Source of the DNA: a virus
Lineage: Duplodnaviria; Caudoviricetes
Reading direction: 5' to 3' (one strand)
Virus record (IMG/VR): IMGVR_UViG_3300022929_002740
Coordinates: 1 to 63,917 of that record
DNA length: 63,917 nt
Shown here: one piece after another, positions 1 through 63,917 of the stretch
How positions within the stretch are numbered: the first letter of the stretch is position 1
Layout of the letters: each line of letters opens with the position of its first letter
Translations under genes and position numbers: made by a program
The notes under the pieces: model-generated
Database searches by the model: none
What the model saw: only the letters and a program-made list of their open reading frames with translations
Told to the model about the DNA's origin: nothing

Positions 1-778
1 CATGACTTGTACTTACATTTCCCGTTACAAGTATTGTATTAGGATATCCTCCACTGCCACCATTTGATCCAATGTTAACACTACTACCTCTGAGGTATGT
101 TGTACTAGAACCTTGAATAATACTATTACTACTTCCATCAGTTTTTACTTGAAGTGTGTCTGAGCCAAAACTAATTTTCGTAGCATTGTCTAATAGAATA
201 TTGTTTCCGTTTGCATCTAAATCACCACCTAACTGCGGAGTAGTATCTTGTACGACACTTGTAAATGTTTCGCTAGTTAAGTATCCACTTAGATCCGGAG
301 GTGTATATGTAAACACGCCAGTTGAATTATTGTATGCAATTGCACCAGTACCGCTTGCACTTGCAGGAGTGCCTACACTAATATCTGTTAGTGCGATATG
401 ATCTGTAGGTGTGCCGCTGATATCAGCATACGCAATACCTGTGATACTTTTGTTAACAACAAATTTATCAGTTCCGCTGTTGTATGTAAATGTAGCATTA
501 GCGCCATCGATTGTCAAGCCTGCGCCGTTAGCTGCTGATGCATTTGCGGCTCCGTCGGCTAGTGTTAAATTTAAATCATTGATATTTACAGTTGTACTGT
601 TAATAGATGTTTGTGTTCCGTCAACTTGTAAGTCACCTGCAATAACAACTGTACCTGTGTTATCTCCAACTGCCGACGGATCAATTACAAAACTAGCAGG
701 ACCTGCTAAGTAGCCGCCTACAGTAATATGTCCTGCCATTTGAGTATTATTTTTTACTATAAAATCTTTAACTGCCAT
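1..778 (-). CDS. Tail fibre-like virion structural protein (partial, runs off the left edge)
   Basis: Not in the ORF track. Hand translation from ATG 778 gives MAVKDFIVKNNTQMAGHITVGG...GDLQVDGTQTSINSTTVNINDLNLTLADGA..., Gly/Thr/Asn-rich. It shares GVFTYTPPD and DTTPQLGGDLD modules with 6094..7491. Confidence 0.75.
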   Translation of the reverse strand, partial: MAVKDFIVKNNTQMAGHITVGGYLAGPASFVIDPSAVGDNTGTVVIAGDLQVDGTQTSINSTTVNINDLNLTLADGAANASAANGAGLTIDGANATFTYNSGTDKFVVNKSITGIAYADISGTPTDHIALTDISVGTPASASGTGAIAYNNSTGVFTYTPPDLSGYLTSETFTSVVQDTTPQLGGDLDANGNNILLDNATKISFGSDTLQVKTDGSSNSIIQGSSTTYLRGSSVNIGSNGGSGGYPNTILVTGNVSTSH

Positions 779-782
779 ACTA

Positions 783-3700
783 TTATACCAATGTGCTTAT
801 TCTTGTAATTTTGTACTGTGTGCTATTTGCACTAGCACCAGTTGCTAGTAATCTAACATTTCCACTGTTTATATCTGCATCAAATGTAACTAATTCGGCA
901 CTGCCTGTAAACATAACACCATATGTGGTCACGTATGCAGTTGTTCCGTCATGTATCAATAACACTTCAACTACTTGATATTCGCTGCTCACTGTATCAG
1001 TTGCTTGTACTGTGTATTTGCAACTTCTAAATTTTGTTGTTGCGAAAGTATCTATTGCAGACTGTGTGGTTGTTGACAACGAAGTGCTTGCTGTTTCTAA
1101 GTTGCTCACTCCGTCTATTCTAATTGCACCATCTACATGCAATGTTTCTAATGGTGTTGCTATACCAACACCAACTCTGTCGTTTGCTTTATCTACTACA
1201 AGTGTGTCAGTATCTACTGTTAGATCACCTGTTACAATTAAGTCGTTGCCAATTGTTACATCATTGGGTAAACCAACTGTGATTGTTTGACCGCTTGCAC
1301 TAGTTTCTATTTCGTTTGTTGTGCCAGCTATTGTTAAACTTTGGCTATCTAAATCTATTGCACCTGTGCCAGTGTCGCCTGCTACATCTAAGTCTTGTGC
1401 AGTAAGTTGTGCATCAACATACTGTTTTGTTGCAGCATGTAAGTTTGCTGTAGGATCACTTGCTAGTGTGAGTGTTCCGGTGAGTGTAACATTTCCACTA
1501 CTGTCTACAGTGATTTCATCGTGATTGTCAATACCCAATGCCGCTAGACTAAACACACTTACATCAGTAGTAAATGCATATACTCTTATTTCATCATTTA
1601 ATAGAGGAGCAACACCAAATGTAATATTACCATTTGCGGCAATGCTATAATCAGCAGCATCTAATAATACACCATTGATATATATTTGCGCATCGCTAAT
1701 TGCTGTGTTACTAGTAACAAATGTTGTTTGACTGCCTGTACCTGTAAAACTGTGTAGTGTGTATGCACTGTTAGATACTGCATCAATCTTTATTACATTG
1801 TTAGTAGTATCAACATCAATATCAACATTTGTGCCTCCTAAAAATGTAAGAGAATCACTGTCTGATACAGCATTCAAACTACCTGTTTGTGAAAATGAAT
1901 ATCCGCTGTTTGTATCTGTAACGTTAATAGTAGCAAATTTATTAACACTTAATGCGGCTGTACTTGCTGCTGTAATACGTCCTTGTTGATCAACAGTAAT
2001 AACAGGAATAGCAGTTGTACTACCATACGCACCCGGAGTAACAGCGGTATTGTCTAATGCAATAGCAACTTGATTATTAGTTACTGTACTGGTTAGTCCA
2101 GTGCCGCCTATAATTGTAAATGTATCATTTTCAACATCAATAGCATCAGTACCACTATCGCCGGCGATGTTTAATGTTCCACCGCCGCCAATAGCACCCC
2201 ATGCTGTTCCGTCATATCCTTCAAAACTACTATCGGTTGTGTTGAAACGTAATTGTCCAGTAGCCGCTGTAGGTCTTTGTGCAGTTGTACCCACAGGAAC
2301 TCTGATACTACTGTTTGTATCAATTACTAAGTCGTTGCCATCAAATGTTAAATTAGCACTATCTTCTAGCTCGCCAGCAGTGCCAGCAATTACTATTCTG
2401 TTATCAGTAAGGTCACTAACCTTAACACTGTTCATAGTTACATTACCGCTAGTGTCAACAACAATAAATCCGTGATTTGCTAATCCTAAACTAGGAAGCG
2501 TAAGTGCGTTTACTTCGCCTGTAACAACAACATCAATTTGATCATTAAGCAATGGAGCTGTCACAAACGTAACAACACCGTTACTTTCCGTGTAGTCATT
2601 GGTTGGCTGAATTAATACACCATTCAAGAATACCATGCTAACAGTGCCTTGTCCGGCTTGTGTATCAAATGCTGTTTGACTTCCTGTTCCAGTAAAGTTT
2701 ACTGTGATAAAACTTGCGTCTGCGCCTGGTGTTGTACTGATCCATTCACTACCTGTATATACATACAGTTCACCAGTAGTTCCTGTATCAAACCAAAGAT
2801 CTCCTGCTGTTACACCAATACTAGGAGCAGTGGTTTGATAGTAAACAGCGGAGCCACCTCCGCCGCCTCCGCCACTAACAGTTTGGAATGTTAAGTTTCC
2901 ACTACCATCTAGTGCTAGTACTTGTCCTGTTGTACCTCTAGCAGTTGGAAATTTGTAGTATGTACTACCAGCTAGATCACCTATTGTTAAAATGCCAGTG
3001 TTGTCAACACTTATACGTTCTGTTCCAGCAGTGGTAAATCTAATAAAATCTTCGTCGCTGTTTGTTTCTACTTTAACATGTGTGTCGCCGTCAGCGTCTT
3101 CAATTTTATCGCTGAATCCTGATCCACCACCGCCACCGGAGTTAGCTACCCATGCATAATCTGTTCCGTCCCAACTTAATACTTCATTTGTACTAGCAGT
3201 GCTAGTATTAAGATGTGTATCAACGTCTGAATCACCATATTGCGCTACACCTGTAATTGTAATTTCATCAGTTGCAGCATTGGTTGTTATTGTAATGCCT
3301 GTTCCAGCTACAAATGTAAGTGTGTCTGTTGGATCGTCTGCAACTACATCACTTTGACCGCTGACACTGATTGTTTTAAATGCTTCGTTGACTGTGCCAG
3401 TTCCGCTGCCTACATCTATCCATCCACTACCGTTATAAATTTCTGCTTTACCACTTGTACTGTTAAAACGTAGCATACCAGTTTGTGCAGTTGGACGTTG
3501 CGCAGTTGTACCGGTTGGTATAACAATAGCATCTGTAGTTGATACTTTGAATATACTTCCATCAAAAGTAAAGTTACTGTCGTCTTCAAGTTCGCCGTTT
3601 GTGCCTGCTACAACAATTCTGTTGTCAGTTAGATCACTCACTGCCATACTAGGTACAACTAAACTACCACTAAGTGTGATTGTAATAGCACCTGTAGTTG

Positions 3701-4409
3701 TGTCTACTACTAATATATCATTATTAGCATCATCCTTAACACTCAGTGCATCTGCTAGATTAGTAGGAACAACTATTTCATTTTCGCCTGTTGCACCTTT
3801 AAAGTTTATGCTTTCAGTTAGATATAGATCTTTCCAAGACTTTGTTGCACTGCCTAAATCGTAACTGTCATTTATGTTTGGAATTAGATCGCTGTTGATA
3901 TCTGCATTGATATTGATGTTATCTGTATCGTCGTCACCTAAATTAATGGTGCCGCCCACAGTAACATTTCCAGTAACATTTATGTTGCCGCCTACATTTA
4001 AATCTTTAACAATGCCTACGCCGCCTGCAATTGTTAGTGCGCCATCATTGAATGTGGTGCTTTGTGTTGCAGTAGAAATAGCAACAATACCTGTGTCACT
4101 GATTGTTATTCTTTCAGAACCTGCTGTAAAAAATCTTAGTACATCATCGTCAGCTGACTGTTCAGCATCAATGAACGTATCACCATCAGTATCACTAACG
4201 CCACCTATGTTTTTCCAAGCAGTGCCGTTGTAACCTTCAAATTCATTTAGTTGTGTATTGAATCGTATTTGCCCAGTTTGTACTACACCACCTTGTGGTC
4301 TCTGGGAAGTGTTACCCACTGGTATACGCAAACTGCCAGCAGTATTGATAGTTATGTTACCAGTACTAGTGGTAATCCTATCTCTTTGATGATCTAAATT
4401 CAACGCCAT
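783..4409 (-). CDS. Large modular fibre/virion structural protein (1208 aa)
   Basis: Repeated IPxGxTxQRP...GxxRFN...YxGxxW, DxDGDT...RFxTAGxER and FTGTGSQT...NGVL...APLLND modules separated by poly-Gly linkers, typical of fibre proteins of aquatic T4-like phages. Confidence 0.75.
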   Translation of the reverse strand: MALNLDHQRDRITTSTGNITINTAGSLRIPVGNTSQRPQGGVVQTGQIRFNTQLNEFEGYNGTAWKNIGGVSDTDGDTFIDAEQSADDDVLRFFTAGSERITISDTGIVAISTATQSTTFNDGALTIAGGVGIVKDLNVGGNINVTGNVTVGGTINLGDDDTDNININADINSDLIPNINDSYDLGSATKSWKDLYLTESINFKGATGENEIVVPTNLADALSVKDDANNDILVVDTTTGAITITLSGSLVVPSMAVSDLTDNRIVVAGTNGELEDDSNFTFDGSIFKVSTTDAIVIPTGTTAQRPTAQTGMLRFNSTSGKAEIYNGSGWIDVGSGTGTVNEAFKTISVSGQSDVVADDPTDTLTFVAGTGITITTNAATDEITITGVAQYGDSDVDTHLNTSTASTNEVLSWDGTDYAWVANSGGGGGSGFSDKIEDADGDTHVKVETNSDEDFIRFTTAGTERISVDNTGILTIGDLAGSTYYKFPTARGTTGQVLALDGSGNLTFQTVSGGGGGGGSAVYYQTTAPSIGVTAGDLWFDTGTTGELYVYTGSEWISTTPGADASFITVNFTGTGSQTAFDTQAGQGTVSMVFLNGVLIQPTNDYTESNGVVTFVTAPLLNDQIDVVVTGEVNALTLPSLGLANHGFIVVDTSGNVTMNSVKVSDLTDNRIVIAGTAGELEDSANLTFDGNDLVIDTNSSIRVPVGTTAQRPTAATGQLRFNTTDSSFEGYDGTAWGAIGGGGTLNIAGDSGTDAIDVENDTFTIIGGTGLTSTVTNNQVAIALDNTAVTPGAYGSTTAIPVITVDQQGRITAASTAALSVNKFATINVTDTNSGYSFSQTGSLNAVSDSDSLTFLGGTNVDIDVDTTNNVIKIDAVSNSAYTLHSFTGTGSQTTFVTSNTAISDAQIYINGVLLDAADYSIAANGNITFGVAPLLNDEIRVYAFTTDVSVFSLAALGIDNHDEITVDSSGNVTLTGTLTLASDPTANLHAATKQYVDAQLTAQDLDVAGDTGTGAIDLDSQSLTIAGTTNEIETSASGQTITVGLPNDVTIGNDLIVTGDLTVDTDTLVVDKANDRVGVGIATPLETLHVDGAIRIDGVSNLETASTSLSTTTQSAIDTFATTKFRSCKYTVQATDTVSSEYQVVEVLLIHDGTTAYVTTYGVMFTGSAELVTFDADINSGNVRLLATGASANSTQYKITRISTLV

Positions 4410-4432
4410 ATATGTCTCTCACTTATTACATA

Positions 4433-4440
4433 TATTTAGC
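4433..4440 (-). promoter_or_regulatory. Possible late promoter (GCTAAATA)
   Basis: TAAATA core 24 nt upstream of the 4409 start, in a short intergenic gap. Confidence 0.4.
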
Positions 4441-4449
4441 TGTGAACTA

Positions 4450-6084
4450 CTATGGATTCTGAATTCTAAACTTATATTGTCCTGGAAACGGACTATACAA
4501 ATAACGGTCAGGTGCACCTTGAAGATACCTACCATCTGAGGCCGAACTTCTATAATTTGAATTTGCAATAGTCCATGTTGAATAATTTGGATCTTCTCTA
4601 AGTTTACCCGACTGTGCTTGATTATGTAGGAAAGTTTTTAGCTGTGCAGGAGTCATGTGTGGGTTAACTTGTAATACTAATGCACCTATACCACATACTT
4701 GCGGACTTGCCATACTTGTTCCACTTTTACTGCCAATTTTAAAATTAGCATCACTTGGATAATCACCGTCTGCACCTTCGTTGGTTGTACTCATAGTGCT
4801 TATAATATTATCTCCAGGTGCGTATATATCAACACCCGGGCCACTATTGGAATACGAAGCTCTTTGTTCTAGATTACCAGTAGAATTAACAACATCATCT
4901 ACAGATCCTACCATAAATGCATTTGTACTAAATGGACTGCTTCCTCGACAGTAGTAGATATAACCACCCGGAGTTCCGTATGGATTAACTCTATATCTAT
5001 TATTATAATCAGGACCTCCGTCGACATCAATTGGTAAATTTCTATTACCTGCCGCTATGCACACATGGACACCTGCTGCAATTAATTCTTCTACATCAGT
5101 ATCAACACTAGTATATCTAGGATTTGTTCTCCTAACAGATTGACTGGTATATGCATTCCACAATGGCAGCCCGGTTCTTTGTTGCATTAGTAAAGAACCT
5201 GAAAAACTATTAGCAACACCTGTATTATTATTGTCGTATGTCCACTGTGTTCCTCTATAGTATCCATCATATGGCTCAAAGCTATTATCTACATAATATC
5301 CCCAACTCATATTAACTATTGTAGGACGCTTGTATCCTGTTGCAGGATCAACTGGTTTGTTTTGATGCCAAATTTTTATTGCATCAAATGCATATGTAGA
5401 ACTAATACCTGTTCCACTATCGCCGCTACCTTCAAGCCCACCGAGTTTTTGACTGTATATACGAGCATTTTTAGCCCATCCATATGTAAGACTTGCAGCA
5501 GTTCCTGCACAATGTGTGCCATGTCCATGATAATCTCTATCGTGATTAGCACTTTGTGTAAAACTTAAACCACTTTCAGTTGCCCAGTTAATAGATGTTA
5601 CTCTGCTGTTTCCATCTGCATCGTTGAAATCAGGATGATCAGCTTGAATACCACTATCTTGTATTACTATGTCAACTCCAGTTCCGTCTAAGTTATATTC
5701 ATAATCTCCGCTAACAGTTGTTCCTGCTCCATAATCATTGGTGGTTCTTGAACATCTATGTATTGCCCACGGAAGGTGAGATCCACTACTGCTACTAGTT
5801 TTGGTAAAATCTCCCGACTGAACTGCATAAAGTTCCATTCCAGAATCTGGTATATCATCTGGCGGAACTTCTACATCTAATACTCTATTGTCATTTTTTA
5901 ATGCTTCAGCTTCTTCTGCTGTTAAACTATAATGTGTATTACGCACTGATCCTGGTCTTGGATTTGCAATATCAACACTGCGAGAAGGTATAGACGAATC
6001 TCCAGAATTTTGTGTCATTTCTGCTTGAAAACTACTAGGGTCTGCATCTACTGTTAGTGTAACAATATATTCTTTTTCACTCAT
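4450..6084 (-). CDS. Subtilisin-like serine protease (peptidase S8) with N-terminal prodomain
   Basis: Catalytic motifs DSG, HGTHCAG and GTSMASP in order, oxyanion AAGN, and an I9-like prodomain (EYIVTL...LTAEEAEALKNDNRV). Confidence 0.93.
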   Translation of the reverse strand: MSEKEYIVTLTVDADPSSFQAEMTQNSGDSSIPSRSVDIANPRPGSVRNTHYSLTAEEAEALKNDNRVLDVEVPPDDIPDSGMELYAVQSGDFTKTSSSSGSHLPWAIHRCSRTTNDYGAGTTVSGDYEYNLDGTGVDIVIQDSGIQADHPDFNDADGNSRVTSINWATESGLSFTQSANHDRDYHGHGTHCAGTAASLTYGWAKNARIYSQKLGGLEGSGDSGTGISSTYAFDAIKIWHQNKPVDPATGYKRPTIVNMSWGYYVDNSFEPYDGYYRGTQWTYDNNNTGVANSFSGSLLMQQRTGLPLWNAYTSQSVRRTNPRYTSVDTDVEELIAAGVHVCIAAGNRNLPIDVDGGPDYNNRYRVNPYGTPGGYIYYCRGSSPFSTNAFMVGSVDDVVNSTGNLEQRASYSNSGPGVDIYAPGDNIISTMSTTNEGADGDYPSDANFKIGSKSGTSMASPQVCGIGALVLQVNPHMTPAQLKTFLHNQAQSGKLREDPNYSTWTIANSNYRSSASDGRYLQGAPDRYLYSPFPGQYKFRIQNP

Positions 6085-6093
6085 TGCAAATCC

Positions 6094-7491
6094 TTAAACA
6101 ATATTAATTGTATTACCCATACCCGAATGTATGGTGCATTGATAATACAATGTCGACGGAGCACTCATAGGCACTTTGAATACAATGTTTCCACTCGAAG
6201 CACTATTGTTAGTCACTCCGGTGTTATATGCCGCTCCACCGGCACTTTGTCTAATTTCAAAAGGATGCCCGCCGCCTGAATTGTTTACAAATATATACTG
6301 TTCACCTCTGCGAAGATATAATACTGGGTCATTTTCAGTAGTCGGAAACCATATGTTTCCTGCATCTGAGAATGTATAATCTGTAGATCCGTTTGATCCT
6401 ATCGTAAATGTATGTGCAATTGTTTTACCATTTACATCTAAGTCACCACCAAGTTGTGGAGTTGTATCTGCTGCTACACTTGCAATGCCACTGCCACTAA
6501 TGTTAGTTAACTGTGATCCATCTACAGCTGGTAATTTTGCTGTTCCGTCTAGCTGTACAATTTTGTTTGCTGTTGTGCCTACGTCAACTGCTAGTGTTTG
6601 TGTATGATCACCTGTTGTTGTATCTTGTGTTCCTGTTAAACCTGTACCTGCTGTAATATTAACTCTTGTGATATCTCCACTAGCGCCGCTACTACCTGCG
6701 GTTGCCACCCAAGCATTGTTTTCATAACTTTCCAATTGATTAGTTGTAGTATTATAAATCATATCTCCATTTGCAGGACTAGAAATAGCATTACGAGTAG
6801 TTGTTGTAAAACTTGCTAATCTAAATGGAGTATCTGTAACTAGTACACGATTTGTTGCGTCTAGTTCTATATTTGCTCCAGCACTGATAGTTGTACTACC
6901 TGATCCTGTTACATTTAAATTTGTTGCTGTAATATTGGGAACAGTTAGTGTATTAGTAGTACTGTTATACGTAAAATCACTGTCGCCTCCAAATGCACCT
7001 GCATTATTAAATTGTACTTGAGTTGTACTGCCTCCTGGTGTGCCTCCGCCACCTGTCTGTGCTACCCATGCATAATCACTTCCGTTCCAACTTAGTACAT
7101 AACCACTGGTTGGATTTGACTGATTTAAATGTGTATCAACGGAGCTGTTTATATCCGGAGGTGTGTATGTAAAAACTCCTGAACTGTTATCATAAGAAAT
7201 AGCGCCATCACCACTTGCTGATCCTTCACTACCAACACTCAAGTCAGTTAACGAAATGCCACCACTTCCTGCAGCATCATTTTGGGGTATCCAATTACTA
7301 CCATTCCATTTTAACACTTGTCCAGTTGAAGGAGCATTTGTAGTTGTATCGACATCTGATAGTGTATCTATACTTCCGATACTAGCTCCACTAAATTGTG
7401 AATTAGCCCAAGACTGAGTGGCAACTAAATTACCAAACATGTTGATGTTTCCGGAAACATCTAGATCGTTATTAAATTTTGTTTCACTCAT
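6094..7491 (-). CDS. Virion structural protein with C-terminal cupredoxin-like domain
   Basis: Fibre-like modules (GQVLKWNG, GTGLTG, DTTPQLGGDLD). The C-terminus reads GHPF...LYYQCTIHSGMG. Confidence 0.7.
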   Translation of the reverse strand: MSETKFNNDLDVSGNINMFGNLVATQSWANSQFSGASIGSIDTLSDVDTTTNAPSTGQVLKWNGSNWIPQNDAAGSGGISLTDLSVGSEGSASGDGAISYDNSSGVFTYTPPDINSSVDTHLNQSNPTSGYVLSWNGSDYAWVAQTGGGGTPGGSTTQVQFNNAGAFGGDSDFTYNSTTNTLTVPNITATNLNVTGSGSTTISAGANIELDATNRVLVTDTPFRLASFTTTTRNAISSPANGDMIYNTTTNQLESYENNAWVATAGSSGASGDITRVNITAGTGLTGTQDTTTGDHTQTLAVDVGTTANKIVQLDGTAKLPAVDGSQLTNISGSGIASVAADTTPQLGGDLDVNGKTIAHTFTIGSNGSTDYTFSDAGNIWFPTTENDPVLYLRRGEQYIFVNNSGGGHPFEIRQSAGGAAYNTGVTNNSASSGNIVFKVPMSAPSTLYYQCTIHSGMGNTINIV

Positions 7492-7508
7492 TTTTTTTCC
7501 TATTTAAA

Positions 7509-8606
7509 TTAAGCTCTGTCTATAAACCAAAAATGGTTGACTGCATTGCTTACTAAAATTACACCAACACCAGTGATAGCACTACCTGTATTGTTAGTGT
7601 ATGTAGCATAAGCACTTGGACTGTAGTTGTTGTTGATCAATCTATCATTGTTATCGCCGTTACGATATAAAACAGTACCAACACTGTTACCAGATAAATC
7701 TCCTAAGAGCTTGATCACCGCAGTATCTCCGGGATTCAGTGTTTGTGATCCGTTACCACTGTAAATGATTTCGCTTCCGCCACCACCAGCACTTGCTACT
7801 GCGGTATCCACATATGCTTTGGTTGCTGCATGAAGATTACTACTAGGGGCACCGCTTAGTGTTAATGTGCCAGTCATAGTCCCGCCTGATAAATTTAGTT
7901 TGTTATTTGTTAAGTTTGTTACATTTGTATTTGTTGTAGCTAAGTCTGAAGTAAGATTAGTAACATTAGTATTTGTTGTAGCTAAGTCTGAAGTAAGATT
8001 AGTAACATTTGTATTTGTTGTAGTTAAGTCTGAAGTAAGATTAGTAACATTTGTATTTGTTGTAGTTAAGTCTGACTGATTGGCCATTTCAATCCATGCA
8101 CCTGCATGAGCAAAATAACCTTTTCCGGTAGCATGAACATGAGCAAACATACCATGATATGTGCTTGCACTTGGTAAATCTGATAAACCAGAATAAACAT
8201 TCGCAAATAGCACTTTGTTTCCATTGCCATCAATATCACCCGACATTGTACCACCTGCTAGTGGTAGCTTATTTGCTATACTATTTGTTGTTGTAGTTGC
8301 GAAATTAGGATCGTCGCCTAATGCAGCCGCTAGCTCATTTAGTGTATCTAATGTACTAGGAGCACTGTCTACTAGAGCTGCTACTTCGTCTGTAACATTT
8401 TGATCTGATGCTAATGATCTCCATGTGCCATTTTCGTAAACTTCGAATTGATTTATAGTGGAGTTATAAATCATATCTCCATTGCTAGCAGTTAATGCAT
8501 TTCTCTGTGCGGTGGTTAAATTTGCTAATCTTAAACTAGTGTCTTGAACTTCTACTGTGCTAGTAGCATCAAATTTAATCTTATCTGCTGATCTTATTAC
8601 TGTCAT
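7509..8606 (-). CDS. Fibre-like structural protein with coiled-coil repeat
   Basis: APSTLDTLNELAAALGDDPNFATT tail-fibre motif, LxGGTMxG repeats, HAATKAYVD, and a 14-aa tandem repeat. Confidence 0.75.
   Translation of the reverse strand: MTVIRSADKIKFDATSTVEVQDTSLRLANLTTAQRNALTASNGDMIYNSTINQFEVYENGTWRSLASDQNVTDEVAALVDSAPSTLDTLNELAAALGDDPNFATTTTNSIANKLPLAGGTMSGDIDGNGNKVLFANVYSGLSDLPSASTYHGMFAHVHATGKGYFAHAGAWIEMANQSDLTTTNTNVTNLTSDLTTTNTNVTNLTSDLATTNTNVTNLTSDLATTNTNVTNLTNNKLNLSGGTMTGTLTLSGAPSSNLHAATKAYVDTAVASAGGGGSEIIYSGNGSQTLNPGDTAVIKLLGDLSGNSVGTVLYRNGDNNDRLINNNYSPSAYATYTNNTGSAITGVGVILVSNAVNHFWFIDRA
7908..8075 (-). repeat. 42-bp tandem repeat, about 4 copies (SDL[T/A]TTNTNVTNLT)
   Basis: Near-identical 42-nt units are directly visible and in frame; each encodes two heptads. 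Confidence 0.93.
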
Positions 8607-8627
8607 TGAATAAACTCCTGATATACA

Positions 8628-8635
8628 TATTTATA
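8628..8635 (-). promoter_or_regulatory. T4-type late promoter TATAAATA
   Basis: Exact T4 gp55 consensus 22 nt upstream of the 8606 start, just after the capsid terminator. Confidence 0.75.
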
Positions 8636-8647
8636 AACACTAGTCAT

Positions 8648-8674
8648 AAAAACAGGGGCCGTAGCCCCTGTTTT
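8648..8674 (-). terminator. Rho-independent terminator of the major capsid gene
   Basis: AAAACAGGGGC-TACG-GCCCCTGTTTTT: perfect stem, cUACGg tetraloop and U-tract. It may be bidirectional. Confidence 0.9.
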
Positions 8675-8698
8675 CTTGTTTAGTAAAACAATTACATA

Positions 8699-9871
8699 TT
8701 ATGTAAATGCAAGTTGACCTGTTGTTACAGCAATTTTTGCTAGGTAGTCAGCAGCATTACCAAGCGAGCTTGCTTGGTTGCTTAGTTCTACATAACCATA
8801 ACGTGTCATGAAGCTAACTACTGGCTCAAATGTACTTGGGTCAAGTACTGTACCGCTTGACATCAGTGGGATGTATGGGCAGTAGAACGCCGCTGCGTCT
8901 GTTTCTGTTGAACCTTTGTAACCAACTAGAACATCGTCGTTAGCTGCATACTGGTTTACATAAACACGCATTGTGCCGTTTAGAGTACCTACAAACTTTG
9001 TGTTTGTTGGTGCTTCAAAAGTACCTTCTGTGCTACGTGCGAATGCTGAAGTTGTAGCACTCTGTAGTACTGTTAGTACTGTTGGGCTAACAACTGCCCA
9101 GTTACCTGCACCACGACGTGTGCGGGCTGCGATTGTGTTCGCATTTTTGTTGATTAGAACTGCAAGAGCTGCATGCTCGTCACCAACAAATGTTGCTGTA
9201 CCACTTACGCTACCTTGTGCGTATGTGTCTGATGCTGCACCAGCAAGACTTGTTAGGCTTGCAATGATTTCTTGATCAATTTCAGCAGTAATTTCTTGTG
9301 CAAGTGCTTGCATAATTTCTGCTTCAACGTCAAGACCATGCATGCTTTGTGCGTCTTGTGCTGCTTCAAATGTCCAACGTGCTGATAGCTTACGTGATTT
9401 AGCTTCAACAGTTTGCTTTAGAACTTGAATGCTTAGTTTCTTACCAGCTTCACCTTCTAATGCGCTTGTTGCAGCCGCTTTATCGTCTACTGCACCTGAA
9501 TAACCAGCTGCGATTTTGAATGGGCTTAGTGCCTCATCGCCTGCTGCTGTATCAATACCACTTGTTGAGTTAAATGCTTCTGCATAACGTACACGTAGTG
9601 TGTGGATTTGTCCAACTGGGCCTGTCATAGGCTGAACACCAACGATTTCGTTGGCGATAACAGTTGGCATAACACGTCTAATCACTGGAAGAATTACTTT
9701 ATTAAGTGTTGCTACGTTTCCTGCTTGAGTTGCACCAGTAGAAGCTGCCTCTGCGAGATAGTTCTTAGTGTTTTCAAGTGTTGTTTCCATCACTTTTTTC
9801 TTAGTCCCAGTTAGACCGTCTGTTAGAGCTACTTTAGTTTCGCTCCAATTTTCCATTAGGTTGTCTGCCAT
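8699..9871 (-). CDS. gp23: Major capsid protein (T4 gp23-like)
   Basis: GVQPMTGP, VEAKSRKL, EITAEIDQE, FYCPYIPL and F.P...MTRYG motifs. Confidence 0.97.
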   Translation of the reverse strand: MADNLMENWSETKVALTDGLTGTKKKVMETTLENTKNYLAEAASTGATQAGNVATLNKVILPVIRRVMPTVIANEIVGVQPMTGPVGQIHTLRVRYAEAFNSTSGIDTAAGDEALSPFKIAAGYSGAVDDKAAATSALEGEAGKKLSIQVLKQTVEAKSRKLSARWTFEAAQDAQSMHGLDVEAEIMQALAQEITAEIDQEIIASLTSLAGAASDTYAQGSVSGTATFVGDEHAALAVLINKNANTIAARTRRGAGNWAVVSPTVLTVLQSATTSAFARSTEGTFEAPTNTKFVGTLNGTMRVYVNQYAANDDVLVGYKGSTETDAAAFYCPYIPLMSSGTVLDPSTFEPVVSFMTRYGYVELSNQASSLGNAADYLAKIAVTTGQLAFT

Positions 9872-9882
9872 TTTCGGTCTCC

Positions 9883-10980
9883 TTAACTAATACCGGCTAG
9901 TTTACGAAGGTAAACAATGTCTGCACCTGATTCAACTTCTGTTGACTCGTTTAGTGCTTTATTTCCAGTGATCTCTTTTGAAGATTCACTAAGTACCTTC
10001 TTTTGGGGTTTTTTAGCATCTTCCTTCAATACTGATGGTAGATACTTGTTAAATGCATTTTGTAGCTTGTCAGTTTTTACACTTTCGAGCAATGCACCCA
10101 TAATTTCTTTATGGTCTTTGCTGAGAGGTTGCATCATTTCTTGCATAATTTGCTTTCTTTCTGCTGTATCAGCGGCAATACGAGCACGTTTTGCACTCTC
10201 TTGTACTAATACTTCTTTCTCAGCAATGGCTTTGTTTTTGTTTTCAATCTCACTTTGTAGACTTTCAACTACTTTTGATAACTTAGAAACTTCTGTTCCT
10301 TCGTTCAAGTAGCTACCCATAAACTCAGCTGCAAACGTTTCGAAAATCTTACGACCAAAGGTATTTTCTTTAGCTGTTTTGATATCTTCACGCAGTGTGT
10401 TAAGTTCACTCTTGAGTGTGTTCTCAAGAATTCCGTTAACTTTTGTTGCGGCTGTTTTAATGAAGTCTGCTTTAGTTTGATTAATAACTTCTTTGCCTTC
10501 TTTAATCATTTTGACTTTTGCTTCAACTAGTGAGCGTTTGTCCTCATGAAACTCATTGAGCTCCTTAGTGAGTTGTTCCATAACAAAGCCTTCCAGCTTT
10601 GACATGTTTGCTTCTTGAACAACTCGGTCTTCGCGAAGTTCATTAATTTCTTTGCGAAGTGTATCCATCACAAATGAATCAAGCAATTTTGCATGCTCTT
10701 TCATGTGCTTGCGATAGGCTACACGATCTTCTGCAACTTTGGCTTTGTCTGCTTGGAACTCTTCAAGTTCTTTTGCAATAACATCACCAATCATTGTATC
10801 TGCGGCTTCAACAATTTGCGCCTTGTCATTTTCATAACGTTGTGCAAATTCTTCTCTAAGTTCAGCTGTGATTGCCTCACGAGCTTCTGTTAGTTGGGTA
10901 TCCCAAGCCTCAGATAATGAAGATCTGACCTCTTCGGAGAGCGTATTTGAGTTTAATAGTTCATCCATTGCATGAGCCAT
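9883..10980 (-). CDS. gp22: Prohead core/scaffold protein (gp22-like)
   Basis: Glu/Lys-rich coiled coil located between the prohead protease and the capsid gene. Confidence 0.8.
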   Translation of the reverse strand: MAHAMDELLNSNTLSEEVRSSLSEAWDTQLTEAREAITAELREEFAQRYENDKAQIVEAADTMIGDVIAKELEEFQADKAKVAEDRVAYRKHMKEHAKLLDSFVMDTLRKEINELREDRVVQEANMSKLEGFVMEQLTKELNEFHEDKRSLVEAKVKMIKEGKEVINQTKADFIKTAATKVNGILENTLKSELNTLREDIKTAKENTFGRKIFETFAAEFMGSYLNEGTEVSKLSKVVESLQSEIENKNKAIAEKEVLVQESAKRARIAADTAERKQIMQEMMQPLSKDHKEIMGALLESVKTDKLQNAFNKYLPSVLKEDAKKPQKKVLSESSKEITGNKALNESTEVESGADIVYLRKLAGIS

Positions 10981-10981
10981 A

Positions 10982-11623
10982 TTAATCTCTCCTATACTTC
11001 AGGTTTTTTATAAAATTTGTCACCTCTTCCTGGAGATAACGTTGTGCGCCTTTGTCGTGTCTAGTTGCACTAGCGACATCCAATAGTACATTACCCCTAC
11101 TATGATTCATAATTCTTTCATAGATTGGATCGGGGTAAGCATCAGGAGCACTTGGATTTGCTACGATATCTACGGTAATAATTTCAAAATCTTTAACTAT
11201 TCCGTTTTCGTTAACATTGCCACTGCCTCGGCTTGACACGCCTAGTTTGACACCACTCTCTAATAGGGTTTTACAAATGTTTCCCATTGGAGTTGGTAGA
11301 ATTTTAAGTTTGCCGATACCGTTCGCACCATCAGTATCCATTTCAGTGATCATGTGACTTACACGATCTAAATTGATATTGAGGTCATCTGGGTGATCAG
11401 CTTCACCTAATACACTGTACCCACCTTTAATTTTTTCATTGATACTTTTTACAGCACTATGAATTTCTTCTTTGGTGTAGATACGATTGTTTTGATTGCG
11501 TACATCGCCTTCAATAAAGATACCTTTCATATACAGGCTTTTGCCACCGTTCGCTTCTTCAATAGCTTCAGTGACAATGTTTGCCTGATTAAATGTTAAG
11601 TGTTCTTTTAGCGAGGTAAACAT
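10982..11623 (-). CDS. gp21: Prohead protease (gp21-like)
   Basis: GIF...NQNNRIY, GEADHP, RVSH, TPMG, GVSSRGSG and DIVANPSAPDA motifs. Confidence 0.96.
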   Translation of the reverse strand: MFTSLKEHLTFNQANIVTEAIEEANGGKSLYMKGIFIEGDVRNQNNRIYTKEEIHSAVKSINEKIKGGYSVLGEADHPDDLNINLDRVSHMITEMDTDGANGIGKLKILPTPMGNICKTLLESGVKLGVSSRGSGNVNENGIVKDFEIITVDIVANPSAPDAYPDPIYERIMNHSRGNVLLDVASATRHDKGAQRYLQEEVTNFIKNLKYRRD

Positions 11624-11624
11624 A

Positions 11625-12446
11625 TTACTTCATTCCTCTGATTGGACTGTCTGACTTTGTGTCTTCACGCTTTGGTGCAGGTGCTGCACTTGGCGATCCA
11701 GCTTCTTGAGGACCATCTACGCCCATGTCTTTTACAGCAGGAGCACTAGCTTTAGCGCCTTCTGATGTATCTGTTGGGTGTGGTTTAGCATGTGCATTAC
11801 CAGCGCCTTTGGCTACTGGACTGCCTTTGTCACTGTTATCACTGTGTGATACACTAACTGCTGACATTGTAGCGCCTTCTTCCATTGCTTCAACTTCGTC
11901 TGCTTCAAAAGCAATTGCTTCTTCTGCTGGCTCGTCTTCTGCTGGCTCGTCGCCCATCATGTCTGCAAATGCTGCACGTAGTTCTGCAATTGCGTCTTCT
12001 ACGTTGTCCATTGCTTCTTCTGCATCTGATTCTTCACCTTCTGGTTCGTCATCCATGTCTGCATCCATGTCCATAGCTAGATCCATTTCTGGTTCTGCCA
12101 TTTCTTCGTCATCCATGTCCTCATCGTCCATGATTTCTTCGTCTGCGATCTCGTCTTCGGCTGTTTCGATATCATCAAGGAAATCTTCTTCAGCATCAGA
12201 AGCATCAATTGCCTCTTCTACTTCGTCGTCCTCTGAATCATCGTCAGCTTCATCAAGATCGATAGTCTCATCAAGATCTTCTTCTTGAATCTCGTCTTCT
12301 ACTACTTCATCGCTTTCAGTGATACTTGCCCAATGGTTTTTGGCTTTCTCAACAAATACGCTGTGTAGGAGATCAGCAGCTTTGTCCTGCTCATCGTTGA
12401 CGATGTATTCAAGGACCTTAACTAAAGATTCCTTGTGTTCGCTCAT
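11625..12446 (-). CDS. Highly acidic prohead core-like protein
   Basis: Long Asp/Glu tract; occupies the gp67/gp68 position between portal and protease. Confidence 0.6.
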   Translation of the reverse strand: MSEHKESLVKVLEYIVNDEQDKAADLLHSVFVEKAKNHWASITESDEVVEDEIQEEDLDETIDLDEADDDSEDDEVEEAIDASDAEEDFLDDIETAEDEIADEEIMDDEDMDDEEMAEPEMDLAMDMDADMDDEPEGEESDAEEAMDNVEDAIAELRAAFADMMGDEPAEDEPAEEAIAFEADEVEAMEEGATMSAVSVSHSDNSDKGSPVAKGAGNAHAKPHPTDTSEGAKASAPAVKDMGVDGPQEAGSPSAAPAPKREDTKSDSPIRGMK

Positions 12447-12495
12447 ATCATTTCTCCTTAAAAAATTACAGGCTTACCAAGATGGTTTACATCTA

Positions 12496-12503
12496 TATTT
12501 ACA
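12496..12503 (-). promoter_or_regulatory. Possible late promoter (TGTAAATA)
   Basis: One mismatch to TATAAATA, intergenic, upstream of the core/protease/scaffold/capsid genes. Confidence 0.5.
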
Positions 12504-12592
12504 ATACCAAGACGTTTCGCTTGATAAAAGGCCCAAAAAATGGGTATTTTATGATTTTGCTCATAAGATAAGTAAAATTTAACTGAAAATTA

Positions 12593-12796
12593 TTAAGTTG
12601 CAGCAGGTCTTGCGTAAATTTTCTTTACACGTTTTGTTCTATTTGCATGCTCAATATTATGCACTTCACGCTGTTTTCTTAGTCGATTAAGGTGCTTTAG
12701 TGTTAGTCGTTGCTTGCGCACATCGTCTATTTTTCTATTTGCATAGTTGTTTTCTTCAGCGTCATAATACTCTTTTAAAAATTCTGCGTCACGCAT
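12593..12796 (-). CDS. Small basic protein of the head module (67 aa)
   Basis: ATG 12796 overlaps the portal stop (ATGCGTGA); contains RKQRLTLKHLNRLRKQRE. Confidence 0.7.
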   Translation of the reverse strand: MRDAEFLKEYYDAEENNYANRKIDDVRKQRLTLKHLNRLRKQREVHNIEHANRTKRVKKIYARPAAT

Positions 12797-14465
12797 TTTG
12801 GTCTCCTGTTGGTGCAGCTTCTGCACCACTTATCGGGCTAGCGCCTGATTCTGTATCGTCAGTGGGTGCATCTACATCCATATCAATGTCACTGCCATCC
12901 GGAACATCAAAGCCACGTACTCCTACGTTGCCTAATCCTGGCATTGAATCTCCGTCTGGAGTTACACCACTTTCGTTTTCTTCTTCCCACATACGCTCAT
13001 TCTTTAGAATCTCATCTTCAGTTAAGCCTAAATATTTCTCCATTAAGAAACGTCTGCTCATGTAGTTTACGCCTTCTAAGCTACCAAATACATTTGCTCT
13101 TGCGCTGTGGATTTCAATCTCTTTGTATTGACTAAAGCTCTGAGGCTCTACAAATTTTAAATCAAACAAACTTGCGTCAATACTCAAACCTTTGTTTTTC
13201 ATAAACAGTTTGAATTCTTTGTCCATGGTAGGTGCTAGTGCATTTTGTAGTCTCATACAGTATTGATTGAATCTGTATTCTTGAATAAATGCTGTGCCTA
13301 CTCTACCATCCACGTATGTTGCTGTTCCATCATCTGGACCTGTTGGCAAGTAACTACTAGGCACACGCAATGCTCTTAGCATTTTGTTTGTGAAATAACG
13401 CAAGTCATCAATTTGACCTAAGTTATCTCCGCCTGGTAACACTTCAACTTTACTACCTCTGCCTTCAGCAGTTTGTGCAAAGAAGTAGTCTTCCATGATG
13501 CTAAGTGGATTGTATGCGGCATCCATAATAGTTGTGCCGCCACCAGTTTTGTTTGGAATACGCTTTTGGTGAATTTCGTTTTTAACACGCTCAACAAAAC
13601 CCATAGCTTTGTTGGGAGGCATATTACCTACATCAACATAAAACACTCTGCGTTCCGGAGCACGTTGTACTCTATAAATGATAATACTGTCTTCAAGCAA
13701 TTCTTTTTGCTTGTATGTTTTGAAAATCGGATCTAAGATACTGCTACCAAACGGCCAGTTCATGTCCATGCCTTCTGTCATACCCAAGTGTACAACATGG
13801 CTTGCGTCTACTGTGTACTCTTGAATGTTGCCTGTGCCTGGATCATACTGTCCTGCTTGTTGTCCATAAGCACTTTTGTCCACTGCTTGTCCACGCATCA
13901 TACTGTTTACACTACTGTATGTTTGACTGTGTTGCACTGGTTGGCTTACAGTTTTTTCTTGCATGTTGAGATCAATGTTTTTAACAATGTACTGCTCAGG
14001 CTTTTTGCCTTTGGCTTCGTTTACAACTGCTTTGGTAACATCAACAGGATTTACATAATATAATTCCCATGTTTCTGGATCTCTAATAAAGAACTGATCT
14101 CCGTACTTGATGCTGTTTCTAAACATACGAAAGATACGTTTGTCCCAGTCTTGTAGGTTACACCATTGGTTAAGTGTTGACTCTAGTATCTTTGCTTCGC
14201 TTTCTGTAGCAGTTTCTTTGTATTCAATTCTAAAAGGAACACCTGTTACTTCATCTACTTGTGTACTGAATTCGCTAATAATGTCAAGAGCAGCGTTAAT
14301 CTCACTGTCCATGTCCATTTGATCATACTGTGCATAACGCTCAACTCTATTAGGTTGCCCACTGTAAACTTCAGGCAACCAGCTCTGAAAGCGGCTAGCA
14401 CTGCTAGGCTTCATACTATCAGTAGCTTGCCCGCCGTATGCTGTAAAATGTTTCTTCCAACTCAT
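12789..14465 (-). CDS. gp20: Portal protein (gp20-like)
   Basis: LLEDSIIIYRVQRAPERRVFYVDVGNMP, EDYFF, LPGGDNLGQIDD and ALRVPSS motifs. Confidence 0.97.
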   Translation of the reverse strand: MSWKKHFTAYGGQATDSMKPSSASRFQSWLPEVYSGQPNRVERYAQYDQMDMDSEINAALDIISEFSTQVDEVTGVPFRIEYKETATESEAKILESTLNQWCNLQDWDKRIFRMFRNSIKYGDQFFIRDPETWELYYVNPVDVTKAVVNEAKGKKPEQYIVKNIDLNMQEKTVSQPVQHSQTYSSVNSMMRGQAVDKSAYGQQAGQYDPGTGNIQEYTVDASHVVHLGMTEGMDMNWPFGSSILDPIFKTYKQKELLEDSIIIYRVQRAPERRVFYVDVGNMPPNKAMGFVERVKNEIHQKRIPNKTGGGTTIMDAAYNPLSIMEDYFFAQTAEGRGSKVEVLPGGDNLGQIDDLRYFTNKMLRALRVPSSYLPTGPDDGTATYVDGRVGTAFIQEYRFNQYCMRLQNALAPTMDKEFKLFMKNKGLSIDASLFDLKFVEPQSFSQYKEIEIHSARANVFGSLEGVNYMSRRFLMEKYLGLTEDEILKNERMWEEENESGVTPDGDSMPGLGNVGVRGFDVPDGSDIDMDVDAPTDDTESGASPISGAEAAPTGDQNA

Positions 14466-14483
14466 ATGAATCTCTTTTTCTTT

Positions 14484-14511
14484 ATTATAGTGTATTTATG
14501 TGTTTTGTCAA
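14484..14511 (-). promoter_or_regulatory. Portal promoter region: TTGACA-16-TATAAT with nested CATAAATA
   Basis: -35 at 14506-14511, -10 at 14484-14489, late-like box at 14493-14500. Confidence 0.5.
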
Positions 14512-14523
14512 GTCAGTATATTG

Positions 14524-16392
14524 TCACCGATTCGATTCCTGTCTAAAGAATTCAAGGATATCTCGCATCGAGTTTGTAAGCCCAGATACTAACGAAGCCA
14601 CACTCGTCGGAGATAAGTTAAATTCTCTAGCACCTTCAAATGCATTTCTGAGATCTAACTTAGCTTGATCTTCTTCACTGTATTCTGGGTTACCATCTGC
14701 GTCCGTTCCTATCTGTGTTGGCTCAAAGTCTTTGAAGAATGCTGCACCGCCTGCACCTAGTGCATTTACCGCTGCATTCATTTGTAGAATTTTACCAATC
14801 TTATCTTGTCCGATGGATCTTGCAACAACACCGCCTAAAAAGGCTTCACTTGCAAAATCAATCTCATTGCCTGCTCCAAGATTCAGTAGTGCTTGTGGTC
14901 CAAGTTCTCCAAGTGCTGCACCTATGCCTTCTGCTAAACTGCTTGCCATGTCACTTGATAAAAAGTTATTAATGTTTTTAGTAAAATCACTAAACGCTTT
15001 GCCTAAATCGTTTGCTTCATCACCAACAATATTTAATGCTGTGTCTAGTCTTAGAGCAGCTACTAATTTTGCCTGTTCCTCTAATTCGAGTGTCAATGTC
15101 TGCAACTCTTTTCCTGAGCCTTCGACACCTTCAGTCAATTCATTGTATGCACTTTCAAAGTTTTCCCTCATATTATCTTGAGTGTTTACCATGCGCTGTT
15201 GCACTGTGAGTATTTCTTCTGCAACACTGTCTCCAAGTGCAGCTTGTGTTCTCAGTACATTACTGCTTTGTCCTACATCTGAGGCAACATTTTGTACCAT
15301 CGACTGTAGTGTTGTCATATCTAAATCACCGCCATTGGCAAATCCTTGATTAATAAAATTAATTAATTCCTCTGCGCCGCCGCCTAGACGTGCAATCAAT
15401 TCAGGAGCAAAAGCATTAGCAGGCAAGTCAGTAGCAATGCCATTGATAATAGCTTCACCTAGTGCTTTACCTCCCGGCAATTGACTGAGTGCTCCTGTCA
15501 TTGCTTCGAATTTTTTACGAGTATCTTCGCTTTGTTCGCTGAGAAAGCTCTGTGCAATTACACTTTTCTTGGCTTCCATCTGTGCTTTAATTCGTTCTCT
15601 TACATCTTGTCCTGTTACTTTAGCCATAGCTTGTTGTTGTTTTAGATTTTCTAACATAGCAGCAGAAAATTGTTCTGTTGTTGCATTTCTAAACTGTTCT
15701 TGATTCATGCTATCACGTCTAATCTGTAACTCTTCTCCCAAGTACTCTGACATCTCTGCACTGGTCATACTAAATCCGCCAGCGGCTATAGCACCTTTTC
15801 TAAACTGTTCGTTTAATTTTAAAAATTCCATACTGCCGGATTGTGTGCTATCGCTAAGACTTCTGATTGCAGCTTGGTTGGTTGCAATAATTTTACTAAA
15901 TTCCGTAAAGTCTAAACCAACACCTGCAAGTCTCTTGTTAACATCTAAAAAATTATTTCCAAAGTCTAATCCAAATCTACTTGCAAATCTGAAACTTTCA
16001 CCTAGATCAATAGCAGCTTGGTTAGCCATTCCAAACGCAGTTGCAATAACACTAGATCCAAGTCCTGAAAAGAATCCACTGAGTGCGCTGTTGAATGTAG
16101 TTGCACTTTGAGAAGATTGTATAGCTTGATTGCCTATATTTCCAGCACCCTGACGCATTTGTCTCATCAATGTTATATTGTCTTTTTCGTTGTTTTTATT
16201 GCCTTCTTGTATGCCTCTGCGTATTCCAGATAGTATATTATTACTTTGATTGCCTTCTTCTTTGACTGCACCTAGTGCAGCATTAAGTGATTTTTGTGCA
16301 CCTAATAATTCATTGAGTGTGCTTTCACTAGCAAGTTCACTAGCGTTGACTTCAACACTCTGTCCACCAAATTGAAAATATATGCTTGCCAT
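14524..16392 (-). CDS. Probable tail tape-measure protein
   Basis: 622-aa Ala/Gly/Gln/Ser-rich helical protein next to the gp26/gp51-like genes. Inferred from composition and position. Confidence 0.55.
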   Translation of the reverse strand: MASIYFQFGGQSVEVNASELASESTLNELLGAQKSLNAALGAVKEEGNQSNNILSGIRRGIQEGNKNNEKDNITLMRQMRQGAGNIGNQAIQSSQSATTFNSALSGFFSGLGSSVIATAFGMANQAAIDLGESFRFASRFGLDFGNNFLDVNKRLAGVGLDFTEFSKIIATNQAAIRSLSDSTQSGSMEFLKLNEQFRKGAIAAGGFSMTSAEMSEYLGEELQIRRDSMNQEQFRNATTEQFSAAMLENLKQQQAMAKVTGQDVRERIKAQMEAKKSVIAQSFLSEQSEDTRKKFEAMTGALSQLPGGKALGEAIINGIATDLPANAFAPELIARLGGGAEELINFINQGFANGGDLDMTTLQSMVQNVASDVGQSSNVLRTQAALGDSVAEEILTVQQRMVNTQDNMRENFESAYNELTEGVEGSGKELQTLTLELEEQAKLVAALRLDTALNIVGDEANDLGKAFSDFTKNINNFLSSDMASSLAEGIGAALGELGPQALLNLGAGNEIDFASEAFLGGVVARSIGQDKIGKILQMNAAVNALGAGGAAFFKDFEPTQIGTDADGNPEYSEEDQAKLDLRNAFEGAREFNLSPTSVASLVSGLTNSMRDILEFFRQESNR

Positions 16393-16411
16393 TAACTGCT
16401 CACTTAATTTA

Positions 16412-16441
16412 GATAAATACTTTTATACACAGTTATTTATA
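16412..16441. promoter_or_regulatory. Divergent, face-to-face late promoters
   Basis: GATAAATA (+, 16412-16419) for the 16450 gene and TATAAATA (-, 16434-16441) for the 16392 gene, within a 57-nt gap. Confidence 0.65.
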
Positions 16442-16449
16442 GGCGAAAA

Positions 16450-17292
16450 ATGAACAATCCACTAGCTAATCACTTTAGACAAAAAGAAATCTATGTCAGA
16501 CTGCCAACTCAAGGCAAATGGCTATCTAACAAGCCCAAACTCACCCAAGATGGCGAGATTGGTATTATGCCAATGACACTACAAGATGAAATACTACTGA
16601 GTATACCTGACAGCTTGTACAACGGAGAAAGTTTGTTTAAACTGATATCCAGTATTGTTCCTGACATCGCAGATCCTTACGAACTCAGTTTACCAGACTT
16701 TGATGTGATACTGCTAGCCAGTAGAGCTGCAACGTATGACAAAAAAATGAGTGTGGAAAGTTTTTGCACACACTGCAACGAACCAAACATGTATGAAATA
16801 GACTTGCCTAGTATTTTAAGCAAAGTTAGATTAATTGGGCAAGACAACATATTTGAAATAGACGGTTTGGTTTTTGAACTAAGACCTAATACAGTAGCCG
16901 CACTTAATACATTTCATATTAAAAATATACAAAGTACAAGTTTGCTGAGACAGTTACACAATTCATCTGATCAAGATAAACTTATACACAGTGAAGAATA
17001 TCAAAATAACTTATCTATAGTAAGTGCCGCAAATATTGCGTTGATTGCCGACGCTATTGTTTGTGTAACAACACCTGACGGAACACAAGTTAAAGACATG
17101 CAACACATCATCGAATATGTCAACAATGCCAAACGTCATGTGATTACAAAAATCGAAGAGAAAGCAAAAGCATTGAACAACAATGGACTAAACAAAACAT
17201 TTAATTTTACTTGTAGTCATGAAGAATGCTTAAAAGATTTTGAAGGTGCTATAGAATTTAACCCAGCTTTTTTTTTCAGAAATATATCCTAG
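16450..17292 (+). CDS. gp26: Baseplate hub assembly protein (gp26-like)
   Basis: YVRLPTQG, PMTLQDEILL and CxxC...CxxxxC zinc-like motifs; C-terminal FNPAFFF. Confidence 0.75.
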   Translation: MNNPLANHFRQKEIYVRLPTQGKWLSNKPKLTQDGEIGIMPMTLQDEILLSIPDSLYNGESLFKLISSIVPDIADPYELSLPDFDVILLASRAATYDKKMSVESFCTHCNEPNMYEIDLPSILSKVRLIGQDNIFEIDGLVFELRPNTVAALNTFHIKNIQSTSLLRQLHNSSDQDKLIHSEEYQNNLSIVSAANIALIADAIVCVTTPDGTQVKDMQHIIEYVNNAKRHVITKIEEKAKALNNNGLNKTFNFTCSHEECLKDFEGAIEFNPAFFFRNIS

Positions 17293-17534
17293 CAAGCATA
17301 GGTGATGCTAGTAAAGTTGAAGAAATTATCCAACGATACGAAAATGCACAAAAGAGATTGAGAAGTCAAGTCAACAGCATTGTGATATATTCACAAGGAA
17401 GTTTTACACTTCAAGAATTATACAAAATGCCAATGCATTACATCAAAGAGATCGAAGAAGCATTAATTGAAAAGAACGAAAAGGAAAAGCAGATGATAGA
17501 ACAAGCAAAGGGAAAGAATAGACAAACATTCTAA
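17268..17534 (+). CDS. gp51-like extension in the -1 frame, probably expressed by frameshift
   Basis: Open -1 frame QKYILASIGD...GSFTLQELYKMPMHYIKEIEEALIEKNEKE...QTF*, beginning at the T9 run with no ATG near its 5' end. Confidence 0.65.
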   Translation, partial: FFFQKYILASIGDASKVEEIIQRYENAQKRLRSQVNSIVIYSQGSFTLQELYKMPMHYIKEIEEALIEKNEKEKQMIEQAKGKNRQTF

Positions 17535-17542
17535 TGTTTCTT

Positions 17543-17925
17543 CGAAGAGCTAACGCTCATCGTCATACTCATTTCATTTCGTATGATATTTCTTTCTTAG
17601 ATATAATTTTTATTATGATTAGTTATTACCCTGTTTTCAGTCGCACTTAGCTTGTTACAGCCAAGTGCAAAAAAAAGCTAAAGGTCATTACCCCGCTCCA
17701 GATCGCTCCGTTATAGTGAAACCTAATATAGGCAGAGGCGGTCTTGCGCTACCCCTTTACTCACTGCTTAAGACGCAGAAACTCCAGATGCTATAACGTC
17801 AACATTACTGGATATCCGTGGGTTACAATGGCACAGTAGAGCCCACTCTTTTGGTTTGTTTTGCCTCAGCAAGATCCGACGGTACATATTACTACGCACA
17901 ATCTCAATGCTTTTGATTAGGAGGC
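17543..17925 (-). ncRNA. Candidate structured non-coding RNA downstream of the GIY-YIG gene
   Basis: About 400 nt with no ORF and many nested helices plus a pseudoknot. Stem mismatches resolve as G-U only on the minus strand. Confidence 0.6.
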
Positions 17926-17929
17926 TATA

Positions 17930-18358
17930 TTATGACTGGTGTCTATTAAGGGATTCTACGAGTGCCTTGGATCCGCCTACACGGACGTTTATGATGCCGT
18001 TGTAATATTCATCTGTTTCTAGCACTTTACGATCGAACTGTTCACGAGCTTCTAAGTAACTCATTTCACCTCTGCCTGTGCAGAAGTAAAGTATTTCTCT
18101 TGTAAAGTTCTCTGGGCCTAATTCTTTTACATCTGCGTTCAACTTGTCACTGCTTCCCCAATAGGTACGCCAGTCACTTTCTTTAGTTGATCGTCTCTTG
18201 TTCTTTTTGCCTTTGAGGGGGTTTTTAGTTACTTTAAATTGTGCCAGTTTTTTGCCAATGTACTTTTTGCCATTCGTGGTGTTGGTAATGAGATATACGA
18301 AACCTACGTATTCCTCTGGTATTTGTTCAATAAGTTTGCCTTGATAAGTCCATTGCAT
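17930..18358 (-). CDS. GIY-YIG family endonuclease, single domain
   Basis: GFVYLITNTTNGKKYIGKK, YWGSS, conserved Glu (LEAREQF) and YYN; likely start ATG 18358 (MQWTYQG). Confidence 0.85.
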   Translation of the reverse strand: MQWTYQGKLIEQIPEEYVGFVYLITNTTNGKKYIGKKLAQFKVTKNPLKGKKNKRRSTKESDWRTYWGSSDKLNADVKELGPENFTREILYFCTGRGEMSYLEAREQFDRKVLETDEYYNGIINVRVGGSKALVESLNRHQS

Positions 18359-18375
18359 GTTAGTATATAGCAACT

Positions 18376-18405
18376 AGTATATATGCCGAACTTAGCTAAT
18401 GTCAA
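18376..18405 (-). promoter_or_regulatory. Sigma70-like promoter of the GIY-YIG gene
   Basis: TTGACA (18400-18405), 18-nt spacer, TATACT (18376-18381). Confidence 0.55.
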
Positions 18406-18406
18406 C

Positions 18407-19099
18407 CTAAATATACCTCTTTTTTAAGATTTCCCAAGTTTGTTGATATCCTCGGTCAATTTGATAAAAATGTGTACTGGCTTGTGCCGCACTATAATCA
18501 TTACCGCCTGGGTAACAATTGTCTCCAAAGAAGATTGTTCTTGTGTCTGTATAGTGTTTTAGTACTTGACTTTTATCACAATCAATGGGGAAGATATCTA
18601 TACTGGTTTCTCCTGCTACTTGTGCTACAGCATCATCAAACATTTCATTGAACGCCAATGACACCAACTGTCTTCCGTGATGGTGTTGTTCCCATTCAGC
18701 ATATCTAGCACGTTGATCCCAGTCTGCATTTCTTCCTACAATACTAAAGTTTGCAGTACCAGTTCTTTGTTCAATATGGTTACCAGTTTTCTCTGGATAA
18801 TCTATACTGTCTACTTGTTGTTGTAAAAAGTCATATTGTTGTTGAGTGAGTGTCCATGGATTTTTATGGTGTTCTCGATCTCCGATAAACACATGATTGC
18901 CGCTACAATGATATACCCTTTCAAATGCATTAGTGAGCTTTAAACCAATCTGTTCTACAGTTTTTGGTCTGTCACTGCCTGTTACAATTACACATTGATG
19001 ATTGTTTACAAACTCCAGCATCACTTGTTCAAACTTAGGATCTATTTGTTTTCTTGGATCAGTTAATGTACCGTCTACATCAAAAAGGAACTTCGTCAT
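18407..19099 (-). CDS. HAD-IIB phosphomannomutase-like enzyme
   Basis: FDVDGTLT, VTGSD, IEQRTG..NFSIVGRN, SIDIFP and FFGD...GGNDY match the eukaryotic-type PMM signature. Confidence 0.85.
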   Translation of the reverse strand: MTKFLFDVDGTLTDPRKQIDPKFEQVMLEFVNNHQCVIVTGSDRPKTVEQIGLKLTNAFERVYHCSGNHVFIGDREHHKNPWTLTQQQYDFLQQQVDSIDYPEKTGNHIEQRTGTANFSIVGRNADWDQRARYAEWEQHHHGRQLVSLAFNEMFDDAVAQVAGETSIDIFPIDCDKSQVLKHYTDTRTIFFGDNCYPGGNDYSAAQASTHFYQIDRGYQQTWEILKKRYI

Positions 19100-19388
19100 C
19101 GTTTTCTAACTCTTTCATTTGTTCAGGATACCATTTGTAAAGCATGTCTATTGGCATAGTGTATTTGAGTGATTTTACATTGATATACTTGAAAGATTTG
19201 TTGTAGTTACTGTTTAATGTAATAGTAGTAGTGCTATCATATGTTCCTTGATAGGTATCATCTGTGCTTATCAAAGGTGCAGTAACAAGCCAATCTTCAA
19301 AATCGTCATCGCCTTTGTCAGCTTTGTTGTTGAAACTGTTTATGTTGATATCGGTTATATTGTAATCATATTCGTCTTTAGGATTCAT
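19080..19388 (-). CDS. Hypothetical protein
   Basis: ORF overlaps both neighbours; ATG 19388; acidic DDEVPF C-terminus. Confidence 0.6.
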   Translation of the reverse strand: MNPKDEYDYNITDININSFNNKADKGDDDFEDWLVTAPLISTDDTYQGTYDSTTTITLNSNYNKSFKYINVKSLKYTMPIDMLYKWYPEQMKELENDDEVPF

Positions 19389-19551
19389 TTTGCTTTCCAA
19401 ATAGTTTATAGAATACGTCTATAGGTAATATCTTTTTTGTTAGTAGTTCTTGCGGGTGTATTACTTTTTCTCTGATGTTAGAACCAAAGTCTCTTCGATA
19501 TACTGTTTTGCCTCCGTCTGGGCTTTCAAATATCTTAGGATTACTCGGCAT
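19378..19551 (-). CDS. Small hypothetical protein (57 aa)
   Basis: Below the ORF-track cutoff. MPSNPKIFESPDGGKTVYRRDFGS...; fills the gap after gp46 exactly. Confidence 0.7.
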   Translation of the reverse strand: MPSNPKIFESPDGGKTVYRRDFGSNIREKVIHPQELLTKKILPIDVFYKLFGKQNES

Positions 19552-21310
19552 CTACAAACTCTGTATCTGTGCTAAACGTAGTAAAGCCACCTTCTTTGAT
19601 AACTTGTAGTATTGTGTTTACACGACCTACTAGTTCATCTCTGTGTGAGATTAGGAAGATATTTTTGTTGCGTTCACGTTCAATCTTTTTGAGAACACTT
19701 AGTGCAGCATCTACACCATTTGTATCCATGCCACTGTCAATGAGTTCGTCAATAGCAAGGAAGTTTATGGGTGTGTTCATACTTTCAAACACATCTCTAA
19801 ACGCCCAACTAAGGCCAAGTATAAGTCTGTTACGTTCGCCTCTGCTCAAGTTATCAAAGTCTAGTTCTCTGCCTAGCTCTGTGATTTCAACTGTAAGATC
19901 AGGTTGGAACTGCACCTCATGCGGTAATCCTAGTTTAGTCAAGTAGTAAGCAAGCCTGCTGTTTAGATACTGTAAGTTTTGTTCAATAATACGTTTGCGA
20001 ATAAAACTATCTTTGTTTGTTAACAGTTTGTACAAGAAATCCTGATGATCTTTCATTACTGTTAGATCATTCATATTATCCCAATCAACTTCTTGTAGTC
20101 CAGTTTCTTTTAGTGTATCAACTTGTTCTTGATACATGTCAGTTTCGTTGGCAATACGTTTTGCTTCTGTTTTTAGATTATTAACAGTGTTTTGATGCTC
20201 TAGTGCTTCTTGTAGTGTGTTATAGTGTGTAACTGGAATTTGTCCAAGTTCTCCTAGTTGTACTAGTGCATCCTCGTATTCTACTTTGAGATTTGTATCA
20301 TCGTCAATATGCTGTTGAGATTCTTTTACTGCTTCTTGTTTTGTCGCAAGAATCTCTTCGTGCTGTGCATCGTGGATACTTTGCCCGCATGCATAACATT
20401 GATGTTGTTCGGTTGCTAACAGATCTTTTTGTGCTTTTTCTAAACGCTTTTGTTCTCTAGTAATACTGTTTACTAGCTTTGTAATTTCTGCTTCTAATGT
20501 GTTTACTTGTGTTTTCTTGTCGAGGTAATCATTTAGTAGCGCATGATTGTTAAGCTCTGTTTGTATGTCTATCTTTTCGAGTGTGTTGACTTGCTGTTGG
20601 ATACTTTCGACATCAGACGTTTGTTTATCTCGCCATATTTTTTGCCGTCGTTCCAGATCACCAATACTTTTTTCAATTCTGGCATTTGCTTCTTCAACTG
20701 CGTTAATTCGATATTCTTCTTGCTTGATTGCATCTTTGGTCAGCCTTTGCTGTTCTTTTAGTGCCTCTGCTTTTTCACTAAGCATTGTTATGCCCAGTAA
20801 TTGCTCGATGATCGCTCTTTGATCATTTGCCCTCATACTGAGGAAAGGCTCTGTGTATGTGTTAAGTGCAACAATGTGCTTGAACATGTCATGACTCATA
20901 CCAAACAGTTTTTCTATTTGTGCTTGAGTTTGACGATTCTCACCTTGTGCTTCGTCTTCGTCAACGTTCTGTTCGTTGACATAGTATTTAAGCACATTGG
21001 GCTTACGACCTCTTTCAATGCGATATTTTGTGCCTTCTACTTCAAAATCCAGTGTAACCAGCATGCTTTTGCTGTTTGTTTTGTTTACAAGGTTATCCTT
21101 GCGTATGTTAGTGAGTGCGTTTCCATATATAGCATAACTCAGTGCATTGATGATAGTGGTTTTGCCTGTACCATTACGACTACCATCTCCACCAAGGTCT
21201 AGGTTATTGCCCAACACCAGTGTTAGACCGTTGTCAGTAAAACGCACAGACTGCGTTACATTACCAACACTCATAAAATTCTTTACGGTAATATTGTTAA
21301 GTGTAATCAT
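19541..21310 (-). CDS. gp46: Recombination nuclease ATPase subunit (gp46/Rad50/SbcC-like)
   Basis: Walker A NGTGKTT, CYAC zinc hook, LSRGE signature, IDE...D Walker B/D-loop, ISH switch. Confidence 0.95.
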   Translation of the reverse strand: MITLNNITVKNFMSVGNVTQSVRFTDNGLTLVLGNNLDLGGDGSRNGTGKTTIINALSYAIYGNALTNIRKDNLVNKTNSKSMLVTLDFEVEGTKYRIERGRKPNVLKYYVNEQNVDEDEAQGENRQTQAQIEKLFGMSHDMFKHIVALNTYTEPFLSMRANDQRAIIEQLLGITMLSEKAEALKEQQRLTKDAIKQEEYRINAVEEANARIEKSIGDLERRQKIWRDKQTSDVESIQQQVNTLEKIDIQTELNNHALLNDYLDKKTQVNTLEAEITKLVNSITREQKRLEKAQKDLLATEQHQCYACGQSIHDAQHEEILATKQEAVKESQQHIDDDTNLKVEYEDALVQLGELGQIPVTHYNTLQEALEHQNTVNNLKTEAKRIANETDMYQEQVDTLKETGLQEVDWDNMNDLTVMKDHQDFLYKLLTNKDSFIRKRIIEQNLQYLNSRLAYYLTKLGLPHEVQFQPDLTVEITELGRELDFDNLSRGERNRLILGLSWAFRDVFESMNTPINFLAIDELIDSGMDTNGVDAALSVLKKIERERNKNIFLISHRDELVGRVNTILQVIKEGGFTTFSTDTEFVDAE

Positions 21311-22314
21311 AGGGAATTATAAATGTCTACTAGGATCTTTTTGTTTATCATTTCGCTGTCTACAGCGTTTAAACTATTGTACACTATCTGGTCTACATTC
21401 TCAACCTCGATATCGTCTACAACTTTCCAATCCTGTGCATGCTCTTCCTTTTTGCTGGGGATCAACGCTATCTCTCTAACGTTGTACTGTTGGCTGAAAG
21501 TTTCTTTAATAAAACTTGCTTCTTCGTAACTGATATTGATATCCAATGTAGCACGACAATATGTGTGTTCATTTAGAATCTTTTCAGGTTCATCTATTAG
21601 TCTACTCAGAGGCACAGTTCTATAGCGTGGTCCAGGGTAATCAATATACTCTGGAACGCCATTCCATTCTAACTTCATCATGCCTCTATCGTCGTCCCAT
21701 GTGTCTGCATAGTTGTGACCAAACGGACTACCTAAGTAATGTACATTGCCCTTGGCTTGACGTTTGTGAAAGTGTCCACTAAACACATACTCTGGACCTT
21801 GTAGATGTTCTGCATTTAGACTACCGTGATCTGGCATTTCTACCATAGCATTCATTTTAAAGAACGGAAGTTCGAAATGACCAAACATATATCTACACTT
21901 GGTCTTTTGTAAATTTTTCCATTCATCTCCTACTAACCAAGGCACAAGTGCAACGTCATCTTGCACTAACATATCTTCAACTAGTGTAACATTATCAAAC
22001 AATCCTGCATATGGTAAACTGTTTAAGTCACGTTTCTCACGATAGTATAGATCATGATTACCCATGATCATATACACATGTTTGAATGCACGACTGAGTT
22101 TGCCTACATTTTCTACACTGTGATTGAGTGTACTAACGTTTACACTTGATCTGTGATGATGCCAATCTCCAAGAAAGATGCAAGTTTCGCAATCTTCGCT
22201 TTGTTCAATGAACCAATCTACAAAGTCAGCACAATCTCGATTGTGTTGTTTGCTGTTGTTTTTGTTGCCAAAATGTATGTCTGTAAAACATGCGGCTCTA
22301 TTAAAGAATGTCAT
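21307..22314 (-). CDS. gp47: Recombination nuclease subunit (gp47/Mre11/SbcD-like)
   Basis: DIHFG, LGD, GNHD, GHFE and SGHFH metallophosphoesterase motifs; adjacent to gp46. Confidence 0.95.
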   Translation of the reverse strand: MTFFNRAACFTDIHFGNKNNSKQHNRDCADFVDWFIEQSEDCETCIFLGDWHHHRSSVNVSTLNHSVENVGKLSRAFKHVYMIMGNHDLYYREKRDLNSLPYAGLFDNVTLVEDMLVQDDVALVPWLVGDEWKNLQKTKCRYMFGHFELPFFKMNAMVEMPDHGSLNAEHLQGPEYVFSGHFHKRQAKGNVHYLGSPFGHNYADTWDDDRGMMKLEWNGVPEYIDYPGPRYRTVPLSRLIDEPEKILNEHTYCRATLDINISYEEASFIKETFSQQYNVREIALIPSKKEEHAQDWKVVDDIEVENVDQIVYNSLNAVDSEMINKKILVDIYNSL

Positions 22315-22347
22315 GGGTCTCCGTTCAAAGAAGTTATAACTTCTCTT

Positions 22348-22376
22348 ATACTACTGTCGATAATTGAGGATGTCAA
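22348..22376 (-). promoter_or_regulatory. Sigma70-like promoter of gp47/gp46
   Basis: TTGACA (22371-22376), 17 nt, TAGTAT (22348-22353). Confidence 0.6.
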
Positions 22377-22377
22377 C

Positions 22378-23253
22378 CTATATGTTGAAGCCGTGTTCTT
22401 TGCGTTCTTTGTCGGCTTGTTCGTCCCATTTAGCACGTTCTGCCATTTCGTGTTCGATTTGGCGTGTCCAACTGGGCATTTGTCCATTTTGTTGTAGTAG
22501 GTCATCTCTAATGTTTTGATTACGCTTTTCCAAGTTCAACACTCTTGTAAAACTGTTGGTAACTGCGGCTGTGTAGTAAGCAAATGGGTTTTGACTTTTA
22601 AGTTCATTGAACTGTAGTCCAATTTGACTTAGTTGTAGCAGTGCATGACTGCGCATTTCGTCTACATATGTATAGCCACGCCAGTTACTGCGCATACTGT
22701 AACGTTCACACAGTTTGATATACATCTTTGCTAGATTGTTTGTGATCTTGCCATGCTGTGTATTAAACTTTCCGTTATCAAATCCACCTTCCCAGTGACT
22801 TCTAACACATTCTCTGAGTTCACCATTTACATATGCATAGTGTTTGAATGGAGGGAAGTTACATTTGCTGTGATGATCTGCCACAGTTTTAGGCTTGCTT
22901 TTTCTGCCAGGCTCTAGTGGTACATGATCAAATGTCATTAATCTAAACACAAGACTTTTTTCGTCAATTGTGTCTGGGTCTACTTTGTAACTGATTTGTT
23001 TGGGTTTTTGACTAGCTTTACGAGCACCATCATACCATTCATGGAATGCAGCTTCGTATGCTTGCACACTCAATTGATGTGCTCTATTTTCTTTAGCTAA
23101 CTGTATAAATTCTGGATTATTAATATCTTCAATGTTTTCTACTATTACATCAAATCTTGCATACTCGTCGTCTATAACACTACAAAAGGTAAGTTTACTT
23201 TTGTGTATCTCTTTGAGCATGTCTTTGTTGTTTAAATAATTTTGTTTCCTCAT
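22378..23253 (-). CDS. gp55: Late transcription sigma factor (gp55-like)
   Basis: NYLNNKD, NWRGYTYVDEM and NPFAYYT motifs; T4 synteny 55-47-46. Confidence 0.85.
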   Translation of the reverse strand: MRKQNYLNNKDMLKEIHKSKLTFCSVIDDEYARFDVIVENIEDINNPEFIQLAKENRAHQLSVQAYEAAFHEWYDGARKASQKPKQISYKVDPDTIDEKSLVFRLMTFDHVPLEPGRKSKPKTVADHHSKCNFPPFKHYAYVNGELRECVRSHWEGGFDNGKFNTQHGKITNNLAKMYIKLCERYSMRSNWRGYTYVDEMRSHALLQLSQIGLQFNELKSQNPFAYYTAAVTNSFTRVLNLEKRNQNIRDDLLQQNGQMPSWTRQIEHEMAERAKWDEQADKERKEHGFNI

Positions 23254-23273
23254 TGTAGTTCCTTATTTTCTAT

Positions 23274-23302
23274 AGTATAATGTCAATAAACTAAGATGTC
23301 AA
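23274..23302 (-). promoter_or_regulatory. Sigma70-like promoter of gp55
   Basis: TTGACA (23297-23302), 17 nt, TATACT (23274-23279). Confidence 0.75.
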
Positions 23303-23323
23303 TCAGTACGCATTTAATTCAGC

Positions 23324-23331
23324 TATAAATA
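23324..23331 (+). promoter_or_regulatory. Late promoter TATAAATA
   Basis: Exact consensus upstream of the AGGAG RBS and ATG 23350; heads the baseplate operon. Confidence 0.75.
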
Positions 23332-23349
23332 CATATATAGGAGAATCCA

Positions 23350-23943
23350 ATGAGATATGTACAACTGACAGAAGATGTGGCTACGGATATTGCTGTTTTT
23401 TATGGCGGTAGATTTCAGCCTATGCACAAAGGTCATCATAAAGTTTATATGGATCTAGTGGAACAGTTTGGTTCCTCTAACGTATTTATCGCTACTACAA
23501 TAGCCAAGAATGCAACACCTGAAAAGGATCCATTTAGTTATGAAGAGAAAACTGGCATTATGCAAAACATGTTTGGTATACCTGCTAAACAAATTGTACA
23601 AACTAGTCCATACAGACCTGATGTTAGTTTAACAGGCAAAGACCCTGCAAACACCGCAATTGTATTAGTGTTCAGTGCCAAAGATGCAGGAAGACTAAAA
23701 GGCGGAAACTATCTTAGAGATTATGAACCAGGAGCAGAAATGGTTCCAGGTGACCAAGCAGGATATATACTAGAAGTACCAATACAAGAAGGTGGCATGA
23801 GTGCTACTGATTTTAGAAACGCAATGAAAAATGATAGTCTAAACGATAATCAAAAGATGATGAAGTTTAGAGAATTTTTTGGAAGTATTAATCAACAAGT
23901 GTACGAATTTATTAAAGGAAAACTAAATGGCAGTGCTAGCTGA
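23350..23943 (+). CDS. HxGH nucleotidyltransferase (cytidylyltransferase/NMNAT-like)
   Basis: GGRFQPMHKGH, DPFSYEEK and SATDFR motifs. Confidence 0.8.
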   Translation: MRYVQLTEDVATDIAVFYGGRFQPMHKGHHKVYMDLVEQFGSSNVFIATTIAKNATPEKDPFSYEEKTGIMQNMFGIPAKQIVQTSPYRPDVSLTGKDPANTAIVLVFSAKDAGRLKGGNYLRDYEPGAEMVPGDQAGYILEVPIQEGGMSATDFRNAMKNDSLNDNQKMMKFREFFGSINQQVYEFIKGKLNGSAS

Positions 23944-24553
23944 AAATAGAGCGAGACTTACACTTGCACCTGGCGGCGCTTCTCAGAGAAGTTCTCGCAA
24001 TCAGTTTTACTTTAATGGACCGGCGAGTCCACTGAGGCAACACAATGGTATACTGTTTCCTTATCAGCCTGATATAACTTACAGTCAAAGTGTAAACTAT
24101 AGTCCTTATGATATGACACACACCAACTATACATTTAATGCTTATAGAAATACACCTAGTCCTACTATACAAATGACAGTACAATTTGCAAGTATTACAC
24201 AAGAAGAAGGCGAGTACACACTTGGTGCGCTACATTTTTTGCGTAGTGTTAGCAAGATGTTTTTTGGCTTAAATGATCTAGGAGGAAATCCTAGTTCAGG
24301 TACTCCTCCTCCCGTACTGCGTTTTAGTGCATTTGGAGAACAACAATTTAACAACATACCTGTTGTATTAGAAAGTTTTAGTACAACATATGATAGTGGT
24401 GTAGATCTCAAAGATATTAACGGAACACAAGTTCCTACATTAATGAACTTCTTTATTGGTATGAGCATACAAATTAATCCTGACAGACAAAAGAATGTGT
24501 ATAGTACACACAATTTTATCAACGGGTCCGGATATAAACAAGGATTCATTTAA
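23927..24553 (+). CDS. Baseplate/tail-tube initiator-like protein
   Basis: FPYQPDI and GTPPPVLRFSAFG...VV..FS, as in contractile-system tube/cap (gp48/gp54-like) proteins; located before the gp53-like gene. Confidence 0.6.
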   Translation: MAVLAENRARLTLAPGGASQRSSRNQFYFNGPASPLRQHNGILFPYQPDITYSQSVNYSPYDMTHTNYTFNAYRNTPSPTIQMTVQFASITQEEGEYTLGALHFLRSVSKMFFGLNDLGGNPSSGTPPPVLRFSAFGEQQFNNIPVVLESFSTTYDSGVDLKDINGTQVPTLMNFFIGMSIQINPDRQKNVYSTHNFINGSGYKQGFI

Positions 24554-24855
24554 TGGCAGTTGAATACAAAGCATCAAGCAGTTATAGTAATACAAGTGTT
24601 AACAGAAAATACTTGGATCTTTTTCAACCTGTAATTGTACAAGACGAACTTGATCAGGATCAGACAACAATGGTTATTCAACCCAAGCATCATAAGAGAC
24701 CTGATTTATTAGCATACGATTTGTATGGTAGTAGTAGACTATGGTGGATATTTGTACACTATAATAGAGATACTATCAAAGATCCGATTATGGACTTTAA
24801 AAGTGGAACAAAGATTCAAGTACCGAGAACATATAAATCATCAGGAAACAACTGA
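24553..24855 (+). CDS. gp53: Baseplate wedge protein (gp53/LysM-like)
   Basis: RPDLLAYDLYGSSRLWWIF..N motif. Confidence 0.85.
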   Translation: MAVEYKASSSYSNTSVNRKYLDLFQPVIVQDELDQDQTTMVIQPKHHKRPDLLAYDLYGSSRLWWIFVHYNRDTIKDPIMDFKSGTKIQVPRTYKSSGNN

Positions 24856-27515
24856 TGCAATCAATATACCAAGATAATGTCCTTAACACATACGACAGCT
24901 ACACATACAAATGGACCATGTATATGGTACATCCTGTTAACGCACATAAATTCGAAGCTAACATTGCACAAAACAATGTTGTGGTGATTGCTGAAAGTGG
25001 TGTTGAAAGTGAAATAAACATACAAAGTGTAGAACAGAATCTTGTGCTTGCTTTTAAAAAAGCCAAAGATCGTAATGGATTAGCAAACATGTTTGTGTTT
25101 AATCTAGTAGAACCAGGCGGAGCTACACTTTTCAACAGAATATTAGAAGGTGCAAGACGACTTAGAATAGAAAATCACTTGCATGCATGTTTCCTATTAG
25201 AACTTCGATTCGTTGGCTATGATCAAAATGGTAATGCTACTAATAATATTGCAGGTCCTTTTTACTACATGACCACTATGACCGGTCTCACATTTGATTA
25301 CAGAGAAGGCGCGACACAGTATACAGCTAATCTAGTAGAAACACATCAAGATGCTTATAAAACACTTAACTTATACACCAAGCAACAACTCACAGTGAAT
25401 AGTGTAAACACATTTGGTGAATTTTTACAGCAACTACAAGAAAAAGTAAATGAACAAGAAAGAGAAAGTACTGCACTTAGTCCAAGTAAACTTTTTAGTA
25501 CGTTATATAACTTTGGTGCAGTAGACGATACAGCAGAATGGCTCAACTGGAAATTCGGAGCCTCTGCCGCCAGTGGGGACACCAGTCTAAAAAGCACCAG
25601 TGTCACAGGTGACGGCACACTTACATTTACTTTTAAACAAGGCACAGGTATAAACACAGCAATTGTAGTAGCTCTGATGCAAACAGATAATTTTAGAAAA
25701 ATGCCTACATTCGAAGGAGGCTTCCACAAAGATAATGCAGATGATGGAGAAGCAAAAGCACCAACTTTTGCAGAACTTAGCAGTTGGTTTATTTTTGATA
25801 ACGATACAGAATTTCTAAGATATGATCCAGTAGCTCGTTCTTATCAAAAACGCATCACATTTAATCTCAAAAAGTTTGCAACACAAGAATTAGTACATGA
25901 TGCAATCAGTTATGAAAATTTAATATTCAACAAAAATATTCAAGAAGACAGACTTAAAAAAATCATCAGAGAAGGACTATTACGCAAACGGTTTGACTAC
26001 ACTCACACAGGATTAAACACAGAAGTCTTAAATTTAGATGTTAGTTTACACAACACTTATTTCCAACTTCAAGCTATTAATCATGGTAAAACAGAAAACA
26101 GAGCACAAGGATTTGCTGGTATGAGCGAAGATCAGCAACAGTTGTCTATACTACAAACTGATGTGCAAGAAATAAAAGGTGATCTTAATGCACTGAATGC
26201 AAGAAAAAACATACTAACTAAAGAACTAGAAAATTTAGATGAATATCAACTTGCTAGTGATGTAGGCGGGCAACAACAAGAACTTGCAGAAATAGATCAG
26301 CAAATACAAAAGAAAGAAGAAGAATTAAGTTTAGCTTTGATAAGTGCAACTGAGTTGGAAAAAATACTTAATCAAGATATTAAAGGATCTAGATTACCGC
26401 CTGTTGCAAGAAGATACATAACACAAAGTGAAGTTAGAAAAAATAATAAAGCATTTGAGCAAAAAGGCGAAGACATGCCCACGGTGTTCGACACAGGCCC
26501 TGTCACAAGCAATGCTACTGTAGGACCTGATGATGGGGATACCGCAGGTGCTGCAATGTTGGGTGCAGTTGAACTAAATTTAAACAGTTTAAGTGACTTG
26601 GTTCAACAACAAATACAAGTTAGGGGAGATCCTTATTGGTTGGGCAGACCTAAGGGATCTGAATCGAGACTGGACGGAGCACAATATACCCGCGGCGGCT
26701 GTAACTATTTTTTAAATCTAAATTTTCCAACGTATCCTGATCACCAATCAGGATTAATGGATATCAGTGAACAAAACTTTGGAATAATTGGACTGTATCG
26801 TGTTACCAGAGTTGATGCTAGTTACAGTGATGGTCAATTTACAATGACACTGGATGCATTCAGAGATACAAACACTAATATTGGGCTAACATATGATATT
26901 CTTACTACAGGACTTATTGAAGAACAAGACACAAGAACACAAGCTGAGCGTTTTGCAGCCGAAGCGGATGCAGAAGAACCACCAGAAGCTGATTTTGGTG
27001 CAGGCGATGATACAACTGGAGATGAAACAGCTCCGCCAGCTAGTGCTGACGGCACAGGTGTAGTTACAGAAAGTCAATCAAGTGTAGCCGCAACAAGAAC
27101 ATTACCTATCGATCCTGAACTAAAATCTATACTAGCTAACGCCGGCGCTGCCGCTGGCGTAAATGTTGATGTTCGCAGTGGTGGACAAGATAGTAGCACA
27201 GGCTTTACAGGAAGTTCTAGACACAACAACGGAATGGCAGCAGATGTAGCACTCAGAGATAGCACAGGAAGAAGATTAAGTTTAGACAATCCAGCAGATG
27301 TTCCTATCATACAAAACTTTATAGCGCAAACCAAACGTTACGGTGCTACAGGTATAGGAGCAGGAAATGGCTACATGGGAGACAACACATTTCACATTGA
27401 TATAGCTGATAGTGTAGGACAAGGAGCTCCAGGATACTGGGGAGGACAACTAGACAATGGCACATATAGAGCAAGAAATGCACCGCCTTGGTTACGAGAT
27501 ATTTTTATAGGATAA
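24855..27515 (+). CDS. Baseplate hub-like protein with C-terminal peptidase M15-like domain
   Basis: gp27 position; VRGDPYWLG and GLYRVTRV...DGQFTMTL motifs; C-terminal SSRH..G.AAD...GIG...FHID. Confidence 0.65.
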   Translation: MQSIYQDNVLNTYDSYTYKWTMYMVHPVNAHKFEANIAQNNVVVIAESGVESEINIQSVEQNLVLAFKKAKDRNGLANMFVFNLVEPGGATLFNRILEGARRLRIENHLHACFLLELRFVGYDQNGNATNNIAGPFYYMTTMTGLTFDYREGATQYTANLVETHQDAYKTLNLYTKQQLTVNSVNTFGEFLQQLQEKVNEQERESTALSPSKLFSTLYNFGAVDDTAEWLNWKFGASAASGDTSLKSTSVTGDGTLTFTFKQGTGINTAIVVALMQTDNFRKMPTFEGGFHKDNADDGEAKAPTFAELSSWFIFDNDTEFLRYDPVARSYQKRITFNLKKFATQELVHDAISYENLIFNKNIQEDRLKKIIREGLLRKRFDYTHTGLNTEVLNLDVSLHNTYFQLQAINHGKTENRAQGFAGMSEDQQQLSILQTDVQEIKGDLNALNARKNILTKELENLDEYQLASDVGGQQQELAEIDQQIQKKEEELSLALISATELEKILNQDIKGSRLPPVARRYITQSEVRKNNKAFEQKGEDMPTVFDTGPVTSNATVGPDDGDTAGAAMLGAVELNLNSLSDLVQQQIQVRGDPYWLGRPKGSESRLDGAQYTRGGCNYFLNLNFPTYPDHQSGLMDISEQNFGIIGLYRVTRVDASYSDGQFTMTLDAFRDTNTNIGLTYDILTTGLIEEQDTRTQAERFAAEADAEEPPEADFGAGDDTTGDETAPPASADGTGVVTESQSSVAATRTLPIDPELKSILANAGAAAGVNVDVRSGGQDSSTGFTGSSRHNNGMAADVALRDSTGRRLSLDNPADVPIIQNFIAQTKRYGATGIGAGNGYMGDNTFHIDIADSVGQGAPGYWGGQLDNGTYRARNAPPWLRDIFIG

Positions 27516-27519
27516 AAAC

Positions 27520-29085
27520 ATGAGAAGAAGTGGATTAAACACATTTGCCCAAAGAGTTCCTGACAATTACAAAAATAAAGGTAATGTTTCAGGCTTTAGC
27601 AATTTTGAAGGATTGTATATTGGAAAAGTTATCGAAATTGTAGATGATAGATATGAGGGTTATTGTTATGTTGAAATTATAGGACAACAACAACTGTCTA
27701 GCACTACTGGCAATCCTGAAGATAGAAAAAATTATGTCAGATGTAGACGAGCCATGCCTTATGGCGGTAGCTATCAAGCCACAGATCACACAAGAAGCTA
27801 TGGTATGAGTACACACCCGCCTGCTCCTGGAACAGAAGTTATAGTTGCATTTACAACAGAAAATCAAGAAGGCATTATACTTGGAATTCTAGCAGATACA
27901 GGAAGAAACAGCAGTTATCCTGACAATGCTGCTGGTTTTGTACAAGGCGAAGACAATTCAGTTGCTCCTACATTTGACCAAGGCGTAGGCAAGAGGCAAG
28001 AAAAGAACACTAGACCTAGACATCCTCTTGCTGGTGCATTAGGAAAACAAGGACTACAGCTAGACAGTGTTCGAGGACTCAGCAGTAGCAGTGCTAGAAG
28101 AGAATCACCTAGTAATGTATTTGGGTTTAACACTCCTAGCGGTCACAGTTTGGTACTTGATGATGGTACAGTAAGTAAAAGTGAAAGAAGTTTAAGTCCT
28201 GATCCTAATAGACAAGCAGGTAATAGTAATTTAGTGAGACTGCGCAGTGCTGGCGGCGCTCAAATGTTGTTCAATGATACTGCTGGTATTGTTTACGTAA
28301 TTAATCAAGCAGGCAACAGTTGGGTACAACTAAGCAGTGATGGTAAAATTGATATCTACAGCCAGGGTGATATTAGTATGCACACTGAAACAGACTTTAA
28401 CTTGCATGTAGGCGGCGATTTTAATTTAGATGCCGAGTGTGTGAATATTAAATCCAGAGGCGATTGTGGAACAAAATTTGAAACTGTTACAGGTGAGTTT
28501 AATTTACACAGTGCTAAAGATATTAAATTCACCACAGACTTAAATCATCATCTAGTTGCCAAAGGCACAAGTAGAACAACTGCTCCATTGATAGACTTAA
28601 ATGGTCCTGCTGCAACGGCGGCAACAAAGACCACAAACAACAACATTACAGTCAACAAAACAGTAAAGCAAAGTATTACTAGCAGAGTTCCAGAAGCTGA
28701 ACCTTGGGGAGGGCATGCCGAACAACAGACTCCTATTGCAAGTTGTGCAAGTACTAATCTAGACCTTAAAGGTGTTGACATAGATCTCAGTAACATTAAT
28801 AATACTAATAAAGATTCTAGCAATCGAGTTGGACGTAGATCTGGTTCTGGAGTAACAGACGATGGTTTTGACAGTAATGCAAAATATCCATCTTATGCAC
28901 CTCCAGGCACTACTCCTAATTTAGATGACGAAGATTCTGAAAATGTAGGAGTAGCTGTAGGAGCATTAGTTGCTGAGGAAGAACTGAGATTTGGTACGAC
29001 ACAAGATAATCAAGTATACGGTACTCTCAGAAGTGCTACACCTGAAGAACTTAATGTTAATCCTAGAAAAGGGAGACCTTTTTAA
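27520..29085 (+). CDS. Baseplate spike (gp5/VgrG-like)
   Basis: N-terminal OB fold (YIGKV...D, PP.PGTEVIVAF), TPSGHSLVLDD, and beta-helix-like repeats. Confidence 0.75.
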   Translation: MRRSGLNTFAQRVPDNYKNKGNVSGFSNFEGLYIGKVIEIVDDRYEGYCYVEIIGQQQLSSTTGNPEDRKNYVRCRRAMPYGGSYQATDHTRSYGMSTHPPAPGTEVIVAFTTENQEGIILGILADTGRNSSYPDNAAGFVQGEDNSVAPTFDQGVGKRQEKNTRPRHPLAGALGKQGLQLDSVRGLSSSSARRESPSNVFGFNTPSGHSLVLDDGTVSKSERSLSPDPNRQAGNSNLVRLRSAGGAQMLFNDTAGIVYVINQAGNSWVQLSSDGKIDIYSQGDISMHTETDFNLHVGGDFNLDAECVNIKSRGDCGTKFETVTGEFNLHSAKDIKFTTDLNHHLVAKGTSRTTAPLIDLNGPAATAATKTTNNNITVNKTVKQSITSRVPEAEPWGGHAEQQTPIASCASTNLDLKGVDIDLSNINNTNKDSSNRVGRRSGSGVTDDGFDSNAKYPSYAPPGTTPNLDDEDSENVGVAVGALVAEEELRFGTTQDNQVYGTLRSATPEELNVNPRKGRPF

Positions 29086-29984
29086 TGGCACTTGAACAAG
29101 TTGATAGAAAGTTTCAAATTGTATGGGAAGATTTTATTGTACAAAATACATCATTGTACAATACTCAGTTGCTATTGTCAGATTTGACTGCAAGTGACGA
29201 TTGTAAACTTACTGCACTTAATTTTAGTAGATACAACGGATATGTTGGCACAGGTTACGGAGAAAGTTCAACCAGTGATGGTGTAACTGAACAACAAGCA
29301 TATGATATTTGGGACAGTGAATTTAATAGATATCAAAAAATTGTAAAAAAACAATTGATTTCTAAAAATATTGTGCAAATGAGCCAAACAATGTATGATG
29401 CGCTTGTGTTGTTCAACTGGACAACAGGCAATTTATTTTACAGCAATGCTACTGAAGGTCAGTACAACATGACCAACGCAATTGTAACAAAAGACACAGA
29501 TACAGTAGCAAACATGATGTCGAGAAGTGTTTTAAACAAAGAAAAGTGTATGCGTTGTGCTAGTGTATTGAGGCTTGCAGACTACGGAAACAATAAAAAC
29601 AGATCTTGGATGCGCACCAACGGCATATACTACATGAGAGATCAGAATGAAAAGAACTTGCTGACTGACGCACAACTCAAACGTGCAAGATTTGCATACT
29701 ATGCAGAGACACTGAAGTTTTTACCATTTACTCCTGAAAGTATTAAACGAGACATTGCCAAACGCTACAATAAAACCCTTGTCAATCAAACATTCACATA
29801 CAGCGGAACTAACACCTTTACTATGGATACTAATTTTAGCATGGATCCAATTGAAAAACTAGAAGTAAGACTCAACGGAGAGATACTAGATCACTTATTT
29901 GATTTTACAGTGAGTGATTTAGTTGTTACTATCACAAAAAACATGACAAATGGCGATATTATACGTACTCAGATCAAAATATAA
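29085..29984 (+). CDS. Divergent GH24 lysozyme-like protein with C-terminal beta domain
   Basis: GTGYG, GVTEQQA and SQTMYDALVLF..TG resemble phage lysozyme motifs; no catalytic Glu is evident. Confidence 0.5.
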   Translation: MALEQVDRKFQIVWEDFIVQNTSLYNTQLLLSDLTASDDCKLTALNFSRYNGYVGTGYGESSTSDGVTEQQAYDIWDSEFNRYQKIVKKQLISKNIVQMSQTMYDALVLFNWTTGNLFYSNATEGQYNMTNAIVTKDTDTVANMMSRSVLNKEKCMRCASVLRLADYGNNKNRSWMRTNGIYYMRDQNEKNLLTDAQLKRARFAYYAETLKFLPFTPESIKRDIAKRYNKTLVNQTFTYSGTNTFTMDTNFSMDPIEKLEVRLNGEILDHLFDFTVSDLVVTITKNMTNGDIIRTQIKI

Positions 29985-30004
29985 AAAGTAGCAGTTAATT
30001 TTGC

Positions 30005-30012
30005 CATAAATA
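30005..30012 (+). promoter_or_regulatory. Late promoter (CATAAATA), 5 nt before the gp25 start
   Basis: Near-consensus box in an intergenic gap, with no SD between it and the ATG. Confidence 0.55.
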
Positions 30013-30017
30013 TTAGT

Positions 30018-30380
30018 ATGGCAACATACATCGGATATAGCACAATAGACACAGTCACAGGCAGTAAAACATTGGAAGATGTTGATATTGCAAAACGTGA
30101 CTTGATGAATCATTTTTACACTCGCAGAGGCGAACGTGTAATGAATCCAACATTTGGTAGCATACTACCCGAGTTGGTGTTTGAACCACTGGATTATACA
30201 ACAGAAGCAGAAGCACTAGACGATGTGAACAGAATAGTGACCAACGATCCTAGATGGAAAGTTATAGAAACACTATTGAACAAGCCCACCGAGCATACAC
30301 TAGAAGTGCGTGTGAGAATGGAATATATTGATACAGGAACAGCAGAAGAACTGTTGTTAACATATGTAGGTGAAGAATAA
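30018..30380 (+). CDS. gp25: Baseplate wedge protein (gp25-like)
   Basis: TRRGERVMNPTFGS...LVFEP and DPR motifs. Confidence 0.92.
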   Translation: MATYIGYSTIDTVTGSKTLEDVDIAKRDLMNHFYTRRGERVMNPTFGSILPELVFEPLDYTTEAEALDDVNRIVTNDPRWKVIETLLNKPTEHTLEVRVRMEYIDTGTAEELLLTYVGEE

Positions 30381-33300
30381 TGGCACAAGGCGCAAGACAG
30401 AGCAGTTTATTTGCTGCTGAAGATTTCAGCGTAGTGTACGAAAGTTTTAGTGAAGCTAATTTTCAGGCTTATGACTTTGAAACTATTCGTAACGCTATGG
30501 TTGATTATATTAACAACAACTATCCAGAAAACTTTAATGACTGGATCAACTCAAGTGAATTTGTAAGTTTGTTAGAACTTATGGCTTTCTTAGGTCATAA
30601 CTTAGCATACAGAGCAGACTTAGCCAGCAGAGAAAATTATCTAAGCACAGCAGAACGCAGAGAAAGCGCCTTACGTATTGCTGACTTCTTAGGATATACA
30701 CCTACTAGAAATGTTGTTGCCAACGGATTTTTAAAGATAGACAGTGTGAGAACAAACGAACCTGTGTTTGATGCAAATGGTAATAGTTTAGCAAACATAT
30801 CAGTGCAGTTTGATGACACAACTGATCCCAACAGTTACAAAAACTTTTTAACTATTATGAACAGCATGTTTCAAAGCAGTAGTCAGTTTGGATCTCCTTA
30901 TAGTAAAGTTACAATAGGTGGCGTAAGCAACGAAATTTATAGAACTAATAGTGTAAACAATTTGTCGACTCGTAACTTTCAAAACAGAATCAACAACAAA
31001 AATACAACTTTTAGTTTTTACAGTAGTAAAACTACTTCACAGAACACAATAATTGAAAAATCACCTGACCCGTACAGTGTTGTTGACTTGCTATACAAAA
31101 ATGATAACAGTGGTAATAGTAGTGCAAACACAGGTTTCTTTGTAGGATTCAAGCAAGGTGCAATGGAATACAAAGATTTTAATATTACCAATGGTTTACC
31201 TAATATGGTACTTGATATTAATGTAGACAACATTGCAAATGGAAATATTTGGGTACAAACAATCGACGAAGTAGGTCAAGTACAGAAAACTTGGACACAA
31301 GTTGATAAACTATTTGGAAACAGTGCTATATTCAATAGTACTAGTAATGCTATCAGAGATATTTACAGTGTTGCAAGTAGAGAGAGTGATCAAGTAAGTA
31401 TTGTTTTTGGAGACGGTTCATTTGGTAATATTCCACGTGGTAATATCAGAGTTTGGTATCGCACAGGACTAAATGAATCTTATAGCCTTAATCCTGATAC
31501 ATTTAATAGTACAAGTATGAACATTGATTATCAAGGAGCTGACGGTAATACATACAATGCACTTTTTACTCTCAGTTTGAAAAACAATGTAACCAACGCT
31601 AGTGCAAGAGAAAGTGTTGCTAGTATCAAAGCCAATGCTCCAAGATTCTTTGCCGCACAAGACAGAATGGTTACTGCTGCTGATTACAGTATTTTTCCTG
31701 TAACAGTAAGTGAAAACATTCGCAAGATTAAAAGTATTAACCGTGTACACAGTGGCCATAGTAGATTCCGTGATTTGTATGATCCTACAGCAACCTATAA
31801 TGATGCAACACAATACACAGACGACGGATATGTGTATGAAAATAATGTGACCAATAGAAGTCTTGTTAGTTTGCCTAACTCGTTGAACGGTGAACAGATT
31901 TATAAAAAGTATATCAGACCAATGCTGGGCAATGCAGAAGTTAAAAACTTTTACTACACAAGACAAGGTTACACAAGCACAACGTTCAATAGCAATTCAG
32001 ATTTTAACAATACAACAAGTGGTATTGTGTTTAGAAATGCAACAGAAACAGACATCACTGGAGTATTCCGCTGGAACCAAGTTACAAAAGCAAGCGGAAG
32101 TAGCAGTGGATATTTTACCAAAGACAGTATTGTACAGCGTACAGGACTTGTACAAACCAACAGTTTGAAAAAGGCAAGTTTAAACAGCTTGGTAGAATTT
32201 ATTAGTGCGCCTTATCAGATGGGGTATGTAAAAACTATCACAGTAGTAAACGGCGGCACAGGATACACAGGTATTCCCACAGTTACAGTTAACGGTGTTG
32301 GATCAGGCGCAACAGCCACAGCCACAGTTACAAGTGGCGCAGTTACAGCTATTGCAATTACCAATGCAGGAAGCGGATATGAGAACGGTACTACAGTTAC
32401 AATTACAGGCGGCGGCGGTAGCAATGCTACTGCTAAAGTAACACTAGCTGACAGTAACACACAATGGGTCAAAGTTGATAGACTTTACAAAGATGGCTTG
32501 GGCGACGACACAGCAGACGGTATTCCAACAGGAAATGACAACACAGGTAAAGGTGCTGTAGTACTGAGTGGTGTAGTAGAAGATGGTGCAAGAGTTAGAC
32601 GTATTGTTCCTGTGTTTGCTAAAGATTTTACAGACACAATCAAAACACAAGTTGTAAACAAGATAGATTCAAAAGTAAGTTTTGCACTGAGATACAACAG
32701 CGATACACAACAATGGCACATCATTGAAAGTGGAGACATTCCTGCTAACACAACCACACTTAATGCAGTAAGTAGTTGGAGTAGACAGTACGAAGGTAAT
32801 ACGAGCGGTACTGGCATAGACAACAGTTGGCTTATACGCTTTAACTATAGCAGTACACAGTGGGAAATACTTACTCGCAAAACACAAATGGTATTTGGCA
32901 GTAGTGCTAAACTTAAATTTAGCAACTTAAACTTCAACAGTACATTCAGCAGTGAAACACAAAAACCTTTAAGAGATTGTTTGAAAGTGTTGAGAATAAA
33001 TCCTGTTAGTGAACTAGATTCAACTGCTTTAGGCAGAGACTATAAGTTTAATTTGTTTGGATATTTTGTATATCAAGATGGCTACACAGATCCTCACAAT
33101 GTGAGAGTTACACTTGCTGATCCTAACAACGGAGACTATCCTACTAATCCAGAAGCATTCAACAATGTATTAGCTGGACAAACTATTAAACTAGGAACAA
33201 AAACTGTAGACGGATTTGACTATGTGTGTTATGATGCCAATGGCACTACCATTGTAAACGGTAAAGCTAATTTGCACACACAGTATGACAGAATCAGTGA

Positions 33301-33907
33301 CATCAACAATGTAATTGATCCTGCTATCACAAACATTGTGGACACATATGTATTGATGTCAAGTTATGATAGACAGTTTAGAACTTGGGCAAAATACGAC
33401 GGCAGAACAGAAACTAAACCTAATCCGCCGACTATCAGTGAACTTACAAACATGTTTGAAATATTAGAAAATAAAAAGAGTATCAGTGATCAGGTTATTT
33501 ACAGACCAGTTAAGTATAAAATACTATTTGGTGATTTAGCCAGCAGCGAACTACAAGCTAGATTTAATGTAACCAAAACTGCAAACAGTACACTCAGTGA
33601 CACTGAAGTGAAACAGCAGGTAATAAGACTTATCAATGATTACTTTGCTGTTGAAAACTGGGACTTCGGTGAAGACTTTTACTTTACTGAAATGGCAGCA
33701 TATATTCACAATAACATGATTGGCGAAATAAGTCAAGTTACAATTCAACCAGTTGGTAATAGCACAGACACCAAAGAACTATTCGAAATAACTAGTGCAG
33801 GAGACGAACTATTTCTTCCTGTAGTTGAAGCATCAAACATTATTGTATCTAACAGTATTGTTTCCAACAGCACAACAATAGCTGAAAGCACTGGAGTATC
33901 CTACTAA
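30380..33907 (+). CDS. gp6: Baseplate wedge protein (gp6-like)
   Basis: ENYLSTA..R.S...A..LGY.P, FGDG.FG..P and ES...IK.NAP..F.AQDRMVTAADY motifs. Confidence 0.9.
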   Translation: MAQGARQSSLFAAEDFSVVYESFSEANFQAYDFETIRNAMVDYINNNYPENFNDWINSSEFVSLLELMAFLGHNLAYRADLASRENYLSTAERRESALRIADFLGYTPTRNVVANGFLKIDSVRTNEPVFDANGNSLANISVQFDDTTDPNSYKNFLTIMNSMFQSSSQFGSPYSKVTIGGVSNEIYRTNSVNNLSTRNFQNRINNKNTTFSFYSSKTTSQNTIIEKSPDPYSVVDLLYKNDNSGNSSANTGFFVGFKQGAMEYKDFNITNGLPNMVLDINVDNIANGNIWVQTIDEVGQVQKTWTQVDKLFGNSAIFNSTSNAIRDIYSVASRESDQVSIVFGDGSFGNIPRGNIRVWYRTGLNESYSLNPDTFNSTSMNIDYQGADGNTYNALFTLSLKNNVTNASARESVASIKANAPRFFAAQDRMVTAADYSIFPVTVSENIRKIKSINRVHSGHSRFRDLYDPTATYNDATQYTDDGYVYENNVTNRSLVSLPNSLNGEQIYKKYIRPMLGNAEVKNFYYTRQGYTSTTFNSNSDFNNTTSGIVFRNATETDITGVFRWNQVTKASGSSSGYFTKDSIVQRTGLVQTNSLKKASLNSLVEFISAPYQMGYVKTITVVNGGTGYTGIPTVTVNGVGSGATATATVTSGAVTAIAITNAGSGYENGTTVTITGGGGSNATAKVTLADSNTQWVKVDRLYKDGLGDDTADGIPTGNDNTGKGAVVLSGVVEDGARVRRIVPVFAKDFTDTIKTQVVNKIDSKVSFALRYNSDTQQWHIIESGDIPANTTTLNAVSSWSRQYEGNTSGTGIDNSWLIRFNYSSTQWEILTRKTQMVFGSSAKLKFSNLNFNSTFSSETQKPLRDCLKVLRINPVSELDSTALGRDYKFNLFGYFVYQDGYTDPHNVRVTLADPNNGDYPTNPEAFNNVLAGQTIKLGTKTVDGFDYVCYDANGTTIVNGKANLHTQYDRISDINNVIDPAITNIVDTYVLMSSYDRQFRTWAKYDGRTETKPNPPTISELTNMFEILENKKSISDQVIYRPVKYKILFGDLASSELQARFNVTKTANSTLSDTEVKQQVIRLINDYFAVENWDFGEDFYFTEMAAYIHNNMIGEISQVTIQPVGNSTDTKELFEITSAGDELFLPVVEASNIIVSNSIVSNSTTIAESTGVSY

Positions 33908-36900
33908 TGAGCGAACGCAGTCCACGACCTATAAAGGCACCGATGATCACAAGACCAGGTGAGTCTAACGAACACTTTGGTACACGTAATATCTCAAACT
34001 TTTTACCAGAGATATTTCAAACACAGGTCAACAGACAGTTTTTAGATACTACTATGGAGCAATTACTCAGCAGTGGTAGCTTACAGCCTATTAGGAATTA
34101 TATAGGGCAACAGTATCTTAAAAATACTGTAGCTGACAACTACATCATTGATGATAGAAGCAATGACACATATCAGTTTACACCTGGACTTGTAAACAAA
34201 GATTCAGATCAAAACATACAAGGTGCAATGCCTTATGATGATCTTATTAATGCAATGAAATTTAATGAAGTTGATGTCAACAATCACAATAAGATACTAA
34301 ATGAAACTGCTTATACATTAGACTTGCCAATTAACTATGATATGTTTATAAACTATCACAAGTACTTTTGGCTGACTGATATTCTTCCGCCATGTAGTTT
34401 AAGTGCAGTGCTTGCTAATCCTATTGACATTGATACTATTATTGGCAGAACTTCTTATACTACACCTACACTAGTGAATGGTAAAACTCTCACACTACAA
34501 AACGGTATGAGAATTCGATTTACTCAATCTCAGTTTACTGAATTTACACAAACAGTTCCTGGTAATACAACATTCACAGTGGGTGCTTATTCTAACACTG
34601 TAAAAGTTTTTAAAAATAATCTAATACAAACAGTTACAACCGATTATACATATAACACTAATACTGGATTGATAACATTTACTACTGCACCAGCAGTAAA
34701 CGATGTAATACGAGTAACTAATTTTCATTCTTATAGTACAAGTGGGAATTATGAAGTTGACAGCATTTATATTGTGGATGGTGTAGGCACAGGTATTAAG
34801 TTAACTAAACAATACGAAGCAACTAGATATAATCATTATGCAAGACATTTTATTAATACAGCGATTTATGATACTCAGAATAGAAATGACTTTGTAGAAA
34901 CTCCTACGACATTCAGCTTTGATCCTACTGATACGGATCAATACAAAAACACAAAGCGTGACTATGTTGTTGAAGAGAGATGGGCAGCAGATCACAGTGC
35001 ATGGGCTAGAAGCAATTTATGGATACATGAAGATAGTGCGCAGGCTATGTGTGCATATCAAGATTTAACAGCTGGTGATTATATTGTTGATACATTCAGG
35101 GCTGTACGTCCTATCATTGAATACAAAGCAGGAATAGAAAAATATAACTTTGGTAAAAATCATATCTCATATGTTGATCATCTAGTAGAAGATAATATTG
35201 ATCCAGCCACAGCTATTGTTGGACAAACAGATTGGGATTGGACTATTTCTGGTATTACTACTCAATGGAGTTCTGGCAGTGGTTACGAACCAGGCGACTT
35301 AGTTTATTTGTCAGTAAACAGCAACATCACTTACTATGAATGTATTGCCAAACACACTGATCCAAAAGACCCTTCGCAGTCACAGAATTACAATTTTTGG
35401 AAAAGGATTGTGCCACAAGCACTGCAAAATAATGATATTGTAATGTTCTTGCAAACAACCAACAGTGTTTATAATAACAAAATTTTTAGAGTAAGTGGTG
35501 TAGGTACCAGCATTGTTTTAACAGAAATTTATGGCAGCGGAAGTACAGCTATTAATACCAATGACAAAGTTGTGATTATCAATGGTCACAATTCAATGAA
35601 GTTTGGTACAACTAACGAATTATCAGAGCCGTATGATGGAAGTGAATGGTATTGGAATGGCAGTGCATGGATTTATGGACAGCAAAAAACTGCACGTAGT
35701 TTTGGTATGCTGGCACAACTGTATGATATCAACAATGTAAAATTAGACAATACTGCTACATATCCTAACAGTAATTTCAAAGGTGGTTACATTTTTGATT
35801 ATGTTCATAACACAGCAAACCCAATAGATGCTGCACTAGGGTTTGGTGTCGATTATGTTGATTATGGTAACAGTCCGGGTATTAACTTTTCAGTTGATTT
35901 AGTAAACAAAAAATTCAAGTATACACAAAGCAGTCCAAACACTGAAAAGAGTCTTACACGATCAATAACTGGATACTATTATTATAAAATGTTAGATGGT
36001 ACTGCACACAACGGATGGGTAACTATTAGAAATAGCCAGCCAGTAAAACGTGTAGTAAGAAAAACAATAACAAAAGAAACAGCAGGGCAAACACTAAAAT
36101 TTGATCTAGGTCATAATAGTTTTGACAAAGACAAGTATTTTGTATTCACGAAAACCAGCGACGATAAACTTAAAGTAAGCAGTCAGAAAGATAGCAGTCT
36201 TACAAATAGACTAAATCTCATCAATGGCACATTACCTACACTGTTTATGAACACAGGAACAACATACACATTCCAAACACAATTTGCACAGAATCAAATT
36301 GAATTTGTAGATTTTGATGGCACAGCATTGGGCAGTGGGTTTACAAGAAGTTCTGGCACAGGCGATGTGTTTACATTTGCAATTGCAACACCAAGTCAAA
36401 CAGCAATCAAATATCGTGTTGTTGGCACAACTAACAAAGAAGGTATAATTTATATCAACACTGTTAGCGATTATACCAACATCACAGTATACCGAAACAG
36501 AACAAAAATAAGTGCATACAGTTTAAGTGGCAACATTCTTAGCATCACAGGTGCATCAGCTATAGATGATATTTACGAAGTAGAGTATTATACAGAAGCA
36601 GATTATAGTGATACAGTAGAAGGGTCACAACTGATAGCTGACACACAAACACATAATGCGCAAAATTTAGATTTTGCAAATATCAGTTTTGGAGATCTAG
36701 TAGAACACATTAGACAACAGATGACTGGGATCCCAGGATTTACAGGCGATTATTTTGGTATTAACAATTATAGACAACTACCGCATGTGCATGAATTTGG
36801 CGGTACTATTAGACAACAGCCATACAGTACAGAACTAGTAAATCAATTATTAATGGACAAAGATACTAATCCATACAGTAGTATTAAGTTTAATGCCAAT

Positions 36901-39900
36901 CAATACAGCATATTCAAAAAACAATTCAAACTCAAAGCAGCACAACTGCACAACACATTAGATATCACACAGTCTGTTTATACACTAGTGGATCGTACAT
37001 TAGAAGCAATGTTTGTAGGTAAAAATAAAAGTACACTGTTTGCCAACAGCAATATGGCTATGTACAGAGATTACGAAAGTGCAGACTATGGTTGGAACAA
37101 TCCTACAACACCTGTGTTCGATTTACCTGAAAGTGTTAACACATATGACGATGAACAAAATCATATACAGGTTTGGTTAAATGATGATGACGGTGCTGGA
37201 AACACCCGCTGGAGAGCTTTGATCAAAGATCAAGATTATACGCTAGGCAGTAACAAAATTACAGTGACAACAAACCCAACATTCCCATCAGGAGGACAAG
37301 CACAGTTACACGTAAGATGGTATCCTAGAGCAAGTGTTAGCTTTGTGCCACCTAGTGCAGTTAAACTAGGATTGTGTAAAAGTTACTTGCCTGAGCTACG
37401 CAGTGATTACAGCAAAGATAGCACAGGAACAGCCACAGATACAGTAATTGTTGGACATGACGGCAGTGTACATGTTCGCAATGGTACTGAACTATATGAT
37501 AGAAGTAAAGCAGGATTTGATCCTGTAGATGCTGCTCTGTGGGATCTAGAGTGTAGAATTTACAACAACATACAACATACAAAATTAGATAATGTAAAAA
37601 GTATAAAAACTTATACGCCTAATGCACACAGAGCAAATGTATACACATGGAACAAATTCCAAGACACTGTAAAAAGCGAATTTAACAAATGGAAAGTAGC
37701 TAATAATGTTACTGCTCTACAAAGTGATACCTACTATGATGCTAGTGACAAATGGACATGGAACTACAGCGATGTAACTCCGGGTATTGGCGGCTGGAGA
37801 GGATTGTATCATTACTTCTTTAACACAGATAGACCGCACACACATCCTTGGGAAATGATGGGATACAATCGCAAACCTAGCTGGTGGGACGCAAACTATA
37901 GCTGGACAGATGCTACTGAAAGAGCAAACTTAATCAATGCACTCAAGTACGGTAAAATTAATAATCCAGCACTAGACGCTGTATATGATATCAATTACAG
38001 CTATAACAATTATGATTGGGCAACCAACACATTAGTAACAAATGCAGGTGTACTAAATGATCCAGACACAGCTGGTGTTGTTGCTACGCCAACAGATCCT
38101 GCTCGTGCATTTGAGTTTGGAGACTGGGGTCCGGTAGAAGCTGAATGGAGACGCAGTGCTGAGTATAAAATTGTAGAATTTTTAGCACTACTTAAAGCAA
38201 GACCATTGATTGCTACCAACAACTATTTTGCTGTCAATGAAAGAAAAGAATCTACTCTCAGTAGTTTCGATAATGCACAATTGTATAATGGTACTGCAAA
38301 TCAACTAACAAGTTGGAATTCACATCAACTGAGTGGTAATATGCAAACTGGTAAAATTATTGAGGCTGTAAGAGTTGTCAATGGCGGTACAGGTTATACC
38401 AGTGCGCCTACAGTAAGTGTATATGATAACTTTGGACAAGATGCACAAATACAAACACACATCACAGGAGGTGTAGTTACAAGTGCTAGTGTGATCAATC
38501 CTGGTAAAAATTACTACAATAGACCAACATTAATATTAAGCACAGGTGCAGCAAAACTAGAGCCTATTCTAGCTGAAGATAGCAAACGCTACTTTATCGG
38601 TATGCAAAACAGTGTGATCGATTTTGCAAAAAGCAATAGTACAACAGTTGAAGAACTTCAAACTAGATTAGAAAATATGTCGTTTAGTACTGTAGCTAAA
38701 GCAGGCGGCTTTGTAAACAGCAATCAAAAATTTATGTTAGAAAGCAGTCAAGGCAAAGGTCGTGTATTTGTTCCAGAAGAAAACTTTAATACAATACTGT
38801 TTACAAACAGTCCTAATACTGAATACTTCTTTGGCGGAATTAAAATTGATAAAACAGCAAACGGGTATAAGATTGCAGGCTATGACAACAGTAAACTTAC
38901 ATTCAAATATTATGCTCCTGTAACCAGTAGTAATAAAATTAGTGCAGTTATAAGCAGTACTGAAGTGTTTAGATATACAGACTTTGAAACTGCTGAAAGT
39001 ACATTAGATTATAATACAGAACTATCAAGTATACAAGAAGTTTATAACTTTATTGTAGGGTATGGTTATTATCTAAACACAATTGGATTTACACAGCAAT
39101 GGCGTAGTGCTGCAAATGATTTTGTAACATGGGCATCCAGTGAAACAACTATTCAACTTAAAATTATTCCAGATAACACAAAGATCACAGTGCAAGATAG
39201 TACAAATGGATACTTTGATAATATCAATAATAGATATGATGGTATCTATAATGTTAACGATAGCAATGGAAATCAAATACAAACCAGCAAGTTGCTCATT
39301 GATAGAAATATATTAAGTCTTGACAAGGAAACAACATTTAGTGTAAAAGATAGTAGTGACGAAATATATGGAATAAGATTATACAAAACACAAGTAGAAC
39401 ATTTAATTGTGTTTGATAATATTACAAACTTTGATGATGTAGTGTATGATCCTGCTATTGGACAGCGTCATAATAGAATTGTGTGGCAAGGTACAAGAAC
39501 CAAAGACTGGAACGGACGATTCTACAGTCCGGGTTTTGTAATCACTGATAATACAATTATTCCAAACTATGACACAGTTGCAAAAGAACTTGATCAATAC
39601 TACGGAAGAACTGCAAATCTTAGCAATAGTCAAATCAGTAACGTTGCAAAATACAACAGCGGATACAATAAACCACAATGGGCAGATAATTTAGATATCG
39701 ACGATGATACATTGTTTGAATTTGTACAAGGCAGTCTCAAGTATAAAGGTACCAAGTATGCACTAGATGCATTTGCAAGAAACAAAAGTTTATTTGATGC
39801 TGATGCTACGATTGACCTACACGAAGAATGGGCTATTAGAATTGCAGACTTTGGAGATACAAGAAGCAGAGATACAATAGAGTTTCAACTGACTCCAGAC

Positions 39901-42900
39901 TTGCTTACCACTAGTCCTCAATCTATTAGATTTACAAAAGGTGAATTAAATGATACGCTTACAGATTTAACAATTGACGTTGATAGTAATAGTCCGTTAC
40001 TTGTAACTGGATCTCCAGGCAACAACTTTACAACAAGAGCGGTAAACACTTATTCGGGCAGTACAGCTGATGAATATCACAGCGACTTTGTAAACAGCGG
40101 GTTACCACTTACAACAGAAACAGACTATCAAGTTATTAATAGACAAGATATGTTATCTCTAGTAGAAAACTCAAATGATACATACGACTTCAGCGGCAAC
40201 TGGAGAGATGTACTACCTTGGGATCCTTATATTAGTTACAAATACAATGACAAAGTACTGTATGAAGGACGTAGCTGGGCGATGCTAGATCCAGATGGTA
40301 GTAGTGGTATTAGTACAGGCAACGATCCAATTGAAGTTATAGGAACAATTACACTTCCTACTGTGCCTGCAAGCGGTGGCACATTGGTGTTAGACAATAC
40401 AACAGTAACACTATCTAAAACTTCTACAACAACAACACTTGGTGTTATTAACATTATTGGAACGCAAGATATTGCCAGCAGTAATGTTGTAACACATGGT
40501 AGTACAGTTGTACTAGGAGAAACAAGTGCGCTAGCTCAAACTATTACATTTAGCAATCCAGTAACAACTACAACTTATAATGATGTTGTTAAAACAGGAA
40601 CTGTGAGTAATCCTAACTTTGTAGGCAGTGCAACCAAAACATTAATCATTGACGGACAAACAGTTACGTTTAATGATACTGTGGCAACCACAACAAATAT
40701 TACTGCCCAAGCAGCATTGGAAAACGGTTTCAATGCAAACAGTTTTAATAATGCAGTAAGTTTAGCTACCAACAGGATCAATGCCTTAGAAGCATTGAGA
40801 ACAGCATACATTAGTGCAAACAGCAGTAGTGCTTGGCAAACATTTATTACAACTTATTTTACAAATAATGCTGGTATAAATTTAAGTCAACTGTTAGTTG
40901 AACACGGGACCAGTCCAAGTTACGTCACACAGCTAGAAAGTTTAATTACAAATGATGTTGCTCTTATCAATGAGCAAACAGGAAACAGTTACGTAGCAAG
41001 TGCAGTAATTAGTGGCAGCACAGTAATACCAAACAGTGATATTGTAGCAACACAAAACGCTGTAGACAATGGTGTATACATCGACGATTTTGCTACATAT
41101 GTTAAAGGTAATCCAAGTGTAACTCTTGCTACAACTACTGTGGTTGCTACACAAAGCGGTACAACTTTTAAAACTTATACTTTGGCAGGAATTGTACAAG
41201 AAATTAATGACGCAGGTATTCCCAACGTTGTTGCAACCAATACAGGTACATTTTTAAGATTGACAAAAACAACCAGTACACCTACTGTAGCATTTGATTT
41301 AACACTCAGTGTAGGAACTGCAAATAACGATGTAGGTTTTAGCACACAAACAGAAACAATTGCTGCAACAAGTAGTACCTCAACTGGCTTCCCTAATTTA
41401 ACACTACAACAAACTGTTGATCAAATTAATGCTGCTGGTATTACAGGTATAACAGCAAGTATCAATGCAAACAACACAAACCTATTACAGATTAACAGCA
41501 ACAGAGCAACACTGTACATAGGTAACGGAACTGCAAACAGTGTAATAGGTGTTACACCAGGCGTTACACCTGCAGGATCTACTACAACCACAAGTAACAT
41601 AAGTCTTGATATTAACGATATTGTTGATAAAATTAATCAAGCTGGCATCAGTGGAGTAAGTGCAAGCAACAGTAACAACAGACTAAAACTGGTTAGTGTT
41701 AACAGTCAGTTTGTGATTGGCGCAGGATCAAGTAACGGTCAAGTGGGATTGGTTGCACAAACATACAACAGTGCAACGGTACAAGTTGGCAATGTGTTTA
41801 ATGCTATTGTAGGCAGTGACAACAATCAAGTGTTTAGAGAAATGACAAATGATCCAAACATTTTTAGTATTCATATTGCAGATGACAGCGTTGAAAGCAA
41901 CTACAATTTAGGATATCAAGTATATCAAACAATGGATCTAAGCATGTATGTTAATTATAGTTGTGCAGGAATTATTGATGCTGACGAAGCTGAAATAACT
42001 GTTGCAAGATACCCTAGTAATTTAACACAAGCACACAATTTGTCTGTTGGCGATTATGTGTTGATCAGAGGTAGTACAACTATTCCTAGCATTGATGGTA
42101 TTCACAGAGTACACAAAGTAGACAGTGACAATGTAACCAAGTTTTATATTGATCAATATATTACACAAGAAGGCAGCGGCGGAAACATTTATCCTCTGCG
42201 TCCTGTGAGATTCAGCACTTTCAATGAACTAGACAGTGTAAAGAACAATCAAGTTAATGGTGTGTACAAATATAACTTTGGTGGTTTCAGACAAAACAAC
42301 ACATCTCAGCCAATATATGCATATGTGGACAATGACGGTACAAACAAAAGTGCAGTTTACAAATGGAGTGGGTTGTGGACCAATGCCAATGGACATTACA
42401 ATGGAGTATTTGAAAAAGTACGCACAGGTAATACACAAGCAAGAAATGATTTAATAGAAAATGTAAAAATATACGATGCACTTAATAGAAGTAGTATTGC
42501 AAATATTGAGACATGGGATCCAGCAAAAGGCATTATATTTGGATTTGTTGACAAGGAAATCGATTATAAATTAGCAAGTGATATTGCCAGCTACAATTAT
42601 AATAGTATCGACGGCGAAGTTGTAAACACTAGTTCATGGACAGAAGAATATGTTGGTGTGCGTTGGTGGGATATAAGCACAGCGATTTATTTAGATTACG
42701 AACAAAGCACAATAGACTATCAACAGATGAACTGGGGTAGACTTGCAACAGGTGCTAGTATTGATATATACGAATGGACACGTAGTCCTGTGCTTCCAGA
42801 ACAATGGCAAGATGCAGTAGATGCAGAAATAGTTATCGATGGTAATGTTGCAAGTGGACAAGCACACTTTACAGTAGTTGATAACGAACGTATATACAAT

Positions 42901-45123
42901 TGGACAGAGCAAGTTTATTACAATCCTAAAACACGTAGAAATGAAACTGTTTACTATTTCTGGGTAAAAAATAAATTAAGTTTCAGTGGTATAAGACAAT
43001 ACAATGTTACACAACTCAGTCAGATACTTGCCAATCCAGAAGCATTTGGATTGAGCTGGGCTGCGGCTAGTGGCAGTAGTCAACTGTTTTTGAGTAATGT
43101 AAGCAACTATGTAACCAAATACAGTGTAGTGCAGATTAACCAGCGTTATCCAGATAGTAACAGTATGCCGTTGAATGAATGGACACTGTTAGCAGAAAAC
43201 GATCCTAACACAACTATTCCAGAATACTTGCACATTAAAATGCGTGATAGTCTAACAGGATTCAACAACTATTCAATTGATAGTACATATACAACTTGGG
43301 GTAGCAGCACAGTATATGCCAAAGATGCAGTTGTTAAAGAAGGTAATGATTACTATATCAGCTTACAGTCTAACAATCAGTCACAACAACCAAGTTTAGA
43401 CACAGATATGAGTCACTGGAGTAAAATTTACGATTACAGTTTTGTAGACGGAACACAAGTAGATGATATACGAATTTGGAGAGGACAACATGTTCCAGAT
43501 TTAGATTTACACGAATACAATCGTTACGGTCATCTTGTGCGTCCAAGACAAAGTTTGTTTAGAGACTTAGTTGAAGCAAGACACAACTTCGTTTATACAG
43601 TAAACGATATGCTGAGTCAAGTAAACGTTGTAGACGAATTGCAAAATTGGGAAGATACATTTGAAACTACATTTAGCAGAGGCGCAGTAACATATGATGT
43701 TAAAGACTATGTAAATTTAACAGACTTTAAACTGATAGAAAAGAATTCAGCAGGCACTGTAACATATAGATTTGATACAAACACTGTTCCTGACTTTGTA
43801 TATGATTCGGATCAAGAATATTTGAATGCAGGCGAACCGCCAGAAGGCAGTTATGTTTTAATCAAACATGACTTGGGTTCAGATTTAGTTGACAGGAAAA
43901 AAATGTATCACTTTGTTGGTGGGACAGATAAACTTGTTTTCAAAGAAAAGTCAACAGTACAACTCAGTGAAGAGATGTGGTTACAAAGTAAGTTTGGACA
44001 CGGGTTTGACAGTATGAGCTATGATCTTATGCCGTTTGACAGTGATAGCAGTATTGTAATAGGACATTTAATGGATCTATTGCGTAAAAATGTTTTTGTA
44101 GGCAGACATCATGTGATGTATAACAAGCTATGGTTTAAGTTATTATACAGTGCAGTATTACAAAACACCACAGACGATTTTGCATTCAAAACAACTTATG
44201 TTAGATTGCGTGTTAATCATCCTCTATTACTCAACAAATCAACTTATCAAAGATTTGGTGTAGATGTTGTTGAAAAATACTTTGACACAATCAAACCTTT
44301 CCATACAAAACTACTAGACTTGGTGGATAGTAACACACATGGTGAAGCTACAAACATCGAGATCGACGAGCAAAGCAGAAATACTGATATTACTATGGTG
44401 TATGGTGATCACACACTTAGAGATTGGGCATGTGATCAAGTGTTGCTAGGCGGCGACTTTACAAGTACACCCACTGGAAATGAGGATATTTCCACATTCA
44501 CTACTCTTGACGCAAACTTAGATTACATATATAATGGAAATCTGTTTGACCAACCTGCGTGTGAAGGATGGGGTGAAGAACTTTACCCAACTGACTTTGT
44601 AGAAAACATTAGTATAGCAGTACAAACAAACGCTAGCGGAAGCACAGAAACCGCAGATACTAGAACTTATAGAATGACGCAATATCAACCAATGGACATA
44701 CACATAAGTAATGTTATTGTTGATGCTAATAAAACTACAACCACTGCAAATGTTTCTGGTACAGATACAATAATTCCAGTAACAAATGCTGCACTGCTTG
44801 ATGATCCAAACACTGTGTTTGGAAAAGGTGAAGTACCATGTGTGGTATATATAGATGGTGAACGTATTGAATACAACGCAATAAGTGGAAACAACTTATT
44901 GTTCTGTATTAGAGGTACATTAGGTACAAGTGCAAAAGCACATAATAGTGGTGCAACTGTAATTAACAGTGGCCCAACAACACGTATACCTACGCTAGAG
45001 AAGTTCTCTGATCACGGAGATAACTTGCGTATGGCATACAATGATAGCGGTGTTAGTCTTAGTGCCGCAGGAATTTCGCCCGAGCATGCATTTATAAGAA
45101 ATGCGGGTCAAGGATCGATATAA
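33907..45123 (+). CDS. Giant 3738-aa baseplate/virion protein (gp7 position)
   Basis: Follows gp6; N-terminal FLPEIFQT and C-terminal KPFHTK; inserted adhesin-like modules. Confidence 0.7.
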   Translation: MSERSPRPIKAPMITRPGESNEHFGTRNISNFLPEIFQTQVNRQFLDTTMEQLLSSGSLQPIRNYIGQQYLKNTVADNYIIDDRSNDTYQFTPGLVNKDSDQNIQGAMPYDDLINAMKFNEVDVNNHNKILNETAYTLDLPINYDMFINYHKYFWLTDILPPCSLSAVLANPIDIDTIIGRTSYTTPTLVNGKTLTLQNGMRIRFTQSQFTEFTQTVPGNTTFTVGAYSNTVKVFKNNLIQTVTTDYTYNTNTGLITFTTAPAVNDVIRVTNFHSYSTSGNYEVDSIYIVDGVGTGIKLTKQYEATRYNHYARHFINTAIYDTQNRNDFVETPTTFSFDPTDTDQYKNTKRDYVVEERWAADHSAWARSNLWIHEDSAQAMCAYQDLTAGDYIVDTFRAVRPIIEYKAGIEKYNFGKNHISYVDHLVEDNIDPATAIVGQTDWDWTISGITTQWSSGSGYEPGDLVYLSVNSNITYYECIAKHTDPKDPSQSQNYNFWKRIVPQALQNNDIVMFLQTTNSVYNNKIFRVSGVGTSIVLTEIYGSGSTAINTNDKVVIINGHNSMKFGTTNELSEPYDGSEWYWNGSAWIYGQQKTARSFGMLAQLYDINNVKLDNTATYPNSNFKGGYIFDYVHNTANPIDAALGFGVDYVDYGNSPGINFSVDLVNKKFKYTQSSPNTEKSLTRSITGYYYYKMLDGTAHNGWVTIRNSQPVKRVVRKTITKETAGQTLKFDLGHNSFDKDKYFVFTKTSDDKLKVSSQKDSSLTNRLNLINGTLPTLFMNTGTTYTFQTQFAQNQIEFVDFDGTALGSGFTRSSGTGDVFTFAIATPSQTAIKYRVVGTTNKEGIIYINTVSDYTNITVYRNRTKISAYSLSGNILSITGASAIDDIYEVEYYTEADYSDTVEGSQLIADTQTHNAQNLDFANISFGDLVEHIRQQMTGIPGFTGDYFGINNYRQLPHVHEFGGTIRQQPYSTELVNQLLMDKDTNPYSSIKFNANQYSIFKKQFKLKAAQLHNTLDITQSVYTLVDRTLEAMFVGKNKSTLFANSNMAMYRDYESADYGWNNPTTPVFDLPESVNTYDDEQNHIQVWLNDDDGAGNTRWRALIKDQDYTLGSNKITVTTNPTFPSGGQAQLHVRWYPRASVSFVPPSAVKLGLCKSYLPELRSDYSKDSTGTATDTVIVGHDGSVHVRNGTELYDRSKAGFDPVDAALWDLECRIYNNIQHTKLDNVKSIKTYTPNAHRANVYTWNKFQDTVKSEFNKWKVANNVTALQSDTYYDASDKWTWNYSDVTPGIGGWRGLYHYFFNTDRPHTHPWEMMGYNRKPSWWDANYSWTDATERANLINALKYGKINNPALDAVYDINYSYNNYDWATNTLVTNAGVLNDPDTAGVVATPTDPARAFEFGDWGPVEAEWRRSAEYKIVEFLALLKARPLIATNNYFAVNERKESTLSSFDNAQLYNGTANQLTSWNSHQLSGNMQTGKIIEAVRVVNGGTGYTSAPTVSVYDNFGQDAQIQTHITGGVVTSASVINPGKNYYNRPTLILSTGAAKLEPILAEDSKRYFIGMQNSVIDFAKSNSTTVEELQTRLENMSFSTVAKAGGFVNSNQKFMLESSQGKGRVFVPEENFNTILFTNSPNTEYFFGGIKIDKTANGYKIAGYDNSKLTFKYYAPVTSSNKISAVISSTEVFRYTDFETAESTLDYNTELSSIQEVYNFIVGYGYYLNTIGFTQQWRSAANDFVTWASSETTIQLKIIPDNTKITVQDSTNGYFDNINNRYDGIYNVNDSNGNQIQTSKLLIDRNILSLDKETTFSVKDSSDEIYGIRLYKTQVEHLIVFDNITNFDDVVYDPAIGQRHNRIVWQGTRTKDWNGRFYSPGFVITDNTIIPNYDTVAKELDQYYGRTANLSNSQISNVAKYNSGYNKPQWADNLDIDDDTLFEFVQGSLKYKGTKYALDAFARNKSLFDADATIDLHEEWAIRIADFGDTRSRDTIEFQLTPDLLTTSPQSIRFTKGELNDTLTDLTIDVDSNSPLLVTGSPGNNFTTRAVNTYSGSTADEYHSDFVNSGLPLTTETDYQVINRQDMLSLVENSNDTYDFSGNWRDVLPWDPYISYKYNDKVLYEGRSWAMLDPDGSSGISTGNDPIEVIGTITLPTVPASGGTLVLDNTTVTLSKTSTTTTLGVINIIGTQDIASSNVVTHGSTVVLGETSALAQTITFSNPVTTTTYNDVVKTGTVSNPNFVGSATKTLIIDGQTVTFNDTVATTTNITAQAALENGFNANSFNNAVSLATNRINALEALRTAYISANSSSAWQTFITTYFTNNAGINLSQLLVEHGTSPSYVTQLESLITNDVALINEQTGNSYVASAVISGSTVIPNSDIVATQNAVDNGVYIDDFATYVKGNPSVTLATTTVVATQSGTTFKTYTLAGIVQEINDAGIPNVVATNTGTFLRLTKTTSTPTVAFDLTLSVGTANNDVGFSTQTETIAATSSTSTGFPNLTLQQTVDQINAAGITGITASINANNTNLLQINSNRATLYIGNGTANSVIGVTPGVTPAGSTTTTSNISLDINDIVDKINQAGISGVSASNSNNRLKLVSVNSQFVIGAGSSNGQVGLVAQTYNSATVQVGNVFNAIVGSDNNQVFREMTNDPNIFSIHIADDSVESNYNLGYQVYQTMDLSMYVNYSCAGIIDADEAEITVARYPSNLTQAHNLSVGDYVLIRGSTTIPSIDGIHRVHKVDSDNVTKFYIDQYITQEGSGGNIYPLRPVRFSTFNELDSVKNNQVNGVYKYNFGGFRQNNTSQPIYAYVDNDGTNKSAVYKWSGLWTNANGHYNGVFEKVRTGNTQARNDLIENVKIYDALNRSSIANIETWDPAKGIIFGFVDKEIDYKLASDIASYNYNSIDGEVVNTSSWTEEYVGVRWWDISTAIYLDYEQSTIDYQQMNWGRLATGASIDIYEWTRSPVLPEQWQDAVDAEIVIDGNVASGQAHFTVVDNERIYNWTEQVYYNPKTRRNETVYYFWVKNKLSFSGIRQYNVTQLSQILANPEAFGLSWAAASGSSQLFLSNVSNYVTKYSVVQINQRYPDSNSMPLNEWTLLAENDPNTTIPEYLHIKMRDSLTGFNNYSIDSTYTTWGSSTVYAKDAVVKEGNDYYISLQSNNQSQQPSLDTDMSHWSKIYDYSFVDGTQVDDIRIWRGQHVPDLDLHEYNRYGHLVRPRQSLFRDLVEARHNFVYTVNDMLSQVNVVDELQNWEDTFETTFSRGAVTYDVKDYVNLTDFKLIEKNSAGTVTYRFDTNTVPDFVYDSDQEYLNAGEPPEGSYVLIKHDLGSDLVDRKKMYHFVGGTDKLVFKEKSTVQLSEEMWLQSKFGHGFDSMSYDLMPFDSDSSIVIGHLMDLLRKNVFVGRHHVMYNKLWFKLLYSAVLQNTTDDFAFKTTYVRLRVNHPLLLNKSTYQRFGVDVVEKYFDTIKPFHTKLLDLVDSNTHGEATNIEIDEQSRNTDITMVYGDHTLRDWACDQVLLGGDFTSTPTGNEDISTFTTLDANLDYIYNGNLFDQPACEGWGEELYPTDFVENISIAVQTNASGSTETADTRTYRMTQYQPMDIHISNVIVDANKTTTTANVSGTDTIIPVTNAALLDDPNTVFGKGEVPCVVYIDGERIEYNAISGNNLLFCIRGTLGTSAKAHNSGATVINSGPTTRIPTLEKFSDHGDNLRMAYNDSGVSLSAAGISPEHAFIRNAGQGSI

Positions 45124-45126
45124 ATA
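45119..45126 (+). promoter_or_regulatory. Late promoter TATAAATA
   Basis: Exact consensus overlapping the giant gene's stop codon, 20 nt before ATG 45146. Confidence 0.65.
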
Positions 45127-45145
45127 TTATAAATTGGAAAAGACT

Positions 45146-45748
45146 ATGAGTTTAGAACAACATATTGAAACACCTTTAATAGGTATTGAAGGACATATTA
45201 AGATTTGGGATCCAGAGTCAGGCGAAGTTCTGGTTCGTAGACGCAACGCTGTGAACTACGAAAACATGAGCATTGCAATTGCAAATCTACTAGCTAGCGA
45301 AGCTGGATCAACAAGCACATACGAAGTAAGCACTATGCGTTTTGGAAATGGCGGGACAAGTATTGATGGTTTAGGTGCAGTTACATATAAAGCAACTAAC
45401 ACAAACAGTAGTACAGGTGCGCTGTATAATCAGACGTTTAGTCAAGCAGTTGATGAATCTGTTACAGGTAGCGCAGACAATAGTGTAGAAGCAAGTCATA
45501 CTAGCCCCAACACATACAGCGATGTAATTGTAACATGCACATTGGATTATGCAACACCTAGTGGACAAGATACATTAGACACAGCAACAAATATGAATGG
45601 TACATATGTATTTGACGAACTAGCACTGTACACAGCCAACAACGATTTGTTGACTCACGTAATTTTTCACCCTGTACAAAAAAGTGCAAACAGAAAAATA
45701 CAAGTTGTTTACACACTAAGAATAAGAAGTTCGTTTGCGGACTTATAA
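45146..45748 (+). CDS. Baseplate/tail-fibre attachment protein
   Basis: FGNGG, FDELALY and HVIFHPVQKS...YTLRI motifs; start revised to ATG 45146. Confidence 0.6.
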   Translation: MSLEQHIETPLIGIEGHIKIWDPESGEVLVRRRNAVNYENMSIAIANLLASEAGSTSTYEVSTMRFGNGGTSIDGLGAVTYKATNTNSSTGALYNQTFSQAVDESVTGSADNSVEASHTSPNTYSDVIVTCTLDYATPSGQDTLDTATNMNGTYVFDELALYTANNDLLTHVIFHPVQKSANRKIQVVYTLRIRSSFADL

Positions 45749-45760
45749 TAGGAAGACGAT

Positions 45761-46678
45761 ATGCCATATACAGTAGATTATAGCGACAGTGCAAAGACAG
45801 CAATCGTAGTAAACGACGGTACAGTTGACACCAGCACTAGTTTAGGACTAATTGGTAAAAACTACACAAACTTCGGTGAACTACTCAACGAGGACTTGTT
45901 GCATCTGCTAGAAAACTTTAGTGATGCTAACGCACCAAGCAACCCCACTGAAGGACAACTTTGGTACGATACAGGTAACAGTAAACTTATGATATATGAC
46001 AACGGTCAATGGTATCAAATTGGTGCGCCTGCAAGTACTACAAGATTTGAATATAGATATAGACAGGATACGCTAGGCACATATCACAACACAATTGAGT
46101 GTTTGGTAGACAATGTTATTGTTTGGATTTGTACAGATGATGCAACAGTATGGACACCACATGCCACTGAATATTTAGAAGATGGGTCAACTGCACTCAC
46201 AACACAGTTTCCAACTATTCAAGCTGGTATCCAAATGAACAACACAACAAACTTTAAGTTTAGAGGTATAGCAACTAGTGCAGAATACGCTGACTTAGCA
46301 GAACGCTATGCAAGTGATCAGACTTATGCACATGGTACAGTTGTACGTCTAGGCGGCACACATGAAATTACACAAACACTACAAGAAGGTGATATTGACG
46401 TATTTGGAATCGTAAGTACACAACCTGGATTTGAAATGAATGCGGCGGCAGGTACAGACGAAACACACCCTTATGTAGCACTAGCTGGGCGTGTACCTTG
46501 TTTGGTAGTAGGTACTGTAGCCAAAGGAGATAGACTGGTAAGTAGTAATATGCCAGGACATGCAAGAAGAGCGCACCCAGCTGAACTTAACGATTATAGA
46601 AGGATCATTGGCAGAGCTCTTGCAAGCAAAGATACTGATGTTGCAGGCACAGTCGAAGTAGTAGTAGGAGCAAAGTAA
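45761..46678 (+). CDS. Fibre/baseplate protein with C-terminal autoproteolytic chaperone-like domain
   Basis: LLENF...P.NP.EGQLWYD; YADLAERY...VALAGRVPC.V.G...KGD.LV...IIGRAL (peptidase G2-like). Confidence 0.65.
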   Translation: MPYTVDYSDSAKTAIVVNDGTVDTSTSLGLIGKNYTNFGELLNEDLLHLLENFSDANAPSNPTEGQLWYDTGNSKLMIYDNGQWYQIGAPASTTRFEYRYRQDTLGTYHNTIECLVDNVIVWICTDDATVWTPHATEYLEDGSTALTTQFPTIQAGIQMNNTTNFKFRGIATSAEYADLAERYASDQTYAHGTVVRLGGTHEITQTLQEGDIDVFGIVSTQPGFEMNAAAGTDETHPYVALAGRVPCLVVGTVAKGDRLVSSNMPGHARRAHPAELNDYRRIIGRALASKDTDVAGTVEVVVGAK

Positions 46679-47827
46679 ATGGTAGTGTCTGTTGGCCAAT
46701 TAGCAGAAGCCTCACACTATAATACGGTAGCAGAAGATGTCAACAAAGTTTTTGGTGACAAGTACAACACTGCGGCTGTAACTGATTCTAATAGAAAAGC
46801 AACCCATAAATTTGGTTGGGGAGCAGTAAACATCGACGATGCTGTTCCAATTGGTGATTTGATAACAGCTCAAAGACTGCAATATCTAGTAGACAGAACC
46901 AATGTAAGTGTAGATCATATCAATGTTACAGACAGTTTGCTTGTGTTTGCTGTTCCCACAGGCAGAGATGATGTTACAGTAAACACACCTATTAGAGCAG
47001 AAGATTTAAACATTGTTGAAAGCAAGTTTAACACAACTATACTTGTAAATGATGCACACACCACAGTAGATCCAACAAACGCAAGTGCGTTGAGTGCAAC
47101 ACCTACAAGTGGCGGCCCACTACAAAGAACCAATAGTTGGCAACATCAACTAACAGGCGAATACTACTGGGACTTTGACAGCTACAATCATTGCAGATAT
47201 TTTTTTAACAGCGGCGGACAACTTCGGGTGAGCTTGTCAATGAGCGGTGGCAGTACAGCAGGTTACTACAACTGGGCAGATGTTATCAATGAGATGGGAA
47301 CACTCAGCTTTACTTGGAACAATGTAATACAAAGTAATAGTATTACAGTTGGCACCAGTGAGAACAAAGGCGTTTATGACCTAACAGAGCTATATGGCGA
47401 CGGTGACGGTGCTACAGATGATCAAGGACTATTGTTTACCAGTAGCGGTGTTACACTTAGTGGAACAGGATATGGTTACGGTTATGGTGCAAGCAGTCCA
47501 TATGGATTTATTACTGGACCAGGTAGTTATCCAGCGTATGCTAACTTTTATGCAAATACTGCTTATACCAGTAGTTACAGTACATATAGCAGTTATCAGA
47601 ACTTAAAATTTAAATTATACGGCAAATACAGCTTGAATGGAAGACGTTTACATTTTAAACTAGTACTAGATGATACTAGTTTTGATCAAGTAATCGACGG
47701 CACAGTTAGTGCAAGCCTCAGTTATCTTATGCCCGACACACTTACAAGAGGATCTGCAACGTTTGATGTAAACCCAGATCCAACAGTTGCTATCTCAGAT
47801 GATTTCAATGGCGTATTTGATTCATAA
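46679..47827 (+). CDS. Virion structural protein
   Basis: Last gene of the late operon; RYFFNSGG motif and a Tyr/Gly/Ser-rich insert. Confidence 0.55.
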   Translation: MVVSVGQLAEASHYNTVAEDVNKVFGDKYNTAAVTDSNRKATHKFGWGAVNIDDAVPIGDLITAQRLQYLVDRTNVSVDHINVTDSLLVFAVPTGRDDVTVNTPIRAEDLNIVESKFNTTILVNDAHTTVDPTNASALSATPTSGGPLQRTNSWQHQLTGEYYWDFDSYNHCRYFFNSGGQLRVSLSMSGGSTAGYYNWADVINEMGTLSFTWNNVIQSNSITVGTSENKGVYDLTELYGDGDGATDDQGLLFTSSGVTLSGTGYGYGYGASSPYGFITGPGSYPAYANFYANTAYTSSYSTYSSYQNLKFKLYGKYSLNGRRLHFKLVLDDTSFDQVIDGTVSASLSYLMPDTLTRGSATFDVNPDPTVAISDDFNGVFDS

Positions 47828-47830
47828 TAC

Positions 47831-47859
47831 TTGACATCTGAGAATAGATAAATTATAAT
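47831..47859 (+). promoter_or_regulatory. Perfect sigma70 promoter
   Basis: TTGACA (47831-47836), 17 nt, TATAAT (47854-47859), followed by an AAGGAG RBS. Confidence 0.88.
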
Positions 47860-47885
47860 ATAGCACATATAAGGAGAAACTCACT

Positions 47886-48233
47886 ATGGATGAGAGACTT
47901 GAACGTGCGTTAGAATTTGCTAACTATCGCATTACTCTGAGCAATCAGAAAAGAAACATTCGAACTCGAATGCAAATCTTACAAACAGTACACTATAACA
48001 AAGGCAGTTTTCTTGCTGATCCTATAACAATTGGACTTGTAAGTGGTTTGCTAACAGCAGGTAAAACTAGTGCTGTTGTAGTAGATACCAAAGAAAATCC
48101 AATTGAAATTGAATATCTTCAAGAATTTTTAGAAACACTAATCGAAAAATACACAGAAGCCAGTAATGAATACAAGGTACAAATTGACAAAGTCAACAAA
48201 GCAAGAAATATTAAAAAACTAATGGATTGGTAG
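47886..48233 (+). CDS. Hypothetical protein
   Basis: Strong RBS; first gene of the operon. Confidence 0.75.
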   Translation: MDERLERALEFANYRITLSNQKRNIRTRMQILQTVHYNKGSFLADPITIGLVSGLLTAGKTSAVVVDTKENPIEIEYLQEFLETLIEKYTEASNEYKVQIDKVNKARNIKKLMDW

Positions 48234-48236
48234 TAA

Positions 48237-49145
48237 ATGGCAGAACCAACTAAAGGTGTTTGCATAATTGCTTACAATAACAATCAGTTAGACTATATTC
48301 AGTTTGCAAGTCTAGCGGCAGCTTATGTAAAAACACATATGAAAAACAACAATGTTACATTATTGACAGATCAAGGAACAAGTGATTGGATGGAAACCAG
48401 TGTTCCTGAAACATTACAAGACGCTTGTTTTGATCAAGTAATAGTACAAGATATTATTCATGAAGACAATCCACGTAAACACATGGACAGTCCGTGGACT
48501 GAGTTTAATGCACAGTTCAGCAACAAGAATAAAAACAATGTAGTAAACATAACTCCATATGATAAGACACTGCTAATAGACAGTGATTATTATATTATGA
48601 ATGACTTTTATGATTATTTGTTTGATAGTGATGTTGGTGTAGGATTACACAGAGATGCAATTTACCTAGAAGGCCAAATGCCTTACTTGAATGAAATACA
48701 GTTGAATGAAGGCGGCATACATCATTGGTGGAGTACCGCTGTGTACTTTGACAAGAACAATTATGAATCGCAGATCTTTTTTGATATATGGGCGCACGTA
48801 AAAGAGAATTGGGATTATTATGCACTGTTGTATCAGTTCCCTCCAGCACTATTTAGAACTGACTTTTGTGTAAGCATTGCATGTCATATGATGAACGGAT
48901 TCAATAACGGAAGTTTTGTACATGACTTTGGTGGAGTACCTCTACTAAACATGGATCAAAAAGATGACATTGTTGAAGTTAAGTCCGTTGACGATTGGAT
49001 CATGCTTAGTCATGATAGAAAAGAGCCTTGGAAAAACATATTAACAAGGCTACAAAAGCAAAATATTCATGCTATGAACAAACGTGCAGTTAGCCGCAAC
49101 AGTGAAGACATGTGGAAACACATAGGAAAGGTACTGAATGTCTAG
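48237..49145 (+). CDS. GT-A fold glycosyltransferase-like protein
   Basis: TPYDKTLLIDSD (DxD motif), GT8/mannosyltransferase-like. Confidence 0.65.
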   Translation: MAEPTKGVCIIAYNNNQLDYIQFASLAAAYVKTHMKNNNVTLLTDQGTSDWMETSVPETLQDACFDQVIVQDIIHEDNPRKHMDSPWTEFNAQFSNKNKNNVVNITPYDKTLLIDSDYYIMNDFYDYLFDSDVGVGLHRDAIYLEGQMPYLNEIQLNEGGIHHWWSTAVYFDKNNYESQIFFDIWAHVKENWDYYALLYQFPPALFRTDFCVSIACHMMNGFNNGSFVHDFGGVPLLNMDQKDDIVEVKSVDDWIMLSHDRKEPWKNILTRLQKQNIHAMNKRAVSRNSEDMWKHIGKVLNV

Positions 49146-50016
49146 AGGATTTATAACAATAGGTATTGATACTGAAGAAGATAGAATCAAATACAGCTAT
49201 GCCCTTGCCTTAAGTATTAAACAGTGTGATCCCAACAGTGAGTTTTGTCTTGTGGTAGACAAAGATGCTAGCGATAAAGTCCCTACAAAATATCATCATG
49301 CATTTGATTATATTGTAGAACTGCCGTTTGGTAACACAGCATACAAAGATGGGTTTCATGGCATGAACTTGTGGCAACTATTACATTGTAGTCCATTTGA
49401 AGAAACAATTTATGTAGACAGTGACACAATGTTTAAAAACATAAACATTGAAACTCTATGGGATCAATTCGAAACTTATGATCTAGCAATTAGTCCAATA
49501 GCAAGAACATACAGAGATTATCTCACAAATAAAATATACAGATTTGAAATTGAAATGCACTACGAATTGCCACAATTATACAACAATCTTATCTATTTTA
49601 AAAGAGACAGTCAGCTTGCAATTGAATGGTTTAAGATGGCAGATCCAGTTTTTCAAAATTGGAGACAAGTTTATCAAACCATGTTCAAAGAAAAGAAGCC
49701 ATTGACATTTGACAAAAACTTGTTAGCAAATATTACAACTCATTTGTGCGATATAGAAAATTTAGTAAGTTGTCCCATAAACAATCATTATGATTTTCAT
49801 AACTTGAGTCAACGACATTGGGGAGATGATATTCCTGAAAACTGGACTGACATGCTCAACTACTGGTATACAGATCAACATAAACTTATGATTGAAAACA
49901 GTGTAGTAAACAGTGGAATTATTCACTACCAAGACGAAAACTTTTTAACCGAGGACATAATCGATGCAATTAAAGCCGTTGTTGAAATCAGCGATCGAAG
50001 AAACGCCTCCGCATAA
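49138..50016 (+). CDS. GT-A fold glycosyltransferase-like protein (paralogue)
   Basis: YALALSIK, SPFEETIYVDSD and IIHY motifs. Confidence 0.7.
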   Translation: MSRGFITIGIDTEEDRIKYSYALALSIKQCDPNSEFCLVVDKDASDKVPTKYHHAFDYIVELPFGNTAYKDGFHGMNLWQLLHCSPFEETIYVDSDTMFKNINIETLWDQFETYDLAISPIARTYRDYLTNKIYRFEIEMHYELPQLYNNLIYFKRDSQLAIEWFKMADPVFQNWRQVYQTMFKEKKPLTFDKNLLANITTHLCDIENLVSCPINNHYDFHNLSQRHWGDDIPENWTDMLNYWYTDQHKLMIENSVVNSGIIHYQDENFLTEDIIDAIKAVVEISDRRNASA

Positions 50017-50941
50017 GTTCTGTGTTTATTATGACGAGTGGAGCGGCGAGATCATACAGATCACTAATCGTCCCAAAGATAGTCGTCATCCTCATATAGA
50101 AACTCCTGATGAAACAGCCAAAAAGCTGATGATGGGAGAACTTAGTTTTAGCAAGTATCAAGTTGCACAGTTGGTTGATGGGCCTAGACTTATGCCCAAA
50201 GACAATGTGATTAGATTACGACAAGCAGAAAACGTTCTCAGTCAAATCGAAAGTGTAAAATTTGAAATACAAAGTGATATCAATATAATTTTCTATATCA
50301 ATGATTGGAAACTTGAAATTAACTTTAGTCAAGATACTATGTTTAGAATGACAGGAGCAAGGGACAGTAGAAATGCGAGAATACAAAGTGATCAAACAAA
50401 ACCGTTTGATTTTTATCTTATCAAAGGCAATGATCCTACATTCTTGCTCAAGCACATCAAAATAGATCCAATAGATTTAATGAGTTCAGGTTATATACTT
50501 TACGACTTGAGTGAACTAAGAACTATATGTGGACTAGGAGATATCAATGTATTGACCAAACGTATCTTCAAAAGTTATGGTATTAAATACAAGCAACACT
50601 ACACAGGAAGTGATTATCACAGAAGAAAAACACAGCGTAGAGTCCACAAACAAATTGAAACACATGAAGAATATGCAACCTTTAGCATCAGTAAAGCAAA
50701 CACAGGTTGGATATTTAAAAGTAACTTTGACGATCCAAAAGAACAAAAAATATACAGAGATATGACTTTATTTTTTACCAAAGATGATCCAACATATCTC
50801 ACACACAGAATAAAAATACCATTTGATAATATCGGATGGAGACAAGAATACATAGTCGACACTGAACTAAATTTTGAAGACAAAATATTGCTAGGTGAAA
50901 ACGCCAAAAACATTACGTTTAAAATTGAGGAAATGAAATGA
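49964..50941 (+). CDS. Hypothetical protein
   Basis: 325-aa ORF coupled to its neighbours; no recognised motif. Confidence 0.7.
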   Translation: MQLKPLLKSAIEETPPHKFCVYYDEWSGEIIQITNRPKDSRHPHIETPDETAKKLMMGELSFSKYQVAQLVDGPRLMPKDNVIRLRQAENVLSQIESVKFEIQSDINIIFYINDWKLEINFSQDTMFRMTGARDSRNARIQSDQTKPFDFYLIKGNDPTFLLKHIKIDPIDLMSSGYILYDLSELRTICGLGDINVLTKRIFKSYGIKYKQHYTGSDYHRRKTQRRVHKQIETHEEYATFSISKANTGWIFKSNFDDPKEQKIYRDMTLFFTKDDPTYLTHRIKIPFDNIGWRQEYIVDTELNFEDKILLGENAKNITFKIEEMK

Positions 50942-51918
50942 CGAATCTAGTACCTATTACAGAATTTGATATTGTGTTTATCAGCTATGACGAACCAAAT
51001 GCAGATGAAAATTACAGCGACCTATTAGAAAAATGCCCGTGGGCAAAACGCAGTCACGGAGTATGGGGCAGTGATGCTGCACACAAAGCCGCAGCCGCAT
51101 TAAGTGAAACAGACCGCTTTATTACTGTAGACGCTGACAACATTGTTAGAGAAGACTTCTTTAATATTGAAGTTGATATGGATCGTGTTAGAGATGCAGA
51201 TGTTATTAGTTGGGCAGGTAAGAATACTATTAACGGTCTAGTATACGGCAACGGCGGTATCAAGTGTTGGCCCGTTGATGTTGTTAATCGTATGCGTACA
51301 CACGAAGCTGCACCAGCCAATGACAAAGCCGCACAAGTAGATTTTTGCTGGAACATACACTATGTACAAATGAACAATATCTACTGTGATGTTATGAATA
51401 ACGGAAGTCCGCTACAAGCATGGAGAGCTGGATTTCGTGAAGGCGTTAAGATGGGATTAGAAGGCGGTGATGTAGTTGATCCTGATAGAATCAAACATAT
51501 TTTTAGAGAAAATTACAAACGCTTAATGGTATGGATGACAGTTGGTGAAGATGTTACCAATGGACTATGGGCAATATATGGTGCTAGACTTGGATGCCAT
51601 ATGACTAACATTGTAAGAAATGATTGGGATTGGAAAAACGTTAGAGACTTTGATTGGCTCACGGAATATTTTAACAAAGAACTTGCTCCACAATTTGAAG
51701 GCGGCGAACAGTTGTGTCCACGTACAGGTATGATGTGGGATATGCAAAAACTAAAACAAGAAACTGTTAGATTAGGAGACGACATCAGAGGAAAGTTAGA
51801 TTTAGAGATAGCTGATATTGGCGTAGACGGAAGTAGATTCTTCAAAACTGTGTATAAAAATCCTGCTAGACTTGGTGCTATGGTCAGAGAAGATCAAGTG
51901 GAAGACAGCCTTGAATAA
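50938..51918 (+). CDS. GT-A/GT2-like glycosyltransferase
   Basis: FISYDEPNA, FITVDAD, NGLVYGNGG and AWRAGFREGVK motifs. Confidence 0.6.
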   Translation: MTNLVPITEFDIVFISYDEPNADENYSDLLEKCPWAKRSHGVWGSDAAHKAAAALSETDRFITVDADNIVREDFFNIEVDMDRVRDADVISWAGKNTINGLVYGNGGIKCWPVDVVNRMRTHEAAPANDKAAQVDFCWNIHYVQMNNIYCDVMNNGSPLQAWRAGFREGVKMGLEGGDVVDPDRIKHIFRENYKRLMVWMTVGEDVTNGLWAIYGARLGCHMTNIVRNDWDWKNVRDFDWLTEYFNKELAPQFEGGEQLCPRTGMMWDMQKLKQETVRLGDDIRGKLDLEIADIGVDGSRFFKTVYKNPARLGAMVREDQVEDSLE

Positions 51919-52696
51919 AACCGTTGTACTTGTAACAGGAGGATTTGATCCGTTACATTCAGGTCATATTGAATATTTTAAAGCCGCTAAACAACTAGGC
52001 GACAAACTAGTTGTGGGTTTGAACAGCGACGAATGGTTAATTCGTAAAAAAGGCAGACCTTTTATGTCTTTCCAAGAACGTAGTAAGATTATAAGTGCGC
52101 TAGAGTGCGTTGACACAGTAATTAGTTTTGATGACAGCGACGATACTGCCTGCGGAGCCATTTATAAAACTCTTGCTACACACGGAAATATAAAAGTTAT
52201 CTTTGCTAACGGTGGTGATAGGAACAATATTACTACACCAGAATACAAAACTTGGGGAGATCATCCCGATGTGAAATTTGCCTGGGGTGTTGGAGGAGAC
52301 TACAAAGCCAACAGTAGTAGTTGGATATTAGACGAGTGGAAGACACAAAAGACTGAACGTGAATGGGGGTACTGGCGTGTACTAGATGACAAAGGCACAG
52401 TCAAAGTAAAAGAACTTGTGATCAATCCAGGATGCAGTCTAAGTGATCAACGTCATATGCACAGGCGTGAACATTGGTATATACTAAGTGGAAGTTGTAA
52501 AATAGAAATAGAGAAGGATGATATTATACAAACAAATGCAGGTAGAGATCAAACTGTTCTATTGACACAAAACAAAACACATGTTATTAATGTATATGAC
52601 TGGCATCGAGCGTACAATCCTTATGACGAACCTTGTCACATATTAGAAGTTCAATACGGTAAAAAATGTATTGAAGAGGATATTGAACGTAGATGA
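51911..52696 (+). CDS. Cytidylyltransferase-like (RfaE/TagD) domain fused to a mannose-6-phosphate isomerase-type cupin
   Basis: TGGFDPLHSGH, GLNSD, FANGGDR, SSS; then R.WGYW...VKELVINPG..LS.Q.H..R.EHW...EVQYG...EEDIER. TTG start at 51911. Confidence 0.88.
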   Translation: MNKTVVLVTGGFDPLHSGHIEYFKAAKQLGDKLVVGLNSDEWLIRKKGRPFMSFQERSKIISALECVDTVISFDDSDDTACGAIYKTLATHGNIKVIFANGGDRNNITTPEYKTWGDHPDVKFAWGVGGDYKANSSSWILDEWKTQKTEREWGYWRVLDDKGTVKVKELVINPGCSLSDQRHMHRREHWYILSGSCKIEIEKDDIIQTNAGRDQTVLLTQNKTHVINVYDWHRAYNPYDEPCHILEVQYGKKCIEEDIERR

Positions 52697-54153
52697 CAGA
52701 TAAAAATAACTATGAGTTAGACCCAGATCCAGAAACAGCGGCAGAGTTAGTAAAGCCAAAACTAGACGAAATTAGCCCTACTATGTGTATGGCTAAATGG
52801 TTGTGGACTAGTGTTCATTTAACTAACGGAACTACCAACAGTTGTTTCCTTCCACCTATACACAAAATTGAAGTAGATAATATTGTAAACAATCCTAAAG
52901 GATTGCACAATACTCCACAGAAAAAAGAGCAACGTCAGATGATGCTAGACGGTGAACAGCCGGATGGTTGTAGCTACTGTTGGAACATCGAAAAGATGGA
53001 CAGATCATTTAACAGTGATCGTCACTATCGCAGTAGCGAGCCTTGGGCTCAGGCTGGATGGGATGATGTAATACAAACAGGAGCGCAAGGAGATATTGAG
53101 CCACGCTTTATGGAGATCAATTTTAATCATGCTTGTAACTTAGCATGTAGTTATTGTAGTCCACATTTAAGCAGTAAGTGGGCAGAAGATATTGAACAGC
53201 ATGGTCCTTATCCTACTAAAGTACCGCACAACAGCATTGACTATTTCAAACAAATAGGGCAGTACCCTATTCCAAACAGAGAACACAATCCATATGTGGA
53301 AGCATTTTGGCAATGGTGGCCTGAACTATATCCTAAGCTACAAAACTTTCGCATGACAGGCGGCGAGCCGCTTATGGATAAGAATACATTTCGTGTACTA
53401 GATTATGTAATAGACAACGGCAGAGATGATTTAGAAATGGCTGTTACAACCAATGCTAGTGTTCCTGATAAACTGTGGAATAACTTTGTAGACAAAGTTA
53501 GTTTTATCAGTGAGTATAAAAAACTCAAACGTTTTAGAATATTTGTTAGTGTCGACGGATGGGGCGATCAAGCTGAATATATGCGTCATGGATTAGATTT
53601 TGATCGCATGTGGAACAATGTGCATAATTACTTGAGTAGAGTAGACGAAGGTCTTGTTACGTTTATTGTAACATTTAACATGCTTAGTTTACCCAGCATT
53701 CAGAAATTATTAGAGGGCATATTAGAACTACAAAGGGTACACAATGTAACTAAAAGTAGACGTGATGCAGATGGCAATATTGTAGTGTATGGACATCACA
53801 AAGTATTTTTGGATACACCTATGCTACGTTATCCTGAATGGCAAAGTTTACAACTTACACCAGAAAGTCATTGGCACTACGCAGATGAAGCACTAGAATT
53901 TATGAAAGCAAACGAAGATCAACATAGAAAAAGTAGATGGGTAGGATTTAAACCGCATCAAATCGAACGTTTTGATCGCAGTATTGAGTTTATGAAACAA
54001 GGCTTTGATAGCAGTGAACAAAAACAAGAAGCACAAGAAAACTTTATAAGATTCTTTGGTGCACACGACTACAGAAGAAACACAGACTTTAGTGCAACAT
54101 TCCCTGAATTTGCAGAAGTGTTTGCTAAATGGAAAGAGAAATATAATGTTTAA
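52693..54153 (+). CDS. Radical SAM protein 1
   Basis: CNLACSYC and TGGEP, with an N-terminal Cys domain (C..W...C...CSYCW). Confidence 0.92.
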   Translation: MTDKNNYELDPDPETAAELVKPKLDEISPTMCMAKWLWTSVHLTNGTTNSCFLPPIHKIEVDNIVNNPKGLHNTPQKKEQRQMMLDGEQPDGCSYCWNIEKMDRSFNSDRHYRSSEPWAQAGWDDVIQTGAQGDIEPRFMEINFNHACNLACSYCSPHLSSKWAEDIEQHGPYPTKVPHNSIDYFKQIGQYPIPNREHNPYVEAFWQWWPELYPKLQNFRMTGGEPLMDKNTFRVLDYVIDNGRDDLEMAVTTNASVPDKLWNNFVDKVSFISEYKKLKRFRIFVSVDGWGDQAEYMRHGLDFDRMWNNVHNYLSRVDEGLVTFIVTFNMLSLPSIQKLLEGILELQRVHNVTKSRRDADGNIVVYGHHKVFLDTPMLRYPEWQSLQLTPESHWHYADEALEFMKANEDQHRKSRWVGFKPHQIERFDRSIEFMKQGFDSSEQKQEAQENFIRFFGAHDYRRNTDFSATFPEFAEVFAKWKEKYNV

Positions 54154-55810
54154 AAATGTAGACTATATACGTGAACGTGAAAATATGAAAGAGCGTTATG
54201 GCTGTGATACTATGTGTACAGCTAAATTCTTTACTAGTACAATATATCTACAAAGTGGTCAAACACACAGTTGTTATCATCCATTGCCACATCAGATTCC
54301 ATTGGAAGAAATTAAAGATAACCCTAGCGCACTGCACAATACCAAACATAAAATTGAACGCCGCAAACAAATGATCTTAGGAGAGCGTCCTAGTGAATGT
54401 AATTACTGCTGGCGTGTAGAAGATATGGGCGACGAATACATCAGCGACAGAGTAATCAAAAGTAAAAATGAACTATTGCTTACTCCAAATGCACATGAAA
54501 AAATACAAGAAATGGGATGGGATCACAACTATCAGCCCACTTATCTAGAAATTAGTTTTGGCAATGAGTGTAATATGAAATGTGCATACTGTCATCCCAA
54601 GGCTAGCAGTGCATGGCAAAAAGAAATGATGCAAGGTCCATTGGAAAATGCAGAACATTTACAAGTATTGGATGAGAAAATCTATCCAGAAGATGATAAC
54701 CCATATGTAGAAGCATTTTGGGAATGGTGGCCATACCTGCGCAAGTCACTCAAAGTAATTCGTGTCACAGGCGGCGAACCACTGCTACAACAAAACGTTT
54801 GGAAGTTTTTTGACAGACTCGAGAAAACAAACGAATGTGCTGATATGATTGTACAGCTCAATACAAATCTAAATGTAAAGACCAAATTGGTCGAGCGAAT
54901 GATTACCAAAGTAAACAAATTGTTAACAGAGAAAAAGATCAAAAAATTTGCACTGTACAGCAGCATTGAAAGTTGGGGCGATAGAGCCACTTATGCCAGA
55001 AGCGGATTAAACTTAGAATTATTTGAAACAAATCTCAAACTTATTATGCAAAAGCTAGGACATCATCATGTAGACGACTTTAGCGGCATACAGATTATGA
55101 ACACATTTAATATCATGTGTGTTACCAGCTATGTAGAGTTTTTAAAGAAAATCGACGAGTGGAGAAGAGAACTACAACACGGAAAAGAATATCCTAAGGT
55201 AATGTTTGACATTCCACACTGCACTGAACCTAATCATTGGACACTAGTAGGATTACCGGATCGTTATGATGAATATTTTGATCTAGTAACTGCTTATTTT
55301 GAAAAAAACAAATGGAAAAGCAACTGGCAAAAATATCCCAAGGATCAACACGACGATAATTATTTTAACTACTACAGTGAAGAAGAAGTAAAAAGCTGGC
55401 AACGAGTTGTGAGTATGTGGAAAACAATATGTGAAAAACGTAGTAAAGTAAATACTGATGCATACTTACAGCCCAGAGAAATAGATGATGCAAGACGTAA
55501 CTGGATATTGTTTATTAAAGCCACAGACAAACGTAGAAACACAAACTTCAAAAATATCTTTCCTGAAATGAGTGACTATTACGATTTGTGTAGTACACTA
55601 GAAGATATTAGGTTTATGGAATACAACAGACAGTGTAAAGATGATCTGTTATCTGAAGACGAAATAGATTTTCATTGGGACGATGATTTTGTATGGCATC
55701 ATCCAGGCTTAGCTAATGCACTAATAAACTACAGAAAAGTTAGGAACTATCCTACTAAGATGTACAGTCATGATGAGCTGGTTGGAGAATTTGGACATGA
55801 CGAAGAATAA
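54146..55810 (+). CDS. Radical SAM protein 2
   Basis: CNMKCAYC and TGGEP; start ATG 54146; closest paralogue of protein 1. Confidence 0.92.
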   Translation: MFKNVDYIRERENMKERYGCDTMCTAKFFTSTIYLQSGQTHSCYHPLPHQIPLEEIKDNPSALHNTKHKIERRKQMILGERPSECNYCWRVEDMGDEYISDRVIKSKNELLLTPNAHEKIQEMGWDHNYQPTYLEISFGNECNMKCAYCHPKASSAWQKEMMQGPLENAEHLQVLDEKIYPEDDNPYVEAFWEWWPYLRKSLKVIRVTGGEPLLQQNVWKFFDRLEKTNECADMIVQLNTNLNVKTKLVERMITKVNKLLTEKKIKKFALYSSIESWGDRATYARSGLNLELFETNLKLIMQKLGHHHVDDFSGIQIMNTFNIMCVTSYVEFLKKIDEWRRELQHGKEYPKVMFDIPHCTEPNHWTLVGLPDRYDEYFDLVTAYFEKNKWKSNWQKYPKDQHDDNYFNYYSEEEVKSWQRVVSMWKTICEKRSKVNTDAYLQPREIDDARRNWILFIKATDKRRNTNFKNIFPEMSDYYDLCSTLEDIRFMEYNRQCKDDLLSEDEIDFHWDDDFVWHHPGLANALINYRKVRNYPTKMYSHDELVGEFGHDEE

Positions 55811-57098
55811 AGACTATCTTGTTAATGAAAGCAAACATTTTTGCATGGCACCATGGGTAACAATGCATTTGTGGCCCAGTGGGGAAGCAATGCCATGCTG
55901 TGTGGTTGTACCAGATGAAGACACACCGTTTAGTGGCAAACTTGGAAACATACAAGACAACAGTATAAGTGACTTATGGAACAGTTCATTGATGAAGGAA
56001 CTGAGAACTAACATGCTAGCTGACAAACCCAGTCAGACATGTGAACGTTGTATCAAACAAGAAGCCGCAGGCAACCAATACACACTTAGACGAGAATTAA
56101 ACAAAGACTTTTCTGATTATTTTTATAGAACACAAGACACTAATCAAGACGGCAGTCATGATGATCCTAAAATTTATTATTGGGATGTAAGATTCAATAA
56201 CTTGTGCAATTTACGTTGTTTGAGTTGTAGTGTAAAGTTTAGCAGTAGTTGGTATAACGATAGTGTTAAAAGACACGAGTACGATGGACCTGCACTGCTA
56301 CAGTTACCAAAAAGTTTTTGGGAAGAAGCATTGCCTCTGATTGGCGAAGTGCAACATGCGTACTTTGCAGGCGGCGAGCCATTGATGACAGAAGAACATT
56401 ATCGTATGCTAGATACATGGATTGAAGCAGGTAATACTGATTTAAAAATAAGTTATACCACAAACTTTACAAAAACTAGATTAGGCAATCGTTATATCTT
56501 TGACTATTGGAATAAGTTTAGCAATGTACATGTGGGTGCAAGTTTAGATGACAATTGGGAACGTGCAGAATATTTGCGTAAGGATACAGTATGGACTGAT
56601 ATTGTACAAAATCGCAAAGACATGATTAAAGACAGTCCTGATACAAGATTCTTTTTGAGCAGTACAATAGGTATTTTTAATGTACTACATTGGCCTGACT
56701 TTCACAAGGAATGGATTGAAGAAGAACTAGTAGATCCTATCGACTTTAACTTAACTCTACTCACACATCCTGAGTATTTGAGTATGACAGTGATGCCAAC
56801 TGAATTTAAAAAACGTGTAGAAAAACGTTGGTTAGAACACAGAGACTATATTGAAAAAGCATTTTATCATGCTCATCCTGATTGGGACTATAGACCAGAT
56901 CACATGCAAAGTATGATTGATGGATTGCTTAAATATCTATGGAGCGAAGATAATTCTCAACTAATAGATAGATTTCACGATGAACAACGCTGGATGGATA
57001 AGATCCGCAATAACAATTGCTATGATGTCTATACTGAATTAGAAGAACTTAAAACATATGGCGATCATTATGAAAAAGTAGCAAACCGAGGATGGTAA
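55797..57098 (+). CDS. Radical SAM protein 3 (N-terminal SPASM/twitch-like domain)
   Basis: CMAPW..PCC...WNS...CERC; CNLRCLSC; AGGEP. Confidence 0.92.
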   Translation: MTKNKDYLVNESKHFCMAPWVTMHLWPSGEAMPCCVVVPDEDTPFSGKLGNIQDNSISDLWNSSLMKELRTNMLADKPSQTCERCIKQEAAGNQYTLRRELNKDFSDYFYRTQDTNQDGSHDDPKIYYWDVRFNNLCNLRCLSCSVKFSSSWYNDSVKRHEYDGPALLQLPKSFWEEALPLIGEVQHAYFAGGEPLMTEEHYRMLDTWIEAGNTDLKISYTTNFTKTRLGNRYIFDYWNKFSNVHVGASLDDNWERAEYLRKDTVWTDIVQNRKDMIKDSPDTRFFLSSTIGIFNVLHWPDFHKEWIEEELVDPIDFNLTLLTHPEYLSMTVMPTEFKKRVEKRWLEHRDYIEKAFYHAHPDWDYRPDHMQSMIDGLLKYLWSEDNSQLIDRFHDEQRWMDKIRNNNCYDVYTELEELKTYGDHYEKVANRGW

Positions 57099-58372
57099 TG
57101 CAAAACGAAAAATATAATTTAACAGAGAGCAAAACCTTTTGCATGGCACCATGGATACACATGCATGTGTGGCCCAATGGTCGTGCTTTTCCTTGTTGTT
57201 TGGCTGATCACAGTTATGGCAATGACTACGGAAATACTAACACTAATACACTAAGTGAACTGTGGAACAGCGATCTAGCAAGAACACTTAGAAGCAATAT
57301 GTTGGCTGATAAAAAGACCAGTGCATGTAATCGTTGCTATGAACTAGAAGCAGATAGTAATGCATACACACTGCGAAAAAATATGAATAATCGTTTTGCA
57401 CATCATTATTGGAGAACCAATGATACACAACAAGATGGTACTTATGACACTGTAAACTTTACATATATGGATTTTAGATTTAGTAATATGTGTAATATGA
57501 GTTGCCGTAGTTGTAGTCCTACATTTAGTACACAATGGTATGACGACTTTATGAAAGAATTTGGACATGTTCCAGATGATGTTGCACCTCAAAAGTTTAT
57601 CCAACTCAAAAACAAACCAGGCTTCTTAGAAGAATTGCGTCCTTATTTAGACACAGTTGAAGAAGTATATTGGGCAGGCGGTGAGCCAATGGTCACTGAC
57701 ATGCACTGGGATATTATGAATCATTGGGTTGAAACAGGACATGCAGAAAATGTAAGCATACTGTATACCACAAACTTTAGTCAACTTACATATAAAAATC
57801 AACACATATTTGACCTATGGCGCAAATTTAAAAGTGTAAAAGTTAGTGCTAGTTTAGATGGCATGGGCAGTCGTGCTGAGTACATTAGAAAAGGCACAGT
57901 GTGGCAAGATATAGAAGATAATCGTATTGCAATGAAAGAACAATTGCCCAACATCTTCTTTGATATTTGTCCTACAGTAAGCATGATGAATATTTTACAC
58001 TTACCTGATTTCTTTGAAAACTGGACTGAAAGAGGATTGCTTAACGCTGGAGAAGTAAGACTAAACAATCTACTAGATCCGAAGTTTTTAAGTGTACAAA
58101 CACTTCCTACAGAATATAAAAAGCGTGTAACAGATAGATGGGAACAGCATTTAGAATGGTTACTAAAACGAGATGACTTTTGTCCAGATCATTGGCCCGC
58201 CAATGAAATTATTGATAGTGGACAGGGTACTATAAACTTTATGAATAAAACTGATAGGACTGAATTACTGCCTGAAACTATCAAAGAGTTTGAAAGATGG
58301 GATCGTATTAGGAATGAAAATTGGCTAGAAGCACTTCCTGAATTAGAATGTATTGGAGCATATCGTGAGTAG
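57092..58372 (+). CDS. Radical SAM protein 4 (N-terminal SPASM/twitch-like domain)
   Basis: CMAPW..PCC...WNS...CNRC; CNMSCRSC; AGGEP. Confidence 0.92.
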   Translation: MVMQNEKYNLTESKTFCMAPWIHMHVWPNGRAFPCCLADHSYGNDYGNTNTNTLSELWNSDLARTLRSNMLADKKTSACNRCYELEADSNAYTLRKNMNNRFAHHYWRTNDTQQDGTYDTVNFTYMDFRFSNMCNMSCRSCSPTFSTQWYDDFMKEFGHVPDDVAPQKFIQLKNKPGFLEELRPYLDTVEEVYWAGGEPMVTDMHWDIMNHWVETGHAENVSILYTTNFSQLTYKNQHIFDLWRKFKSVKVSASLDGMGSRAEYIRKGTVWQDIEDNRIAMKEQLPNIFFDICPTVSMMNILHLPDFFENWTERGLLNAGEVRLNNLLDPKFLSVQTLPTEYKKRVTDRWEQHLEWLLKRDDFCPDHWPANEIIDSGQGTINFMNKTDRTELLPETIKEFERWDRIRNENWLEALPELECIGAYRE

Positions 58373-59654
58373 CACTTATTGTTTATATCCTTTTACTAAT
58401 CTAAACAGCAACACAGAAGGCAGTGTAAAACTGTGTTGTAGTATCAATGAAAACATTCATGCAACAGGTGGCGATGGCCAAGAACTAAACTTCGGCACAC
58501 ACAGTATTGACGAGATATGGAACAGCGATTATATGACAACTGTTCGTAAGCAAATGCTAAATGGTGAACGTCCAGAAGCGTGTGCCGTTTGTTGGAGACT
58601 AGAAGACAAAGGTATACAAAGCAGTAGACAAAGTGCATTTGGTGAGCTAAAAGAATGGGCTAATCCAAAACACTATCAAGTTGTTAAACCTCCATTACCA
58701 CAAAGTTTAGAACTTAGACTAGGACACTTTTGTAATCTACGTTGCAATAGTTGCTGGAGTTTAAGCAGTGATAGAATTTATAATGAACGTAAAAAAATTC
58801 TAGCAGTTGATAAGAATCTACCAGGATGGATGCGCAACGAATGGTCATATGAAATTGATCTAGCTGATGCTAGTAATTGGAATTGGTGGATGAGTGATGA
58901 GTTTGATAAAACTATACGCAAACTTGCTCCCACCCTTAAACGTTTGTATCTCACAGGCGGTGAACCTACACTTATTAAACGTAATATCGAAATTATGCAA
59001 ATGATATTAGAAAGTGGAAACACTGATTGTTATATTGCACTTACAACAAATTTAACAACTTGGAATGAAATATTTTTCCAAACAATGAGACGCTTTAAAC
59101 ACGGAGAGTTTCAGATCAGCATTGATCATTTATATGACAGGAACTATTACATACGTTATCCTACTCAGTGGGAAAAGATAGAAACGCACATGGTGCATAT
59201 CTATGACAACTTCCCTCCAAGTTGGAAAATTAAACACTACACAGTATTTCAAAATTACAATTGGGACGCAATTCCTGATATGTTAGATTGGGTACACAAA
59301 CACAGAAGTTATTGGAGCAAAGAAGAACATCAGCGTCAATATATTTGGAGTCCTATTATACTTGATAGTCCAAATTATTTGGATGTTCGAACTATTCCTT
59401 TGCATATTAGACAAGAAGCTGCGGATATACTGGAACAGTATAAACCTAACTATGATGTTCCAAATATATATTGGCAACATGGTAGTCAACAAGCAATTAA
59501 AATCCTCAGAGATGATACACTAGATGAAGAAGTAAGAATTGAAAGATTGCAAAAGTTTAGAGAATACTGCGACACAATGGATAGAAATAGAGGAACAGTT
59601 TGGTACAAAACTTTTTTAAATATTGCACAAAAGGTACTAAACGATGACGCATGA
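58365..59654 (+). CDS. Radical SAM protein 5
   Basis: CLYPF..LCC...CAVC; CNLRCNSC; TGGEP; GTG 58365 (or TTG 58353) start. Confidence 0.92.
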   Translation: MSSTYCLYPFTNLNSNTEGSVKLCCSINENIHATGGDGQELNFGTHSIDEIWNSDYMTTVRKQMLNGERPEACAVCWRLEDKGIQSSRQSAFGELKEWANPKHYQVVKPPLPQSLELRLGHFCNLRCNSCWSLSSDRIYNERKKILAVDKNLPGWMRNEWSYEIDLADASNWNWWMSDEFDKTIRKLAPTLKRLYLTGGEPTLIKRNIEIMQMILESGNTDCYIALTTNLTTWNEIFFQTMRRFKHGEFQISIDHLYDRNYYIRYPTQWEKIETHMVHIYDNFPPSWKIKHYTVFQNYNWDAIPDMLDWVHKHRSYWSKEEHQRQYIWSPIILDSPNYLDVRTIPLHIRQEAADILEQYKPNYDVPNIYWQHGSQQAIKILRDDTLDEEVRIERLQKFREYCDTMDRNRGTVWYKTFLNIAQKVLNDDA

Positions 59655-60645
59655 ACTTATCAGGATTGAACAAGCAGGCGAACCGTTTGTAAACATAACA
59701 TGGCAAGTTAGCAATTTGTGTAACTTTCGTTGCACATACTGTAATGAAAACAATTGGAATGGAAGCAATTTAAATTTAGACATAGAAGCTGTTAAGCAAG
59801 GTTTAACAAAGATCATAGACTATGAACTAAGCAGAGGTTATACTAGACTAAAAGTTTTCTTCTCAGGTGGTGAACCTTGTTATTGGAAGCCTTTGATTCC
59901 TGTTATGGATCACATACTAGCTAGTGGAATGAGTGAAGTCAAGTTTGCAGTAAACACAAATCTAAGTAGCAAAATGTCGTGGTGGGAAAAGAATGTACAC
60001 TATTTTGATGATGTTGTTGCTAGTTACCATCCTGAGTTTGTAGACAGTGATCACTATATGGAAATCTATAAATTTTTAAGTGATAAAGTAAACTATCTAT
60101 GTGGGCGTATGATGATGCACGAACCAACTTGGGATGAAGTTATTGACTTTAGTAAAAGACTAAAAACAGAAATGAGTGAACACAACTGGCGTGTAGAGTA
60201 TGTACCTATCTTCGAAGAGCTCAGTCACACAACAAGGCCTTACAATTATAAAAATCCAGAACACAAGAAGTTTTTAGAAACAACCAACTTAGAACAAGAT
60301 ATTAAATACAACGTGCCTGCAAAAGCAGAAGGCATGGGCAGTATAGAAGTATACAATGACGGATCTACTCAGCCTATTAATTGTAACAGACTAGTAGCAG
60401 AAAGCAAAAACTTCTTCAAAGGATGGAAATGTCTAATACCAATGGAGAGTATCTTTATCAATTGTGAAGGCAAAATAGATATGGGTAGTTGTGGAGTTAT
60501 GCCACAAGTTGGTAATTTATATGATCCTGAATTACAATTGGATTTACCTGACAGTATAATTTGTCCTAAGAGCCATTGTCACTGTGGTACAGACATTTAT
60601 ATTACAAAATACAAGGATAAAAATTATGAAGCAATTAGCACTTAA
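59644..60645 (+). CDS. Radical SAM protein 6 (C-terminal Cys-rich domain)
   Basis: CNFRCTYC at the N-terminus, SGGEP, and C-terminal C...SCG...GNL...CPKSHCHC. Confidence 0.92.
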   Translation: MTHELIRIEQAGEPFVNITWQVSNLCNFRCTYCNENNWNGSNLNLDIEAVKQGLTKIIDYELSRGYTRLKVFFSGGEPCYWKPLIPVMDHILASGMSEVKFAVNTNLSSKMSWWEKNVHYFDDVVASYHPEFVDSDHYMEIYKFLSDKVNYLCGRMMMHEPTWDEVIDFSKRLKTEMSEHNWRVEYVPIFEELSHTTRPYNYKNPEHKKFLETTNLEQDIKYNVPAKAEGMGSIEVYNDGSTQPINCNRLVAESKNFFKGWKCLIPMESIFINCEGKIDMGSCGVMPQVGNLYDPELQLDLPDSIICPKSHCHCGTDIYITKYKDKNYEAIST

Positions 60646-60946
60646 TTACTTTGCTGCATGGAATGCACAGGATGCACGTTGGCTTACACATTTATTCGAC
60701 AATGATGTTACACTAGTTGATTGGGATAACAGTGTGAGTGGGTTAATTGATGTAGTAGAGATGAATAGAAAAATATGGGCAGACGTTCCAGACATTAAAG
60801 CAACAGTACTAGACATTGCTGAAAGTGAACAACACTGTATTGCAAAACTACTGATACAAATAGACGATGATACTAGCATCGATGTAGTAGATGTGTTTAC
60901 AATGAAAGACGGCAAGATCACCAGTATCAAAGCCTACAAAGGATAA
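60626..60946 (+). CDS. SnoaL/NTF2-like protein
   Basis: YFAAWNAQD...LFDNDVTL.DW...VVDVFTMKDGKITSIKAY. Confidence 0.85.
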   Translation: MKQLALNYFAAWNAQDARWLTHLFDNDVTLVDWDNSVSGLIDVVEMNRKIWADVPDIKATVLDIAESEQHCIAKLLIQIDDDTSIDVVDVFTMKDGKITSIKAYKG

Positions 60947-60947
60947 C

Positions 60948-62174
60948 ATGGATAAACAAACTTATTGCGTACTACCTTACAATCACCTTAGCATTGATCC
61001 TCAAGGTCAAGTACGTCCTTGCTGTAACTATAACTTTCATAAACAAAGTTTTAAAGACACAGGATGGAAATTTAAAAGCATATGGGATAGTGATAACTTA
61101 AATGAGTTGTTGCAAGGTGAACCGCATATTGAATTAAGAAAAGATGTTGAAGCTAATCATAAGCATAGTTTCTGTGATAGATGTTGGGTAAGCGAAGATA
61201 ATGGCGGTGAAAGCTATAGAAATATGTGGAACAATAGTTTTGGTTGCACTACACCCGAAACGTTTCAAAGACAAGTTAAGATTGAATATGTAGAATTTAC
61301 ACTAGGTAATAAGTGTAATATTCAGTGTAGAATGTGCAATCCTTGGAGTAGCAGTATGTGGGCAGACGAGATCTATAAAAACCCACAGCTGGACTTTTGG
61401 GAAACAGGAGCACATTTAGACAAAACAAAATTTGAATGGTATGATACGCCACAGTTTGATAAAATCTTCAATGAGATATTACCAACACTTAAACATGTAA
61501 ACATGTTAGGTGGTGAACCTTTGTTTAATGCAAAGTATTATGACATACTACAAAAGATAATTGACAGTGGTAGAGCAGGTGAGATTGTACTACAGTTCAA
61601 CAGTAATATGCTGGCTATTCAAGACAAAGTATATGATCTATGGCAACACTTTAAACTTGTGCAGATTAATATGAGTTGTGACGGTGTAGAAGGCGTAAAC
61701 GAATATGTAAGGTGGCCTGGTAAATGGAGTAAGTGGGAACGTAATCTCAACAGAGTTTTTGAGTGGCAACAAAAGTTAGGCTCAGATAAACTAAGTTTAC
61801 AGATACACAGTACACTCAGCAGTTTAACCTGGCTAGACTTAGGAAATTTGTATAGATACACACAAACGCTACCTATTATGTTCCAACTTCCGTTTTTAAT
61901 TCAAGTAACACAACCAGCAATGATGGATGCAATCCACTTGCCGCAACCTATCAAAGACAAAGGATACGAGCAGGCTATACAAGCACTAGAGAACAGTGGT
62001 GCAGAAGAGTGGGAAGTAAGTAATAATCGCAGTTTGTTAGAACATGTAATGAATACAGAACGCAATCCTGATTTATGGGAAATGTTTATTAACGAAACTA
62101 ATAAACTAGACAAAGTGAGAAATCAAAGCATACTAACATATGTTCCGGAGTATCAAGAATACTGGCATGAATAA
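60948..62174 (+). CDS. Radical SAM protein 7
   Basis: CVLPY..PCC...CDRC; CNIQCRMC; LGGEP. Confidence 0.92.
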   Translation: MDKQTYCVLPYNHLSIDPQGQVRPCCNYNFHKQSFKDTGWKFKSIWDSDNLNELLQGEPHIELRKDVEANHKHSFCDRCWVSEDNGGESYRNMWNNSFGCTTPETFQRQVKIEYVEFTLGNKCNIQCRMCNPWSSSMWADEIYKNPQLDFWETGAHLDKTKFEWYDTPQFDKIFNEILPTLKHVNMLGGEPLFNAKYYDILQKIIDSGRAGEIVLQFNSNMLAIQDKVYDLWQHFKLVQINMSCDGVEGVNEYVRWPGKWSKWERNLNRVFEWQQKLGSDKLSLQIHSTLSSLTWLDLGNLYRYTQTLPIMFQLPFLIQVTQPAMMDAIHLPQPIKDKGYEQAIQALENSGAEEWEVSNNRSLLEHVMNTERNPDLWEMFINETNKLDKVRNQSILTYVPEYQEYWHE

Positions 62175-63333
62175 TATAATACCTGCAACTGATTTGTATA
62201 GACCGTTACGTGATCTAATAAGAGACCAAGGGTTAATCAGACAACTGATTAACCAAGGTAATAAAAAGTGTTTGGTAATGGATACACCATATAATAGACC
62301 AGATGCAAATGGCGTTCCATTTGATCAAATAACACACTTTGAACAATTAGATCAGATACACAGCGATATCTGGCCAGACGTGATTACAGGAGAAATAAAA
62401 CTAGTATTCATGTTTACAGATTGGTGGCATACAGTAAATCAACATGAAACCAATTTACAAAAAAGTGGCAACTTGTTGAGCATTGATCTTTACAATGTTT
62501 GCTATAGACTTTGCAAACAACACAACATACTAAACAACAGTGTGTTTATAAGTCCTAGCAGTATCAAAGATGTTGTACAACATGAAGATTGGCCCATTGT
62601 ACACTACAATGAACCTTTTAATAGATATTTTGAATATACCAATGGTTACACCATACAAAATGTAGATAAATTTAACAAACATTTTTTATGGCTAAACAGA
62701 CGTTGCAGAGAACATAGACTGTATGCACTGCATCAAGCAAATCAAATGAATCTGTTTGATAATTGTATATACAGTTTACATGACTTTAGTGAACAGCCAT
62801 GGCAAGATGAAGATATAATTAGATTTCTCAGAGAATATTTGCCTGAAGATCAAATTGATCTCGGGTTTAGAACACTAACTAAAACACTAGATCAAAACTA
62901 CGATCCTGTTGAAGATATACAATACAAAGAACAAATACATGACTTAGATTACTTTAGTGAACGCACATATTTGCACATTGTCGGCGAGTTTAATTGCAGT
63001 AATCAAAAAGTATTCTTGACAGAAAAAGCTAGTAGACCAATAGTAATGGGCAAACCATTTGTTATGTTCGGTGACCGCGGCGGGTTAGATGAGTTACGCA
63101 GTTTAGGATTTAAAACGTTTGATAAATTTTGGGATGAAAGTTATGACACACTGCCTACTGCTAAACAGCGCATGGACGGCATGTTGCAAACACTAGACTA
63201 CATAAGAAACAACATAGATATTCAACAAGGATATTCTAACGAAATGTTACAAGTGTTACAACACAATATGGATTTGTATCACAATGAATACAAACAGCAA
63301 CAAATAAAAAAACTAGAGCAAGTATTTCAATGA
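62167..63333 (+). CDS. GT-B-like protein (GT10/fucosyltransferase-like C-terminal motif)
   Basis: FLWLNRR.REHR and FLTEK..RPI..GKPF...G....LRSLGFKTF..FWDESYD motifs. Confidence 0.5.
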   Translation: MNNIIPATDLYRPLRDLIRDQGLIRQLINQGNKKCLVMDTPYNRPDANGVPFDQITHFEQLDQIHSDIWPDVITGEIKLVFMFTDWWHTVNQHETNLQKSGNLLSIDLYNVCYRLCKQHNILNNSVFISPSSIKDVVQHEDWPIVHYNEPFNRYFEYTNGYTIQNVDKFNKHFLWLNRRCREHRLYALHQANQMNLFDNCIYSLHDFSEQPWQDEDIIRFLREYLPEDQIDLGFRTLTKTLDQNYDPVEDIQYKEQIHDLDYFSERTYLHIVGEFNCSNQKVFLTEKASRPIVMGKPFVMFGDRGGLDELRSLGFKTFDKFWDESYDTLPTAKQRMDGMLQTLDYIRNNIDIQQGYSNEMLQVLQHNMDLYHNEYKQQQIKKLEQVFQ

Positions 63334-63917
63334 AACCCAAACACGTTATACAACAAGTATCTGATATGAATATATGGCATGATGCAGTGTGGGTAAACAT
63401 TCAACAACAAACATTCTTTGTGCCTATATGGCGTAATGGTAACACAGAATTTATGCATCTAGCAGAGCAGTTTGGCTATACATTAGAAAAGTATTTTGAT
63501 CTTACTGGTTATACGGGTTATGCATTTGTGAGACATCCTAGTAAAAGACTAGCAGGACAAATATGGAGAGCAATGCAAAATCAACAGTTTAGTTTTGAAC
63601 AGTGTGTTGATTATATTATGCAGGGAGACTTGTCTAAAGATCCTCATTTTAGAACACAACAAAGTTTCTTACAAGACTATGATGTTGAATACCTAATAGA
63701 CTTAGACGATATGCAACCCACAGGACATCAACATATCGACGCAGTGATCAAACATATGAAACAGCCCAAAGAGATTGTACGCAGTGCAATTGATCAACAA
63801 CAACGACAAGAGATTCAACAGCAATTGGACAACACACAAATAATCAACAAGTATCAACAAGACTGTGATCTAGTAATGCCAACAGTTGGCCTAGTAGGTG
63901 TAGGAAATATTGGCAGT
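63330..63917 (+). CDS. Sulfotransferase-like domain followed by the start of a Rossmann fold (partial)
   Basis: Hand translation gives FVPIWRNGNT, AFVRHPSKR, DPHFRTQ, YQQD, then VGLVGVGNIGS at the window edge. Confidence 0.55.
   Translation, partial: MKPKHVIQQVSDMNIWHDAVWVNIQQQTFFVPIWRNGNTEFMHLAEQFGYTLEKYFDLTGYTGYAFVRHPSKRLAGQIWRAMQNQQFSFEQCVDYIMQGDLSKDPHFRTQQSFLQDYDVEYLIDLDDMQPTGHQHIDAVIKHMKQPKEIVRSAIDQQQRQEIQQQLDNTQIINKYQQDCDLVMPTVGLVGVGNIGS

Follow-up and report, generated by a model that had tools for sequence, protein, structure and literature searches.

GOLLD and ROOL are, in the cryo-EM report that describes them (10.1101/2024.12.08.627333), large and ornate orphan RNAs of phages and bacteria. 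The Polynucleobacter-1 motif (Weinberg et al. 2010, PMC2864571) is a structured orphan RNA whose function is not known and which comes from metagenomes of aquatic origin, and a survey of candidate RNAs from IMG/VR lists 8,495 “DNAVirus_X” models of 29 to 151 nt (PMC10690425). The RNA analyzed here lies beside a GIY-YIG nuclease gene in a 63,917-nt stretch of viral DNA (IMG/VR record IMGVR_UViG_3300022929_002740), which is called the window below.

A search with Rfam 15 (4227 models) gave no match at gathering score in the whole window, and the best scores within 17000–18900 were 13.1–15.8 bits, against cut-offs of 40–50; the original prediction had likewise recognized no RNA family. The GOLLD and ROOL families do not match the RNA, no Rfam match to HEARO (the omega RNA of IscB) was found, and the neighboring protein matches PF19835 (GIY-YIG) only. 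The model of Polynucleobacter-1 (RF01718, threshold 37 bits) found nothing in the window at E up to 10. At its gathering score it did not match L019, L040, L076, L038, L025, L052 or L092 (six related loci and phage Melnitz), nor did it match the different element of sister phages (type 2, below; L019, 4300–5200) at E up to 10 or another five records at E up to 1. Permissive Rfam searches likewise identified no family for the RNA of the window or for type 2. ARAGORN found no tRNA or tmRNA gene in the window and Rfam gave no tmRNA match, while the group I intron model RF00028 had no match at E up to 10 and there is no 3′ exon, the downstream gene being convergent. Literature searches turned up no description of a comparable RNA, whether associated with a GIY-YIG gene or carried by marine T4-like phages.

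A conserved noncoding RNA follows the nuclease gene

The locus is laid out as follows.

18376–18405, minus: sigma-70-like promoter, TTGACA-18-TATACT, upstream of the nuclease gene (11 of 12 positions; a consensus match only)
17930–18358, minus: GIY-YIG nuclease gene, 142 aa from the ATG at 18358 (the listed ORF has 147 aa from the TTG at 18373)
17622–17925, minus: the complete structured RNA (“type 1”), extending from helix P0 through the second GGUAAU word (102 distinct near-full copies)
17587–17621, unstranded: AT-rich spacer, variable in both length and sequence
17543–17586, plus: two hairpins (17563–17586 and 17543–17562), both covarying, then a T-rich run on the plus strand

The ORF-free gap at 17535–17929 begins, as originally described, at the stop codon of the GIY-YIG ORF, and with 395 nt it is indeed the largest noncoding gap in the window (six frames, ORFs of at least 50 aa), the runner-up measuring 301 nt. 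Its core is also GC-richer than the flanks, as had been noticed: 0.465 at 17700–17899 versus 0.32–0.345 at 17400–17699 and 0.345–0.355 at 18200–18499. The TTGACA promoter that had been placed on the nuclease strand was recovered at 18405–18376, and no separate promoter for the RNA was found. P0 starts 5 nt past the nuclease stop codon; in some relatives it already begins within the final codons of the gene. At this slot the gp46/nuclease unit and the baseplate-hub operon converge; no type-1 locus has a minus-strand gene 3′ of the RNA, and the downstream gene is convergent. A coding reading of the gap was rejected, since indels break the frame (of 850 gap runs, 782 have a length not divisible by three); tblastx of the element gave no matches beyond those of blastn, and the frame of the stop-free stretches that do exist (44–104 aa) is not conserved.

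Selection on structure was assessed in 61 distinct homologues, to which all helix counts refer. In the first fold, 94.0% of 4439 cells are paired, compared with 33.9–43.2% when the partners are slid, and 30 of 73 pairs change on both sides, compared with 5–9; its covariation score was reached in 0 of 500 shuffles. The revised fold, which includes both pseudoknots, is 93.3% paired, with two-sided changes at 27 of 69 pairs, and across both folds the slid-partner control pairs 34–45% of cells. Because G-U outnumbers A-C among the cells of the core (544 to 65), the RNA strand is the minus strand, and the earlier strand argument, that A-C on plus is G-U on minus, is borne out. The fold z-score is −2.82 on minus versus −1.18 on plus. 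Taken together, 17622–17925 on the minus strand is almost certainly a gene-sized, phage-specific, noncoding RNA with a compact fold and two pseudoknots.

A structured RNA of about 400 nt had been proposed. The minus-strand structure stands, but the size does not: the core spans about 300 nt (17622–17925), and the last ~45 nt lie outside it and more likely end the convergent operon, because on the plus strand the hairpins lead into a T-rich stretch (17587–17600). The hairpins at 17543–17586 are thus the probable terminator of the convergent hub/orf58 operon; a terminator scan made no call there. Both hairpins originally seen in this part, 17563–17586 and 17547–17558, show covariation.

Two pseudoknots lock a compact fold

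From 5′ to 3′ on the minus strand, the RNA is composed of the following parts.

17863–17925, minus: 5′ domain with P0 (17921–17925/17863–17867), P1 (17908–17911/17868–17871) and the variable hairpin P2 between
17847–17862, minus: conserved A-rich single strand AAACAAACCAAAAGA, columns nearly invariant
17818–17846, minus: P3 hairpin, conserved loop UGNGCYAUU, stem 17818–17822/17842–17846
17777–17817, minus: P4 arm, with P4x (17814–17817/17777–17780), P4 outer (17808–17812/17783–17787) and P4 inner (17800–17803/17790–17793)
17766–17776, minus: P5 hairpin, whose loop (17770–17774) pairs with the P6 loop (17741–17745) as the second pseudoknot, PK2
17715–17765, minus: three-way junction, P8 (17760–17765/17715–17720) around P6 (17751–17756/17734–17739) and P7 (17729–17733/17721–17725)
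17709–17713, minus: 3′ strand of pseudoknot PK1, partner of P4 loop bases 17794–17798
17677–17698, minus: P9 hairpin, stem variable and compensated, with word 1 GGUAAUGA (17685–17692) in or at the loop
17669–17676, minus: run of eight U straight after P9, 7–10 U in most variants
17643–17668, minus: P10, a 10-bp hairpin with loop GUAACA, stem 17643–17652/17659–17668
17622–17642, minus: conserved tail GACUGAAAACAGGGUAAUAAC with word 2 GGUAAUAA at 17623–17630, columns invariant

The compact fold comprises the 5′ stem domain, hairpin P3, the long P4 arm and the three-way junction, and the two pseudoknots lock it, one by joining the loop of P4 to the junction's 3′ side, the other by pairing the loops of P5 and P6. 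Seven of the eight helices that had been found by eye, and the pseudoknot, are supported by the homologues. P3 is 100% paired, with two-sided changes at three of its five pairs (GUGGG/CCCAC becomes CCAGG/CCUGG in 5 of 61 sequences). P4 outer covaries at four of five pairs and is 73.8% paired on the MAFFT alignment, whose register shifts in some rows; P4x covaries at two of four pairs, and P4 inner has one pair with three pair types (AU 21, CG 20, UA 13). The helix first seen at 17715–17719/17761–17765 corresponds to P8, three pairs of which covary (UA/CG, GC/AU, AU/UA/UG); P7 also covaries at three pairs, and P6 is invariant. P10, another of the predicted helices, is 100% paired. One of its pairs alternates between UA (36) and CG (25), and it fits the minus strand alone because four further pairs vary only through G-U.

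The predicted pseudoknot between loop 17791–17798 and 17709–17716 holds over five pairs (17794–17798/17709–17713), which are 100% paired; two of them covary, with C-G becoming U-A in 2 sequences and G-C becoming U-G in 4 and U-A in 1. PK2, which was not part of the original picture, is 93.8% paired, with two of five pairs changing on both sides (UA 48/CG 13; UA 34/GC 23/GU 4) and two invariant. It was chosen, together with P4x, after the fact from a noisy blind scan of column pairs, in which 466 pairs pass, most through shared descent, and from which only these two runs were kept. By contrast, the closing stem that had been proposed at 17699–17707/17868–17878 fails: it is 58.7% paired, and its score of 0.046 (shuffled mean 0.044) is reached by 130 of 500 shuffles. 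In the 5′ domain, two-sided changes occur at three of the five P0 pairs (CG/GC/UA; UA/UG/CG), most of P1 does not vary, and compensation in P2 was judged by eye, without a count. The variable parts of the RNA are all compensated stems, and no free (unpaired) hypervariable, guide-like segment was found inside the conserved core.

The word GGUAAU occurs at two sites

The second element new to the picture is a pair of GGUAAU words, one on P9 and one in the tail after P10, present at both sites in 100 of the 102 distinct variants on which the word counts are based. One variant (L176) has GGAAAU, with the same change at both sites, and its word 1 may have moved into a stem. The P9 folds of the distinct variants were read by eye. 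The ACC of the A-rich strand could pair with the GGU of word 2 (17853–17855 with 17628–17630), in columns that never vary. P9 and the U-run together look like an intrinsic terminator, judged from the sequence; a consensus terminator scan made no call at this site, and some variants carry UCUUUUGUC or UGUUCGGUC in place of the U-run.

Two pairings with the nuclease mRNA were tried and rejected. The words could pair with UCAUUACC, which encodes YLITN (18284–18291), and no covariation was seen at 93 loci, where the Ile (ATT/ATA/ATC) and Thr (ACC/ACT/ACA) codons drift freely while the words stay constant; L176, with its GGAAAU words, keeps ATT ACA in the nuclease. Similarly, the P3 loop could pair with the nuclease start (CCAUUG versus CAAUGG), and the loop is unchanged where the second codon is ATT, ACT, CAT, CAG or GAA.

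The nuclease is a constant neighbor within one phage lineage

The nuclease matches PF19835 (E 1.7e-36, 125.6 bits) over residues 8–128 of 147 and profile positions 1–123 of 123, as well as phrog_447 at E 3.3e-40, and is by these profile matches classed as a SegE-type GIY-YIG protein with the catalytic domain only. This agrees with the description first given, the sole Pfam match leaving ~19 residues and the C-terminal DNA-binding domain of Seg/I-TevI-type homing endonucleases being absent. A basic KGKKNKRR stretch is present. The match to TIGR01453 (27.7 bits, cut-off 56) covers profile positions 2–86 of 215 only, and kinship by sequence with T4 endonuclease II or I-TevI was rejected, as there was no PDB match at E below 0.9. 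The gene is about as conserved as core genes, and its ATG-CAA-TGG start is kept in relatives.

The nuclease lies upstream of the RNA in 77 of 77 testable type-1 loci and in 112 of 113 type-2 loci. Because all of these loci belong to one fully syntenic phage lineage, adjacency is indistinguishable from shared descent, and the link looks syntenic on present sequence data. In Melnitz, the closest named phage, a 75%-identical nuclease lies behind nrdB and the next annotated CDS follows 149 nt later, so that the locus, judged from annotated CDS spacing, has no room for such an RNA; conversely, L215 has a related RNA core and lacks a GIY-YIG neighbor. Of the “nuclease-ncRNA system” originally proposed, what stands is a selected, same-strand RNA adjoining the gene, whereas a working tie is not supported: Melnitz, L215, the compensated stems and the failed mRNA pairings speak against it.

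Distribution, relatives and expression

An exact 26-base pattern of type 1 matched 88 viral contig stretches and 97 metagenome contig stretches but had no match in one genome each of 185,579 species, so the RNA so far appears to be phage-only. GenBank phages gave no nucleotide match to the element or the 6 kb around it. Compared with the related locus L005, identity is 96% in the RNA core, 89% in the nuclease gene, 84% in gp46 and 82% in the portal gene; the core is as conserved as, or more conserved than, the best protein genes. Sister phages that are otherwise syntenic carry in the same slot a different RNA of 330–470 nt (type 2), which cannot be aligned with type 1, although a model of the P10 module finds the 3′ hairpin of type-2 RNAs. 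On a tree of 184 nuclease proteins, the RNA type changes at least three times (60–67 times in the five label shuffles listed out of 200), a pattern that shows inheritance rather than coevolution because relatives share RNA-type labels. The break of 32 of 80 contigs within 400 nt past the nuclease stop suggests strain-level variation here.

RNA-library contigs from three studies carry the nuclease gene and the RNA in one piece, ending at 17647–17659 with no loose end, 10–22 nt beyond the U-run, which is a weak hint that the RNA is expressed, with no strand, ends or level readable from these contigs and DNA carry-over possible. Many DNA contigs continue past 17647–17659. In metatranscriptome contigs from four runs, 16974–17639 (the hub side) is uncovered, and this missing cover carries no evidence.

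Possible roles of the RNA

The reading that we prefer, tentative and as a whole statement somewhat short of probable, is that the knotted RNA is a 3′ extension of the nuclease transcript that acts alone as a twin-word scaffold or decoy. Such an extension is suggested by the start of P0 at the stop codon, no promoter of its own having been found for the RNA, which would then act alone, not as a guide for the nuclease. The knotted core may serve as a rigid platform showing GGUAAU twice, once carried by the P9 hairpin and once by the unpaired tail that follows P10; a putative reader with two equal sites, the simplest candidate being a phage- or host-encoded RNA-binding protein that is dimeric or tandem, would bind both words, and the RNA would thereby become a scaffold or decoy, with the nuclease gene a constant neighbor by descent. 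However, L176 is the only sequence in which both words change together, termination at P9 and the U-run would leave word 2 off the transcript, and the near-constant adjacency is equally expected of a functional pair. The possible terminator raises an alternative that we consider unlikely, namely, a conditional, riboswitch-like terminator or insulator, in which the core senses a ligand or protein and sets a stop at the U-run versus read-through past P10 and word 2, yielding RNA antisense to the late baseplate-hub genes that converge on the locus. P9 comes immediately after the PK1 strand, in the position that an expression platform has relative to its aptamer, with 7–10 U behind it in most variants; the site is the convergent junction, the RNA-library contigs run past the U-run, and Polynucleobacter-1 is classed as likely cis-regulatory in the available part of Weinberg 2010 (PMC2864571). 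Yet type-1 loci have no minus-strand gene downstream to be controlled, the U-run is missing in some variants, the scan calls no terminator there, and P10 and the tail, beyond the supposed stop, are among the best-conserved, RNA-selected parts; no antiterminator pairing was found either, the sole candidate being the failed closing stem.

Adjacency itself could reflect homing logic, with a free-standing homing-type nuclease beside its own target: the RNA gene would be cut in competing phages, the resident allele would be immune, and the alternative RNA types would be rival alleles, which explains the adjacency and not the RNA's job. T4 SegB, which sits in a tRNA cluster, is likewise beside its own target, and two unalignable RNA types in one slot, their switches on the nuclease tree and the frequent contig breaks fit such a history. 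We nevertheless regard it as decidedly unlikely, given a protein without a DNA-binding domain beyond the catalytic one, its presence at every locus seen (no presence/absence polymorphism) and a core-gene-like conservation that better fits a domesticated than a selfish enzyme. Adjacency, the missing DNA-binding tail and the basic stretch would also suit an RNP nuclease, in which the RNA binds the domain-poor protein and gives it target recognition or a scaffold; the variable AT-rich tail 3′ of a conserved scaffold and the library contigs joining gene and RNA (which fit one transcript and do not show one) point the same way. This partnership is very unlikely in view of the Melnitz nuclease without room for an RNA, the L215 RNA without a nuclease, variable parts that are compensated stems and not free guides, a protein retained through three changes of RNA type on the nuclease tree, and the lack of any paper found on a GIY-YIG-associated RNA. 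The stronger claim that RNA and 142-aa protein form one machine, in which the RNA would provide the nucleic-acid recognition missing from the tail-less nuclease, with the RNA types as alternative specificities and thus the first RNA-dependent GIY-YIG nuclease, we consider highly improbable. Scarcely probable, too, is an origin or primer RNA, a folded transcript that would stay hybridized to the neighboring AT-rich DNA and serve as replication primer, much as ColE1 RNA II and T4 ori transcripts prime through RNA-DNA hybrids. The AT-rich tract at 17587–17621 lies just beyond the conserved RNA and the library contigs end shortly before it, but the same tract also separates two convergent units and serves as their terminator region, neither repeats nor DnaA-type boxes nor iterons were observed, and T4 ori transcripts are not known to depend on elaborate folding. 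The double-pseudoknot core with its many invariant unpaired bases is typical of ribozymes, group I introns often house GIY-YIG genes, and the nuclease matches TIGR01453 weakly; even so, a ribozyme that cleaves or processes itself, or the decayed remnant of a group I-like intron core beside an endonuclease gene, is the least probable reading of all, as no Rfam ribozyme or intron model matches at E up to 10, flanking exons are absent next to a convergent gene, and no conserved cleavage-site signature was recognized.

Meaning and comparison with known RNAs

The lineage consists of uncultured T4-like phages that are common in ocean metagenome assemblies, as the viral and metagenome stretches above indicate. 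Such strong conservation, together with the two pseudoknots and the repeated word, speaks for an RNA that carries out a precise molecular task, one that no catalogue accounts for, and the different large RNA in the same slot of sister phages amounts to a natural swap experiment for phage RNA function. If the reader of the twin words were a host factor, the RNA would represent a new strategy of cell takeover by phages; if the nuclease were the reader, a new kind of RNA-dependent enzyme.

Among known systems, the omega RNA of IscB (HEARO) is likewise a structured RNA beside a nuclease gene. Its protein, however, is of the HNH/RuvC kind, whereas here we find a GIY-YIG catalytic domain and no free guide segment in the core, and the nuclease also occurs without a gap for the RNA (Melnitz). 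Polynucleobacter-1 is likewise an orphan structured RNA, and without a match of the RF01718 model any relation is at most distant. The DNAVirus_X models come from the same collection and the same class of method (covariation in phage intergenic regions) and may hold pieces of the element (PMC10690425); they are short (at most 151 nt) and unnamed, and GIY-YIG has no occurrence in the main text of that study. GOLLD and ROOL are much larger and lie near tRNAs, whereas the present RNA is about 300 nt long and lies 3′ of a nuclease gene in a window with no tRNAs; with them it shares the character of a multi-pseudoknotted, highly conserved phage noncoding RNA without a known partner.

Genomic context of the RNA

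The window covers 63.9 kb of an uncultured T4-like phage; it is a fragment, classified as a virus record with a completeness of about 15%. Its portal has only 52-53% identity to the best GenBank match, and the GenBank collection therefore holds no cultured close relative.

Genes around the gap (window coordinates)
12789-14465, minus strand: portal
Between portal and baseplate hub, minus strand: 622-aa ORF
16450-17292, plus strand: baseplate hub
17358-17534, plus strand: 58-aa ORF, 5' of the gap
17930-18358/18373, minus strand: GIY-YIG nuclease gene
Beyond the GIY-YIG gene, minus strand: phosphomannomutase-like HAD protein
After the HAD protein in gene order, minus strand: gp46/SbcC

As the original prediction held, no ORF-free stretch in the window is longer than the gap between the 58-aa ORF and the nuclease gene (17535-17929), whose GC content exceeds that of both flanks; the gap has no match to an Rfam family, tRNA or tmRNA. 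The minus strand folds with a z score of -2.82 (0 of 100 shuffles as good) and the plus strand with one of -1.18 (13 of 100). The minus strand had also been proposed as the RNA strand, and the 544 G-U versus 65 A-C cells that we counted in the core of the structured RNA at 17622-17925 (type 1) settle this. This RNA is not coding, since 782 of the 850 gap runs in its alignment are not multiples of three. Elsewhere in the window, a run of nine Ts (17271-17279) lies shortly before the end of the hub ORF (17292), with the conserved 58-aa ORF following 65 nt later, and close to the contig end, the second-largest ORF-free stretch (63401-63701; 301 nt) matches no Rfam model at gathering score.

Fold, covariation and twin words

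The fold read from the alignment comprises the following elements.

Elements of type 1, in order along the minus strand
P0/P1/P2; A-rich strand; P3; P4 arm; P5; P8 junction with P6 and P7; PK1 strand; P9; U8 run; P10; tail
P9 with word 1, upstream of the U8 run: GGUAAUGA
Tail, after P10: GACUGAAAACAGGGUAAUAAC

Across 61 distinct full-length copies (alignment A2), 94.0% of 4439 cells are paired, against 33.9-43.2% in a control with every partner slid by 1-3 columns. Two-sided changes occur in 30 of 73 pairs (5-9 when slid), and none of 500 shuffles reached the covariation score. Compensated variants are found in P0 (GCCUC/GAGGC, CCCUC/GAGGG, GCUUC/GAAGC and CCCCC/GGGGG) and in P3 (GUGGG/CCCAC to CCAGG/CCUGG); covariation is also clear in the P4 outer stem, P7, P8 and P10, and one P4 inner pair takes three pair types. 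The pseudoknot predicted from the single sequence (PK1, joining the P4 loop to the strand that follows P8) shows 100% pairing and covaries at two positions (C-G to U-A; G-C to U-G to U-A). Overall, seven of the eight helices first proposed are borne out by the pairing counts, but the closing stem (17699-17707/17868-17878) failed the covariation test. The last two of them, the hairpins at 17543-17586, also covary, and since a T-rich run comes next on the plus strand, we infer that they terminate the convergent hub operon. A scan of all column pairs returned two further runs of neighboring antiparallel covarying pairs, both picked after the fact: a candidate closing helix of the P4 arm, and a candidate second pseudoknot between the P5 and P6 loops (PK2; 93.8% paired, with two of five pairs changing on both sides).

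The word GGUAAU stands both at P9 and in the tail in 100 of 102 variants; one other (L176) carries GGAAAU at both sites, and the divergent relative L015 has neither word.

Distribution and conservation

More than 574 relatives of the nuclease protein occur in viral contigs, and in 29 of the first 90 related loci a blastn search recovered the gap sequence (74-99% identity). One conserved 26-base pattern matches 88 viral and 97 metagenome stretches, and nothing among 185,579 bacterial and archaeal species with one genome each. Once duplicates were removed, 102 distinct near-full type-1 copies remained, around which gene order is constant. In most of 13 pairwise comparisons, the RNA core is at least as conserved as the best protein genes; between the window and the related contig L005, identity is 96% in the RNA core, 89% in the nuclease gene, 84% in gp46 and 82% in the portal.

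Of 80 viral contigs among the relatives (L002-L081), 32 stop less than 400 nt past the end of the nuclease gene; in those reaching further, the RNA and the hub gene can be separated by 1.5-3.5 kb of small, variable genes. The region 3' of the nuclease gene resembles a hypervariable island boundary that interrupts assembly.

An alternative RNA at the same position

Nuclease loci that lack type 1 are not empty: in 35 of 36, the 600 nt past the stop codon fall into a single similarity cluster. The clustered sequence is a distinct element of about 330-470 nt, likewise conserved, folded and non-coding (type 2; for example L019:4457-4840, among contigs L019-L081), which is absent from the window, is not alignable to type 1 and has no Rfam match. 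Its first bases are GGUUGGCGGGCC and its core reads GUAGGUUGGGAAAGGUCAGAGCCC; in some variants, two near-identical boxes of 10-13 nt occur internally. At least 120 viral matches to the core pattern exist, and of the 113 with enough upstream DNA, 112 are preceded by the nuclease gene. The only exception, a divergent type-2-related core on contig L215 (6700-7100), has no GIY-YIG gene among five neighboring ORFs, and that contig carries none of the window's neighboring genes. Types 1 and 2 have a 3' module in common: a hairpin whose loop is GUAACA and, after it, GACUGAA. With a small covariance model built from the type-1 version, the type-2 hairpin was detected at the corresponding position in 13 type-2 loci, every match being marginal (E 0.011-0.63 over 441 kb, a range that also holds two unrelated matches).

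The core pattern also occurs in L298-L300 (72, 335 and 153 kb), filed under bacterial MAGs (Crocinitomicaceae, Neomarinimicrobiota), which are probably phage contigs binned with bacteria. Some 480-560 nt past the nuclease stop, type-2 loci show an (A/T)ATAAATA motif resembling the T4 late promoter, and then AAGGA and ATG, ahead of the first island gene, which lies immediately past the type-2 RNA.

Relation to the nuclease and expression

The nuclease gene lies directly upstream of type 1 in all 77 copies with upstream DNA (three more begin at a contig edge), which is what shared descent alone would give, because all loci are syntenic. The RNA type switches three times across a tree built from 184 distinct nuclease proteins. 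Melnitz, the closest named phage, carries a 75%-identical nuclease behind nrdB, the next annotated gene lying 149 nt on. The protein does consist of the catalytic domain only, as originally described. A functional partnership of RNA and nuclease is possible but unsupported; two specific ideas of base pairing between the RNA and the nuclease mRNA both failed. In the window (18340-18405) and nearly all relatives, the nuclease start ATG-CAA-TGG has an A/T-rich upstream region without a Shine-Dalgarno-like purine run, and in the window two TATACT boxes lie just upstream.

Among the RNA-library runs listed, 13 contain 46-60% of the words sampled from a 1.1-kb query (gap, nuclease gene and flanks), and four of these were aligned. 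In three studies, one contig links the nuclease gene to the RNA (runs X4, record 11; X1, record 1; X6, record 17) and ends at 17647, 17658 or 17659 with no loose end, while DNA contigs of relatives continue through 17647-17659. These contigs, which give neither strand, ends nor level, weakly hint at a transcript spanning the nuclease gene and the RNA and ending near P10.

Possible function and novelty

Its knotted core, its duplicated word and the large number of unpaired bases that never vary lead us to read type 1 as a trans-acting RNA, which would adopt a defined three-dimensional shape and present two equal sites to one reader; this is our best guess, tentatively held. The main rival, which we consider unlikely, takes up the resemblance of P9 and its U-run to a terminator: the core would decide whether transcription ends at that point or continues into the convergent late genes. 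Homing by the nuclease would account for its adjacency to the RNA but leaves the function of the RNA itself unexplained, and appears less probable still; we also give low odds to a nuclease partner, a primer or a ribozyme.

Compared with known RNAs, type 1 has no match in Rfam 15, the Polynucleobacter-1 model (RF01718) matches neither the window nor the relatives tested, and we found no description in the literature of such a GIY-YIG-associated or marine T4-like phage RNA. A 2023 IMG/VR survey reports 8,495 short unnamed RNA candidates, which may include pieces of type 1 (PMC10690425). We rate type 1 as a new family within the known class of orphan structured phage RNAs.
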